IMG/VR virus record: IMGVR_UViG_3300001528_000259 | Span: 32,001-96,000 of that record | Length of the DNA stretch: 64,000 nucleotides | Reading direction: 5' to 3' (one strand) | DNA from: a virus | Lineage: Duplodnaviria; Caudoviricetes | In this document: positions 1-64,000 of the stretch, piece after piece | Position numbering within the stretch: the stretch's first letter is position 1 | Layout of the letters: every line of letters begins with the position of its first letter | Notes under the pieces: generated by a model | Seen by the model: only the letters and a program-made list of their open reading frames with translations | What the model was told of the DNA's origin: nothing | Databases searched by the model: none | Position numbers and translations under genes: made by a program

Positions 1-2
1 AT

Positions 3-704
3 TCATTTAATAATTTTGACACAGAGAAGAAAGTTGATATTCTCGAAGGACTTCGTGACGGATATTATACTGATCGTTTAGAACAACTTGGCGTAAATAA
101 CATTCCTGATGAATACAGCGAGGTTTTTTATTCTAATGATTTGATTTATCATTTCTTGGCAGATGTGAATTTTATGTGTCGTCATATGATTCCAATATTT
201 AACGAAAAATGTCTTAATGAATATTTTGATACTGTTGTGTTTGAAAATGGACAGGGATTGCTTCTGGACCAGTCACTTGAATCGTTTTACGGAGATAATC
301 TTACGCCGAGCAACACTGGATCGATAAACGCTTATAATATGATCTCTAATGTATTTCCGAAAGCAAACGTTGAGTTGTGCTATGTAAGTAGGACATACAT
401 GACTCGTCATGGTGCTGGTAGATTTGTCACAGAATGTGATAAGTCTAATATCAATAAAGATATGATTGACCAGCATAATGTGACCAATGAATTTCAGGGA
501 AGTTTAAGATATGGTGAGTTAATAGTTCCACAATTAATTTCTCGCGTCTCTAATGATGCTCAGAAATTTAAAGATGCTAAAGTTTCTATTGCAATGACGC
601 ATACGAATGAATTTAACAATATTGATTACGATAAACTTTCAAAATTTAATATCTACGCATCGGACGATAGGACAAGAGACAGCATAAAGAGTATCAAGTT
701 GTAA
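3..704 (+). CDS. purA: Adenylosuccinate synthetase-like protein, 5' part outside window
   Basis: Frame is open from base 3. Motifs FENGQGLLLD, TPSNTG, YMTRHGAG and QGSLRYGEL match the C-terminal half of the PurA family. Confidence 0.75.
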   Translation, partial: SFNNFDTEKKVDILEGLRDGYYTDRLEQLGVNNIPDEYSEVFYSNDLIYHFLADVNFMCRHMIPIFNEKCLNEYFDTVVFENGQGLLLDQSLESFYGDNLTPSNTGSINAYNMISNVFPKANVELCYVSRTYMTRHGAGRFVTECDKSNINKDMIDQHNVTNEFQGSLRYGELIVPQLISRVSNDAQKFKDAKVSIAMTHTNEFNNIDYDKLSKFNIYASDDRTRDSIKSIKL

Positions 705-761
705 ATTAATTGTAAACTCCATCATAAGTATCTTGACAAACTAAAGTCTTCGCACTATAAT
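700..761 (+). promoter_or_regulatory. sigmaA promoter with upstream TGTAAA-N5-TGTAAA box
   Basis: TGTAAA at 700-705 and 711-716; TTGACA at 733-738; 17 bp spacer; TATAAT at 756-761; CAAAATGATT at 774. Confidence 0.85.
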
Positions 762-798
762 TATGGTACAATACAAAATGATTAAGGAGAAAAAAGAA

Positions 799-1428
799 AT
801 GAGTTATTGGACGCATATTACAGGCACGATTATTGTATGCCCTATGGGACGCACACAATCAGAAAAAAGATATATCCTTGAAACTGTATTAGATCATTTG
901 CCATTAGTTACGGGCTCCGAGGAAGATATGAACGTTCATATTATTCAAAGAGCAGGATATAATTGTTCTTGCTCTTGTGATGAGTTTGGTATGCAAACTA
1001 ATAAGTTGAAAGATAGTTATGGAAACCGTAACCAAAGATGTGGTTGGTTAGACACACAAGATGAATATATTATAGTTGTTGAGGGAGATTTAAGGGACAG
1101 ATTTCTTAGTGACACATACAAAGAATTTGTCAATTGGTTATGTAGGTTGGCCAAGAGGGTTCTTGTACATAATGTATTGGTAAACATTAACAGTAGTGAT
1201 AATGGTAATCGTATTATTTATGAAGATGGGTATTATAATCCTTATGCAGAGATGTTTGAAGAGCCTTCATGGATAAACGACGGCAATAAGCCTAATTGGT
1301 GTGAGTATCTACTCTGGGATAGAGCTAAAGATAGTGATATGCCAATGATGTTGATGTATAAATATATTGAAGATAAAGAAAACGACGAAGAGGTAAAACG
1401 CAGACTACGTTATGAAGAGGGAGAGTAA
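799..1428 (+). CDS. Hypothetical phage protein
   Basis: ORF with AAGGAG RBS before ATG 799. Confidence 0.75.
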   Translation: MSYWTHITGTIIVCPMGRTQSEKRYILETVLDHLPLVTGSEEDMNVHIIQRAGYNCSCSCDEFGMQTNKLKDSYGNRNQRCGWLDTQDEYIIVVEGDLRDRFLSDTYKEFVNWLCRLAKRVLVHNVLVNINSSDNGNRIIYEDGYYNPYAEMFEEPSWINDGNKPNWCEYLLWDRAKDSDMPMMLMYKYIEDKENDEEVKRRLRYEEGE

Positions 1429-2330
1429 TGATGAAAGATACACAAGGAAAACTCACTTATGACGAATTTATCAATAGCATTCTTAAAACTCGCGGACGTT
1501 TTGCTTGTGGCGAGGAATACCACGAAAGACATCATATTAAGCCTAAGTGTATTGGTGGCTTAGACGAAGAAGATAACTTGATTGATCTGTTTGCAAGGGA
1601 ACATTTTGAAGCGCATCGATTGTTAGCGTTGGAGAATCCAGATAACACGAAATTAGTGTATGCCTGGTATGTTATTACACATTGTAAAAACCAATATCAA
1701 GAAAGATATATGGCCAGTGCAGAAGAATATGACGAAGCAAAGGAAGCGTGGAGCAAACAATACAGCGAATCAATACGTGGTGAAAAACATTGGGATTGTT
1801 CTGGTGCAAATAATCCTAATTATGGGAAGCCAAGATCCGAAGAAACTAAGAAAAAAATTAGTCGGGCTAACACTGGCAAACCAAGCGCAATGAAAGGAAA
1901 ACATCATTCAGAAAATACACGCAAAAATATTAGTATAAAAGCCAAAGAAAGATTAAAAAACAAAGAAAATCATCCGTGGTTTGGTAGAAATCATTCAGAA
2001 GAATCAAAAAAACTACTAAGTGAATTACAAAAAGAAAGATTAAAAAATCCAGAAAACCATCCGATGTATGGCAAACATCTTGCGGAGGAAACAAGGAATA
2101 AATTGCGTGAAAAAGCTAAAGAACGATATAAAGATCCTGCAAATCATCCAAACGCTCGTCGTGTTGTTCGTTTGTCTGATTTGAAAATTTATGGTTATTT
2201 AATGCAAGCGGCACAAGATAATAATATTAGTAGATATACCATGAGAAGATACTGCAAACAACATAAAGATTTTATGTATTATGATGAGTATTTGATTCAA
2301 CAAAATGATTTAAAGGAGGGTGATCAATGA
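1428..2330 (+). CDS. HNH homing endonuclease with NUMOD3 repeats
   Basis: HHIKPKCIGGLDEEDNLIDLFAREHFEAHRLL nuclease motif; repeated HPWFGRNHSEESKK-type NUMOD3 units. Confidence 0.85.
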   Translation: MMKDTQGKLTYDEFINSILKTRGRFACGEEYHERHHIKPKCIGGLDEEDNLIDLFAREHFEAHRLLALENPDNTKLVYAWYVITHCKNQYQERYMASAEEYDEAKEAWSKQYSESIRGEKHWDCSGANNPNYGKPRSEETKKKISRANTGKPSAMKGKHHSENTRKNISIKAKERLKNKENHPWFGRNHSEESKKLLSELQKERLKNPENHPMYGKHLAEETRNKLREKAKERYKDPANHPNARRVVRLSDLKIYGYLMQAAQDNNISRYTMRRYCKQHKDFMYYDEYLIQQNDLKEGDQ

Positions 2331-2695
2331 TGTCATATTCTATCGAATTTCGCGTTCCTGTAAAAGGGCTCGAAGATTACTATATTGATGTAGGGAATTG
2401 CTATGCCAATATTACTTGGAATCTACGCGAGATGATTATGCAGTCTACGGGGCTTGAGTGGAAAAACGAAAAGAACAACGGCTTGTGCAAAGATGTTATT
2501 CCACATATTGCACATGGCTATGCAGAACTTGTACAGAATCCAGAAAAGTATAAGCAGTATGAGGCTGAAAATGGTTGGGGAACGATACAAGGTTGTCGTA
2601 ATTTCTTCCGTCAAATACTGGATGATTGGGATGCGTTCTGTAACGATTATGAGACGAGGGATTTGGTTGATGTAACATATTTTTGGATTTGTTAG
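2327..2695 (+). CDS. Hypothetical phage protein
   Basis: ORF with GGAGG RBS, overlapping the previous stop; NITWNL and ENGWGT motifs. Confidence 0.75.
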   Translation: MMSYSIEFRVPVKGLEDYYIDVGNCYANITWNLREMIMQSTGLEWKNEKNNGLCKDVIPHIAHGYAELVQNPEKYKQYEAENGWGTIQGCRNFFRQILDDWDAFCNDYETRDLVDVTYFWIC

Positions 2696-2728
2696 TTAAC
2701 AATACGAAATGATTAAGGAGAGAAGGAT

Positions 2729-2965
2729 ATGAGTACATTAGGAAAACCAAAATTTACATATAACGATGTGGTTAACTTTGAACTGGAGCACAACGACAAG
2801 ACATACACTTGTGTAGGTAAGGTATATATTGTTGATAAGTGGGGTTGTTGTGGGATTGATGATGAACCTTGTTACGATGTTATGGTTGAGGACTTTTTAG
2901 GCGACGGACAACCATGTTTAGTCAAGCATATCAGAGAGTCAGATGTGAGGACAATTGTTGAGTAA
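2729..2965 (+). CDS. Hypothetical protein (small beta-barrel-like)
   Basis: ORF with AAGGAG RBS. Confidence 0.65.
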   Translation: MSTLGKPKFTYNDVVNFELEHNDKTYTCVGKVYIVDKWGCCGIDDEPCYDVMVEDFLGDGQPCLVKHIRESDVRTIVE

Positions 2966-3044
2966 CATTATGATTAATGTTTACTATTATAGACGAATGA
3001 TATAGTTTGTTTATATATAAAGACATAGAGGGGGTGGTGAGGAT

Positions 3045-4082
3045 GTGTTCGAAGAAGTAAAAGAAAAACTATTAGAGCAACCAGAGTCGATAGAGCATAT
3101 CCTCGATGCCTTTGGATTTAGCGGAATCCGTAGCAACTATAAGGAAATCAGGTGCGCATTTGAAGAGGGTATGAATCCAACTGCGGTTGTGATTAGACTA
3201 CAAGATAATGATAATCTTTTTGTAAAGGATTGGGAGAGGAATGTCTCACTTGATCTTATAAATTATCTTGTGAAAGTAAAGAGTATTCCATTTAAAGATG
3301 TAATGAATGCTATTAAGCAGGAGCTACATCTTGAGTCTTTATATAACTATAAACGAAGAGTTGGTTTGTTTAATGGTCTTTATGATAATATCAGCCGAAA
3401 TAACAGCGAAACATCGCTAACTACTTACCCAGAAGAGATACTTAAACAATATGGCAATACACCTAATACCCTTTGGCTTAAGGATGGAATTTCATTAAGT
3501 ACTCAGCGAAAATGGAACGTAGGATATGACGTTCTCAGCCAAAGAATCACTTTTCCTATAAGAACTTCCACAGGCGAGATTATGGCAATCAAAGGCAGGC
3601 TTAATGGTATCCCAGAAGAGTTTGAGCCTAAGTATCTATATCTTGTTAATGGTCCGATGAGCCAAACGCTTTTCGGATATTCGGAAAATTATAGTTCGTT
3701 ATATGAGAATGATATTCTTGTGGTTGAATCTGAAAAAAGTGTGCTTAAAATGAGTTCTTGGCAATATAACAATGTAGTTGCTCTCGGCAGCAACTCATTA
3801 AGTACAACTCAGGCAAAATTGCTATTGTCTTTGAACCCTAAGAGTGTAACATTTCTACTTGATAAAACACTTCCATTAGAAAATACAAAGCGTAATGTAG
3901 ATTTGCTTAAAACATTTTGCGCAATGAGATCGCTGAAAGTTTTTTACTGGGACTGGCAAGACAATATAACATTGGATGATAAATCAGCACCTTGCGATGA
4001 TACAAAAGAAGAATTTGAGTATATTTTAAAAGAAGAAGTTAAACCAATAGAAAATCTAACAGAAGAAGAGGATGAAATATGA
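3045..4082 (+). CDS. dnaG: DNA primase (Toprim domain)
   Basis: RITFPIR, AIKGR, PKY, LFG, VVESEKS, NVVALG and LLD motifs of DnaG-type primases. Confidence 0.85.
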   Translation: MFEEVKEKLLEQPESIEHILDAFGFSGIRSNYKEIRCAFEEGMNPTAVVIRLQDNDNLFVKDWERNVSLDLINYLVKVKSIPFKDVMNAIKQELHLESLYNYKRRVGLFNGLYDNISRNNSETSLTTYPEEILKQYGNTPNTLWLKDGISLSTQRKWNVGYDVLSQRITFPIRTSTGEIMAIKGRLNGIPEEFEPKYLYLVNGPMSQTLFGYSENYSSLYENDILVVESEKSVLKMSSWQYNNVVALGSNSLSTTQAKLLLSLNPKSVTFLLDKTLPLENTKRNVDLLKTFCAMRSLKVFYWDWQDNITLDDKSAPCDDTKEEFEYILKEEVKPIENLTEEEDEI

Positions 4083-4483
4083 AAGAATTTATGAAACCAA
4101 TGATTTATACTGCGGAAAGAAAACAGCCCGAGCAAATAGCAGCTGGTACATATAAGGGGCTTGATTATTATGTACTGAGTTTGGGCACACATCCATGTGG
4201 CTATGTGAACGTTGTAGGCACTAAGTTATATGGTAAAGATTATGATGACATAGATATTGAATGTCATGGCGGACTTACTTATGCAAATAAAAGCCTTAGA
4301 ACCGTTAATGACACTGGCTGGTTTATTGGATTCGATTATGCGCATTACGGAGATTATATGGGGTACGATTCTCTGTATTCGTTCGATTTAACATCCGACG
4401 ACAAACGTTGGACCACCGAAGAAATTGTAGAAGAATGCAAGAATGTAATCGAACAGATTATACGATTGGAGAATGAAATATGA
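4079..4483 (+). CDS. Conserved hypothetical phage protein
   Basis: HPCGYV...CHGGLTY...WFIGFDYAH motif common in phage proteins. Confidence 0.75.
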   Translation: MKEFMKPMIYTAERKQPEQIAAGTYKGLDYYVLSLGTHPCGYVNVVGTKLYGKDYDDIDIECHGGLTYANKSLRTVNDTGWFIGFDYAHYGDYMGYDSLYSFDLTSDDKRWTTEEIVEECKNVIEQIIRLENEI

Positions 4484-4812
4484 TTATTTACCAACTACAC
4501 GAGACATCAGGTGAGTACGAAGACTACATGGATCGAATCGTAGGTTCTTATATCCGTCTCGAACGAGCCAAGGAAAAAAAGATGAGATATGAAAAAGAAT
4601 CTGCTGAAAGAATTTTAAATTTTAGGCATTGCATGGGTTGCCCATATATCAATGAAGATTTAGAAAATGAAGAGATGATAAAGCATATGAATACATATTG
4701 TGATCATAGCAAAATCTGTTGTGATGAAAACGGTGAGCCGTTATGTGCTAATTATACTGGTTGGCTTGATGAATGCAATTATTATCTTATAACTGTGGAG
4801 GTAATGGAATGA
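4480..4812 (+). CDS. Hypothetical protein
   Basis: Translationally coupled ORF (ATGA overlap). Confidence 0.65.
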   Translation: MIIYQLHETSGEYEDYMDRIVGSYIRLERAKEKKMRYEKESAERILNFRHCMGCPYINEDLENEEMIKHMNTYCDHSKICCDENGEPLCANYTGWLDECNYYLITVEVME

Positions 4813-4976
4813 CTAAACGAGAATTTTTCGAGAAAATTGCAGACTTGTTTGGTAGGAAAAACTGGATTGATTTTTCTACTGAAGAGAGAATTAAACTTTC
4901 TGATGTATACGATGATATTAGAATAGATGGTTATAACATTGGTTATGACGATGGTTACAACGATGGAGGAAATTAA
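4809..4976 (+). CDS. Hypothetical protein
   Basis: GGAGG RBS, ATG 4809, GYDDG repeats. Confidence 0.55.
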   Translation: MTKREFFEKIADLFGRKNWIDFSTEERIKLSDVYDDIRIDGYNIGYDDGYNDGGN

Positions 4977-5297
4977 ATGACGGAACAAGAATACAATTCG
5001 CCCGTTACGATGGGAATACTAATGACGGTTTTCCAAGAGCAGATTAAAGCATTATATCCTCAAATTGATTCACTCAGCACTGCGATTCAACAGCGATGTG
5101 AATCTTATGATAGGATTCTTCATAAAATGGAAGATATTTTTGACAGTCTAATTAATAACTTTGAGGTTCTTCGTGCTTTTGTGATTGCCGCTTATGCTGA
5201 ATCGAAGGGTACTTCGACAGATAAAGCAGCCAAGATATATAATGAATATGCGAAAATGTTCAATAAAACGGGAGAGAAAAATGACTATTTGCGGTAA
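4977..5297 (+). CDS. Hypothetical protein
   Basis: GGAGG RBS, contiguous operon. Confidence 0.6.
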   Translation: MTEQEYNSPVTMGILMTVFQEQIKALYPQIDSLSTAIQQRCESYDRILHKMEDIFDSLINNFEVLRAFVIAAYAESKGTSTDKAAKIYNEYAKMFNKTGEKNDYLR

Positions 5298-5712
5298 AAC
5301 AGATTGTGAAGGTTGCATTGTCAAATATGCAAATGATATTAATTTTTGTAAGACAGAAAGAAGGAAGAAGAATATGAACACTAATTTTCTTGAACTTATA
5401 AAACAGCATCCGGACTATCCCATTATTCCACGAGTAAATGCAGATATTATTTATGATGATATGTATGGATGGTATTATGGCGAATTCGGATACGCTTGTC
5501 TCGGCGAATTTCTTGACTATTCCGACGTGAACGAAAAGTGTTATGACGATCGTGATGATTTTATTGAAGATTGGATGGAAGATCGTTGTGATGATATTGA
5601 GTTGCGAGATATGAATGAACAGGAATTCGAGGATTGCGCGATCAAGGTTTGTGATGAGCAGAAGTGGCAGAAGGTGATTTTTGTGAATATCAATCCGTTT
5701 GAAGGAGTTTGA
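5281..5712 (+). CDS. Hypothetical protein (start 5281 or 5373)
   Basis: GGAG RBS before ATG 5281; acidic C-terminal part. Confidence 0.6.
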   Translation: MTICGKTDCEGCIVKYANDINFCKTERRKKNMNTNFLELIKQHPDYPIIPRVNADIIYDDMYGWYYGEFGYACLGEFLDYSDVNEKCYDDRDDFIEDWMEDRCDDIELRDMNEQEFEDCAIKVCDEQKWQKVIFVNINPFEGV

Positions 5713-5713
5713 G

Positions 5714-5950
5714 ATGGGTAAATTTATCATTAAGTTTAATTATCCAGGCACATATTTTGCATTTGTTGGTAATGGTGGAAGTTACATTCATCAGGGTGAA
5801 AAATATGTTGTTCTTGTTGAAGATTATGTCCAGGCAAAAAAGTATAAAACATGTGGAACTGCAAAAGCGGCTGTTAACAAGTTTACAAAAACTTGCGTTA
5901 ATTCGTCGTTTGATTATGAAATTATTGAGGTAGAAGACGATGAGCAATAA
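5714..5950 (+). CDS. Hypothetical protein
   Basis: AAGGAG RBS before ATG 5714. Confidence 0.6.
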   Translation: MGKFIIKFNYPGTYFAFVGNGGSYIHQGEKYVVLVEDYVQAKKYKTCGTAKAAVNKFTKTCVNSSFDYEIIEVEDDEQ

Positions 5951-6284
5951 ACTTACAACAATGGCAAGACAGCTTCTGCAAATCGAAGAAGATCTGCCTT
6001 TCCGTTTCGATTACACAAAAGAAAGAGCAACCGTAGATGACTTCACTATTTATTCTTTCGAGCAAGTATGGGGCGATACATCTTGCGGATTTGGTGGAAT
6101 TGCAGGGCAAGCAATAACGAAAGAAACAACCTATGTCTTTGTGCCGTGTGGTGTCAATCAAAAATGCTTTGTATATTTTGGTGGGAGGTTTGCTTATGCG
6201 GCTGATCCAATAGAAGAATTTTGGAATGACCTTAATTGTGAAAATATGGCTCCTGTTTATAAGAAGGGCAGGTATGCGCAATGA
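5940..6284 (+). CDS. Hypothetical protein
   Basis: GAGG RBS; FEQVWGDTSCGFGGIAGQAIT motif. Confidence 0.7.
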   Translation: MSNKLTTMARQLLQIEEDLPFRFDYTKERATVDDFTIYSFEQVWGDTSCGFGGIAGQAITKETTYVFVPCGVNQKCFVYFGGRFAYAADPIEEFWNDLNCENMAPVYKKGRYAQ

Positions 6285-6386
6285 ACGAAGATATTAAAAC
6301 ATTGAATTTACTGTCGATGGACGATGCATCCACAATACGTGTTCCTGCGGTAAAGCCGTTTAGTATTTTAAAAGGAGAAAAACCTG

Positions 6387-6872
6387 ATGAAAAAATGTGA
6401 TTGTTATCACGAGCAAGCCGAACGTCATTATTTTACTGATTACGAACGTGGATTTGCAGCAGCACGAGGGGAAAGGCTTGCCAAATATGAAACCCGCACA
6501 TATGGTGTTTGTTGGGGCACAAAAGAATCAGATCGGTGTCAGTGCGGTGGCGATAAGATGAAGTGTGATTTCTATGCGGATGTTCGTAAAAAGGCAAAAG
6601 AAGAATTACGGAAAGAAAAAGAGAAGATTGCCATTTCTGTAGCGCCAAAGGCATTCGATGAAATTAAGGATTTGATTTATGGATTTTGGGGATCTGAGCC
6701 AATTTATTATGTTGGTAAAGATGATAGTGATGAAACCCGATTTGCAAAGTTATGTTGTTGTATTTTGGAAGTTATTGCTAATGTGGAAGATAGAAGTGAA
6801 ACTACCGTGTTTCAAGATATTAAAACTGGCTTAAAACAGGCGATTGCATATGAAAGGAAAGAGTATGAGTAA
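6387..6872 (+). CDS. Hypothetical Cys-rich protein
   Basis: AAGGAG RBS; Cys-rich N-terminus. Confidence 0.65.
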   Translation: MKKCDCYHEQAERHYFTDYERGFAAARGERLAKYETRTYGVCWGTKESDRCQCGGDKMKCDFYADVRKKAKEELRKEKEKIAISVAPKAFDEIKDLIYGFWGSEPIYYVGKDDSDETRFAKLCCCILEVIANVEDRSETTVFQDIKTGLKQAIAYERKEYE

Positions 6873-7440
6873 AATATTTTATATTTCTGATGCACACATT
6901 TCACATTTTAACATACTTAGGTTTGACAACAGACCATTTGCAACCATAGAAGAAAATGATAGGGTTATTATGGAAAATTGGAACGCAGTCGTAGACAAAA
7001 ATGACATAGTATATACTTTAGGCGACATGCATTGGGGCAAAGCCGAAGAAGTGTATGAGTATGTAAGGCAACTAAGTGGTCGGAAGGTTTGCATTAGAGG
7101 TAATCATACGTTAAAGCAATTTCCTGCAAAGTTGCGAAATCTATTTGAAGATGTGTGTGATTATAAAGAAATTACTGATAATGGTAGGCACGTAATTATG
7201 TGCCATTATCCAATTCTATGTTATAAAGGTTCCTATGACTCCAAAACTTATATGTTACATGGGCATACACATCAAACAAGAGAGCAACAGTTTGTTGAAA
7301 AATGGACAAAAGAATTAAAAGATAGCAAAAGAGAAAATAGCGATAGTTGTGGGAACATAATCAACGTCGGAGTAATGATGCCATATATGAATTATATGCC
7401 AAGAACATTAGACGAGATTTTGGAGGGGAACAATGACTAA
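6865..7440 (+). CDS. Calcineurin-like metallophosphoesterase
   Basis: SDAH, LGD, GNH, CHYP and HGHTH motifs. Confidence 0.9.
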   Translation: MSKIFYISDAHISHFNILRFDNRPFATIEENDRVIMENWNAVVDKNDIVYTLGDMHWGKAEEVYEYVRQLSGRKVCIRGNHTLKQFPAKLRNLFEDVCDYKEITDNGRHVIMCHYPILCYKGSYDSKTYMLHGHTHQTREQQFVEKWTKELKDSKRENSDSCGNIINVGVMMPYMNYMPRTLDEILEGNND

Positions 7441-7720
7441 TTTGGAGAGACTAAGGTCGATAAATATAGATGATTTAGCAGAATGGTTGGACGAATATGG
7501 GGCATTTGATGGCAGCTTGTGGATTCAATGGTGGGATAATAAATACTGTAAGAATTGTGAGTCAATTATGGTTAAATGGCCAGATTCTATAGATCCAGAA
7601 ACGTTACATGAATGTGCATATTGTGAAATTGAAGGAAATTGTAGATTCTTCCCTGAAATAACAGAAGTGCCTGATAATAAAAATATTATTAAACTCTGGT
7701 TAGAAAGCGAGATCGAATAA
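7433..7720 (+). CDS. Hypothetical protein
   Basis: MTNLERLRS...WLESE phage small-protein pattern; GGAGG RBS. Confidence 0.7.
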   Translation: MTNLERLRSINIDDLAEWLDEYGAFDGSLWIQWWDNKYCKNCESIMVKWPDSIDPETLHECAYCEIEGNCRFFPEITEVPDNKNIIKLWLESEIE

Positions 7721-7941
7721 TGATAAAATACTTTTGTGATTTATGCGGGAAAGAATTAAATCCTAAACCGTATTGTAATAATGATGATCCAGATAATTAT
7801 ACTTATGGCACAATAAATATAGATTTTAATTTTATAGAATTTAAAATTAAAGATGTTTGCAAAGGTTGTGCAGATAAATTTAACAAGATTACAGAAGATG
7901 ATATGATGGAGTTTATTAAGAGCAAGATGCGTGGAGGATGA
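7720..7941 (+). CDS. Hypothetical zinc-finger protein
   Basis: CDLCG...CKGC. Confidence 0.6.
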   Translation: MIKYFCDLCGKELNPKPYCNNDDPDNYTYGTINIDFNFIEFKIKDVCKGCADKFNKITEDDMMEFIKSKMRGG

Positions 7942-7947
7942 TGAAGA

Positions 7948-9585
7948 TTGATAAAACAACTTGGTGCCAAGATAAATGGCAGAGGGATGGAGAATGACTT
8001 AGAAATAATTGATGCGATATTAGAGAATAGAGATATAGATAACATTGCTGATTTTTTACATCCCACAGAAGAAGCTATGATACCGTTTGACGAAATGTTG
8101 GGGTTACAAGAAGCATATCAGTTAGTTGATGACGCGATTACGATGGATGAAAAAATCGTAATCCATGCAGATATTGATGCAGATGGTATCAGCGCAGGAA
8201 CTATTTTGTTTAAGTATTTACAAGCAAAGGGTACAGATGTTAAATGCATTATAAACAAAGGTAAAAAACATGGAGTCGCAGAGCTTGATTTAGGTTTATT
8301 GGATGATGCAGATGTTTTAATTATAGCAGACTCAATTGATAACGATCCTGAGGTTTATAAAAGGATAGTCGCAACTGGTGTTAGGCTTTGTGTAATGGAT
8401 CACCACATCCCATCAAGAAAATTGTTGGAGTCTGATGTGCCATTTATTTTAGTGAGCTCTGCAAACTACTACTCAAATAAGGAGCTTTCGGGTGCAGGTG
8501 TCTGCCTAAAGTTTGCGCTATTTTGTGACTATATGAACTGCGAAAGTCTTGTGGACGATTTGGGACTATGGGCATATGCGGCAATTGGTATGGTCGCGGA
8601 TGTAGTTTCGATGAGATCACCAGAGAATCGTTATATTGTTTATAAAGGGCTGCAATATTATGATAATCCAATGATTAAAAAGTTGATTGGGAATTATATG
8701 TTTGACAGCACCGCAATAAGCTTTAGTATAGCTCCTGCGGTAAATGCTGCAATGAGAACAAACAATAACGAAACGGCAATGAAGTTATTTTTATCGAATA
8801 ATATTAATGAAATTGAGGAACTTGCCAACCAAACAAATGAATTTAAGGCACTTCAAAATCAAGTCGTAGATGAACTTATGGAAGATGTGTTGGTGCAAGC
8901 AGAAACTCAGGCAGATAGAAAATGCATGATATTTATTTTACCAACCGATATTGATGCCGAAGTTTCGGGCTTAATCGCCAATAAAATCATGTCAATAGTT
9001 CAACGACCTGTGCTAGTTTTAAGAAATGTTATTGAAACAGATGAGAAGACTGGCGAAGTTACTAAACATGAACTATCGGGGAGCATGAGAGCTTGTGGTG
9101 TGGATTCGTTCAAAGAATACATAGAAAATACTGGTTACGGATGGGTAGCGGGGCACGAAAATGCAGCAGGTGTAGGATTTACAATAGACGAGTTTGAAAA
9201 TTTTAAGGTAGCAATTGAAGAAGCATTAAAAGATGTTGAATTTTCTACAAAGGTAGAAGCGGACATAGAATTGGCTCCAAGTCAAATTAATGAGAACTTA
9301 GTAAAACAATTAAGCGCGTTAAGTCGTGTGAGTGGGAAAGATTTTCCTGCAATAAGAGTTTTGGTGAGAACGGATAACTATGAAGTTAGTACGTTTTCCA
9401 CAAAGAAGCATTTAAAGATCATAGATGAGAGTGGGCTGTTAATAGTGAAATGGAATTGCTCTGACTGGCAGACAATGAAGAATGATAAAGAGTTGGTTGC
9501 TGTGGGAACATTGAGTAATCCGAGATATGGGAGAACGCAATATTTACAGCTTACTATTGATGAATTTACGCAACAAAATGATTAA
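7948..9585 (+). CDS. recJ: Single-stranded DNA exonuclease RecJ (DHH/DHHA1)
   Basis: DIDADG, DHH, SGAGV, ADVV, GSMR and GHENAAG motifs. Confidence 0.92.
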   Translation: MIKQLGAKINGRGMENDLEIIDAILENRDIDNIADFLHPTEEAMIPFDEMLGLQEAYQLVDDAITMDEKIVIHADIDADGISAGTILFKYLQAKGTDVKCIINKGKKHGVAELDLGLLDDADVLIIADSIDNDPEVYKRIVATGVRLCVMDHHIPSRKLLESDVPFILVSSANYYSNKELSGAGVCLKFALFCDYMNCESLVDDLGLWAYAAIGMVADVVSMRSPENRYIVYKGLQYYDNPMIKKLIGNYMFDSTAISFSIAPAVNAAMRTNNNETAMKLFLSNNINEIEELANQTNEFKALQNQVVDELMEDVLVQAETQADRKCMIFILPTDIDAEVSGLIANKIMSIVQRPVLVLRNVIETDEKTGEVTKHELSGSMRACGVDSFKEYIENTGYGWVAGHENAAGVGFTIDEFENFKVAIEEALKDVEFSTKVEADIELAPSQINENLVKQLSALSRVSGKDFPAIRVLVRTDNYEVSTFSTKKHLKIIDESGLLIVKWNCSDWQTMKNDKELVAVGTLSNPRYGRTQYLQLTIDEFTQQND

Positions 9586-9597
9586 GGAGACGTACTT

Positions 9598-10509
9598 ATG
9601 AACGTTTTAAGTTTATGTGATGGTATTTCATGTGGGCAAATCGCGCTTAGAGAACTTGGTGTTAAAGTTAACAAATATTATGCAAGCGAGATTGATAGGA
9701 TTGCTATTAAGATTACTCAGGATAATTTTCCAGATACAATGCAACTTGGAGATGTTATTGCGCTGTCTGATGATGAAGAATGTCTCCGGCGATTGCCTAA
9801 GATTGATTTAGTTTGTTTTGGTTTTCCGTGCAGAAGTCTTTCTAACGCTACTGCAGGAAGAAGCGAGTATAACAATGGGCTTAGGGGCGTAAGTGGAATT
9901 TTCTATTATTGTTTAAAGATATTAAACTGGATTCGGACCAATAATAACTCAAATGTATTCTTTTTGACAGAAAACGTAAACTCAAATCAAAAGGTTGATG
10001 TTGATATTATATCTAATTTACTTAGTGTAAATCCAATACTGATTAACAGCAATTTATTTTCTGCTCAGGACAGAGAAAGATTATATTGGACCAATATTCC
10101 AGTTGGTGTATTACCAGAATCGTGCGACTTGGTACTTAATGATATTCTAGACGAAGAAGTGGACGATAAGTATTTTTATCATCAATCATTTGATTTTTAC
10201 GGAGAAGATAACAAAGTTTGTGCGACGCTTCACATCAATGGGCATGATATTTTGAAGCGGGTCAATAGCAAGTATTTCAAGTGTCCAACCGTAACGGCAT
10301 GTAGAGGTGGTAATCATCAAAAAAAAGTTTATGATAGCGGTCGTTGCAGAAAACTTACGCCAAACGAATATCGTAAATTACAGACTATCCCAGAATGGTA
10401 TGTTATGAATGTTGCTGACAGTCACATATATAATACATGTGGAGATGGATGGACTGTTAAGGTAATTGAATTTATTTTTAGTGAATTAAAGACACAACAA
10501 AATGATTAA
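9598..10509 (+). CDS. DNA (cytosine-5) methyltransferase
   Basis: SLCDGISCG (motif I), GFPC, ENV, QDRERLY and GDGW motifs. Confidence 0.92.
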   Translation: MNVLSLCDGISCGQIALRELGVKVNKYYASEIDRIAIKITQDNFPDTMQLGDVIALSDDEECLRRLPKIDLVCFGFPCRSLSNATAGRSEYNNGLRGVSGIFYYCLKILNWIRTNNNSNVFFLTENVNSNQKVDVDIISNLLSVNPILINSNLFSAQDRERLYWTNIPVGVLPESCDLVLNDILDEEVDDKYFYHQSFDFYGEDNKVCATLHINGHDILKRVNSKYFKCPTVTACRGGNHQKKVYDSGRCRKLTPNEYRKLQTIPEWYVMNVADSHIYNTCGDGWTVKVIEFIFSELKTQQND

Positions 10510-10522
10510 AAGAGGTGAAGGT

Positions 10523-11128
10523 ATGGCGACGAATTACAGACAGATATTTGCGATAAGAAAAGCTAATGAAGAAAAAATAAAGAAGCTATGCCCAGAGGCA
10601 AGGCAAGATAGTGGAATATATTGTTTCTATCGAATCGATGAAAACAATTTTCGTTTTGCATATATAGGGCAGGCATCGAAAGATAATCTATTGTCGAGGT
10701 GTGCGAGCCATCTTGAGGGGTATAAGCAACACATAGATCTATCGATACGTAAGTATGGGTTGTATGATGAAGAGAAGAATCCTTATGGATATAGGCTCAA
10801 GGTCGTTTGTTATTGTCTCACTGATGAATGTGATGAAATGGAACAGTTTTATATAAAGCAATATGCAGAAGATGGATGGCAATTAAAGAATGTTGAGATT
10901 GGTGGCAAGAGTGACAAGACAGATCTGAATGAACGCAAAGCAGGTAAGGGATATCATGATGGCTTAGAGCAAGGCTACAAAAATGCACAACGAGATGTGA
11001 AAAAGCTTTTTGAGAAGAATCTAACATATGAAATTAACGGTAAACCTACGAAAAATAAAGAAAAAGCGTATCAAAAGTTTACTGATTTTCTTAATGAAAA
11101 TAAAGAAGAGGAGACAGATGAGATATGA
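10523..11128 (+). CDS. GIY-YIG nuclease family protein
   Basis: SGIYCF...AYIGQA...R...E...N pattern. Confidence 0.8.
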   Translation: MATNYRQIFAIRKANEEKIKKLCPEARQDSGIYCFYRIDENNFRFAYIGQASKDNLLSRCASHLEGYKQHIDLSIRKYGLYDEEKNPYGYRLKVVCYCLTDECDEMEQFYIKQYAEDGWQLKNVEIGGKSDKTDLNERKAGKGYHDGLEQGYKNAQRDVKKLFEKNLTYEINGKPTKNKEKAYQKFTDFLNENKEEETDEI

Positions 11129-11403
11129 TCGATATTGAATTACAAAATGGACAGTCAGGATACGATATAGTGGGCGAATATATCCGAAGATATTGGAGTC
11201 ATAACATCATAGATACTGTCATTGTTTCTATTGGCACATCTTATGATGGACATACTTATGACCTACTCAAAGAAATTGCCAGCCCAATGGGTTTCGACGA
11301 TATTGAATTCTTATGGGACTGGTGGGAAGGCGAGAAGTATATAAAGATTTTCGGAATCAAAGCAATTAACGAAATTGAGATTTCGGGCGGTCTATATAAA
11401 TAA
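11125..11403 (+). CDS. Hypothetical protein
   Basis: Coupled ORF; DWWEGE motif. Confidence 0.65.
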   Translation: MIDIELQNGQSGYDIVGEYIRRYWSHNIIDTVIVSIGTSYDGHTYDLLKEIASPMGFDDIEFLWDWWEGEKYIKIFGIKAINEIEISGGLYK

Positions 11404-11425
11404 CTAATAAAATATTATTTTGAAT

Positions 11426-11487
11426 TGTAAATAAATTGTAAACAAGCTCCGAAGTGCCTTGACAAACCAGCGTTTCGGAGCTATTAT
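11426..11487 (+). promoter_or_regulatory. sigmaA promoter with upstream TGTAAA-N5-TGTAAA box
   Basis: Boxes at 11426 and 11437; TTGACA at 11459-11464; 17 bp spacer; TATTAT at 11482-11487. Confidence 0.8.
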
Positions 11488-11520
11488 ATACACGACAAAA
11501 TGATTATATAAGGAGTAAGC

Positions 11521-12297
11521 ATGCTTGAATTGAACAAAATTTATAATTGCGATTGTCTCGATGGATTTAAAATGCTTGATGATAATAGCATTGATTTAAC
11601 CGTTACAAGTCCACCATATGACAATTTGAGAAAATATAAAGGATACAATTGGGACTTTGAAATAACCGCTAAAGAATTATATAGAGTAACTAAACATGGT
11701 GGAGTTGTTGTTTGGATTGTCGGAGATGCGACTATTAATGGTAGCGAAACGGGAACTTCATTTAAGGAAGCATTGTATTTTAAAAAATGTGGTTTCAATT
11801 TGCATGATACAATGATTTATCATAAAATCAATCCTATTCCTCAGAAATCTAATAGATATCAGCCGAGCTTTGAATATATGTTTGTTTTTTCTAAAGGAAA
11901 ACCGATAACGTTTCATCCAATTATGATAGAAAAGAAGTATATGGAAAATAGGAAGAGCAAACAATACAACAAGAAAAAAGATGGAGAACAAATTGTCAGA
12001 GAGTACAAAGCAATATCTACTATGAAAGTTATTGATAATGTGTGGGAATATTCTGTTGGGCTTAATAATAGCACATCTGATAAAATTGCTTTTTCACATC
12101 CAGCAATATTTCCAGAAAAATTAGCAGAAGATCATATAATTTCGTGGAGCAATCCTGGGGATGTTGTGCTTGATCCTTTTATAGGAAGTGGTACAACGGC
12201 AAAAATGGCATTATTGAATAACAGAAATTTTATTGGTTTCGAGGTATCAAAAGAGTATTGCGATATAGCAAACGAAAGAATTAACAATGCAAAATGA
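11521..12297 (+). CDS. DNA methyltransferase, N4-cytosine/N6-adenine (beta class)
   Basis: TSPPY, HPAIFP and VLDPFIGSGTT motifs. Confidence 0.92.
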   Translation: MLELNKIYNCDCLDGFKMLDDNSIDLTVTSPPYDNLRKYKGYNWDFEITAKELYRVTKHGGVVVWIVGDATINGSETGTSFKEALYFKKCGFNLHDTMIYHKINPIPQKSNRYQPSFEYMFVFSKGKPITFHPIMIEKKYMENRKSKQYNKKKDGEQIVREYKAISTMKVIDNVWEYSVGLNNSTSDKIAFSHPAIFPEKLAEDHIISWSNPGDVVLDPFIGSGTTAKMALLNNRNFIGFEVSKEYCDIANERINNAK

Positions 12298-12311
12298 TTG
12301 GAGAGAACGAT

Positions 12312-12536
12312 ATGAAATTATGCAAGAAACAAGGTTGTGGAGTATGTTTGAATTGTAGTCATATGCCATCTGTTGAATATGGAGATATTTGTAGGTATGA
12401 AGCGGAAGATTTGCTTGATTTGCTTATGGATTTGCTAAAAACAAAATTTAGTGATGAGCAAATGGATATCTATAGAGATTATTATGGTGAACTAAAAGAA
12501 GAAGGGGATAAGATGTATGATGATCTCAGATGTTAA
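12312..12536 (+). CDS. Hypothetical protein
   Basis: GGAG RBS after the CAAAATGATT motif. Confidence 0.55.
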   Translation: MKLCKKQGCGVCLNCSHMPSVEYGDICRYEAEDLLDLLMDLLKTKFSDEQMDIYRDYYGELKEEGDKMYDDLRC

Positions 12537-12693
12537 ACTTGGTGAAAAATTGGTGTGCACCGTGTGCGGAAAAGAATTTACAGTAACGGAAGATACTAAA
12601 TACATTGCAAAAGGTGGCTATGTGTGTAATTGGAAGTGCTTCTTAGCGAGAGTTAAAGAGGTTGAGTTGGAGAAGAATAATAAGACAAAGTGA
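12517..12693 (+). CDS. Small zinc-binding protein (58 aa, not in ORF track)
   Basis: MMISDVKLGEKLVCTVCGKEF...VCNWKCF; AGGGG RBS; fills the gap before dnaE. Confidence 0.6.
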   Translation: MMISDVKLGEKLVCTVCGKEFTVTEDTKYIAKGGYVCNWKCFLARVKEVELEKNNKTK

Positions 12694-12707
12694 TTGGAGG
12701 AGATATA

Positions 12708-15700
12708 ATGCAAAATTATCACAGGCATACGTGTTACAGTATTGGAGACAGTGCAGAAATGCCAGAAGCATATGCCAAAAGAGCAGTTGAGTTAGGACAT
12801 AAAGTTATAAGCAGTGTAGAACATGGATGGCAAGGATATTATCATCAAACTTTTGAGTTAGCCAAAAAGTATAACTTAAAGTTTGTATTTGGAACGGAAG
12901 CTTATTGGGTAAAAGATAGATTTGAAAAAGATCGAACTAATAACCATATAATTATTCTTGCGAAGAATGAGAACGGAAGACGTGCCATCAATAGAATTCT
13001 TTCTGATGCAAATGAAACGGGATATTTTTACAAACCAAGAATTGATTTAGATTTAATTTTTTCTCTTCCAGCAAATGATGTTTTTATTACAAGTGCATGT
13101 ATTGGATTTTGGGGATACGAAGACTCTGATGAAATTATTGTTAAACTTCATGATTATTTTAAAGATAATTTTATGTTAGAAATTCAAAGCCATAATACAG
13201 ATAGGCAAAGGCAATTACATCATAGAATTAAACAATTATCGGAAAAATATAATATTCAGTTAATTGTCGGATTGGATAGTCATTATATATATCCAGAACA
13301 ATCAGTTGAAAGAGATGATATTCTTGCTGGTAGAAATATAGCCTTTGATGATAATGAAATAGGGTGGTATATGGACTATCCAGATGATGAAACAGTTCGT
13401 CAACGCTTTAAAGAACAGGGGGTTTTTGACCCCGAGACGGTTCAAAGAGCTATGGATAATACAGATATCTTGCTTACATTTGGGGATTATGATGATGTTC
13501 CAGTTTTTACAAGTGATATTAAATTACCAACGCTATATCCAGATAAAACGCAGGCAGAAAGAAATAAAATTTATAGCACATTAATTAGTAAACTCTTTAA
13601 AGATTATATGAAAAATGTACCCAAAGAACGTTATAAGGAATATTTTGATGGTGTCAAACAAGAGGTATCTGTATATAAAGAAACAGGAATGGTTGATTAT
13701 CCATTGCTTGACTACGAAATTATTAAAAGAGGAGTAGAAAAAGGCGGACTAATTACTACAACAGGAAGAGGATCGGCGGTTGGATATTTTACTAATACAT
13801 TATGTGGATTTAGTAAAGTAGATAGATTTAATTCACCAATTAAGTTATATCCCGAAAGATTCATTTCAAAAACTCGTATTCTTGAGACGAAATCACTACC
13901 AGATCTAGATATGAATCTCGGTACTGTGGAAATTTTTGCAGAAGCACAAGAAGAAGTAATGGGGAAAGATCATGCTTATCCTATGATTGCTTTTGGAACT
14001 CTAAAGAAGAAGTCTGCATTTAAACTGTACGCTCGTGCTAATAATCTTAATTTTGAAATTGCCAATGAAATTTCAAAACAGATAGAAAAATACGATGAAG
14101 CAGTTAAGTATGCCGAAGACGATGAAAAAGATGAAATTAATATTTATGATTATGTAGATAGTCAATATAGAGATTATATTGAGAAAAGCGAAAAATATTG
14201 GGGGGTAATTAGTGATAAAAAGAAAGCCCCATGCGCTTATTTACTTTATCAAGGCAGTATACGAGAAGAAATAGGTTTAATAAAATGCAAAAGCGAGAGT
14301 ACAAAAAAAGAATATATGACAGCAGTGATAGATGGGGCAGTGGCAGAAAAATACAAAATGCTTAAAAATGACCTGTTAAAAGTCGATGTAGTCTTATTGA
14401 TTGATATGATTTATAAAAGAATTGGTATTCCGGTGCATACTGCAAATGAAATTATCTCGCTTGTTGATGGAGATCAAAAAGTTTGGGATATATATGCAAA
14501 TGGATATACTATTGGCGTCAATCAGTGTGAAAAAGAAAGCGCTATGAAAAAATTGCGTAAGTACCAACCAAAGAACATTTCAGAGCTCTGTGCTTGGATT
14601 GCAGCTATTAGACCGGCATTCAAGTCAATGTATTCGAAATTTGAATCAAGAGAATCTTTCGAATATGGTATTCCTGCTTTTGATAAAATTCTTCAAACAC
14701 CACAATTTCCATACTCGTATATACTATATCAAGAGCAGACTATGAATACGCTCAACTATGCAGGATTTCCTCTCGATGAATGTTATGGTATTATAAAAGC
14801 CATCGCAAAAAAGCATCCAGAAAAAGTCAAACCATTAAAGGAAAGATTTATTGAAGGATTTAAAAATAAAATCATGCAAGATGATCACATCGATGCAGAA
14901 AAGGCAGAAGAAATGAGTATAAGAGTTTGGCAAATTATTGACGACTCTTGCGGATACGGTTTCAATTCTGCTCATGCTTATTGTATGGCAATAGATAGTC
15001 TTTATTGTGCATACTTGAAAGCGCATCATACATATGAATTTTATGAAGTATTATTACAAGTTTTTTCAGATAAAGGGAAGAAGGATAAAGTACAAGCTCT
15101 GAAACAAGAAATGAAAGAAGCATTTGGTATTATTGAAGGTCCATATAAATTTGGACATGACAATAGACGTTTTGTAGCAGATGAAGAACATAAAATGATA
15201 CATCCATCATTGTTGTCAATTAAGGGGTTTAGTCAGTCTTGCGCTAATGATTTGTATGAACTGTCACAAACAGAACATTTTGATACATTCTACGATCTAC
15301 TAAAGAGATTACAGTCTATTTCATCTGTCGATAAATCAAGGTTGGATACTCTAATTAGAATTGGATATTTTGATTGTTTTGGACCGACATTGACATTGTT
15401 AAATACTGTTGAGCTGTTTGATAAATATTATGGTAAAAAGCAAATTAAGAAAGATAAAAATGATATACCATTAAATATTCTTTCTAAGTATTCAACTGAA
15501 ACAAAAGCTATGTTTAAAATTACAGATAATGATGCTCTTATGGAAGAATTATGTTCAATGATTCCATCAAAAGAATTACCACTGGAAGCGAGACTAAAAG
15601 CACAGTTTGATGCTTATGGCTATATAAGTTATATCGATCCATCTCGTCCAAACACCGCCGTAGTTATGGATCTCAACACCAAATACTCCACCTTCCGCGC

Positions 15701-15899
15701 TCAGCTCTACCGTATCTACGATGGTCAAACAATCACCGTAAAGCTCAAAAAAACTGCCTACGAACAGATGCCAATAGCTGTTGGAATGGTAATTAATTAT
15801 CGAGTAGAAAAGAAAAACAAGTGGAAAAAAGAAAATGATCAATGGATTCAAATCGATGAATATGAAGATTGGTTAAGTTTGTATAATGTAATAACATAG
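12708..15899 (+). CDS. dnaE: DNA polymerase III alpha subunit
   Basis: PHP domain HRHTCYS; GRGSA; ERF; PDLDMN; YQEQ; YGFNSAHA. Confidence 0.95.
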   Translation: MQNYHRHTCYSIGDSAEMPEAYAKRAVELGHKVISSVEHGWQGYYHQTFELAKKYNLKFVFGTEAYWVKDRFEKDRTNNHIIILAKNENGRRAINRILSDANETGYFYKPRIDLDLIFSLPANDVFITSACIGFWGYEDSDEIIVKLHDYFKDNFMLEIQSHNTDRQRQLHHRIKQLSEKYNIQLIVGLDSHYIYPEQSVERDDILAGRNIAFDDNEIGWYMDYPDDETVRQRFKEQGVFDPETVQRAMDNTDILLTFGDYDDVPVFTSDIKLPTLYPDKTQAERNKIYSTLISKLFKDYMKNVPKERYKEYFDGVKQEVSVYKETGMVDYPLLDYEIIKRGVEKGGLITTTGRGSAVGYFTNTLCGFSKVDRFNSPIKLYPERFISKTRILETKSLPDLDMNLGTVEIFAEAQEEVMGKDHAYPMIAFGTLKKKSAFKLYARANNLNFEIANEISKQIEKYDEAVKYAEDDEKDEINIYDYVDSQYRDYIEKSEKYWGVISDKKKAPCAYLLYQGSIREEIGLIKCKSESTKKEYMTAVIDGAVAEKYKMLKNDLLKVDVVLLIDMIYKRIGIPVHTANEIISLVDGDQKVWDIYANGYTIGVNQCEKESAMKKLRKYQPKNISELCAWIAAIRPAFKSMYSKFESRESFEYGIPAFDKILQTPQFPYSYILYQEQTMNTLNYAGFPLDECYGIIKAIAKKHPEKVKPLKERFIEGFKNKIMQDDHIDAEKAEEMSIRVWQIIDDSCGYGFNSAHAYCMAIDSLYCAYLKAHHTYEFYEVLLQVFSDKGKKDKVQALKQEMKEAFGIIEGPYKFGHDNRRFVADEEHKMIHPSLLSIKGFSQSCANDLYELSQTEHFDTFYDLLKRLQSISSVDKSRLDTLIRIGYFDCFGPTLTLLNTVELFDKYYGKKQIKKDKNDIPLNILSKYSTETKAMFKITDNDALMEELCSMIPSKELPLEARLKAQFDAYGYISYIDPSRPNTAVVMDLNTKYSTFRAQLYRIYDGQTITVKLKKTAYEQMPIAVGMVINYRVEKKNKWKKENDQWIQIDEYEDWLSLYNVIT

Positions 15900-15910
15900 A
15901 GGTAAATAAT

Positions 15911-16720
15911 ATGGTAAAGGTAAGAAAAGATATTACTGGATGGATAATGTCGGAACGCGGAGTTCCAGATTCGCGATTAACAGTGATTCGACAGGTAGAA
16001 GATTATATAACTCCAGCAGGCAATCATTATGCAAGATGGCTATGCGAGTGTTCGTGTTTGGAGCATAACAAAATTATTGCAGACGGCTATTCAATAACAA
16101 GTGGAGCCACTAAATCTTGTGGTTGCCTCAAAAGAGAAGTAACGGCAAACTTTAACAAGAAAATTAAAAAGAAACAAAACGAATATAGCGATTTGATGCA
16201 CGATGAGCACGGAGATTATTATATAGGATATGCGAGCAATACGCACAATCCGTTTTATTTTGATGCCGACGACATAGAAAAGGTAAAGTCTATTTGTTGG
16301 TGGGAAAGAACTGACAGGACAACCCATTATTTAAGCGGCTGGAACCCAGACTCGGAAAAATGTGTATCTATGCATTCGTATTTGGGGTTCAGCAACCACG
16401 ATCACATAGACGGAAACGAGTTAAACAATCGAAAATATAATCTAAGACCAGCAACTAAAGCTGAAAATAACTTTAATAGAAGAAATCTAAAACCAAGAAC
16501 ATTAAGTTATGTTGGCATTTATAGAACAAGCAACGGAAAATATAATGCTACATTGCGCTATCAAGATAAATGTTATTATGGAAAATATAGAGAAACAGAG
16601 GAAGAAGCTTTTATTGATAGGTTGCGACTTGAAGCAAAGTATTTTGGTAAATTTGCTTCACACATAGATTTATTCGAACAATATGGGATAAATATAAACG
16701 ACTATCAATCTATTGATTGA
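15911..16720 (+). CDS. HNH endonuclease with AP2-like domain (free-standing homing endonuclease)
   Basis: RLTVI...WLCECSC...KSCGC N-terminus; DHIDGNELNNRKYNLR..T..EN HNH motif; YVGIY...YYGKY..EEEA AP2-like tail. Confidence 0.88.
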   Translation: MVKVRKDITGWIMSERGVPDSRLTVIRQVEDYITPAGNHYARWLCECSCLEHNKIIADGYSITSGATKSCGCLKREVTANFNKKIKKKQNEYSDLMHDEHGDYYIGYASNTHNPFYFDADDIEKVKSICWWERTDRTTHYLSGWNPDSEKCVSMHSYLGFSNHDHIDGNELNNRKYNLRPATKAENNFNRRNLKPRTLSYVGIYRTSNGKYNATLRYQDKCYYGKYRETEEEAFIDRLRLEAKYFGKFASHIDLFEQYGININDYQSID

Positions 16721-16771
16721 CTTTCGTCACAATTTCTATATACTTTTTACGACCATAATTACACCCTATCG

Positions 16772-16838
16772 GTTACAATTATAGCCCATTATACCCAAAC
16801 TACACCAGTAAGGGTATAATGGTGGCTATAATTGTAAC
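16772..16838. repeat. Long imperfect inverted repeat (25-bp arms)
   Basis: GTTACAATTATAGCC-CATTATACCC / GGGTATAATG-gt-GGCTATAATTGTAAC around a 15-nt loop. Confidence 0.85.
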
Positions 16839-16894
16839 TAAACTGTAAACGATACCAAAAACGTATTGACAACGCATAAAAATAGTACTATAAT
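16833..16894 (+). promoter_or_regulatory. sigmaA promoter with upstream TGTAAC-N5-TGTAAA box
   Basis: Boxes at 16833 and 16844; TTGACA at 16866; 17 bp spacer; TATAAT at 16889. Confidence 0.85.
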
Positions 16895-16922
16895 AACAGA
16901 GCAAAATGATTGGAGGGTTCAT

Positions 16923-17318
16923 ATGAACACACATAACTGTAAATATTACGATTCCGAAAACGGTTGGTGCAAAAAACTTTCTGATTGGCATAATGACATG
17001 CCCGACATTGAATATTGTATTGATGGTCCATGTCCATACGAAGAACCAAAGATAAACAAGTTTGTTGTTAATGCCAAATACAACATTGGAGACAATGTTT
17101 GGCATTATGAATACTTTGACGGCATCTGTTATCCTTCTAAAGATATTGGAAAGATATATAAGATTAACATAGAAATCACAAAAAGAGATTTGCACATTTA
17201 TTATCATGTCGCTACAGAATATAATGGTGTGAAGTCATATGATACTTATCTAGAGTCCAATATCTTTAAATCATATGAGGAATGTGAAAAATGGTGCAAC
17301 GAATGTGTATCAAAATGA
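16923..17318 (+). CDS. Hypothetical protein
   Basis: GGAGG RBS after CAAAATGATT. Confidence 0.65.
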   Translation: MNTHNCKYYDSENGWCKKLSDWHNDMPDIEYCIDGPCPYEEPKINKFVVNAKYNIGDNVWHYEYFDGICYPSKDIGKIYKINIEITKRDLHIYYHVATEYNGVKSYDTYLESNIFKSYEECEKWCNECVSK

Positions 17319-17347
17319 TTCACAATTGTTAACGAAAGGTGTTTATA

Positions 17348-17632
17348 ATGGTACAAGATGAAATTTTAGAGTTCATTCACCGCCGTTGGATGAAAGATGC
17401 CGATTGGACCTGTGGTAATTGCTATTGGTTTGCGAAGATTTTATGTGAAAGATTTGCTAACTTACAGATGTGGTATTGTCCAATCTTGGGGCATTTCATT
17501 GCGGGACGCGATGGTAAATTTTACGATTGGAACGGGATATATATACCCCAGGAACAACCCATATTGTTTGAAGATATTCACAGAAGCGATCCTTTGTGGT
17601 ATGAGCGTCTGATACAAAATTGTGCGATGTAA
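17348..17632 (+). CDS. Hypothetical protein (papain-like C...H...D pattern)
   Basis: GNCYWFA...GHF...FYDWNG. Confidence 0.65.
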   Translation: MVQDEILEFIHRRWMKDADWTCGNCYWFAKILCERFANLQMWYCPILGHFIAGRDGKFYDWNGIYIPQEQPILFEDIHRSDPLWYERLIQNCAM

Positions 17633-17730
17633 TAAAAGATGATGCAATTTGTGTTTGTCTACAATTAGAAAAAGAATATTTCGGAGAATTTGTTTCACAA
17701 AAAACATTCAAATTATAATTATTAATAAAA

Positions 17731-17781
17731 TGTAAATGATTACAAAAGCATATTGACAAATCAAAATGATTGATGTATAAT
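17731..17781 (+). promoter_or_regulatory. sigmaA promoter with CAAAATGATT inside the spacer
   Basis: TGTAAA at 17731; TTGACA at 17753; CAAAATGATT at 17762-17771; TATAAT at 17776. Confidence 0.85.
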
Positions 17782-18003
17782 GTATTCACAATAATGATCG
17801 GTGCAACTTCAACATAGTTGTTAAATGAACAGTAAGGAAAACTTTGCGAATGAACTCATAAAAATGTGATAGTAAGATATGCATAGGAAAGAGTTAACAG
17901 CCGAAAACAAAAAGAATAAAAGAAATTCACAAATCTTTGGGCGATATTCATTGAGCTTGATGAATAATTGTTATGAATATAAACATAGAAAAGAAGAACT
18001 GAA

Positions 18004-18408
18004 ATGACTAAAACAGAAAAGGCAATGTTTACTGTTGCAAAGAGCGTGTCGGAGTTTTCCGACCACCCGCAGCACAAAATTGGTTGTGTGATAACAGATA
18101 AACACAGGATTATTTCAAGTGGATATAATTCGTCTACAAAGACCAATCCAATCCAAAAACGCATTGACGAAAAAAGATTTAAATGCGAATGCAGAGGAGT
18201 AGTTCACTCCGAGACGAATGCATTGATACCGCTTATCAAGCGCGGATATGATTTGTCTAGAGCATCAATTTTCGTTTACCGTGAACATAAGGATGGCACT
18301 CTTGCGATGGCTCGCCCATGCCCAGGGTGTGAAAGTTTGATTAGAGCTTGTGGTATACGCAAGGTTTATTATACAACTGAAGGATCATATCGAACAGAAA
18401 AATGGTAA
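18004..18408 (+). CDS. Zn-dependent cytidine/dCMP deaminase family protein
   Basis: KIGCVI, SSGYN, HSE, PCPGC and GIRKVYY motifs. Confidence 0.88.
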   Translation: MTKTEKAMFTVAKSVSEFSDHPQHKIGCVITDKHRIISSGYNSSTKTNPIQKRIDEKRFKCECRGVVHSETNALIPLIKRGYDLSRASIFVYREHKDGTLAMARPCPGCESLIRACGIRKVYYTTEGSYRTEKW

Positions 18409-18409
18409 T

Positions 18410-18470
18410 TGTAAACAAGTTGTAAACGCTAACAAAAAGTACTTGACAAAGAAAATTTATATGATATAAT
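18410..18470 (+). promoter_or_regulatory. sigmaA promoter of the tRNA cluster with TGTAAA-N5-TGTAAA box
   Basis: Boxes at 18410 and 18421; TTGACA at 18443; TGnTATAAT at 18462-18470. Confidence 0.85.
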
Positions 18471-18559
18471 AATGTTACAATACAGAATGATTGAAGTGTG
18501 ATGACATCTGACTGTGGAAAGACACTGGCGACTCGGAAATAGACGAGCAATAAATATAT

Positions 18560-18648
18560 GCCGCTGTGGTGGAATTGGCAGACACCTGGGACTTAAAATC
18601 CCATGTTCAGAGATGAGCGTACCGGTTCGATCCCGGTCAGCGGCACCA
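18560..18648 (+). tRNA. tRNA-Leu(UAA)
   Basis: GCCGCTG/CAGCGGC acceptor stem; TGGGA-CTTAAAA-TCCCA anticodon arm; long variable arm; TTCGA T-loop; ACCA end. Confidence 0.95.
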
Positions 18649-18702
18649 TCTGTGGAAATCAAGCGTGTCCACCATCGGGCGCCCCGTAAAAGCCGGATAT
18701 AC

Positions 18703-18792
18703 GGAGAGTTAAGCATAGTTGGTACTGCGGCGGATTGCCAATTCGTTCCTCGTTCATTCGAGGCAGAGGTTCGACCCCTTTCACCTATGCCA
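18703..18792 (+). pseudogene. Degenerate class II tRNA (Ser-like scaffold, GCC anticodon)
   Basis: Anticodon arm GCGGA-TTGCCAA-TTCGT, long variable arm, T arm and GCCA end are present, but the acceptor stem barely pairs. Confidence 0.55.
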
Positions 18793-18795
18793 AAT

Positions 18796-19102
18796 GCCCA
18801 GTTGAGATAACATACTACGGCTGTGAGTGACGGTCGGGATCCAAGGTGCAGATAAGTTCTGTGGGCGTAAAAGAAATAAGAGGTTAGATTGCATTACACA
18901 ATCGAAGTTAGCCTTGAAACAGGCAGGACATAGCCTCAAATAAATCCTTGGTGAGCTAAGATGGGAAACACTAATCCCCCTACTATTATAAAAGCTGAAA
19001 AGACCACGATAAACCATACGAAAGGTTTGTCCTCGTAGATGGAATTGTGATTGAATAGCAATCTTGCGTAAAGGCAAAGGGTGAGGCTGATAGTGGAGTC
19101 AC
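18796..19102 (+). ncRNA. Candidate structured ncRNA(s) between tRNAs
   Basis: No credible ORF; several hairpins and T-loop-like loops (GTTGAGATAAC, GCCTTGAAACAGGC). Confidence 0.4.
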
Positions 19103-19117
19103 TTATGTAATATTTAT

Positions 19118-19193
19118 GCGGATGTAGCTCAGTTGGTAGAGCACACGATTTTTAATCGTGGAGTCTGGAGTTCAAACCTCCACATCCGCACCA
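19118..19193 (+). tRNA. tRNA-Lys(UUU)
   Basis: GCGGATG/CATCCGC acceptor stem; CACGA-TTTTTAA-TCGTG anticodon arm; ACCA end. Confidence 0.95.
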
Positions 19194-19200
19194 TCTATAT

Positions 19201-19276
19201 TGCCTGTTAGCCAAGAGGTAAGGCACCAGACTTTGACTCTGGTATTACGGTAGTTCGAATCTACCACAGGCAGCCA
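19201..19276 (+). tRNA. tRNA-Gln(UUG)
   Basis: TGCCTGT/ACAGGCA acceptor stem; CCAGA-CTTTGAC-TCTGG anticodon arm; GCCA end. Confidence 0.95.
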
Positions 19277-19277
19277 T

Positions 19278-19439
19278 TGCACAGGAAATATGTATAGCTT
19301 CGTGACAAACTTATACGAGAATACGCCGTTCAGAGTATAGCTCCTCTGCTGAAACGAGAAAGAATTAGTCCCGCTGAAGGTAGTATATAGCAAAGCGCGA
19401 ATGTGGGTGTTATACATCACCCGGTTTTCTGTGCATCCA
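19278..19439 (+). ncRNA. Candidate 162-nt ncRNA with acceptor-like stem and CCA end
   Basis: TGCACAGGAAA pairs with TTTTCTGTGCA, followed by TCCA. Confidence 0.45.
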
Positions 19440-19444
19440 AATAT

Positions 19445-19521
19445 GCGCACGTAGCCCAGAGGCAGGAGGCAGATGACTCAAAATCATCACAGGGAATGTT
19501 CGAATCATTTCGTGCGTACCA
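19445..19521 (+). tRNA. tRNA-Leu(CAA) with short variable loop
   Basis: GCGCACG/CGTGCGT acceptor stem; GATGA-CTCAAAA-TCATC anticodon arm; TTCGAAT T-loop; ACCA end. Confidence 0.88.
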
Positions 19522-19857
19522 GGTCTGTTCCCAGACCACATAAAGGGAAGTGTTTGTATGTTTTCACAGAAAACAACAAAAAGCACAGGCAACTAAGTAC
19601 TTTGTAAAGAAAATTTGGTTTGTGGTTCTCAGCAAGACAGCATAAACATAAGCAGGTTGGAAGACATGCGGTAAACTGATACTTCCATTGTTGGCACTAC
19701 TGCTATTAAATTTACGTTCGATTCGTAAAGCCAAAATTTTTGAGTTTCTCTCAAAAGTAGTCGCGAATGCTAAGAGATGAAGTTGTCAAACCTCTATGAG
19801 AGGTGGGTCTCCATTAACCTGTGGTGAAAGACCACAAAGAGATGAACTTTAGAGAGT

Positions 19858-19963
19858 GTCTTATCACATATGCCACTTCCGATGAAGCATTACATGAGAT
19901 GATGCTTGCGGTGAATTTGGTTCAAGTCCAGGCTTCGGGAATGGTGCTACAAAGTGATAAGGC
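19858..19963 (+). ncRNA. Candidate tRNA-like ncRNA (long stem plus T arm)
   Basis: GTCTTATCAC/GTGATAAGGC outer stem, CCACTTCCGA/TCGGGAATGG inner stem, TTTGG-TTCAAGT-CCAGG T arm. Confidence 0.45.
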
Positions 19964-19980
19964 GAACCGCAATAAAAATA

Positions 19981-20034
19981 TTGACACATAACACACTTCT
20001 TGATATAATAAGTTTGTAACAATACAAAATGATT
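19981..20034 (+). promoter_or_regulatory. sigmaA promoter of the amidase gene plus CAAAATGATT box
   Basis: TTGACA at 19981; 17 bp spacer; TATAAT at 20004; motif at 20025. Confidence 0.85.
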
Positions 20035-20051
20035 AAGGAGTGTGTTTTTCA

Positions 20052-20834
20052 ATGAAAAATATTATTACAGCGTATGCTACAAAAAACGATTGTTATATCG
20101 CTCAACAACAAATGAAGCCTATTGGCATCGTACTGCACAGCACAGGTGTGAATAATCCAAATCTAAAAAGATATGTTGATTGCCCGTCTGAGTGCGGAAG
20201 AAATTGGTATAATAATCATTGGAACAATCCATCAAGCAAAATAGGTGAGCAATGCGTGCATAGTTTTATAGGTTATGATAAATACGGAGAGGTGAGAGTA
20301 GCGAATATTCTGCCGTATGATTATGCTTGTTGGGGTTGTGGTAGCGGAAAGTACGGAAGTTATAATTACGATCCAAATGGACACATTCAAATAGAGCTAT
20401 GCGAAGATGGATTATTCGATGAGGAATACTTCAATGAAGTATATAGAGTTGCGGCAGAATATTGCGCTATGCTTTGCAAGAAATTCAATTTGCAACCGGC
20501 TACGATAGTTAGCCATGCAGAAGCGTATAAAAAAGGCTATGCGTCTAATCATGCAGATTGCGACCACTGGTTTAAAATACATGGTAAGACAATGGATGAT
20601 TTTAGAGCGTTAGTTGAGTCTATGCTTGGAATGAGCACAAGATATTTAGTCAGAGTTATAGTGGATGTTCTAAATGTCAGAAAGGGAGCGGGTACTAATT
20701 ATCCGATAGTTACTACCGTAAAAAGAAATGAGGTATATACTATAGTGGGAGAAAAAGTAGTTGGAAATGATGTTTGGGGTGTTCTTAAAAGTGGCGCTGG
20801 GTTCATTTGTCTAACATATACCGCTAAAATATAG
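20052..20834 (+). CDS. N-acetylmuramoyl-L-alanine amidase (Amidase_2) with C-terminal SH3b domain
   Basis: GIVLHST, CVHSF, IQIELCE, SHAE and NHAD motifs; LNVRKGAGTNY...GAGFICL SH3b. Confidence 0.88.
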   Translation: MKNIITAYATKNDCYIAQQQMKPIGIVLHSTGVNNPNLKRYVDCPSECGRNWYNNHWNNPSSKIGEQCVHSFIGYDKYGEVRVANILPYDYACWGCGSGKYGSYNYDPNGHIQIELCEDGLFDEEYFNEVYRVAAEYCAMLCKKFNLQPATIVSHAEAYKKGYASNHADCDHWFKIHGKTMDDFRALVESMLGMSTRYLVRVIVDVLNVRKGAGTNYPIVTTVKRNEVYTIVGEKVVGNDVWGVLKSGAGFICLTYTAKI

Positions 20835-20847
20835 AGGCATAATTATT

Positions 20848-20909
20848 TGTAAACAAATTGTAAATACCCCCATAAGTGCATTGACAATTAAGTAGTTATG
20901 CTATATAAT
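20848..20909 (+). promoter_or_regulatory. sigmaA promoter with TGTAAA-N5-TGTAAA box
   Basis: Boxes at 20848 and 20859; TTGACA at 20881; 17 bp spacer; TATAAT at 20904; motif at 20920. Confidence 0.85.
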
Positions 20910-20943
20910 GTATACACAACAAAATGATTAAGGGGGTCTTCAA

Positions 20944-21381
20944 ATGGAAAATCGTTGTATGTACTGTGGGGAAGTAATACCAGAAGGAAGGCAAATTTGC
21001 CCATCTTGTGAGAAGTCTATCATCAAGAAAAGTATGATCCTACAAAGTTATCAAACAACAAATAAAAAAATATTAGAAAAAAAGGAAATACGTATGGAAG
21101 AAAAAACAACGTCAGAAGCAATCTCTGAAATTAAAGGCGCTACCGAAGAAGAGTTACGAAAAGTAATTGAAAAGTGGTTTGAGAGTGTTAGAAATTCAGG
21201 GATGAAGATTGGGGCAAGCTACATAGCCGCAGCAGTTTATGGGATAATCGAAAAGGATCTTAAGAAAGAGCCAAAACCCAGTCTTAGAGATTATCAAAGA
21301 ACAATTAAGAAAATTATTAAAATCGTGTCTGTGCAGTTAAAGCAAGAAGAAACACAACAAAATGATTTATTCGAGGCGTGA
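20944..21381 (+). CDS. Hypothetical protein with N-terminal zinc ribbon
   Basis: CMYCGEVIPEGRQICPSC; a second RBS and start (MEEK) lie inside the ORF. Confidence 0.65.
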   Translation: MENRCMYCGEVIPEGRQICPSCEKSIIKKSMILQSYQTTNKKILEKKEIRMEEKTTSEAISEIKGATEEELRKVIEKWFESVRNSGMKIGASYIAAAVYGIIEKDLKKEPKPSLRDYQRTIKKIIKIVSVQLKQEETQQNDLFEA

Positions 21382-21388
21382 AAAACAA

Positions 21389-21697
21389 ATGAGTGCAGAT
21401 AATGGTGTGTATATTTTAAAAACAGGAAGACAATATAGAGTCGCTCACCAACAGGCTATAGACAATCTATATTGGAATGAGAATTTGCGTAAAATGTGCG
21501 ATACAATGCAACCTATATCAATTATCGATATGTTTGGTGATTGCAAGTATACGACTAATTTAAATACAGCATTTAATATTGCAAGAAGAATTTTACAAAC
21601 ATTACCCATATGCGAATATGGTATTGTTCTACTTGATGCAAAGATGAGCTGGTACAAAATTTTACATTATGAAGGGATGAAAGTTAATGATTTTTAA
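21389..21697 (+). CDS. Hypothetical protein
   Basis: MSADNGVYIL...EYGI. Confidence 0.7.
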   Translation: MSADNGVYILKTGRQYRVAHQQAIDNLYWNENLRKMCDTMQPISIIDMFGDCKYTTNLNTAFNIARRILQTLPICEYGIVLLDAKMSWYKILHYEGMKVNDF

Positions 21698-22034
21698 TGT
21701 AGTGGCATGGTGCGATAATTTTGATGATAATTATTCTAATACACCATTTACAGAAGAGAGAAAAAGAGCCTTGGTAGACAGAGTAAGACAGCGCAAATAC
21801 AATATGTCTTATCAGATGTTATCGATGAATCCGTATAGTACGCCAGTATATCAAGATGGATGTAGATGTTTGTTAACTAGTGAGCAATGGGAAGATGTAC
21901 TCGTAGATGTATATGCAGACAATAAGCGCCCTCCGAGATTTAGTCCTATGGATATTTTAACATTTAAGGCGAATGGAGCGCTGTGGGAGAAAGAAAGATT
22001 TTATAATGAAATGGTAGGTGGACATAATGGATGA
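21687..22034 (+). CDS. Hypothetical protein
   Basis: Overlapping ORF in the operon. Confidence 0.6.
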   Translation: MIFNVVAWCDNFDDNYSNTPFTEERKRALVDRVRQRKYNMSYQMLSMNPYSTPVYQDGCRCLLTSEQWEDVLVDVYADNKRPPRFSPMDILTFKANGALWEKERFYNEMVGGHNG

Positions 22035-22185
22035 AAATGAAGTCAGAAAACTTGGTGAATGCGAGTGCTGCGGTAATGAAATTACAGATGAACAGGAAGA
22101 ATATTATATCACAGAAGATGGTAGGGTGTTTTGTTGTATTGAATGTATTTTAGCAAGTTTTGAGATCGAAAAAATTGAGGTATAA
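22027..22185 (+). CDS. Small Cys-rich protein (52 aa, not in ORF track)
   Basis: MDENEVRKLGECECCGNEI...VFCCIECI; GGTGG RBS. Confidence 0.6.
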   Translation: MDENEVRKLGECECCGNEITDEQEEYYITEDGRVFCCIECILASFEIEKIEV

Positions 22186-22187
22186 AA

Positions 22188-22742
22188 ATGCAAGATTTTA
22201 ATGTTGAAATGATAAAAAGTCCGTCTGATCAAGATTGGATGTGGGCAAAAACTTGTACATTGAATACAGTTGGTAAAAAATCTACCAAGCTACCAACAGA
22301 CGAGTGGAAAAAGAAGCTTATTGAAGCAGAACACAGTCCAATGAGAGAATTATGGTTTGGATTTAGACTTGAGATCCCATATTGGGTTTCGGTGCATATT
22401 GTCAGGCACCATATTGGTTGTAATCATTATGTTCAAACACAGCGCAATGACAGACAAGAAAAATATGACAGGAACGAAATGCCCCAAAGCCAAATCATAA
22501 GCCATATACTTTCAATCAATGCTCAAGAGCTCGTATTTATGGCTCACAAGAGATTATGTGGGCAGGCATCACCAGAGACAAGAGACGTTGTAAGAAAGAT
22601 GTGCGACCTTGTAATTGAGAAATACCCCGAATTTAAAGGCGTGCTAGTTCCTCTTTGTGCGTATAGAAATGGGGTATGTACAGAGTTTAACCCTTGTGGC
22701 TTGAATAAGAAGTATCAAGGTGGTGAAACAAATGGCAAATAA
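22188..22742 (+). CDS. thyX: Flavin-dependent thymidylate synthase
   Basis: EHSPM, HIVRHH..QTQR, and KRLCGQASPETR motifs. Confidence 0.85.
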   Translation: MQDFNVEMIKSPSDQDWMWAKTCTLNTVGKKSTKLPTDEWKKKLIEAEHSPMRELWFGFRLEIPYWVSVHIVRHHIGCNHYVQTQRNDRQEKYDRNEMPQSQIISHILSINAQELVFMAHKRLCGQASPETRDVVRKMCDLVIEKYPEFKGVLVPLCAYRNGVCTEFNPCGLNKKYQGGETNGK

Positions 22743-23316
22743 CAAAGAGCATGTGGTATTGCTACTAATCGGGCGCACTTGCGCAGGAAAGAGCACTCTT
22801 GCTAAAATGCTTAGCGATAGAACTGGGCTTCGTCAGCTTGTATCATATACAACACGTGTAAAACGTAATGATAACGACACGGATCATATATTTGTCGATG
22901 TTTCAGACTATGAACGAGCAAAAGCAAATGGTGAGATTGTGGCAGAGACACAGATTGCTGGAAATTTTTATTACTCTACAATTGACCAGTTATACGAATC
23001 GGATATCTATACAGTAGATCCAACAGGTAAAGATATGTTGCTTTCTATGAGCATTCCCAACATTCGTTTTATAACAGTGTATATTACTTGTCCAGATGAT
23101 GAACGTAGTATTAGATCCAAAAAACGCGGAGACGACAAGGCAAAATATCGAGTACGAGATTTTTCTGAACGCAGTCAATTCAGGACATTTATTGCGGATG
23201 AAGAATGGGATTATTCGATAAAGAATCTTGAACTACCAAAAGCTTATTCAGTTCTTCGTTGGATTTCTCAGGTAGAAAAGGTATGGCAAAATCACATTGA
23301 GGAGGATGAAGCCTAA
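22732..23316 (+). CDS. gmk: Guanylate kinase-like nucleotide kinase
   Basis: GRTCAGKST P-loop; VSYTTR..R; DHIFV; GNFYY; VDPTG. Confidence 0.8.
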   Translation: MANNKEHVVLLLIGRTCAGKSTLAKMLSDRTGLRQLVSYTTRVKRNDNDTDHIFVDVSDYERAKANGEIVAETQIAGNFYYSTIDQLYESDIYTVDPTGKDMLLSMSIPNIRFITVYITCPDDERSIRSKKRGDDKAKYRVRDFSERSQFRTFIADEEWDYSIKNLELPKAYSVLRWISQVEKVWQNHIEEDEA

Positions 23317-23885
23317 TGTTCCGCATTGCTATAGATATTGACGAGGTTTGCAATAATCTTATGGAGTCGGTTTTGACAATATATAACAAACGACATGGCA
23401 CAAATTATATATTAGATGATTGCCAAAACTTTGATTTACATAAAAATTTTGAACCGGATGCAGCGAACGAAATGTACGAGTTATTTGGAGCAGAGGATGT
23501 TCAAGCCATTTTAAGACCTATAGACGATGCGCAATGGGGCATTGAAACTTTGATGAATATGGGTTATCAAGTGTATTTTGCAACAGCAACTACGCCTCAG
23601 AATTTCGGTTGGAAAGCGAACTGGTTATTAAAAAATTTTCCATTCATTAATTCACATCAAATCATTGATATATATAATAAGGGGATACTCAATGTTGATG
23701 TTTTGATTGATGATCATATTGATAATTTAATATCAGGGTTTTATGATAGAGTATGTCTCGACAGACCTTGGAATAGAAATATAAGAGATGATTTATTTGA
23801 AATCTATCGCTGCTTATCATGGCGTGAGATTATAAAAATTATTGAAAAACTAGAAAGGAAGAATAAAGAATGGGAGAAAGAGTAA
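23316..23885 (+). CDS. 5'(3')-deoxyribonucleotidase (HAD family)
   Basis: IAIDIDEV, ATA, K..WL, DVLIDD and PWN motifs. Confidence 0.88.
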   Translation: MFRIAIDIDEVCNNLMESVLTIYNKRHGTNYILDDCQNFDLHKNFEPDAANEMYELFGAEDVQAILRPIDDAQWGIETLMNMGYQVYFATATTPQNFGWKANWLLKNFPFINSHQIIDIYNKGILNVDVLIDDHIDNLISGFYDRVCLDRPWNRNIRDDLFEIYRCLSWREIIKIIEKLERKNKEWEKE

Positions 23886-24076
23886 TTTTATATTCAACAC
23901 ACTGTCCTCGTTGTAAAGTTTTAACTAAAAAACTACAGGATGCCGGTGTTCAATATGAAGAAATTAATGACATTGAAATTATGAAAGCAAGGGGTTTTAA
24001 TGAAGCACCAAAACTTGAAATAGACGGTGTTGTTTATGGATTTAAAGAAGCTGTAAATTGGATTAAGGAGCAGTAA
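23870..24076 (+). CDS. Glutaredoxin/NrdH-like redoxin
   Basis: LYSTHCPRC...AP.L; immediately upstream of nrdD. Confidence 0.85.
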   Translation: MGERVILYSTHCPRCKVLTKKLQDAGVQYEEINDIEIMKARGFNEAPKLEIDGVVYGFKEAVNWIKEQ

Positions 24077-24080
24077 TAGC

Positions 24081-25904
24081 ATGGGGAAATATAGTAGTTA
24101 CGAAAAGTATGTTAATTTTATTAACAAATACAAGAAGGCAATCAATGCCTCAAGCGGAAGCGAAGTTGATGCTAATGCAAATGTTGAAAACAAAAATATT
24201 GCCACGCTGCAAGGAGAACTTAGCAAAAGAGACATTATAGGAACAAATAGATTATTGATGGTTAATAAACTTACAGAGATGTATGGCATTGATATGGCAG
24301 ATGAGTATATCAGACAACTTGATTCTCATGAGATTTATAAGCATGATGAAACTAGCGTTATGCCGTATTGCGTTTCCATCACAATGTATCCATTCTTATT
24401 TGAAGGTTTGAAGTCTATTGGTGGATTGTCAGAGCCTCCGCAAAACCTCGATTCTTTTTGTGGAGCATTTATTAATCTCGTTTTTGCTATTGCATCTCAA
24501 TTCGCAGGGGCAGTATCGACTCCCGAATTTTTAACATATTTAGACTATTTTATCAGAAGAGAATACGGCGACGATTATTATTTAAATTCCGATAAGACAG
24601 TTACAACAGGGAATAGACCAAAAACAATAGATAAAGTTATCACAGATAAGTTTAGCCAAGTTGTTTATTCATTGAACCAGCCTGCGGCGGCAAGAAACTT
24701 CCAAAGCGTGTTTTGGAATATAGCTTATTTTGATAAGAATTATTTTGATGGCATTTTTCATGACTTTATTTTTCCTGATGACACAGAACCAACTTGGGAC
24801 AGTGTAAAATGGTTACAAAAAAGATTCATGAAGTGGTTCAACGCAGAAAGACTCAAGAAGCCTCTCACATTTCCGGTTGAAACGGTAAATCTACTTGATA
24901 ATGGAATTGATTATGTGGATAAAGAGTGGTTTGATTTTGTAGCAGAGATGTATGCAGAAGGACATTCATTCTTCACGTATAGAAGTAATAGTGTAGATTC
25001 GTTGGCTTCATGCTGTAGACTTCGTAATGGTATACAAAATAATACATTCTCTTTTACTCTTGGAGCGGGAGGCGTATCAACGGGATCTAAGGGTGTTATA
25101 ACAATTAATATTAATAGACTTGTTCAAAATGCAACAAAAGAAGGAAAGGATATTTCCAACGCTGTCTCAGAGCAGGTCAAAAAAGTACATTGCTACTTGA
25201 AGGCATTTAATGAAATTATGAGAGATAACTTCAATGCAAAGCTTCTTCCTGTGTACGATGCGGGTTATATCTCATTAGATAAGCAATATCTTACACTTGG
25301 AATCAATGGATTTGTTGAAGGAGCTGAGTTTCTTGGTATTCAAATTTCTCCCAACGAAGAATATTTTAAGTATGGCGAAAAAATCCTAAAGCCTATCTAT
25401 GAGTTAAATAAAGCAGAAAGAACAGATGAATTAATGTTTAACACAGAATTCGTACCTGCGGAGAATTTAGGTGTCAAAAACGCAAAGTGGGACAAAGAAG
25501 ATGGATACTTTGTACCACGTGAATGCTATAATAGTTATTTCTATATTGTAGAGGACGATAGCACCAACACTGTGGATAAGTTTATTCTTCATGGCGACAA
25601 ACTTACAAAGTATCTGGATGGAGGAAGTGCACTTCACGCAAATCTAAACGAGCATCTAACAAAAGAACAATATAAGGTATTAATGCTCGACGCCATTAAA
25701 ACGGGATGCTCGTATTTCACGTTTAATATTCCAAACACGATTTGTAATGATTGCGGACATATTAGCAAGCATAGAATGGATCACTGCGAGGCTTGTGGGA
25801 GCAAAAATATCGATTATCTTACACGTGTTATTGGGTATCTTAAGAGAGTGTCTGCATTCTCAGAAGCTCGCCAGAAAGAAGCAGCAAAAAGATATTATGA
25901 ATAA
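24081..25904 (+). CDS. nrdD: Anaerobic ribonucleoside-triphosphate reductase (class III, no ATP cone)
   Basis: IYKHD, PYC, SQFAGA, TFPV, SCCRL, PAE, CNDC..CEAC and TRVIGYL (glycyl radical) motifs. Confidence 0.95.
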   Translation: MGKYSSYEKYVNFINKYKKAINASSGSEVDANANVENKNIATLQGELSKRDIIGTNRLLMVNKLTEMYGIDMADEYIRQLDSHEIYKHDETSVMPYCVSITMYPFLFEGLKSIGGLSEPPQNLDSFCGAFINLVFAIASQFAGAVSTPEFLTYLDYFIRREYGDDYYLNSDKTVTTGNRPKTIDKVITDKFSQVVYSLNQPAAARNFQSVFWNIAYFDKNYFDGIFHDFIFPDDTEPTWDSVKWLQKRFMKWFNAERLKKPLTFPVETVNLLDNGIDYVDKEWFDFVAEMYAEGHSFFTYRSNSVDSLASCCRLRNGIQNNTFSFTLGAGGVSTGSKGVITININRLVQNATKEGKDISNAVSEQVKKVHCYLKAFNEIMRDNFNAKLLPVYDAGYISLDKQYLTLGINGFVEGAEFLGIQISPNEEYFKYGEKILKPIYELNKAERTDELMFNTEFVPAENLGVKNAKWDKEDGYFVPRECYNSYFYIVEDDSTNTVDKFILHGDKLTKYLDGGSALHANLNEHLTKEQYKVLMLDAIKTGCSYFTFNIPNTICNDCGHISKHRMDHCEACGSKNIDYLTRVIGYLKRVSAFSEARQKEAAKRYYE

Positions 25905-26379
25905 TAAACTGAAATATCTTGGATATAGTATTGTGTTTCAAGAAGTTCCGAACGAAGTAACACTTGCAATTAACATTAGTGGTTGCCCTCACCGTTGTGA
26001 GGGTTGCCACAGTAAGTATTTATGGGAATATAATGGCAATTATATATCTGATGATTTAGTAGGGCTCATCGAAAAATACAAGGAACTCATTACTTGTGTG
26101 TGTTTCATGGGTGGAGATCAAAACTTGAATGAATTGTATAAATTAATGAAAATTGTACAATTATCAAATTTAAAAGTGGCACTATATACTGGAGCCTCAG
26201 ATCCACATACTATCGGATACGCGATGTCTTTACCTGTAGATTATCTTAAATATGGTCCATATATTAAAGAATATGGTGCTCTTAATAGCAAAACAACCAA
26301 TCAGATAATGCTACAAAGGAATGGCGATAAGTGGGATAATATAACTTATAAATTTCAGAAAGGATGTCTTAATGATTAA
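25897..26379 (+). CDS. nrdG: Anaerobic RNR activating radical SAM protein
   Basis: SGCPHRCEGCHS, FMGG, YTG, K.GPY and TNQ motifs; ATG 25897 overlaps the nrdD stop. Confidence 0.92.
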   Translation: MNNKLKYLGYSIVFQEVPNEVTLAINISGCPHRCEGCHSKYLWEYNGNYISDDLVGLIEKYKELITCVCFMGGDQNLNELYKLMKIVQLSNLKVALYTGASDPHTIGYAMSLPVDYLKYGPYIKEYGALNSKTTNQIMLQRNGDKWDNITYKFQKGCLND

Positions 26380-26587
26380 AATTAAACAAACAGAAGACAA
26401 AGAACTTCTTGAAGAAATTCTAAGACAACTTAAAGAACACAACGGGCACTGCCCATGTCAGTTCGATGATGAATTACAAGATACATTATGTATTTGTGCT
26501 TCATTTAAGAAAGAAATTGACAAAACAAATTCAGGCATAATTGAATGTCCATGTGGCAGATATATTGCAACTATTACACAAGATTAA
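26372..26587 (+). CDS. Ferredoxin-thioredoxin reductase catalytic subunit-like protein
   Basis: Three CxC motifs (HCPC, CIC, CPCGRY) spaced as in the FTR catalytic subunit. Confidence 0.75.
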   Translation: MIKIKQTEDKELLEEILRQLKEHNGHCPCQFDDELQDTLCICASFKKEIDKTNSGIIECPCGRYIATITQD

Positions 26588-26621
26588 AACAATACAAAAT
26601 GATTAAAAGGAGAACAAAATT

Positions 26622-26921
26622 ATGAAAGATGAACTCAAGAGAGAACTTACTGTTGCAGAGCTGGAGGAACAGTACAAGAAAGCAGAAGAAAGTCAGAAAG
26701 CACTTAGAGAACAGATCGAAAAGAAAAAGAAAGAAGAAAAAGAATTCAAGGAGACAAAACTGAAGGCAGAAAAAGAAGCTCGTAAAAAAGAATTGGATGA
26801 CGCTGTTGAGTGTTGTAGGAAACTTCTGAGAAATTACATCAATGATTATGGAGCATATTCAATTATGTCAGATGACATGAATGATATTTTTAATTCTAAG
26901 TTTTGGAATTGGATTTGGTAA
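26622..26921 (+). CDS. Hypothetical coiled-coil protein
   Basis: AAGGAG RBS; K/E-rich. Confidence 0.65.
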   Translation: MKDELKRELTVAELEEQYKKAEESQKALREQIEKKKKEEKEFKETKLKAEKEARKKELDDAVECCRKLLRNYINDYGAYSIMSDDMNDIFNSKFWNWIW

Positions 26922-26934
26922 TTAAGGTGATTGT

Positions 26935-27384
26935 ATGAGAAAATTTGAAATTGTTAAAGCCGAATTTAGAAAGAATCCCAATGTGAAAATTAAACTTCCA
27001 AAAAGAGCAACCAAACATAGTGTAGCATATGATTTTTATAGTCCTGTTAATGTAGTTATTCAGCCAGGACAAAAAGCTTTCATATGGACTGACATCAAAG
27101 CTAATATGTATTACGACAACGCTCTGCTTATTAATGTAAGAAGTTCTATGGGGAAACAGCCAATTATGATTGCTAATACGCAGGGATGGATTGAGAGCGA
27201 TTATGCAAATAATCCTGACAATGATGGGAATATTGGTTTTAACCTCCTTAATCTCGGTGATACGCCTTATGAAATTAAAGAAGGAGATCGTATTGGGCAG
27301 GGCATGTTTGTAAAATATCTTGTTACCAATGATGACAATGCTGATGGCGAACGCAAAGGCGGGTTTGGATCCAGCGGAGCATAA
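26935..27384 (+). CDS. dut: Trimeric dUTPase
   Basis: AYD, RSSMG, GWIESDY, GDRIGQG and RKGGFGSSG motifs. Confidence 0.93.
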   Translation: MRKFEIVKAEFRKNPNVKIKLPKRATKHSVAYDFYSPVNVVIQPGQKAFIWTDIKANMYYDNALLINVRSSMGKQPIMIANTQGWIESDYANNPDNDGNIGFNLLNLGDTPYEIKEGDRIGQGMFVKYLVTNDDNADGERKGGFGSSGA

Positions 27385-27493
27385 ACAAGCTTCAATGGCA
27401 TGCTAAATTGTTATATTTATTATAGAAACAAATATTTAGAAAATTTGGACAACAGATAAAATTTATAAGATAAACAATAAACTAAAATTTCAT

Positions 27494-27526
27494 AGAGGCG
27501 GATTAATTTTCGCCTCTTTTCTTTTT
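27494..27526 (+). terminator. Intrinsic terminator after dut
   Basis: AGAGGCG...CGCCTCT hairpin followed by a T tract. Confidence 0.7.
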
Positions 27527-27538
27527 AAGGAGGGCAAA

Positions 27539-28099
27539 ATGGAAGAACAAAAATATTTCTATAATTCAATAATAGTAAAATTGGTTTGCGTAATTATATT
27601 TCTCATAATAATCATAATCGCAATTCCAAAGAAACCAGAAACGATTGAGACTATCAAAGAAATTGAAAAAGAAGTTATAGTTGAGGTTCAAAAAGAGCCA
27701 ACCTATGCATACAATATAACATCCGCAGAGCGTGAAATGCTTGCAAGATTAGTATATCGTGAAGCAAACACAGAAAGTCTTGAATGTCAAATGGCAGTTG
27801 TGTCGGTCGTAATCAACAGATGGCAAGATCAAAGATGGGGAGGCACTATAGAAGAAGTTATATATTCGCCTTATCAATTTACGCCTGCAAATTTACTATA
27901 TCAAACAACACCAACAGAATTAAACTACACAGCAGTAGATTTAGTACTGCAAAATGGTTCAATCTTGCCACCATATTGTTTATATTTTCGAGCCGATAAG
28001 CACTTCGACTGGATAGATTATGAACCATATACACAAATAGACTACACTTGTTTCGGTTATGTTCAAGAGGATGTGGAAAAATGCAAAAAAGATCTATAA
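27539..28099 (+). CDS. SleB/CwlJ-like cell wall hydrolase with N-terminal membrane anchor
   Basis: Hydrophobic N-terminus; LARLVYREA, AVVSVVINR, YQF and LYF motifs. Confidence 0.88.
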   Translation: MEEQKYFYNSIIVKLVCVIIFLIIIIIAIPKKPETIETIKEIEKEVIVEVQKEPTYAYNITSAEREMLARLVYREANTESLECQMAVVSVVINRWQDQRWGGTIEEVIYSPYQFTPANLLYQTTPTELNYTAVDLVLQNGSILPPYCLYFRADKHFDWIDYEPYTQIDYTCFGYVQEDVEKCKKDL

Positions 28100-28266
28100 C
28101 TATTTCGGTTCCACCGACTACAACTTCAGAAGAAATTGCAAAAATCAGAGAACAATTCAAACAGGACGAAACTATGAAAGACTGCCGACTGAATATATTA
28201 ATTAGCGGCAACGAAAAATTTCAAGAAAATTTATATAATTTTGTAAAGACTATGGTAAATCCATAG
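28081..28266 (+). CDS. Small hypothetical protein upstream of the recombinase (possible directionality factor)
   Basis: 61-aa ORF. The function guess rests on position only. Confidence 0.5.
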   Translation: MQKRSITISVPPTTTSEEIAKIREQFKQDETMKDCRLNILISGNEKFQENLYNFVKTMVNP

Positions 28267-28278
28267 TCTTTTATGCTA

Positions 28279-28310
28279 CAATAATGTTATAAGAAAAAAC
28301 AATAATGTTA
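28279..28310 (+). repeat. Direct repeat CAATAATGTTA x2 (21-bp period) in the recombinase promoter/RBS region
   Basis: Copies at 28279-28289 and 28300-28310; the first overlaps TGcTACAAT (extended -10). Confidence 0.75.
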
Positions 28311-28327
28311 AAAAAGGAGAACGCATT

Positions 28328-30352
28328 ATGATAGAAAATAAAATTGTTGTAGCATACCTAAGACTATCCGTTGATGACGGAGATGATAAAGAAAGTTCAA
28401 GTATTAGTAATCAAAGAAAGATTATTGAACAATATGCTAAAGAAAATGGACTAATTATATCTAAATTTTATATAGATGACGGGTATAGTGGATATAAAAT
28501 GGAAAGACCTGCCTTTGACCAATTAAGATATGATTTAAATCATGATAAAGTAGATGTAATAATTGTAAAAGATTTATCAAGACTTGGAAGACATAGCGCC
28601 AAAGTGCAATTATTCTTAGAAAATATATATAATGTAGGAAAAAGAATTATTACTATTGGAGATAATTACGATACAGATAAAGAAGAAACTCATTCAATGG
28701 CGGGTATTTACGCTTGGGTAAATGAAATGCAAGTTAAAAACACGTCAAGAAAAGTTAGAGATAGTTTGCACGCATTACAAAGAGAAGGTAAATTACTTTG
28801 TAATGTTCCTTACGGATATTATAAAGATGATAAAGATAAAACAAAGTGTCACGTCGATTATACTATCGCTCCATATGTACAACAAATCTTTGATATGTAT
28901 GCTAATGGAATGGGCGTTAAAGAAATAGCTAGAGTGTTATCTGAAAGCAACATACCAACGCCAACTATGGTTAAAAAACAAAGACAAGAGACAGAAGGTC
29001 AAATAAGTAAAATAAAAGTAAGTGGCATTTGGGACACTAGTGTTATTATCAAGATATTAAAAAATGAATTCTACCTTGGGACATTGGTGCTTAACAAAAC
29101 AAAAACAAGGTCAATTAGAGGGAAAAAAGTTAACACAGATCCCGAAGAACATTTAAAATTCGAGGATCATCATGAAGCAATTATAGATGCACAAACGTTT
29201 AAGTTGGTACAAGATCTTAGAACAAGTCGAAGATGCAATCATTTCAGAGGAAAGAAAAGTAAGGTAAGGAAAAACTTATTCGCAGGAATAATCTATTGTG
29301 CAGATTGTGGAGCACTTTTGACTACATCGGGAGCAACAGCGAATACGAGATACATATGCAAAACATATAATGTTTTTGGCACAAGCAAATGTACTAATCA
29401 CGCTATTATGGAAAACGACATATTAGAAGTTCTGTTTGACTTGCTGAAAGATTGTAGAGACAACTTGCAAGATGTCTTAGTCGATATAAATAATATCATT
29501 CATGCAGAACTTAAAGCAAGGGGTAAGAAAGAAAACAATGAGCTTGACCTTGTTAAAATGTTAGACAATAGTAAAAAAGCATTAGAAGTTCTGATCGAGA
29601 TGAAAATGAAAGAAATTGTAAAGAACCCGACAATGGCAGATATTATCGATAAAACGTACAATGAAATGCAAAACGAAAAGTATAAAGAAATTAGAATGCT
29701 GGAACAACAAATTGCAGATCAACAAGATATAGACATAGACGAAAAGCAATTAAAGGATGATGTTAATGCAGCCCTGACTATCATCAATAAAGTATTAACA
29801 AGTGGAGAGATTACGAAAAAGCAAATATTAATGTTAGTAGATAGATTAGTTGTGTATGAAGACAGTGGAATTGATATATACTTAAAAGGAAACTTACACG
29901 AATTAAGCCAAAATTATTTCAAAGTTAATGAAACAGCAATGAATAAAACGAAAATGTATTTATATGAATATATAGCAAATCATCAAAACAAGTTCACTAA
30001 AGACGAATGTACATTATATGTAAAAGATAAAGGGGTTAAGACTAATTATAAGATTATATCTCGTATAATCAATGAAGAACTTGGTAATATGGTTGAATTA
30101 AGAGAAATGAGGCATGGATATAGGCTAACCGCACCATTACAAGACGTTGAGCGTGTACTGCTTGGTAACATTGTCGTAGGTGCAGAGAAATGTCTGTACT
30201 CCAATAATGTTAAATATGGAAAGCGTATGGAATCTATCGACAATATCGTTAGTAGAAAGAAGAGATTGCCACTCAACAATGTTACATTTGCATTACTTAC
30301 AAAAATCAGCGATTGGACACAAGGATTACAACCACAAAACAACAGATTTTAA
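28328..30352 (+). CDS. Large serine recombinase (resolvase, recombinase and zinc-ribbon domains) with extended C-terminus
   Basis: YLRLS, DDGYSG..RP, KDLSRLGR, PYGY, NEFYLG, HEAII and CADCG..RYIC..C motifs. Confidence 0.93.
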   Translation: MIENKIVVAYLRLSVDDGDDKESSSISNQRKIIEQYAKENGLIISKFYIDDGYSGYKMERPAFDQLRYDLNHDKVDVIIVKDLSRLGRHSAKVQLFLENIYNVGKRIITIGDNYDTDKEETHSMAGIYAWVNEMQVKNTSRKVRDSLHALQREGKLLCNVPYGYYKDDKDKTKCHVDYTIAPYVQQIFDMYANGMGVKEIARVLSESNIPTPTMVKKQRQETEGQISKIKVSGIWDTSVIIKILKNEFYLGTLVLNKTKTRSIRGKKVNTDPEEHLKFEDHHEAIIDAQTFKLVQDLRTSRRCNHFRGKKSKVRKNLFAGIIYCADCGALLTTSGATANTRYICKTYNVFGTSKCTNHAIMENDILEVLFDLLKDCRDNLQDVLVDINNIIHAELKARGKKENNELDLVKMLDNSKKALEVLIEMKMKEIVKNPTMADIIDKTYNEMQNEKYKEIRMLEQQIADQQDIDIDEKQLKDDVNAALTIINKVLTSGEITKKQILMLVDRLVVYEDSGIDIYLKGNLHELSQNYFKVNETAMNKTKMYLYEYIANHQNKFTKDECTLYVKDKGVKTNYKIISRIINEELGNMVELREMRHGYRLTAPLQDVERVLLGNIVVGAEKCLYSNNVKYGKRMESIDNIVSRKKRLPLNNVTFALLTKISDWTQGLQPQNNRF

Positions 30353-30354
30353 AC

Positions 30355-30379
30355 GGAGCCGCAAGGCTCTTTTCTTTTT
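30355..30379 (+). terminator. Intrinsic terminator ending the left arm
   Basis: GGAGCC-GCAA-GGCTCT followed by a T tract. Confidence 0.8.
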
Positions 30380-30383
30380 GTGC

Positions 30384-30418
30384 AAAAAAATAAGAGCCAC
30401 CATATTTGGTGACTCTTA
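30384..30418 (-). terminator. Intrinsic terminator, minus strand
   Basis: TAAGAGTCACC...GGTGGCTCTTA followed by T8 on the minus strand. Confidence 0.75.
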
Positions 30419-30421
30419 CTA

Positions 30422-30557
30422 TTACCCATTTAATAACCCCATCAGCAAGTCCCTTGGGTTTGTAGGGGCAACTTGCTCTCTCGTAAACGAAAGCCCTTTT
30501 AGTGGCTCTAATGGTGTCATATCTTGAATGAAGTTGCCGCTATTTATATTCTTGACA
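30422..30557 (-). pseudogene. Orphan 3' fragment resembling a TubZ C-terminus
   Basis: Ends PTNPRDLLMGLLNG*, versus PVTSSRDLLMQFMK* in TubZ; has its own terminator and no RBS. Confidence 0.45.
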
Positions 30558-30611
30558 GTTTGCCAGAAAATTATTCTCGAATGATATAATTTTTGGAATA
30601 ATGAAAAACAC

Positions 30612-30643
30612 AAAAAAATAGAACACCAAGTGGTGTTCTATTT
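30612..30643 (-). terminator. Intrinsic terminator after tubZ
   Basis: AGAACACC-ACTT-GGTGTTCT hairpin followed by a T tract on the minus strand. Confidence 0.8.
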
Positions 30644-31666
30644 CATAAATTGCATCAACAAGTCTCTGCTACTTGTTACGGGCGTTTGAGTGTTTGTTGC
30701 TTGCGTAGGCATAATTGTGTTTAATGCATTAAATGTAATTGAATTCTTAGTTAACAAATTTTCTTTAACAATCTTAGACATACTATTAACTTTATCTTCG
30801 AACCTTTTGATACGTTGAGCTGGCAATTGCAGTCCTGTCAGAATAGCCACCGTAGTTGCCTCAGAATAGCCGATAAAAGTGTCATATGGCACACCAAATT
30901 CTTTCTCTAAGGAAGTAGTTAGGAAAGATTTGTTTGAGGTGGAAATGCCCAAGTACATTAAAGTTTTGGACTCTATATCGGCATATATTCCGTTTCTAAG
31001 ACCACTTATAACATCAGTAACCGTACTCTTGTTTTTGCTTTGCTTGGATAGCACAGCGACTCCTGGAGTAGATAAAAGCGTCTTAATTTCACTCTTATCC
31101 AAATTTCCCATTTGACTGCAGTTATTAATATTTATAAACGCATCCATATCTCTAACAAATTTGTTGTTGATACTGAACTTATCTTCATATTTAGAATTAT
31201 CTAATAGAAACGTTGCACCAAGTCCTTGGATGTTGTTTAACTCAGCAAACGCATTGTAGGCGTTCTCGCAGCTTCGTATGGACTCTTTTGTGTCATCCGG
31301 CATAACTAATGCCATAATAACATTTCGTCCATTCTGAGCCAAGTATGAGGCTATAAAAGTACTTAACCCAGAGCCCGTACCGCCACCCAATGACGAACAT
31401 ATCAAAATATATTTTTCTTTAAGAATAGAAGTGATGTTTTCTATAATTTCATCAATAGATTGTGCGGCAAGTCGTAATATTGCCTGCCTGTCTTTCGATG
31501 CCCCTTCACCGTTTCTAATATGGATGCGATGCTTTGCATTTTTAATTGAATTGAGATCTTCGATAGAACTATTAACATATGCCACATTATATCCAAGTTC
31601 CTCAAATCCATGCGCTATGTTAGAGCCTGCCGCTCCAAGTCCTAAAACTGATATCTGTTCTTTCAT
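30638..31666 (-). CDS. tubZ: Tubulin/FtsZ-family GTPase (TubZ/PhuZ-like)
   Basis: LGLGAAGSNI, GASKDR, SLGGGTGSG (tubulin signature), LDN and NLDKSE motifs. Confidence 0.88.
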   Translation of the reverse strand: MKEQISVLGLGAAGSNIAHGFEELGYNVAYVNSSIEDLNSIKNAKHRIHIRNGEGASKDRQAILRLAAQSIDEIIENITSILKEKYILICSSLGGGTGSGLSTFIASYLAQNGRNVIMALVMPDDTKESIRSCENAYNAFAELNNIQGLGATFLLDNSKYEDKFSINNKFVRDMDAFININNCSQMGNLDKSEIKTLLSTPGVAVLSKQSKNKSTVTDVISGLRNGIYADIESKTLMYLGISTSNKSFLTTSLEKEFGVPYDTFIGYSEATTVAILTGLQLPAQRIKRFEDKVNSMSKIVKENLLTKNSITFNALNTIMPTQATNTQTPVTSSRDLLMQFMK

Positions 31667-31667
31667 A

Positions 31668-31919
31668 TTATTGTACCTCCTTCAAAAGCGCAATCCCTAA
31701 TTGTGTGATATAGTGAGTGTTGAATTTGCCATCTTTAATACCTTGTGCAATATAACCGCCGTGGTTTAAAAAACTAATCGCTCTATGCAGAGTAGCATAG
31801 CTTTTCCCAAGCGGACAAAAACGCTCAATTTCCTCATTTGTAATTGCGGTAGCAATTGATGTCGCCTGTGACTTTCCTAAAATTGACAATAAAATCAAAT
31901 GTGTTCTGTTAAGTTCCAT
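31668..31919 (-). CDS. Winged-helix DNA-binding protein (TubR-like)
   Basis: HTH SYATLHRAISFL with wing GYIAQGIKDG..HYIT..G; directly upstream of tubZ. Confidence 0.7.
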   Translation of the reverse strand: MELNRTHLILLSILGKSQATSIATAITNEEIERFCPLGKSYATLHRAISFLNHGGYIAQGIKDGKFNTHYITQLGIALLKEVQ

Positions 31920-31973
31920 TATATTCTCTCCCCTTCTTTCAATTGTAATCAATTGTGTTCAAAATCTATCCTA

Positions 31974-32034
31974 ATCATACTATTACATATATTAATTGTC
32001 AACACTTTTGATATCAAAAATTTTATGTTATAAT
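31974..32034. promoter_or_regulatory. Divergent promoters for tubR-tubZ and the RHH gene with a 14-bp palindrome
   Basis: Minus strand: TTGACA (32002)-17-TATGAT. Plus strand: TGtTATAAT at 32026-32034. Palindrome TTTTGATATCAAAA at 32006-32019. Confidence 0.7.
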
Positions 32035-32049
32035 ATAAAAGAGGTGAAT

Positions 32050-32202
32050 ATGATGAAAAAAGAACCAACTCAAACAATGACAATTAGAGTGCCGATGAGT
32101 TTACATTTGCAATTACAAATGGCGGCACACAAAGATAGTAGAACCGTTAACAGTTTGGTTAATAAAATTTTGAATGAATATGTTGAAAAGCGAAAAAAAT
32201 GA
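32050..32202 (+). CDS. Arc/ribbon-helix-helix DNA-binding protein
   Basis: TMTIRVPMSLH..L...A....RTVNSLVNKIL; GAGGTG RBS. Confidence 0.85.
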   Translation: MMKKEPTQTMTIRVPMSLHLQLQMAAHKDSRTVNSLVNKILNEYVEKRKK

Positions 32203-32231
32203 GGTACAGATTAATTTCTGTACCTCATTTT
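32196..32231. terminator. Bidirectional terminator
   Basis: AAAATGAGGTACAGA / TCTGTACCTCATTTT between convergent genes. Confidence 0.8.
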
Positions 32232-32248
32232 TATATTTTAAGATGTGC

Positions 32249-33460
32249 TTACAGTAAATCACTTGGATGCCATAGTGTGTATCCAGCATATTCACCCCAA
32301 AGCGGCTTATGATTTTTACATTTTTTAGCTACCGTATCTGCATTAATACCAAGAAATTTTGCTGTATCATTATGGGATTTAAACTCCATCAATTTAGTAC
32401 CATTTGCGTCGAACAGAAAAACTTCTTTGCAATTATTTTCTCTACATATTTCATAATTACAATCTCTGCAGAATTTATATTTTACCCATTGTCTAATTTC
32501 TATTTCATATGATTTTCCACATTTAGAACAAATCCTCCAAAATTTTTTATGGCTTCTTACATCAACCATATCAGGGGTAATATTTCCATTCCGTGTATAA
32601 TCCCATTGCTTTGCTTTGTCTGGACATTTAACCGCAAGTGAGTTTTTCTTTTTGTCCACAAAGTATTGTTCTTGTATAGTAAATCTGTCTCGTTTTGTAT
32701 CAACATCTATATCAAATTGTAACAACTTAAATAATTCATTGAGTGCCCAATCTAAATCGGGTTCTTTGTGTAATATCGTATTGCCATCAATAAAGTTGTC
32801 ATTACTATCTCCAACAAAAAACAGATCGATTCCTTGTTTTTTAAAGAAATCAACTTTTGTATCGTGTTCTTTATTTCTATGCCAAAAACTACCGTTGTAT
32901 TCAATTCCAATATGTAATTCTGGAAGATAAATATCAAGTTCTTTGCCAAAATCTATATATCTATTATATGTAGGAGTAGCCTGTTTACAGTAAAAATAAA
33001 TTGCCTGTTCGGGAAAACTAGTATGCCTCTCAATTGCACATTGTGGACAACCTCTTTCACCATAACATCTTGACTTTATTTCAGCTGGCCATCTATGAGA
33101 ACATTGACTACATTTCCAGCCAACCTTTTTATGACTACCAGCGGTAATATCTGTTGGAAATAAATCTCGGTTGACTTCATAATCCCATTCCTGTGCAATG
33201 TTAGGATGGGTAGTGGCGAGATCGTTAAATCCACGTAAAACCACATTTCCAGAACAGGCAGGACATCCATGTCCGTGCATTAAATTTTTTGGCTTTGGCT
33301 CCCACTTACGACCATCTATATAATGATCAAATCCACAGACTCTACATCTGCAATAAACACCAATTGAGTGTCCCATATATTGTCCTAACACATCAATATT
33401 TGGTTGTTTAATCTTCATTTTAGAAATAAATGTTTCGTGTGTTGTTTTATGCACACCCAT
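32249..33460 (-). CDS. Zinc-ribbon repeat protein with Vsr-like endonuclease and NUMOD1-like C-terminus (free-standing homing endonuclease-like)
   Basis: NDLATTHP..AQEWDY..N..P...GSHKKVGWKC repeats; ELDIYLPE..IGIEYNG..WH; AAGGAGG RBS before ATG 33460. Confidence 0.8.
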   Translation of the reverse strand: MGVHKTTHETFISKMKIKQPNIDVLGQYMGHSIGVYCRCRVCGFDHYIDGRKWEPKPKNLMHGHGCPACSGNVVLRGFNDLATTHPNIAQEWDYEVNRDLFPTDITAGSHKKVGWKCSQCSHRWPAEIKSRCYGERGCPQCAIERHTSFPEQAIYFYCKQATPTYNRYIDFGKELDIYLPELHIGIEYNGSFWHRNKEHDTKVDFFKKQGIDLFFVGDSNDNFIDGNTILHKEPDLDWALNELFKLLQFDIDVDTKRDRFTIQEQYFVDKKKNSLAVKCPDKAKQWDYTRNGNITPDMVDVRSHKKFWRICSKCGKSYEIEIRQWVKYKFCRDCNYEICRENNCKEVFLFDANGTKLMEFKSHNDTAKFLGINADTVAKKCKNHKPLWGEYAGYTLWHPSDLL

Positions 33461-33568
33461 CTTTAGTTCCTCCTTACAGGTAAAAAACAAAATGAAGTGG
33501 TTAGAGAATGGTAAGGCACTCTCAACGATGATCAGTCGCTGTCCCACCAATCATTTTGTTGTGTAATC

Positions 33569-33596
33569 ATTATATCGCAAATAATCTATTTGTCAA
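33569..33596 (-). promoter_or_regulatory. sigmaA promoter of the endonuclease gene
   Basis: TTGACA-16-TATAAT on the minus strand; CAAAATGATT near +1. Confidence 0.75.
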
Positions 33597-33631
33597 TATG
33601 GATATGACACAATTTACACTTTATTAATATT

Positions 33632-33949
33632 TTATTTTGTATTGATTTTTTTACTTGTAGATACGATTTCGTCTATCATCTTAGATACCGCATCAAGATC
33701 AACTTCATAATCTAGCGTCTTGCTCAGTTGAGTGATGCTATCCATGACATATGCTTTCCTATCCGCCCCATTTTGGTAGTTCTCTTCAGCCTCGGTCATG
33801 AGTTCTAATACAATTGACATAATCTTCCCAAAGTTCTTTTCCTTAATTGCCATCTTAATATATTTAACTAATTGTATAACAAGCGGAATCGCAGTACCAA
33901 GTCCAGCTACAATAGCAAGTATAAGATTTAAAACATCCATAAATTCCAT
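33632..33949 (-). CDS. Putative holin (LL-H-like)
   Basis: N-terminal TM helix; AEE....GADRKAYV pattern; at the end of the tail operon. Confidence 0.7.
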   Translation of the reverse strand: MEFMDVLNLILAIVAGLGTAIPLVIQLVKYIKMAIKEKNFGKIMSIVLELMTEAEENYQNGADRKAYVMDSITQLSKTLDYEVDLDAVSKMIDEIVSTSKKINTK

Positions 33950-33968
33950 AATAACAGCCTCCTTTTAA

Positions 33969-34421
33969 TCATTTTGATGTGTGATAGGCGGGAAACTCTT
34001 GATTATTATAATAATTCATAATAAAATTAAATTCAGTTTCTCCGTCATGATTTTCGTGTAATTTTTCGCTGTATTTTCGATAAATAGATCGAATGTGGTC
34101 CATCTCTTCTGGGTGCAACCTAATTCCTCGACGGCACCTGTTTCCACAAGCAAATAATTCACCACGAATCCTATCAGCTTCATTTTCCAGCACATTTGAC
34201 TTTACACGTGCAAGTTCTTCTTTGATATTTTCGTTATCTTGAAGAAGAAGATCCATTTTATTCGTTACATCATTCATTTTCTCAACCATTTGTGTAAACT
34301 GAGATTTTCTGGACACAGATTCAACAATCCAGTTTCTCAATGGCTTGATAATTGCAACCGCCAAGCCCAATATAGTCGATATACAACCAACTACGGTTGC
34401 AATGTTTTTAAAAATATTCAT
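33969..34421 (-). CDS. Membrane-anchored protein of the lysis cassette (holin-associated)
   Basis: N-terminal TM helix plus coiled coil; Y..Y....NH.G pattern. Confidence 0.65.
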   Translation of the reverse strand: MNIFKNIATVVGCISTILGLAVAIIKPLRNWIVESVSRKSQFTQMVEKMNDVTNKMDLLLQDNENIKEELARVKSNVLENEADRIRGELFACGNRCRRGIRLHPEEMDHIRSIYRKYSEKLHENHDGETEFNFIMNYYNNQEFPAYHTSK

Positions 34422-34479
34422 GAGCGTTTACCTCTATATCATAATGTATTTTTTGTTCTGCTCAGAGGTTCTTTTATTT

Positions 34480-36531
34480 TTATTTCCATCTACCGCTTAC
34501 ACTTATCATATAATAGACACTATAATCTGCCGTGTTTGTTTGATGCGTAATTATAAAATTAGTAGTTGTACGCCCTTCATTCCCTGCAGAATTTGCAACT
34601 AAATACTTATTAGTAATGGTTCCATTTAATGAAGGAGATATATTAACAGTATAATCATTGCTAGAAAATGTAAATGGTAGAGTTACTGTCATTTCAGACA
34701 TTGTGGTACTACCTTTAAGGCTAGCCTTTCCCCAACATTCTGCAATGCCACTATTCCATTTACGATATGTCCAAATTCCCGTCGTGCCTTGTTCAACAAC
34801 ATAGTCAGTTACAAATCTTGTATCTAAAATCGTTCTCCAGTCACTCCAAGTTTTATTCATTTGCTGCCTCCATGATAAAGCGTCATTACCTGTCAAATTA
34901 GATCGTATTTGCATACCATAATTTGTTCCATCCGTCTTGCCATTTCTATGACGAACACTAATAACGTTATACCATGCATCTCCAATTGAATATGTTCCAA
35001 TAAAGCTTGGAGAATTTGCAACCCATTCATGGTTGCCAACGCTTGCAGATCCACCATTTATATATGTGTCTCCACTTATATTGGCACCATTAACAGTTCC
35101 GACAACCGTAGCATTGCCATCGATATTGACGTTTTTATTAAAATCCGCATTCAAAGAACACTCAAATTCATCCTTAGTAGACATACCGCCTATTGCAACA
35201 CCCTTACCATTTGGTCGAATGTTAATTGGTCTTGCTGCTGACAATAAAGGTCTTGTATCAAAGCTCGTTGCACCATAAGAGTCTGTAATAGTAAACTTAA
35301 TAAGATATGCATTTGCTAACGCAAACGCTCCGCCTCCATACGTCCCCGTCTTAGAAGATGCAGTATCGGATGCGGCTTGAAGAGTCGTTGCCGCAGAATA
35401 CGAAGTACCATTGTTACTACTATATGCAGCAGTAACTGTTCTTGTATTTTTGCCACCAACATTAGAATATGTTGAATTTACAGTATATTTAGCATAAGTT
35501 CCGCTTTCCGTGAGATTGCCATTTGCGTCACAGCGTTGTACGGAAATAGATCCAATTGCAGGTGCGCTATATGGGTAGACATATATTTGTACTGATTTAC
35601 TTGCTGTTCTACCGCGTGAATCGGTTACCTGCACATAATATGTTAATGTTCCAGAAGCTTGTATAGCAGATGTAGTAATGTTATTAGATGTGGTTGTTGT
35701 ATACACATCTGGTCCACTATAAGTATAAGAAGATATGCTACCTCCATTTCCTGCGGACGCAGATGCAGTTAACTTTACAGTAGTTTTACCTTGCACATAT
35801 AGTCCACTTAATCCATTGGTTGCTATTGCAGCTGTAAAACCACTAACAGATGGAACAATAGAGGAAGGAACATTTGCAACTACATTTTTTGATGTACTTG
35901 CTATAAATGTACTACCGCTGTATGTAGATAAAACCACAGTAACTGTGCCACTTGTGGCATTTGGAAACCATGAGTGAGGAACCGTATAGCTAAATGAATT
36001 GGTGCCAGATGACAAAGTAATCGTATCTTTAAGAGTGCCTCCAATTTTCAATTCAACTTTATGGTTAAAAGCAGATGATGAAGGAGATATTGTACCAGAC
36101 AATACTGTACCTGTATCAATGTTTGCTGGTGTTGTTAATCCAGAAGCCCTTGGAATTGTTGGAAGTGTAATTGTTGAACTTACAGACATTGTTCCAACGG
36201 AGTATCCACGATAACTACCATTCATTACAAATGCTCCTGAAAGGTTGCAGCTTCCAGTACCGTCGTTATTGTGAGAAACAGTTACGTTTTTGGTTGCAAG
36301 TGTTGTTGTGGTAGTAGAAGAACCGCCATAACTAATTGAAGTGCTGTAATCAGTTCTACTACCACCAACAGAAATGTACGAACCACTAAGTGCAGATGCG
36401 TACAGAGCATAGTGATTTGTCAATTGTAAACTTGCAGATACAGTTGTTGTATTTGCTGTTGTATTTTGAGAATATGAATAAACGATTTGCAGAGTCATTC
36501 CGCCAACCGATGTTCCAGTAATAGTCGCCAT
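34480..36531 (-). CDS. Siphovirus minor tail or fibre protein (DUF859-like)
   Basis: TLPTIPRAS, VPSSIVP, VTDSRGR and RCDANG motifs; C-terminal EQGTTGIWTYRKWNSGIAECWG. Confidence 0.8.
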   Translation of the reverse strand: MATITGTSVGGMTLQIVYSYSQNTTANTTTVSASLQLTNHYALYASALSGSYISVGGSRTDYSTSISYGGSSTTTTTLATKNVTVSHNNDGTGSCNLSGAFVMNGSYRGYSVGTMSVSSTITLPTIPRASGLTTPANIDTGTVLSGTISPSSSAFNHKVELKIGGTLKDTITLSSGTNSFSYTVPHSWFPNATSGTVTVVLSTYSGSTFIASTSKNVVANVPSSIVPSVSGFTAAIATNGLSGLYVQGKTTVKLTASASAGNGGSISSYTYSGPDVYTTTTSNNITTSAIQASGTLTYYVQVTDSRGRTASKSVQIYVYPYSAPAIGSISVQRCDANGNLTESGTYAKYTVNSTYSNVGGKNTRTVTAAYSSNNGTSYSAATTLQAASDTASSKTGTYGGGAFALANAYLIKFTITDSYGATSFDTRPLLSAARPINIRPNGKGVAIGGMSTKDEFECSLNADFNKNVNIDGNATVVGTVNGANISGDTYINGGSASVGNHEWVANSPSFIGTYSIGDAWYNVISVRHRNGKTDGTNYGMQIRSNLTGNDALSWRQQMNKTWSDWRTILDTRFVTDYVVEQGTTGIWTYRKWNSGIAECWGKASLKGSTTMSEMTVTLPFTFSSNDYTVNISPSLNGTITNKYLVANSAGNEGRTTTNFIITHQTNTADYSVYYMISVSGRWK

Positions 36532-36547
36532 TCTTTTTTCACCTCTC

Positions 36548-39349
36548 TTATATATTCGCTACTATTGAAAGGCTGCCATTGCTTTCCACGACAATGCTAA
36601 AATTGCCTATATTAATAACTGGTGCTTGTAACATAGTACTTCCAGAATATTTACCAGTTATAGTCAATGGAGATTCAATTTCAGCTTCTTTAATGTTCAT
36701 TTTTGTGCCGTTTATATATGCAATTGATTCGTTGCCATAATTAAATGACAGCCGTTCATTTGTGAGCGATGTCGAAAACTTTGATGCAGTACCACTCGCA
36801 TCTCTGGCGCTGATTTTTAGTCCATCTGTCGAATCAAATGAAAAATACTGGTTATACGTATCAATATTGTTTTGAATTGCGTCAATTTTTTCATCATATT
36901 TAGTCGCAGTAATCCAGTCACTATCTTTATATGAACTATTAGTATGCTCCGCTCTTAAAAGCGTTCCGACTTCAAAACCCACAGGGATATAATCAACTCC
37001 AACGATCCATAAATCTCCTGCCGAATAATTAAATGGCTTAGTTGTAAAGACCTTATTCTCATCGTTTTTATCGTCAATTGTGGCAACACTCGCATATTCA
37101 ATGCCGTTAAATGTCATCTTACACATGTAACTTTTGCTGAATTCTACATCTTCACGAGTAACTGTTAGATAGGCATTTGTTCCATTAGAAACTTCAGACC
37201 ACCCGGTATTTTCATAAACATACCATTTATATGTTGCACCTGCTGTAATTGCAATGTCTCCGACGTAAGCAAATGTTTGAAGCGTTACTGTTGGTATATT
37301 TGTAGATAGAGCATATCCATTGCTAGAATAAATTTGAAATGTTACAGCGTCTGCTCCTGGAGTACCAACCGCACCATCTACACCTTGCTTTGCAACACCA
37401 TAAGCTATTTTTCCATCAGTAAAAGTGGTTTTTGTCCATAAATATGAGCCATCAGAAACTGCAACAACAGCATTGGACCATGTGCCCGTAGGAGCTGTGG
37501 TGGCTGATGAACCTTGTTGATATTGAATCGAGGATACTGCTACAGACGAACCGCTCGACCCAGTGTCTCCCTTTGAGCCTTGCTTTGCATATACATAGGT
37601 AACCGTATCAGTTATTGCATCGCTAGTATAATCTGTAATTGTCCGAGTCCATAAATATTTACCATCAGACACCGTAGGAATAGTTGATTGCCATGTGGTT
37701 GGTTGTGTAGTAGGGGTATCGGAAACACCATAGCTAACCGTGGTAGATTTGATTCCCACACCATTTGCGCCAGTATTTATTTTACTCCAATTTAATTTTA
37801 AATTTGTGCTTATGGGATTCGTTATTGGAATAGTAATTGTGCCACTCGTACTCGATGCCGAACCAAGAGTTGAATTATTTGCAATAGTAAATGTTAAAAT
37901 TTGTTCGTTAGATGTTATCACTGGCGTACTTACCGTCATTCCTGTGGGTAATCCTGTAATATTTCCAATAGTAGGTGTAACTTTTTCAGTACCTTTATAT
38001 GCAACTACGTTTGTTGTAAAGGCTTGTAGAGAAACTTGTCCACTCGAATCCGCACTAAATGAGATATTCTCGTTTGTAAGAAACGCTATTGATGCAGGTG
38101 TACCATCTGCTCCGTCGAATGTTTTATATATTGTATATATATCTTTATATTCACCATTACTTGCTCTAATGACTAATGTATTTGATGTTAAATTTTTACC
38201 AGTAATAGTTAATGTATTATTGTTTGCATTTAAAGATACACCAGCAGGGGCAATCGTCGTCCAACTCACGCCACCATTTATACTATATTCCCATGCTTCT
38301 ACTGTTGTATTAATTGTTTGAGCTGTTATTACAATAGTATTCGGAGTATATATTGGTGTAGCATCTTTGGATACCTTAAAAATTTGAGAAGTACCACTGA
38401 GGATTATATCTTTTGCATTATCTCCAACAAATTTAGACCAAATATATGAACTTGCGGCTGTTGGGGCTACGTTTGTATTTACAGTGCAAATACCTATGTG
38501 TGTTGTTGCGCTACTAGGATTTTGAGTCATATTCAAGCCATTTGCATCCGTAGCATATCTGATAAATACATAAGAAGATTGTCCATCTTTGCCTTGTGGC
38601 CCTTGAATTCTACCAACGTCCATAAAGTAATCATTACCGTCTCTAGAATCTACGCAGACATACATATTGCCATCTAACAAATAAGCATCGCCTAATGCAG
38701 CACCCGTAATTGTTGCGCCATTATATACAAGAGTATAATATGACGTACCAGATACCTCTGCTTTTGATGTTGCAGTACCCTTCACGTTAACAGAAGTACC
38801 GTCTTCTCCGACCATTTTGATAGCCGTAGTCCAAGTTTTACCACCATCATACGAGTAACGAATATATTTATGAGTGGTGGCATTAAGGGTTAAAGTCCAC
38901 CCAGATGCACCGTTGACTGAATATTGGGCTTGGACTGTTGGAGCAGAAGCCCCGTTGGTTCCGTTAAGACCAGTATCTGTTCTAGTAAATGTGATTTTTG
39001 ATGTTGCCGATATATTTTGATATGATGCAACACAAATATATGTCAGAATTGGTTTTGTTGCCAATGCATTATTGGTTGTTGTATAATTTCTTGTTTTTAT
39101 TAATTCTGTCACACTTGACCCATCGTCTACTTTCCATACAAAGGAAACTTTATCATAAGATTCTACTTCTCTTGAATCTAAATAAACATCTGCCGTTAAC
39201 TGTAGCCCAGAGCTCCAATCAGGAGAATATGCCCCTGTGTTAGAGTTAAAAACTTGAGAGTTCGGCATATTTGATTTGATATATACCTCAAGTTTTCTAT
39301 TGTCTGTTTGGTCAATAATCGTCAGTGTATTTGATTGTAAAATTGCCAT
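36548..39349 (-). CDS. Tail fibre or baseplate protein with short collagen-like repeats
   Basis: GxxGxxG segments; duplicated W....P....GKYLWTRT modules. Confidence 0.75.
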   Translation of the reverse strand: MAILQSNTLTIIDQTDNRKLEVYIKSNMPNSQVFNSNTGAYSPDWSSGLQLTADVYLDSREVESYDKVSFVWKVDDGSSVTELIKTRNYTTTNNALATKPILTYICVASYQNISATSKITFTRTDTGLNGTNGASAPTVQAQYSVNGASGWTLTLNATTHKYIRYSYDGGKTWTTAIKMVGEDGTSVNVKGTATSKAEVSGTSYYTLVYNGATITGAALGDAYLLDGNMYVCVDSRDGNDYFMDVGRIQGPQGKDGQSSYVFIRYATDANGLNMTQNPSSATTHIGICTVNTNVAPTAASSYIWSKFVGDNAKDIILSGTSQIFKVSKDATPIYTPNTIVITAQTINTTVEAWEYSINGGVSWTTIAPAGVSLNANNNTLTITGKNLTSNTLVIRASNGEYKDIYTIYKTFDGADGTPASIAFLTNENISFSADSSGQVSLQAFTTNVVAYKGTEKVTPTIGNITGLPTGMTVSTPVITSNEQILTFTIANNSTLGSASSTSGTITIPITNPISTNLKLNWSKINTGANGVGIKSTTVSYGVSDTPTTQPTTWQSTIPTVSDGKYLWTRTITDYTSDAITDTVTYVYAKQGSKGDTGSSGSSVAVSSIQYQQGSSATTAPTGTWSNAVVAVSDGSYLWTKTTFTDGKIAYGVAKQGVDGAVGTPGADAVTFQIYSSNGYALSTNIPTVTLQTFAYVGDIAITAGATYKWYVYENTGWSEVSNGTNAYLTVTREDVEFSKSYMCKMTFNGIEYASVATIDDKNDENKVFTTKPFNYSAGDLWIVGVDYIPVGFEVGTLLRAEHTNSSYKDSDWITATKYDEKIDAIQNNIDTYNQYFSFDSTDGLKISARDASGTASKFSTSLTNERLSFNYGNESIAYINGTKMNIKEAEIESPLTITGKYSGSTMLQAPVINIGNFSIVVESNGSLSIVANI

Positions 39350-42300
39350 TAAGAGGCACCTCCTTCTATATTAAATTTAGTTTCATCAAAATTTACGGAA
39401 CATGAAAATTGAGCATTACGATCAACATCTCCATGCTTAACAAGAATTATGTTAGGTTTACCGTCTACTAATGTTGGTGCCCATGTACTACCACCACTTA
39501 AAGCACGCTTCCACGTAAACGTTCCGCCATTAGCAATGACCTGTGCTGTAATATCCTTATCTGTTGTTTTATTATAATCATATACCTTGCAAGTAATTTG
39601 ACAAAAGTCACTTTCAATATCCGAAAATACTGTTAAACCAGTATATTCAAGAACAACTTGGAAACGATATGCGTTATCAATAACTTTTATTGCATCAACA
39701 TAATTTTTACCGTCAGATTTTATTTCAACACTACCATCTTCGTTTACAACAAACTTAGTATCACCAGAGCCAATTTCTATTGAACCACCTTTTATAAGTT
39801 TACCTTCTAACGTATCTGCTGTAACATATTCTGCAATTGGACCCCAACGTTCTTCACCGTTAATTTTATATTTACCAAAAGCGGCTTTAGATGTTCTCCA
39901 CGAATCATTTGTCGCCACTAATGAGTTATTAATTATGGCCATTTCTTCGGGTTCAAATTCAGTTGTAGAGCCATCACGATATTTTCTAAAATGCATACCC
40001 GTAGAATCCCAAGAAATTGCCTGCCCACTAGCACTACCAACGGCTAACGCCATATCTTTTAACCCATTAGAAATATCTTCTTCTAATTTATTTGTCTTAT
40101 CAACCGCCTTTTGCCATGAACCGCTCGATTTAGCTACTTGTTTTCCAGCAGTAACAGCAGTTTTTAACAAATCAGCATGCTTATCAACTTCTGATTTTGT
40201 TGTAATTAAATTGCCAAATGTGCAAGAAAAATCACTCAAATCATCAAAATTCATATCAACCTCAAGCAACCTCGACCTCTTAACATATCCATCTCTGACA
40301 CCGACTCTTATAAAATTTCCAAGTTGGAATTGGTCAAATAAGGGCTTAAATTCAGGGAAAGCAAGAATATTCGCCATAGTCATAGAAAACTCAAGACTCG
40401 GTTTACACAATGTTTTCAATTCTTTATTGGCACTTTCTAAAAGTTCTTGACAAATTTTAATTCGCTCTTCTTCTGATTCGTACCCAGTAAGCAAGAAATT
40501 TGAATCGTTAAATTCATCTTCTTTAATAAACGGAGACAATCTGATCCATTGATCTGTTGTAAAGAATTTATTCATCTCTGTTTTGTCTCGTATATACTCC
40601 ATTATCATTTGATATACACCTTGAGAGTTTGCATATGATACATATGGAGTTGTATTTTTTAGATAGACAGCGAAAATATGACCGCTTGTCACAACATAAA
40701 GTGTTTTAGAATCAGTTGTACCATCATAAGTTAAAAATTCTTCTTCACTTAATATATTAATGGGGGTATATGTTTCTGTATTGGTCTTAATATAATATTT
40801 TTCAACTACATTAAAATCTTTTACATTTTTCCCATACACAATTGGATCAAAAGATGTTGTAAAAGTGTATAATGGTAGTTTTTGATTAATAGAGACTCTA
40901 GTAATTGTATAACCCTTACCAAAATGTGCTTCTGCTGCTCTATACAAATCCGCCTCCAATAATTGTCCATTATAACGCAAATTGCCATCACTGCCTTCTT
41001 GATACAAAGAAATATCAATGGTTCTGTCTGGCACAAGATAGCCATCGGAATAATATTCTGCTTCACGTTCTTTGATTGACAATACCGATTGTACAGATAC
41101 AAGTTTCTCATAATTGTCAATGTATCTTTGATAATTTTCATAATCCATTTGATCAGATTCTGATACTGTTGCGCTAATTGTTACCCAGCTAGTTCCATTA
41201 TATTCTTTTAATGCAACAGGATTGCTGTTTGTATCTAACCATCTTGTTCCTTCTTTGTAATCTCCATCCGGTTCTTCATCTTGTACAATGCATTGAGCTT
41301 TTTCTTTAGAAAACATAGCCTCGGTTTGAGTTTGAAAAATTGTTGTATATATTTTATGTTTCTCTTCAAGTAAACGCACACCGTAATCTTGCAAATTTTC
41401 AGGAATTGTTTCGTCTTTCGCTAGCACAAAATACGCACCCATAGTACCAATATAAGTAACTTTATATCCTTTTAAATTCATTTTCTGTGCTGTCAAATTA
41501 CCTTTTATCCAGTCTAAAATTGGATATTCATCTGGAGCCTCAGAAACACCGCTAGACGCTTTTACAACAACAGAATAAATATAATAATCATTTGCCCATA
41601 TTGTTGTTCCGTCCTTTGCAAACTCTGTTTTTTGTGCATTAAAATCTGTAGCATCCTTAAACGTAATATTCTTTTCAGAATACTTGCCTTTTTTATCTTT
41701 TGTATAATACTGTAATCGCTCATCATATTCCGTGGCTTCTTTGCGTTTATCATAGATGCGAATAGTTACCACATCCGATGATGAATTTTTCAGTTTTAGC
41801 AAAATGTTATCTTGTTTACTTGCCTCTGTATCAACATCTACGTGATATTGATTAAGCTTTTTTATGAGTGCAAATTTCTTTGCATCCCATTCCATATCTA
41901 CTTTAAACTTCTCATTCGTTTTCTGATAAATTAGTAATGCTCCTTGTACTACATACATATCTGCATCTTTTGGGGTAGGAATAGGTTCCAAATGCGCTTC
42001 ATCTAAATATAGATTTCCCGTTTCAACATATTCTGTACCCTTACCAATAGTTATCGTGCAATAGGCAGTATTAATCGGCGAAAAGGTACAATAAAGTTTT
42101 TTAAACTCATCACCAACAAGCACTACATTTCCTTCCGCAGGAACAGCGTTCATGAGATCGTTATAGCGGTTATTTGCAGATACCCAACCTTTCATTGCAT
42201 TTGAATACGCCATTGGGTATATTTGACTTTGATATCCATCTTTGTCTAAGCCTGTTTCTGCCTCGGTTAATGCTTCAAGATAATCACTATATGCATCAAA

Positions 42301-43410
42301 TAAATCCTGCTCCATCCAATCAAGATTATGATAAAAGCTTAAATCCATAATTTCATTGCGTCCAAGATTAACTTCTCGTATATCAAGATCATCCGATCCC
42401 GTTACTACAAGTTTTGTTTTAATATTATCACTAGAATAATTTACTTTAATCTCCGAAGCAAGATTATCCTTACTAATAAACACATCTGTTACAAATCTTG
42501 TATTTGCTTCGTTTTCTATGTCTGAATCATCTTCAAGTTCTTCATAGAATGAAACAGTTCCGTCAAGAGAGTCCCATATAGCGACACAATTAAACGTATC
42601 ACAAAGATTGTTCTGAACAAAATCATAAACACTAATTCTATCTTCACTCAATGTCCGTTCTTTACGCCACAATGATTGATCAACATTCCCAATTTTCCAC
42701 TCAGGGATGTTTTCAAAAATTAAGTGTAAAAGAGATAATTCTTTTTTATTAGGATTATAAAACTGTACATTAGGAAACTTTTTCATGTAAAGTTTTTCAT
42801 GTGACTGGGAATCGGGATTATTATTTGCTTTAATTAATTCTGCATATTCAGTCGCATCATTAATTTGTCTTTGCTCATATGTATATGAATCCGCATCAGA
42901 ATACACTTGTTGATAATAACTTTCATAAGGGTCGAAATCCCCAGATGCAAGTTTGTAAAATGAATCTTTATCAGTATTATAATCAATACCATATTGAGAT
43001 TCATTATATAGAACCTCTTTCGAATCTATTTCACCAGTATTGATATGCCAATTTGTTAAATACTTATTAGATACTGAATACTCTATAGAAAATGCAGACA
43101 CAGACTTGATATCGCCATCACTCGATGTGTCATCTATATCTTGTAATGAAAAATACCCATAGCCTTCCAACAATATATTTCTTGGTGCTTCAACTTTATC
43201 GTATAAAGGATGTATTTTTGTTTCACCTGTTAGTGCATCAACATAGGTATGTTGTATTTCAAACGAAAATTCACTATATGAATTCCATTTCGCATTTAAT
43301 CTTCTATTAGTAGCCTGTAATTCTCCAATCACTTTTCGTCCTGTTGTGCACAAAAACACACGAGAAGGTATAGGGTTATCGAAATAATCACGAGAAATAT
43401 TAAGTTTCAT
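39349..43410 (-). CDS. Baseplate hub/tail spike (Tal-like) protein
   Basis: Lies downstream of Dit; FQLGNFIRV..RLLEV..FDDLSDFS.TF motif. Confidence 0.7.
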   Translation of the reverse strand: MKLNISRDYFDNPIPSRVFLCTTGRKVIGELQATNRRLNAKWNSYSEFSFEIQHTYVDALTGETKIHPLYDKVEAPRNILLEGYGYFSLQDIDDTSSDGDIKSVSAFSIEYSVSNKYLTNWHINTGEIDSKEVLYNESQYGIDYNTDKDSFYKLASGDFDPYESYYQQVYSDADSYTYEQRQINDATEYAELIKANNNPDSQSHEKLYMKKFPNVQFYNPNKKELSLLHLIFENIPEWKIGNVDQSLWRKERTLSEDRISVYDFVQNNLCDTFNCVAIWDSLDGTVSFYEELEDDSDIENEANTRFVTDVFISKDNLASEIKVNYSSDNIKTKLVVTGSDDLDIREVNLGRNEIMDLSFYHNLDWMEQDLFDAYSDYLEALTEAETGLDKDGYQSQIYPMAYSNAMKGWVSANNRYNDLMNAVPAEGNVVLVGDEFKKLYCTFSPINTAYCTITIGKGTEYVETGNLYLDEAHLEPIPTPKDADMYVVQGALLIYQKTNEKFKVDMEWDAKKFALIKKLNQYHVDVDTEASKQDNILLKLKNSSSDVVTIRIYDKRKEATEYDERLQYYTKDKKGKYSEKNITFKDATDFNAQKTEFAKDGTTIWANDYYIYSVVVKASSGVSEAPDEYPILDWIKGNLTAQKMNLKGYKVTYIGTMGAYFVLAKDETIPENLQDYGVRLLEEKHKIYTTIFQTQTEAMFSKEKAQCIVQDEEPDGDYKEGTRWLDTNSNPVALKEYNGTSWVTISATVSESDQMDYENYQRYIDNYEKLVSVQSVLSIKEREAEYYSDGYLVPDRTIDISLYQEGSDGNLRYNGQLLEADLYRAAEAHFGKGYTITRVSINQKLPLYTFTTSFDPIVYGKNVKDFNVVEKYYIKTNTETYTPINILSEEEFLTYDGTTDSKTLYVVTSGHIFAVYLKNTTPYVSYANSQGVYQMIMEYIRDKTEMNKFFTTDQWIRLSPFIKEDEFNDSNFLLTGYESEEERIKICQELLESANKELKTLCKPSLEFSMTMANILAFPEFKPLFDQFQLGNFIRVGVRDGYVKRSRLLEVDMNFDDLSDFSCTFGNLITTKSEVDKHADLLKTAVTAGKQVAKSSGSWQKAVDKTNKLEEDISNGLKDMALAVGSASGQAISWDSTGMHFRKYRDGSTTEFEPEEMAIINNSLVATNDSWRTSKAAFGKYKINGEERWGPIAEYVTADTLEGKLIKGGSIEIGSGDTKFVVNEDGSVEIKSDGKNYVDAIKVIDNAYRFQVVLEYTGLTVFSDIESDFCQITCKVYDYNKTTDKDITAQVIANGGTFTWKRALSGGSTWAPTLVDGKPNIILVKHGDVDRNAQFSCSVNFDETKFNIEGGAS

Positions 43411-43428
43411 AATTACTTCACCATCCTA

Positions 43429-44841
43429 TTAATATTCGCCTATTTTGCGAGCTTCTCGCCATTCTAAAATTACCTCGCAATTACCTTCAATCGTAATTTC
43501 ATTTTTTCCATCATACAATTCAAGCCAATTCCACGAAAAATCATCTCCGAATATTCTTCTAACACTTGAGCTCGATATAATTTTATTTGCTCCATCTAAA
43601 ATTACTTTTTCAGTCGGAGTATTATTCTTAACAACCATAGCTACTGTATTAGATGGATTATTAAATAAATCATAATGTTGATTTATAATCTTCACACTAG
43701 TCGTCTGTAAATTAGGATTTGTACTTTGAGAATGAAAACTATATGGGTCTATCCAATAATACATACTATCACCGCTATAATAATAAAATGTATTATTTTC
43801 ATAAGTATCTTGTTCTGTATATGCGCGACTTACTTCAACTGTACTCCATCCATCATAACTGGGCTTAGTAGATGCGGAGCGCCACACTGGTTCAGGGGTT
43901 TTCCAATAGTAAGTATTCTTTACATCGTTGTAATACACAGTATTTTCTACATAGTCTGTCATATCTACAAGATTATTAAACGTAACATGAGGCAACAACG
44001 GAACAACTGTGTGTGGAACAGATGTTGAGGTTGGACTGTAACCATGATTAATAGTAATTCTCGGATATACAGGTTGGTTATCATCTGTATCTATATTAAT
44101 TGTAATTTTATTATTATATATTCTTTTTGTTTTAGTACCATTATATGTTAAATTGAACACAGTATCATTTACTCTGTAAGAACCATCGTCATTAACAGCT
44201 GATATTACACCATAAAATGAAATTGGTGCGTCTATAATTGTATTAGTTATTTCGTTAGGCACAGAGTAAATTTCCGTCCCAACTTTTATCTCCTGTACGT
44301 CTGTAAATAAATATTGCGGGGCAACAGTCCCACTAACTGTTGTTGACGTCCAGTAATACGCCGTGGTATTAATCTGAGTTGTAACATTTTGGGTACGAGT
44401 ATACAGATCCGAGAGAGCAAAAGGCATACAGGATTCAAAAGTACATTGAAAACCAATTACGCGCCCGTTACTAATCTTATACGAGTCACAAGAAATAAAT
44501 GCTCCTAAAATTGTATATGATGCCACATTTGAATCGTCATGATAAATATTAATAAATGACGGTGTATCTTTAGATGTAATCCATTTAAGAATTTGCCTTT
44601 GGCGATCCATAGTAAATTCACCAAAATTTTTGTCTATAAATGTTATAACTGGAGCGAATGATTCTGTATATTTATAATTTGATACATGTTTAATTGTACC
44701 CCTATATGTTTCCGAAGCCACCGCCTCACGAGATAAAAAACTTGATGTTGCACCAGAATCTGAATCAAAAGCAACATCGCAGATAAGATCAAAATCCTCA
44801 CTACTAAACGTATTATACGTTACACGATAAGGTGATATCAT
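43429..44841 (-). CDS. Distal tail protein (Dit) with inserted domains
   Basis: Follows the tape measure gene; YNTFSSEDFDL N-terminus and FSWNWLELYDGKNEITI C-terminus. Confidence 0.75.
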   Translation of the reverse strand: MISPYRVTYNTFSSEDFDLICDVAFDSDSGATSSFLSREAVASETYRGTIKHVSNYKYTESFAPVITFIDKNFGEFTMDRQRQILKWITSKDTPSFINIYHDDSNVASYTILGAFISCDSYKISNGRVIGFQCTFESCMPFALSDLYTRTQNVTTQINTTAYYWTSTTVSGTVAPQYLFTDVQEIKVGTEIYSVPNEITNTIIDAPISFYGVISAVNDDGSYRVNDTVFNLTYNGTKTKRIYNNKITINIDTDDNQPVYPRITINHGYSPTSTSVPHTVVPLLPHVTFNNLVDMTDYVENTVYYNDVKNTYYWKTPEPVWRSASTKPSYDGWSTVEVSRAYTEQDTYENNTFYYYSGDSMYYWIDPYSFHSQSTNPNLQTTSVKIINQHYDLFNNPSNTVAMVVKNNTPTEKVILDGANKIISSSSVRRIFGDDFSWNWLELYDGKNEITIEGNCEVILEWREARKIGEY

Positions 44842-44906
44842 TTTTTAGATCATCTCCTTTAACTACTTCAATATTATTTTCAATCATTTTATTCTCTTTT
44901 AGTTAT

Positions 44907-44939
44907 GACAAAGAAGGAGTGTAAGGCTCCTTCTTTGTC
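44907..44939. terminator. Hairpin after the tape measure gene
   Basis: GACAAAGAAGGAG / CTCCTTCTTTGTC. Confidence 0.65.
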
Positions 44940-44948
44940 TAGTTTCTT

Positions 44949-46331
44949 TTATCTGCTAAACTTTTTAATAGAGTAATTAAGCTGTTTAGCAAATGTATCA
45001 ATTTTCTTATCCATCATCGCTTCAAGTTGAGGCAAAGTATCTTTATCAACACGATCAACTCTTAGGAAATTCTCTACATCAACCGTAAACTGAGGTTTAC
45101 TAACAGCATTATTAATCATGTTAATATTTGCTCCAAATTTATTCGTGTTCATCAAACCATCAACTCCAATTTGACCGAGTTCCATCAATTCCTCTGTAAG
45201 ATCGGCAGGAACAACACCCGTGCCCTTACGCATGAAGGAAAGTGTTCCACCTTTGCCCGGAACGAGAACAAGTTCGTCTCCGAATTGAGGTTCGTCTGTA
45301 ATCGCAAATTCGTCACGCTTTGTGCCAGTTGTACCTTTAGCATATTGTCTAATTGCCATTGGGCCACTAACATATTGTCCCCACATTACTCGCTTAAACC
45401 TACGTTCATCATCACGTGTGTTTGCCACTTGTTTATATTGTGGAGAATATTTAATTTGATAATCTTTAAGAAGTTGCTCAAACTTACTTAAACTAATTGG
45501 ACCATATCCAAGAGCTAATACTTGATCCGAAGTAAGCTTATATTTTTTGTTTATGTCATCACCAGTAGGTGGTACATAAACAGAAGTAGGAGGAGGAGAT
45601 TGTGTACTGCCTCCGCCTGAACCAGATCCTGAGCCCGAGAGTTTAGCGCTTGCTGCTCTCGCTTCTGTGTCTTGTATTTGCTTATACAAATTGGACAGTG
45701 CAGTAGATGCAGTTTGCACATTGGAATTAATGTTAGAAACAACTCTATCCATTGCAGTAGCAACGCTGGATTTGAACGCATTAGCTGCATTCGTTCCTGC
45801 GCTCCAAGGAGACGTTAGGTTTGTTGTACCGTTTGCATTGAACTGAGCAAAGAAACCCCCTTCTCTCGTCCATTGGTTCATAAGATCGAGAGCATTGCCA
45901 GAATAATTACCAACTGCTTCTTTAGCTTTTATCCAAGGATTTGTAAGTTCAGCAGTTAATGGCAGATTTGTTTCTTCATACTTAGCAAGTATCGTATCGG
46001 CATTATACATAACCATTGAAGTGACGCCCATAAGAAACTCATCCATTTTTGCAGTGGCTTCTTCGAGACTTATGCGAAGTCCTTCAATAAATTTGTTCAT
46101 GCTTTCTTCATAAGCTTGTGCTTCAGAATCTAAAGCTTCGTTTTGGGCATTTTTTGCGTGGTCGTAGTAAGTATCGTTGAGTGACTCACGTGATTCATAT
46201 AACTGAGCTTCAAGTTTACGACGTTCTGCAATATCTGCTTTATTTGTAGAACCAGACAAACTTGCGATACGACGCTCAATTTCAGCAATATCTTTTGCTT
46301 GTTTTTGTACATTCTTTTTAAAATCATATAA
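44949..46331 (-). CDS. Tape measure protein, exon 3
   Basis: Frame is open up to TTA at 46331 (LYDFKKNV...); TMP C-terminal motif YAKGT...ELV...G.GVVPADLT. Confidence 0.88.
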   Translation of the reverse strand, partial: LYDFKKNVQKQAKDIAEIERRIASLSGSTNKADIAERRKLEAQLYESRESLNDTYYDHAKNAQNEALDSEAQAYEESMNKFIEGLRISLEEATAKMDEFLMGVTSMVMYNADTILAKYEETNLPLTAELTNPWIKAKEAVGNYSGNALDLMNQWTREGGFFAQFNANGTTNLTSPWSAGTNAANAFKSSVATAMDRVVSNINSNVQTASTALSNLYKQIQDTEARAASAKLSGSGSGSGGGSTQSPPPTSVYVPPTGDDINKKYKLTSDQVLALGYGPISLSKFEQLLKDYQIKYSPQYKQVANTRDDERRFKRVMWGQYVSGPMAIRQYAKGTTGTKRDEFAITDEPQFGDELVLVPGKGGTLSFMRKGTGVVPADLTEELMELGQIGVDGLMNTNKFGANINMINNAVSKPQFTVDVENFLRVDRVDKDTLPQLEAMMDKKIDTFAKQLNYSIKKFSR

Positions 46332-47696
46332 CCATTATGTTACTATATTCAATGAATAAAACTATGTAATTTTTCTCCTATATTTTCATTATACTTAATA
46401 CGAAGTAATAAAATATTATTTTGTTGACAGTAATCTGTTTTAATTTGATCATGGAATTGTCTAATTTTTAATCCTTTTTCTCCGCCAAAATGGTCTATCG
46501 CCTTAAAATGTTGCTCTCCATCATACTCAATGCAAATATTCAATACTGGTAGATAAAAATCAAATGGAAGCATACGCTTATCCTTACAATCATTAAATGT
46601 ATACTGCGGAATATAAGCAATATTGTTGATATTTAAATAATTGCCAATACTTTTTTCTCCGTGTGATTCATTGCATTTAGGACAGCCCTTTCCTGCTAAT
46701 ATATTTCCAGGTTTCACTTTCCATTCATGTCCACATATTTTGCATTTATGTTTTATCTTAATTTCAGTACTAACATATTCTTCAAGCGCAATGATGTTAG
46801 GATTTATATTAAACAATTTGGTAACGTACTCATTATGATTCGTACCATTTTTATTACTAATTTTTTCTTTAAGACACTCATAGCATCCACAACCTTTTAA
46901 TATATTAGTAGGCAACGCATCCCATATTACATTATGGATTAAACACCTGTGTAAAATTTTAGTTTTTACACCAACATATTCTCCCACGACTTCAATATTT
47001 GGATTTTTTAATTTTACCTCTTCAATATATTTCTCTTGTGTTTTTGTATTTGATGTTTTAAATTTTTCAATTCTACACTTTTTACATCCATGACCGTCTA
47101 ACACACGACTTGGCTTTGTTTCCCAAATCACATTGTGAATAAGACAACGATGCATAATATTTGTATTTGCATCAATATATTTTCCGATTACTTCCACATA
47201 TGGATTCTTTACTTTAAGCTCATTTACATATTCTTCATGTGTCTTTTTCTTACTCATCATACCTCACCTCCAATCATTTTGTATTATTGAGTTTTATTCA
47301 TTTAGGTTCGTTAGACCTTATAGACTTGTTATAAACAAATTTTCTCTGGCTTTCACCAAAGTGCAGACCATCTCATTTACCATAATCATTTTGTGTAGTA
47401 ATGATTTTAGGTACCCTCCATTTCGGGATACTTACCCCTAATCCTATTTCAAGGAATGGCCGTTGAACCTTATTTGTAATATTATATCATAATCATTTTG
47501 TCGTGCCAATTAACAAAATAAATAAAAAATATTACAAATCTTGGCTGCTGATTATCCAATTTTCACAATTTTTAAACATTCACGCTCATTATTGCTAATC
47601 ACGTTGTAGTTTGTGAAACTCTAAGGAAGTCCCAGCAATTAAAAGGGATACACTATAAACTTTCGTATTATAGCGGACTAAGTAAGTTAAAACTTA
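46332..47696 (-). mobile_element. Group I intron 2 (IA-like, 1365 nt) in the tape measure gene
   Basis: 5' exon ends in U and P1 GAU|UAAGU pairs with ACUUAGUC; P AATTGCTGG, Q AATCAGCAG, R GTTCAACGGCCA, S GAGATGGTCT; terminal G at 46332; splicing restores AERD|LYDF. Confidence 0.92.
46349..47260 (-). CDS. Intron-encoded homing endonuclease (zinc-ribbon repeats plus Vsr/DUF559-like nuclease)
   Basis: Repeated EVIGKY....I.HRC..H...W...P...L.G.GC units; ESHGE, LPFDFYLP and IEYDGEQH motifs. Confidence 0.88.
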   Translation of the reverse strand: MMSKKKTHEEYVNELKVKNPYVEVIGKYIDANTNIMHRCLIHNVIWETKPSRVLDGHGCKKCRIEKFKTSNTKTQEKYIEEVKLKNPNIEVVGEYVGVKTKILHRCLIHNVIWDALPTNILKGCGCYECLKEKISNKNGTNHNEYVTKLFNINPNIIALEEYVSTEIKIKHKCKICGHEWKVKPGNILAGKGCPKCNESHGEKSIGNYLNINNIAYIPQYTFNDCKDKRMLPFDFYLPVLNICIEYDGEQHFKAIDHFGGEKGLKIRQFHDQIKTDYCQQNNILLLRIKYNENIGEKLHSFIH

Positions 47697-50600
47697 ATCT
47701 CTTTCGGCTGAAAGTGCCTCTTTTACGCTATCTATATAATCATTATAGCCATCGACCAGCGTATCAATATATTTTTCTACTGCATCAATACTACTTTCGT
47801 ACATGTCAACAATAGATTGCTCAGTATCGCTGATTGATTTTGCATAATCATACTGTTGATCTTGCAACTCAGAAACCTTATCATAATACTCTTGCTCTGA
47901 ATGTATACCAAGGCTTTCATAATAAGATTTGGTGTTCTTCGAGTATGCCTTATTATATTTATTCAGTTCTTTTTCAGTATCTTCTAAACCTTGTTTGTAT
48001 AGTTCGAGTTCTTGAATATATGCACCTAAGGCTGCAACTCCAGACTCAGTCCAGTTACCCTCGTCATCAAACCAATCTTTTTCGCCGTTTGGTGCAATAA
48101 GATCACGAATAGTACTAAGTTTGTTTGTGAGATTATCAAGACGATTGTTAAACTCCTCGAACTTATAGGTGTTGATTTCGCCAATGGCATCTTGGAGATC
48201 AACAATTGATGCAGTTACATCATCCAATTCTCCTTCTATGTCGTTTAAAATATTCGCTGCTTCCCACCATTCGTCAGAGCCTTCTTTAACCGTTTTAAGA
48301 TATGCTAGCGCGGCTGCCTTTTGTTGCTCAAGCAACGACTTACGTTGATTCTCCAATTTGATTTGTTCTTGGTAATACTTTGCATCGGCTTTTTGACCTT
48401 TTTTCTCAAGCAAGTCAATTTCGTTTTGAACCTGTTCGTATTTAGCTTGGTTAGCCGCAATACGATTTTTCCAGTAGTCCATTTCTTTTTTAAAGCGGTC
48501 ATCTTCAACTTCTTCTTTATCAGTTTTACTACCCGGATCAAGAATATTATTGAATGCCGAAGATAGATTACTTTTAACGGAATCAATTAAACCAACGGTG
48601 TTTTGGAAATTTGTTAATACTTGTTGCCATTCTTCGTCACTAACAAATTCATTGTTCTGCGCTCCTTTTAGAGCCGAATTAAATGCAGCAACCGATCCTG
48701 CTGCAACAATGGCATCTTTCGCGACTGTACTAAGAGTTCCAGAATACGTTCCAAGCTCAATCGATGCTTGATTTGCTGCAACAGCACTGTTACTAACTTC
48801 TATGGCTTTTTTACGTTCTGCTAATACATTTAACTGTGTAATCGCTGTCTGAACAGCAGTTGCCTTGGCATCATCGAGTTTTGTGTTAAGCATCTTTTCA
48901 AGAGCACTTTGGTTGATGGTTAATTGACCACCTTCCATTTGAAGAACAGAAAGATATTCTGGAGATAGATTCAACAGCACTTGCAGGTTATCTAGAGATA
49001 AATACCCCTGTTTATTGTATTCGGTAGTAATAGCCTTAAGGCTGGAATATGCGCTCTGAATTTTGTCAACACTAGCATCAAACTCTTGTAAGTTAAGTTT
49101 GAGTTTTACTTCTGGAGATTGAGAATTAAGTTCATCTTCAATGCGTTTTAACTCACTCTCCGCATTAGTGATCTTTGTTTGTATTTCAATAGGGGTATCC
49201 GCTTTTAATTTTCCATTTTCATCGAAATACTGTTTATATTCTTCAACATAAGCATCATAAGCCGCTTTTGCTTGTCTATATGCCTCTGTCTCTATCTTAT
49301 CATCGCCGTTTGAATAAAATTTTCCATCATATTCCCAATAGTCGATACCTTCTATATTATGATATTTACCTATATCAGAAACCTTCATTAGTTTTGACTT
49401 GTGTCGTTCCAGATCCTCTTTTAAAGCATTATATCCTTTTTGACCGTTTTTACCATTAAGAAACTCATTATATTTATTTTGTTCTTCTTCCGCTTCCGTT
49501 ACGGCATCTTGCGCCTTCTTTTCTTCATATAACGCCTTAACAACTTCATCAATCGCATCTTTCTCTAAACCATATTTTTCGGCAATTTTATTAACTTGAT
49601 CAACTGCATCGCCATGAGAACGATACATTCCGTTAAAATACGCATCGAGATTAACATTATCGAGAATTTCTTGTTCAAGATTTTTCTTTAATAATTCTTC
49701 AACATATTCTCGTGCGTTTTCTACGCCAAGATTTTGCAATTGAATTATATACGTCCACTTATTTTCTGGCTTCAATTCATTATTAGCAAGTGCCCAATCA
49801 AGATAAGTCTTAACGAATTCTTCGGTGGCTTTTGTCATTTCCTCGACAGAAGATACACCAGAGAACACGGCGTTAGAATATTTAATCCATGCATTTGCTC
49901 CGTCTTCTGTTGCGTTGAAATTCTGAAAATGTTCATAAAGATCCGCAACCGTTTTAGACGTAACAGAGCCACGCTCGATAATTTCATCAAACGCTGTCTT
50001 TAATTTTTCAACGCCATCAGTGATTTTATTGATATCCTTTGCAACATCAAGAAGCCCAACATCTTTAAATTCAGTTTCTGCTCTTGTAACATTTTTAAAA
50101 TAGTCTTCTGCCTCATAAAGATACAATCCCATTTCACGAAGGCGAGCAACTTCTTCATCAGATAAAATTCTATTAAGCGTAAAACCATCCAGAGATGCAA
50201 AGGCTTCAGCAATCTTAGTTTCGTCGCCAGTTTCTTTGGCTTTTTTGATCTCGTCTTTTATTGCTTCTATTTGAGACTTAGCCTTAGCAAACCCATCTGT
50301 CGCTTCATCGCCAAATATACGAGCAAAAGCATTCGATTTGGCGTTGGCTCCTCCAGATTGGATTGCCCATGTGTCCATCTTATCTGCCCATTCAATGTAC
50401 TCCTTCTTTTGCTCTGTAGTCGCCGTGTCCCAATTTTGTTTAATTTGAGAATAATAAGAATCCATTTCTGACATATAACTTGCCATATTGGATTGATAAC
50501 TATTTAGAGCTTTTTGTGCTTCCTCAAATTTTTTCTTATTTTTATCCGAAGCATCCTTCGTATATTTTTCACGTGCCGCATTAAACTCGTTTTGGAGCTT

Positions 50601-52422
50601 TGTATATTGCTCCTTCATATTGTCGAGGGATTCTCCTACTTTCTCCTCGGATGCAGACTGTATTCCACCAACCACAGCACCAACAATACCACCAACTATT
50701 GCTCCAATTGCTGCGCCAATCAACATACCAATCGGACCAGCGAACGAACCCGCTGTAGTCCCAGCGGCTAAAAATCCACCCGCAGCAGTAGCCCCAGTTG
50801 CAGCTAAAACAGAACTTCCGACACCGGTTGCAACGCCAACGCCTGCTCCAATTGCCGCACCAGAACCAGCCTTTTCTCCAACATTCTCACCCGTTGTCTT
50901 ACCCGTTTTAACGCCAGTTTTCGCATACTTATTTGCAGTGTTAATTGCACTATCGTTAACTTCATACTGCTGTTGTTCTTTTATTGTATTTAAAAGATCG
51001 ATTTGTCTTTGAAGCTCTGCACTTTGTGCTTGTAACCGAGTAAGCTCTTCTTGGTCTGTAAATGTCAGAGGAGTGTTTTTGTTAATATCATTAATTTGAT
51101 TTTTAATATCATTGAGTTGCGACTCAAGTGTGCTCAATTCAGATTCTGTCTTAGACAACTCAGACTTTAGTTCATCAAATGACTCCTTTGCTTCTTCTAC
51201 TGTTTCATATGCTTTATCAAAAAGATCACCAATAATTTGTAATACCTTAGATATTGCATACATAACAAGCATCGATGCAACAGCAGACTGAATTTTTTGA
51301 GATAATTGCTCCGCACCATTCGCCAATGACTTAAATGCACCAGACCCAGTTTTTTTAAGATCTGCCTGTTTTTTATTTAATGTATCAACATTTACCTGTG
51401 CACGCTTAAGTCCATCTTGATATTTATACAGTTTCTTCGGATCTGTTCCTTGGTAATTATCAAGATTTGCCTGAGCGCGAGCAAGATTTTGCTGTGCTTG
51501 CGTGGAAGCTTCTTCTACGGCTCGTAATTCTTTTTTATAATCTTTTATTTTTTGAATTTCTGTGCCAAAATAACCCTTGGATGAGTCTGTTTGTTTAAAT
51601 CCTTCTTTTTGTAATTTCTTATATGTTTCAAGACTTTCTTCTGCCTCTTTTAATGCTTTCTTACTTGACTTACCACCGCCGTCGTCAATATATGCCTGTT
51701 TTGCATCACGAACGCTTTGTTCTAACTCTTCTAGTTTAGATGTTGTAGATTGAATATCTTTATTAATGCTTTTACCAAAAATACGGTTTGCGCCCTTTAA
51801 TGTTAAACCAGAGAATATTTTAGAAAAATTAAGACCACCAAACTTTGTTGAAACATATGTAAACAAACCAGCAAGTGCTAATTGTAATAGTCCTACATTC
51901 TCAACAATCTTAATAATTTCAGTCCCAAGACTTACAACCCATTTAACAACGCCACTATTGAGTGCATTATTCCACATAGTTCGAACGGAATTGTTAAATA
52001 AGTCAATACGCCCCTGAATTGAATCGAGGTATTTCTCATTTTCCTTGAGTGCAGAACCTGAAGCGTTTGCTGATGCTTCAATTGCTTGTTCGGCAGTATC
52101 GAAATTAGAAATGATTGAAGCTAAAATATTAGCCTGACGTTTTCCACCCATGAGTTCCATAGCAGATGCCTTTTCGATATCTGTCATGTACTTAAATGCT
52201 TCTGACATTTCACGTAATATCTGTGTTGTATTTTTAAAGGTATTTGCATCTAACATGATGTCAACACGACCACCTGTTAGTGCTAATAATTTCGCTTGAA
52301 GTGCCGACGTGGTTGTAGCCATATCGGACACATCCTCTCCCATCTCGGAGAGTTCGGTTTTAGAACCCCTTAACCTAAGAGTCAGTGTTTTCAGCGCAGT
52401 TCCTACGCTTTCTGGGTCTTGT
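47697..52422 (-). CDS. Tape measure protein, exon 2
   Basis: Frame is open from QDPESVGTALKTLTLRLRG at 52421; helical and Ala/Gly-rich TMP segments. Confidence 0.9.
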
Positions 52423-53742
52423 CAATCTATTACTTTCGGTTCCCACACCTACTGACCATATCTAATATGGCGATTAGTCATTTCTGGCTAATTCTCACGT
52501 TTCATGTTAATCGGTTTATAGCGTGAGTTCGGACTATATATTACATCCTCTTGTCTTTATATCAAAAAGAGTAGGATGGATAACTTCAGCACATATGTTA
52601 CCATATGCGCCCCGTAGTCTCTGAGGATAAAAATAAAATTATTATGCACATACTTTAATAAATTGTTTTAATATTTGTTCTATATTGTTAAAATCATAAT
52701 ACCAAATTTCCAATAATGTCATACAATGTTGGTTTGCATATTCACGTTTTCTTTTATCATGTTCTTGCTGTGTTTGGAATTGTTTGATTCCTCCGAAAAC
52801 CTCGATTGGACGTTCATGCTGTTCTCCCTGATATTCGATCAACAAATTTAATTCTGGTAAATAAAAATCATACGATAATTTACCACCACCCATACCAAAC
52901 AAATCATCAAACGTTTTATGCGAAATAAAATTTTGGTTTAATTTCAATAAAAAATCCTTAATTGCAGATTCACCTTTTGGCACATCACAATAAGGACAAC
53001 GCTGTGTGTACGCATTTGCTAACATTTTATATTGAATACCTATTTCTGGATGATGTTTACATATGTACTGCATTGGCGTATGAGAATTAATATATGGTTG
53101 ATCTAACAAAATCATATCGTTATGATCAAAGATTGTCTTGGCTTCATCATATGATAATTTTCTAGAGTTTGTAGTTCTTTCGATTCCACAATACTTACAG
53201 CCATATCCATGCCGTAAATTTTCATACCTAATAAATTGAGATCCTTTATCTGCATGTTTTAAACACAAATATTCAAGCTTAGTCTTTGCATTAATATATT
53301 CTGAGCTTAACAACAAATAACCTCGACTTTCAAACAAATCGCAAATATCACCCCATTTTGGTTTTTGAACATCTTTTGCACATTGAGAACAACAATACAA
53401 CCCCCTTTTTAACCCAGTTTCAACTTTGTCTACCTGAGATTTTGTTATCATAAATGGCTTTCCGCAATAATCACAATTGTACTCTATTTGTTTATTTTTA
53501 TTTGCACGAAAGCATTTATCTGAACAAAATTTGCTTCTATTTTCTTGTGATTTTGCTACATAATATTTCTTTCCACAATATTGGCAAACCTTCTCTGTTT
53601 GCATATTTTTCACCTCCTTTTTTGTAATTGTATTTGCACAATAATTTTATTAGTCTTTCCTAAGTCTTAAGTGAACCGCACTTTTTAACTTATATAGTTA
53701 TCTACTAGTAACTATATTACTATAGCTACGTGGCACAAATTT
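52423..53742 (-). mobile_element. Group I intron 1 (IA-like, 1320 nt) in the tape measure gene
   Basis: P1 GUGGU|...GCCAC with U-G pair; P10 UUGU/ACAA; R TCAGAGACTA; S ATATAGTCC; P3 GATAACT/AGTTATC; terminal G at 52423; splicing restores NEVV|QDPES. Confidence 0.93.
52642..53613 (-). CDS. Intron-encoded homing endonuclease (Zn fingers plus Vsr/DUF559-like nuclease)
   Basis: CQYCGK..FCS..C repeats; PKGE, LSYDFYLP and IEYQGEQH motifs; located in the P6 loop. Confidence 0.88.
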   Translation of the reverse strand: MKNMQTEKVCQYCGKKYYVAKSQENRSKFCSDKCFRANKNKQIEYNCDYCGKPFMITKSQVDKVETGLKRGLYCCSQCAKDVQKPKWGDICDLFESRGYLLLSSEYINAKTKLEYLCLKHADKGSQFIRYENLRHGYGCKYCGIERTTNSRKLSYDEAKTIFDHNDMILLDQPYINSHTPMQYICKHHPEIGIQYKMLANAYTQRCPYCDVPKGESAIKDFLLKLNQNFISHKTFDDLFGMGGGKLSYDFYLPELNLLIEYQGEQHERPIEVFGGIKQFQTQQEHDKRKREYANQHCMTLLEIWYYDFNNIEQILKQFIKVCA

Positions 53743-56700
53743 ACCACCTCGTTTGCAGCAGTTATAATACCAATTGATTCATCTAATGAGTTTCCGCCTT
53801 CTGCTAAAGCACTCGCAGAACGTTTTAACGCCTCACCAATTCCTTTAGAAGTGATACTAAACCTGTTACCCACTTCGTTGAACGAATCAACAATTCTCAT
53901 AGATTCAGACGCTTGAAGTCCAAATCCCTTCATGGTAGAAATTATACTTTCGGCAGCTTCGTCCGCGCTGGCAATACCATCTCCAACATTTTGATATACC
54001 AATGCGGCTTTTGCCATTTCAGATGCCTGAGTAATATTGTATCCCAGTTTTGCGAATGTTGCCGTTGCCAGTGTTACATCAGAAATCGTAGATCCAATTT
54101 CTGATCCTGTTTTTGCCGCAGTTTGTAAAAACTTATCATAAGTTTCTTCTGTTTCGTCTGTAACTTTCTTTAACTCCGTTAGAGCAAGGTCAATTTCTTT
54201 TACATACTGAATACCCTTTTTAAGTTCATTAAAGAACTTAAAAATTATACTTGAACCACTGAAGTACGTGAAAATTTCTTTTGTCTTACGTGTAATCGAC
54301 TCAATTATCGTTTCTGTTTTCTTGATGCCAGTACGCAATATACTAAGTCTGCCTGTCAATGGATCTACAGTAGCACTCCATGTCGCAAAAGTATTCGCTG
54401 CTATTTTTGTCGTACCAGTTAATTCACCGGTATCCGCGTTCATCCCCTGAATAACTACGCGACCTTGCGCCTGCGCTTGAACTGCCGCAGTAATCTTATT
54501 CCAATACTCGTCGGTTCCGACTGCGCCAAAACCAGATCCATCACCAAGATCAGTTGCATTATCACCACTATACTTTTCGTGAATCTTTAGATATCCATCG
54601 ACTTCTGATTTTAATTCTTTTACTTTTGATATCTGTTTGCTCAGATTATCTCTATCTTCTTCTGATGCTGCTGTTCCTTTTTTATTAATTTCGTCTCTTA
54701 AGTTACGTAAAACTTCAATTCGGTCAGACAAATCTCTTGCTTTCGCTTCGATATCTTTAGATATACCATCAGTACCAATCGCACGAAGTACAGTTTGATC
54801 TCCAGCATTAGCAGCAGAAGTTGCGGCATTAATACCAGTTGCTCTTTGAGCATCTTTAACACGTTGTTTCCAAACTGCTTCTTCGCTCTTATTATCAGCC
54901 TTATTTTGATCGTTGATTTTCCTTTGAGCTTTAGCCGCATCCAACAATCTTTTTTGTGCGTCAAACGATATACTATACTTTTCTCTTAATACAGCGTTTT
55001 CCTCGGTGGTAATTTTCAGCGAAGCTCGTTTTCTTCTAATCTCTTCTTTCAAGTTGTCGAGTCTCGCCTTAGTTTCAAGATTATTATCGCTGTCGAACTG
55101 TGCAGACAATCTACCAAGCGTCTCATAGTCATTCATGATAGACTTCATCATATTAGAACGAACCGCTTGTGTCTTAGATTGTGAACCTTGCGCATCTGCG
55201 TTTGCTTGTTTTACAGCACCACGAGTGGCAATTATGCCGCCCTTTGCAATCTTATCATTTATAGATTCGAGAACGCTTTTGATTTCAGTTAGTCTGCCGT
55301 CCAGAGCAGTTCCCGCTATCGTATCGACATTAGGCGCTTTAACTGTGCCAATACGCGAAGTACTTTTTTGAATATTATCCAAAACTCCTTTGACCGTTTG
55401 AAGTGTACTTTCAAGCGCCCAAGGAGATTGATTCTGTTCTCCATCATTTTGTTGTGTTTGACGATTAATAACGTTTGCAAAAACTTTATTAAGTGTTGAC
55501 TCAAGAGATGTTTCGTCAATAGCGACTTTATTGTCTGTATTCTCTGTATCTTGAATAACTTTTACATTATACGTGATTGAATTTAGAACATTTTTGAGCT
55601 CCTCAGTGTTGACAGAAGACTTATCAGACGCATCGCCAATGCCAGTTTTGACATTTGCCAACTGTTCACGAAGTTCTTGAATCATACCACCTTTAATCGT
55701 TGATTCTTCGGTTGCTTTGCGAGCTCGTTCTTCGGCATCTGATATTTGATCATACAATTCTGCTCTTGCTTGTTGATTACGATACGCTTCATCCGCCGCT
55801 TCGTCCACTTGTTTTTGAAGACGGTCTTGTAGTGCAATGTTTTCAGCCTGTAAAGCTTCTACTTTTTTTCTCTCTGATGCAAGTTCCGAAGAAGATGCAT
55901 CGCCAGCGCTAGAAGAAACGGTCTCTTGTTGTATGCCTGTGCCATTTTGTGCTTTTGCAGCGTTTAATTCTTCCTGCGCCTTAGTCTCCGCTTTAATTGT
56001 TTCCGTATTCTGTTGATGAGCGTCCGCCTCTTTCTTAACTCGCTCAAAAACAACGTCTTCAATCTCAATTCCGCCATATGTTTCACCATATTCATCGGCA
56101 AATTTATAAAGAGATCTTAGTCCTTTATCATCTGGTAACATCTCGACTTTCTTGCCATTTGCAAGTTTTAAGATAATCTTATCATATGTTTGACCAAATT
56201 CCTCAAGAGCCCCATCTGCCGCATCTATTTGTTCGCCAAGCTCATAATATCTCTCTTCTTCTTTTGTGCTTAAACCAGAATCCATATCTTTCTGATTTAA
56301 TTCTTCATATCTATCTCTTTGTCTTTGAGTTATGTTAGAAGCATATTGATCTGCAATGTCACGCAATAATTCAAGCTTATCTTCCAGCTTACCGTTTTCC
56401 TGAGTGATTGTTTCTGCATCATCTTCTGCAGACGCCTCTGATCTGGCAGATGTATTTTCTTGGATTGCGCTATTTACATCTTGGACTACAGGCAACGTAT
56501 TTTGAGCCATCTCTTTTAAGTGTGCCAAATATTCACTAGTAGATTTAAAAACAACCGCCGAATTTTCAATACTCTTGACGTCGGGGTCATAAATTACGCT
56601 ACCCTGATAATTACCGTCATAACCTTGATCTCCCGTTGCATTTAAAACACCTTCGTATCCCAATGCTTTCATAAATCTGGTGCCAAAATTATGATGATCC

Positions 56701-64000: not shown

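Follow-up and report, generated by a model that had tools for sequence, protein, structure and literature searches.

Words shared by the promoter and the 3' coding end of a large serine recombinase gene in an SPbeta-like phage, with a candidate crossover site in the reading frame

The gene of a large serine recombinase (LSR) in an SPbeta-like phage carries sites built from one short word at both of its ends, over its promoter and inside its 3' coding sequence. The comparison of sequences showed that the sites are restricted to this locus, that their words co-vary across lineages, that the coding sequence is under selection at the nucleotide level and that the 3' site matches the attP of SPbeta in position. 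In the explanation which we put forward, and to which we give an even chance of being right, the LSR has its crossover site at the 3' site, within its own reading frame, and the promoter copies serve as an operator for autoregulation. The analysed stretch of DNA, 64,000 nucleotides long (the window), belongs to an AT-rich genome of 138,724 bp. The promoter-side site is designated U (words U1-U3) and the 3' site in the LSR gene T (T1, T2).

The recombinase gene and its two sites

The LSR gene (28328-30352, plus strand) encodes 674 aa and was assigned by Pfam, PHROG and fold matches. Pfam detected the Resolvase (PF00239, E 6e-29), Recombinase (PF07508, E 9e-24) and Zn_ribbon_recom (PF13408, E 2e-10) domains, and the PHROG assignment was PHROG 95 (integrase). 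The catalytic Y-x-R-x-S motif (Y10, L11, R12, L13, S14) and the zinc-ribbon residues C324, C327, C344 and C355 were invariant in 34 homologues. In the AlphaFold model a long coiled coil is inserted (helices 362-432 and 434-466), and the best Foldseek matches of this model were cryo-EM complexes of serine integrases with att DNA (9dxh, E 1e-20), which we assume to belong to the SPbeta set (PMC11722253). The nearest named plasmid relatives are TndX and DUF4368 proteins; the DUF4368 domain itself was absent from the LSR according to Pfam. The family comprises at least 128 proteins, with more than 120 full-length LSR homologues, and was found on phage contigs of up to ~170 kb (ENA, Logan and JGI assemblies). 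In the phage collection no match to the window was obtained by megablast, and tblastn of the LSR against phages and plasmids yielded at most 38% identity, residues 555-674 being covered by no match.

On re-reading the window, all coordinates and sequences of the preliminary description were reproduced. The 11-mer CAATAATGTTA occurs exactly at 28279, 28300 and 30202; these are its three exact copies in the genome, every one at the LSR gene, against a Markov expectation of 0.33 copies per genome, and the chance of two more copies less than 2 kb from one copy is ~5e-5. All four genomic copies of CAAYAATGTTA lie at the LSR locus as well. The word is close to a palindrome (TAACAWTGTTA), and it is therefore the DNA from which the NIV/NNV repeat of the peptide results. 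Words with up to two mismatches were not enriched genome-wide (114 seen, 108 expected), and their sole other cluster in the genome, at genome positions 104,792-104,863, was rejected as a partner site, since it consists of degenerate AT-rich 2-mismatch words within the shuffle range. Extension of the match to 27 nt (28300-28326 against 30202-30228) gave 22/27 identical positions, a marginal value, as 3% of random genomic 101-mers match the LSR gene equally well. The dispersed repressor box of the phage, ACAAAATGATT, has no copy at the LSR locus within one mismatch, and for this reason the words were rejected as a variant of that box.

U1 (28279-28289, plus strand), an exact copy of the word, lies over the -10. 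The extended -10 element of the gene that it overlaps, TGCTACAAT (28275-28283, plus strand), was read from the sequence and was not listed by the consensus promoter scan because it has no -35 match; it is kept in relatives, which carry TGnTA[CT]AAT at this position, with a TTGACT -35 in L009 and L013. U2 (28300-28310, plus strand), an exact copy 21 bp from U1, stands in the 5'UTR directly before the Shine-Dalgarno AGGAG (28315-28319), and U3 (CAACAATTTTA on the minus strand, 28339-28349) is an inverted third promoter-side copy within codons 4-8. U2 and U3 form a 52-bp dyad (28299-28350), and a 19-nt inverted repeat joins 28272-28290 with 28338-28356. Together the three words cover the -10, the 5'UTR and the start codon; the reported position of the motif over the -10/RBS region was thus borne out, and it is what would be expected of an autoregulatory operator. 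An 8-codon upstream ORF overlapping the LSR start (28305-28331) was rejected, as it is absent in relatives.

T1 (30166-30212, no strand, centre 30187-30192), a 47-bp imperfect palindrome and candidate attP-type crossover site, reads TAACATTGTCG-TAGG-TGCAGAG-AAATG-TCTGTAC-TC-CAATAATGTTA. Its outer arms are complementary in 9/11 positions, and its inner arms (GTGCAGA/TCTGTAC) are half a base pair off the outer dyad. In size and position it falls in the range taken for an attP, that is an imperfect inverted repeat of ~40-55 bp within ~500 bp of the LSR gene. The nested palindrome described earlier does exist, but it is not significant by itself. Palindromes that equal it in quality (arms of 11 nt with 9/11 or more complementary positions, start spacing 30-42) occur ~3.4 times per kb, and since they are so common in this AT-rich genome, the T1 palindrome alone is not beyond chance, which counts against a crossover function. 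T2 (30241-30284, no strand) reads CAATATCGTTA-N22-CAACAATGTTA. This second related site has the sequence first given for it, but the sequence and the module count in homologues mark it as a diverged tandem copy of T1. The number of modules is 1, 2 or 3 among homologues and varies even between close relatives; since the second module is absent in most relatives, T2 is not an essential part.

Both modules are encoded by codons 613-652 (30164-30283, plus strand), which AlphaFold models as a low-confidence linker (pLDDT ~30, below 50 over residues 614-650) between a helix-helix-helix-strand-strand domain (534-600, pLDDT ~80) and a C-terminal helix (654-666, ~75). According to the homologue alignment and AlphaFold, the linker is followed by a conserved C-terminal tail (30287-30349, plus strand), which contains the helix and the invariant W663 and F674. 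The arms of T are reverse complements though the encoded peptides differ (DIVVG and CNNND), and in the L009 lineage the peptide is changed (GNVIN...HNIVT) with the dyad kept. The Asn-Asn of the right arm is written AAC-AAT at 9/10 sites, compared with 16/59 (27%) elsewhere in the same genes.

The layout in relatives

DNA comparisons were made with relatives at 36-54% identity. In an unbiased test, the 75 nt upstream of the start were searched for their best 11-mer match in the whole ~2-kb LSR gene. In at least five lineages, at 39-54% identity and each with its own word, this match fell in the C-terminal module; it was 11/11 in the window, L002/L162, L009 and L010/L012 and 10/11 in L082 and L164. 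The lineage-specific words were CAATAATGTTA, AACAACAATGA, GTTACAATGTT and TAACAATGATA, and a copy at the U2 position, again in lineage-specific letters, is present in relatives. The promoter-to-gene matches of L083/L171, L172 and L247 were weaker and gapped and involved other words, and a clear T word was missing in the lineages L013, L014 and L165, a result that counts against crossover at T. The claim that a motif is shared by the promoter and the 3' coding end of the recombinase was nevertheless confirmed at the sequence level, as a DNA signal which is kept in relatives with words particular to each lineage.

Palindromes of 45-55 bp stand at the T1-homologous place in L162, L009, L164, L082, L177 and L010. 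In L162 the promoter site and the 3' site are both palindromes of 47-49 bp that agree in their arms and in arm spacing (31), and in L002 and L162 the -10 is TATAAT, flanked by the words as a 12/12 inverted repeat. The dyad centre of an LSR attP is expected to carry a non-palindromic dinucleotide. At the T centre the window reads GAAATG, while L162 and L002 have ACCA-GA-TGGT; the other lineages have no common centre. The central GA of L162 and L002 matches the crossover (target) dinucleotide of the related TndX, which is GA (PMC4430133). The centre of the promoter site differs between L002 and L162, and U, having no conserved centre, looks like a site for binding only.

In L247 and L254 the entire cassette, with the promoter region and T, is inverted as a unit. 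Promoter region and tail are both part of the inverted cassette, which places its breakpoints beyond U and T, and a recombination of U with T that inverts or excises the gene was for this reason rejected. Two phages that are only 71% identical in the tubZ 3' end have a tail in common that is identical in 123/123 positions, and this identity reaches as far as the outer edge of T, where three contigs, each from a different sample, end at the same base; the shared end is thus the outer edge of T and not its centre, which speaks against crossover. Exact-word scans of IMG/VR on both sides of the shared contig end gave no alternative junction.

Neighbouring genes and known systems

Directly upstream of the LSR gene lies a conserved 61-aa ORF (28081-28266, plus strand; homologues and AlphaFold), which adjoins the LSR gene in at least 14 related loci and whose product is a candidate directionality factor or cofactor. 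AlphaFold models this protein (mean pLDDT 81) as a beta-alpha-beta-alpha fold, for which the PDB gave no match at E <= 0.001, and BLASTP detected no similarity to SPbeta SprB. Neither a classical DNA binder, judged by the fold model, nor an SprB homologue, judged by BLASTP, was supported.

On the other side, intrinsic terminators were predicted for the LSR gene (30355-30370, plus strand) and behind a relic tubZ tail (30389-30420, minus strand). The region 30563-30596, named at first as an alternative attP, falls in the relic of a former tubZ 3' end and is not a conserved intergenic site. In relatives the 65-85 bp from the LSR stop to the tubZ end consist entirely of terminators, so there is no room for a separate site. 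The tubZ-like tubulin gene (30638-31666, minus strand; Pfam Tubulin PF00091, E 1e-15, and TubZ_C_3, E 6e-10) converges on the LSR gene and is its conserved convergent neighbour. Upstream of tubZ lies a tubR-like small regulator gene (31668-31952, minus strand), with a weak PHROG match to a transcriptional regulator and only weak winged-helix matches. A TubZ-like GTPase with a small TubR-like gene upstream, the pair being conserved in relatives, corresponds to a TubZRC system. The adjacent tubZ/tubR may mean an extrachromosomal life without need for an integrase, an observation that counts against crossover.

In SPbeta the genes sprB and sprA converge and have between them the proven attP, 52 bp long, whose end lies 5 bp beyond the sprA stop; phages with an SPbeta-like genome are of an integrative type (PMC5499854). 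The window phage likewise has an SPbeta-like genome with the LSR gene where two genome arms converge, a ~50-bp imperfect palindrome at the 3' end of this gene and an ORF of ~60 aa beside the site; in L247 the 61-aa-type ORF converges on the LSR 3' end as sprB does on attP and sprA. The best structural match of the LSR model, to serine-integrase-att complexes, adds to the likeness (PMC11722253, set assignment assumed). The 3' site therefore occupies the same place as the proven attP of SPbeta, and the attP-like location suggested for it was supported. The two systems differ in several respects. The LSR is 26% identical to SprA over 281 aa, and against the 545 aa of SprA its 674 aa include an additional C-terminal domain, the linker and the helix; its site is part of the ORF and precedes the stop by 140-190 bp in the window. 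The small ORF shows no similarity to SprB, and tubZ/tubR are next door. The LSR promoter of the window carries copies of the arm word, whereas in the control no copy of the attP arm was found in the sprA promoter of SPbeta; this counts against autoregulation, as it leaves no checkable precedent for self-repression through an att-like operator. A different LSR of 501 aa occupies the same slot beside tubZ in L262, where a 46-bp inverted repeat abuts its stop.

In the Myxococcus phage Mx8 the attP lies inside the integrase ORF intP, and integration gives the gene a new 3' end (PMC6070905), while the 'suicidal' archaeal integrases of the SSV type carry the site within their own coding sequence and integration splits the gene (PMC7253208). 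A site in the integrase's own ORF, and a gene whose 3' part changes on integration, make up the switch proposed in the preliminary description. Those enzymes, however, are tyrosine recombinases with core-homology sites, whereas the window has a serine recombinase and a dyad site; the recombinase domains found by Pfam in the LSR were all serine-type. Moreover, no integrated form was seen for the family of the window, in which 126/128 genes are intact.

Integrated forms and competing explanations

Prophage junctions, which had been expected near T, were looked for in the matches to phage, plasmid, IMG/VR, metagenome and GTDB species genomes, and no attL/attR, host flank or split form was recovered among them. 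Neither an attB nor a lysogen was found in the same matches, which counts against a crossover function. The 185,579 species genomes contained two relatives (L082, L083), both intact genes on phage-like contigs. The conserved C-terminal tail is kept in 126/128 homologous proteins. A single homologue, P0032, known from the protein alone and the one candidate for a junction product, ends exactly at the T centre, and a C-terminal search centred on it found no second end of this kind. With one singleton cut against 126/128 retained tails, a switch that swaps the last ~50 aa is thus conjectural. It is doubtful, though conceivable, that integration takes place at the T centre, that the conserved C-terminal helix of the LSR is replaced in the prophage by host-encoded residues and that the att-like promoter decoy sets the dose. 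If this were true, the enzyme would be a large serine integrase that edits itself, with an activity, stability or directionality that is not the same in the integrated as in the free state, and a serine-recombinase counterpart of Mx8 IntP/IntX and of integration-dependent immunity.

According to the explanation that we prefer, the repeated word would be the recognition word of the recombinase itself. T1 would be the crossover site, equivalent to the SPbeta attP at the junction of the genome arms, with the reading frame running through it, so that the DNA site would dictate the peptide of the disordered linker (NIV...NNV); ~28-55 more codons, with a conserved helix, would follow beyond T. The promoter copies (28279, 28300, 28339) would form a non-recombining operator, and LSR bound there would lower its own synthesis by occupying the -10, the transcript start and the ribosome-binding region. 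The restriction of the words to the locus, the promoter-to-module matches in several lineages, the matched sites of L162, the complementary arms, the codon choice, the disordered linker, the attP-like position, the central GA, the end of P0032, the varying number of modules, the common boundary of two phages at T and the inversion of the cassette as a unit speak for it. By inference, the recombinase is the binder, strands are exchanged at T and not at U, a host attB serves as partner and the tail is replaced on integration. Genome engineering makes wide use of large serine integrases, whose sites are normally found outside the gene. If the model is true, a DNA site can dictate a protein segment, a natural dose-control circuit of serine integrases built from an att-like operator may exist, and the C-terminus of the enzyme may be coupled to its recombination state. 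The family supplies matched pairs of enzyme and word from several lineages for the study of DNA reading.

Alternatively, the LSR would resolve multimers of a plasmid-like prophage (or exchange DNA between phages), acting with TubZ/TubR, T being a res-like site and U perhaps an accessory or regulatory one; we consider this unlikely. It would agree with the convergence of tubZ/tubR on the LSR gene in nearly all relatives, with the intactness of essentially all homologues and the lack of an integrated form among the matches, with the several binding words per site (three in U, four in T) and with the mosaic boundary at T between two phages. Recombination between identical copies would leave the gene restored, so that a site within the ORF would cost nothing and the tail would never be lost. 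A site over the own promoter is, in addition, the rule for serine resolvases: in Tn3/gamma-delta, Sin and beta the res sites overlap the resolvase promoter, giving autoregulation, and in Tn4451 the promoter for TnpX arises where the ends of the element are joined in its circular form. In contrast to these, the promoter site of the window has no conserved centre, as L002 and L162 demonstrate, and the opposite end of the gene offers the better candidate for crossover. The enzyme is not a small resolvase (about 180-200 aa, with two identical sites and accessory subsites) but has the fold, the domains and the long coiled coil of an integrase-type LSR, and to our knowledge such LSRs do not recombine two identical sites. 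The additional modules are dispensable in relatives, L262 has an ordinary LSR in the same slot, and SPbeta-like genomes are integrative (PMC5499854). Were the locus a resolution system beside TubZ/TubR after all, it would be unusual in that an integrase-type enzyme serves to maintain the prophage.

Less probable still is that the words are bound by another factor (the 61-aa protein or a host regulator) or act through mRNA pairing, and control LSR expression instead of crossover. The small ORF is always adjacent to the LSR gene, but the model of its product offers no classical DNA-binding fold, in L247 the ORF stands at the 3' end of the LSR gene and not near the promoter site, and a ~47-bp dyad suits an LSR dimer better than a small regulator. 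The predicted RNA fold of 30155-30295 pairs 30165-30174 with 30276-30285, the outer words of T1 and T2 (z = -2.3, 6/200 shuffles as good), and U2 is complementary to 28339-28349 in 10/11 positions around the ribosome-binding site. The copies in L010 and L002, however, are identical and not complementary, the pairing of U2 with the codons is not kept in relatives, and an RNA element was rejected because no Rfam family matched and the fold has a weak z-score. Very improbable, and already disfavoured, is the absence of any shared function, with an Asn-rich tandem peptide repeat, a -10-like box and a chance repeat coming together in AT-rich DNA. The abundance of comparable palindromes, the unenriched 2-mismatch words, the marginal 27-nt extension and the coincidence of U1 with the -10 hexamer TACAAT would fit it. 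Against chance, four independent lineages, with words that differ, show exact 11-mers at the same two positions, and the Asn-Asn codon-pair bias, the arms that are complementary despite different peptides and the inverted repeat around the -10 of L002/L162 argue likewise; the whole family, moreover, has kept the 'repeat' although it is a disordered linker.

The recombinase gene and its repeated word

In this virus record of 138,724 bp, of which bases 32001-96000 form the window, two gene arms run towards each other and meet near 30.4 kb of the window. The left arm ends with a gene (28328-30352, plus strand) encoding 674 aa, and its Resolvase, Recombinase and zinc-ribbon domains and PHROG 95 integrase match identify it as a large serine recombinase (LSR). 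Anaerobic ribonucleotide reductase genes (nrd), a dUTPase gene, a cell-wall hydrolase gene and a 61-aa ORF are located 5' of it, and a tubZ-like and a tubR-like gene follow on the opposite strand. The synteny of the 61-aa ORF is conserved and its product may be a cofactor; its predicted model contained no DNA-binding fold and had no PDB match, and no similarity to SprB was found.

The preliminary description had placed att/res-like palindromes in the 3' end of this gene (a 47-bp imperfect palindrome at 30166-30212 and a second module at 30241-30284) with a motif common to the promoter; its sequences and coordinates were all correct on re-reading. The exact 11-mer CAATAATGTTA was present three times in the entire genome (28279, 28300 and 30202), and CAAYAATGTTA four times, the extra copy lying at 30274. 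About 0.33 copies of CAATAATGTTA would be expected, and the probability that two more lie within 2 kb of a given copy is approx. 5e-5. An additional inverted copy occurs at 28339-28349, within LSR codons 4-8. Since the word is a near-palindrome (AACAATGTT is the reverse complement of AACATTGTT), Asn-Asn-Val and Asn-Ile-Val represent one DNA word read from either strand, which accounts for the peptide "repeat" GNIVV...SNNV / DNIVS...LNNV.

Palindromes with the same spacing and 11-nt arms complementary in at least 9 of 11 positions occur about 3.4 times per kb in the genome, and words with up to 2 mismatches showed no genome-wide enrichment. A palindrome by itself proves nothing, and the case depends on the restriction of the word to this locus and on the comparison with relatives. 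The dispersed repressor box of the phage was absent at the recombinase locus. Outside the window, at 104,792-104,863 of the genome (72792-72863 on the window scale), a 72-bp stretch contains five degenerate words that differ from TAACAWTGTTA at 2 positions each; they lie where one minus-strand ORF ends (3') and upstream of the following one. Since this stretch is AT-rich and the cluster is within the range of shuffles, the cluster is probably due to chance. An 8-codon upstream ORF (28305-28331), its ATG inside the second promoter word and its TGA overlapping the LSR start (ATGA), was discarded, being not conserved in the relatives.

Conservation of the sites in the relatives

Named phages and plasmids contained no close relatives, and a large protein collection yielded more than 120 full-length homologues (45-89% identity), a large number of them from contigs 130-170 kb long. 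All members of the protein alignment carried the C-terminal module LL-x-N-[IN]-[VID]-x6-9-[CW]-L-x-x-N-N, once in most members, twice in the clade of the window and three times in the homologue P0003, followed by a conserved tail in which W663 and F674 are invariant. AlphaFold placed both modules within residues 614-650 at pLDDT 27-33; this stretch is preceded by a helix-helix-helix-strand-strand domain (534-600, pLDDT ~80) and followed by a terminal helix (654-666, pLDDT ~75). A conserved motif inside a linker predicted with such low confidence is what a DNA constraint would be expected to produce.

DNA of the relatives was taken from IMG/VR, metagenomes and species genomes (36-54% identity), and the 75 nt 5' of each start codon were searched for matches across both strands of the complete ~2-kb gene. 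In the window and in the loci L002/L162, L009 and L010/L012 the top promoter-gene match (11/11) was located in the C-terminal module; in L082 and L164 the best match was 10/11, again in this module, and L083/L171, L172 and L247 had gapped promoter-module matches with still other words. The word varies by lineage (CAATAATGTTA, AACAACAATGA, GTTACAATGTT, TAACAATGATA), and the chance of an exact 11-mer in a ~60-nt target, estimated from base composition, is roughly 0.5% per lineage. At the corresponding position L162 (outer arms 11/12), L009, L164, L082, L177 and L010 have palindromes of 45-55 bp, their arms being reverse complements though the peptides differ (e.g. DIVVG vs CNNND); in the L009 lineage the peptide is now GNVIN...HNIVT and the dyad is kept. 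The right-arm Asn-Asn was encoded by AAC-AAT at 9 of 10 sites, compared with 16 of 59 for the Asn-Asn pairs in the rest of these genes (binomial P ~6e-5, shared descent ignored). The DNA signal at the LSR gene is real and conserved, and these comparisons provide evidence for selection acting on the DNA rather than on the peptide of the module.

Possible roles of the promoter copies and the 3' site

In the relatives one promoter copy overlaps or abuts the extended -10 (TGnTA[CT]AAT), a TTGACT -35 being visible in L009 and L013, and the second lies 21-31 bp further downstream, immediately 5' of the Shine-Dalgarno sequence. In L002/L162 the words flank the -10 (TATAAT) as a 46-49-bp palindrome with outer arms of 12/12, therefore the upstream copy is more than a -10 box. 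The arm spacing there is 31 both in this palindrome and in the 3' site. L002 and L162 differ in the centre of their upstream site, which lacks inner symmetry, whereas their 3' site has the centre ACCA-GA-TGGT. TndX, among the nearest named relatives of the LSR, targets the dinucleotide GA (PMC4430133). On this basis we read the upstream site as serving for binding only, and the 3' site as the stronger crossover candidate.

The most likely reading, to which we give about even chances, is that the signal represents the recombinase's own sites, in which case a crossover site would be embedded in the 3' coding end of the LSR gene and the promoter copies would form the operator of the recombinase. 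The LSR and the site may instead have a resolution or maintenance role, which the neighbouring tubZ and tubR would suit. It is also weakly possible that the words act in RNA, as in the predicted mRNA fold of 30165-30285 (z = -2.3) the outermost words (30165-30174 and 30276-30285) pair with each other and an inner GUGCAGA/UCUGUAC hairpin forms; however, no Rfam family matched.

With regard to the recombinase's own sites, the best structural matches of the LSR model were serine-integrase-att cryo-EM complexes, which we take to be the SPbeta set, although the LSR shares only 26% sequence identity with SprA. In SPbeta, sprB (+) and sprA (-) converge upon attP, a 52-bp site ending 5 bp past the sprA stop codon (PMC5499854). 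In the relatives only 65-85 bp separate the LSR stop from the tubZ end and these are occupied by terminators, leaving no room for a separate site. In L262 (5601-7150) the same slot beside tubZ holds an unrelated, ordinary LSR of 501 aa (22% identity), the stop codon of which is abutted by a 46-bp inverted repeat (GTTTACTTT...AAAGTAAAC). Recombinase cassettes seem to have been swapped at this slot. L262 has a ~300-bp gap without a listed ORF where the relatives have the small upstream ORF. In L247 (4224-7797) and L254 the entire cassette lies in the opposite orientation between the same two arms, its promoter region, gene and 3' site turned together, giving the order small ORF, site and opposing LSR, as in SPbeta. 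From these positions together it follows that the 3' site is the usual attP place of this phage type, with the reading frame running through. One of the arms flanking the inverted cassette carries tubR-tubZ and the opposite one small ORF-dUTPase-nrd, and the recombinase stop is 4 bp from the small-ORF stop.

The arrangement is a variant combining known kinds, namely LSRs whose attP adjoins the gene, attP within int and resolvase autoregulation. In Mx8 (PMC6070905) and SSV (PMC7253208) attP is inside int, as the candidate site here is inside the LSR ORF; unlike in LSR systems with attP beside the gene, the frame here passes through the candidate site, and the putative promoter operator resembles resolvase autoregulation.

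Possible exchange at the 3' site, and the ends of the neighbouring genes

The conserved tail was kept in 126 of 128 homologues, no attB, attL, attR or lysogen was found, and the two relatives among 185,579 species genomes had intact genes on phage-like contigs, thus the swap of the C-terminal tail that had been proposed is unproven. Some observations may nevertheless point to exchange at the 3' site. The number of modules differs between close relatives, and the singleton P0032 tracks the family to ...GTSR and then ends in SRSD-stop, at the Arg-Trp codons forming the site centre. The last 267 aligned tubZ columns of the phages L250 and L260 show 71% identity, and from the LSR terminator through the tail the two match at 123/123 positions. 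L250, L260 and L261, IMG/VR contigs from three samples, share the exact end base at the right-arm outer edge of the 3' site; this boundary, of mosaic or assembly-branch type, lies at the site, off its centre.

The well-populated homologue cluster P0030 (521 aa; 21 member sequences, 10 contigs) stops at about residue 520 (...GVDIIP), before the last domain and the site; this may represent a naturally shorter form or a gene with an interruption at that point, e.g. an intron like that of the tape-measure gene of this phage. The 3' end of tubZ has been replaced (30422-30640, minus strand), and past the stop at 30638 the same frame enters a relic, still intact, of the ancestral C-terminal tail (~30425-30568), which shares 83% identity with the TubZ tail in L165 and L014. 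The present and the relic tail have one terminator each (30615-30644 and 30389-30420), and RDLLM-like motifs close both.
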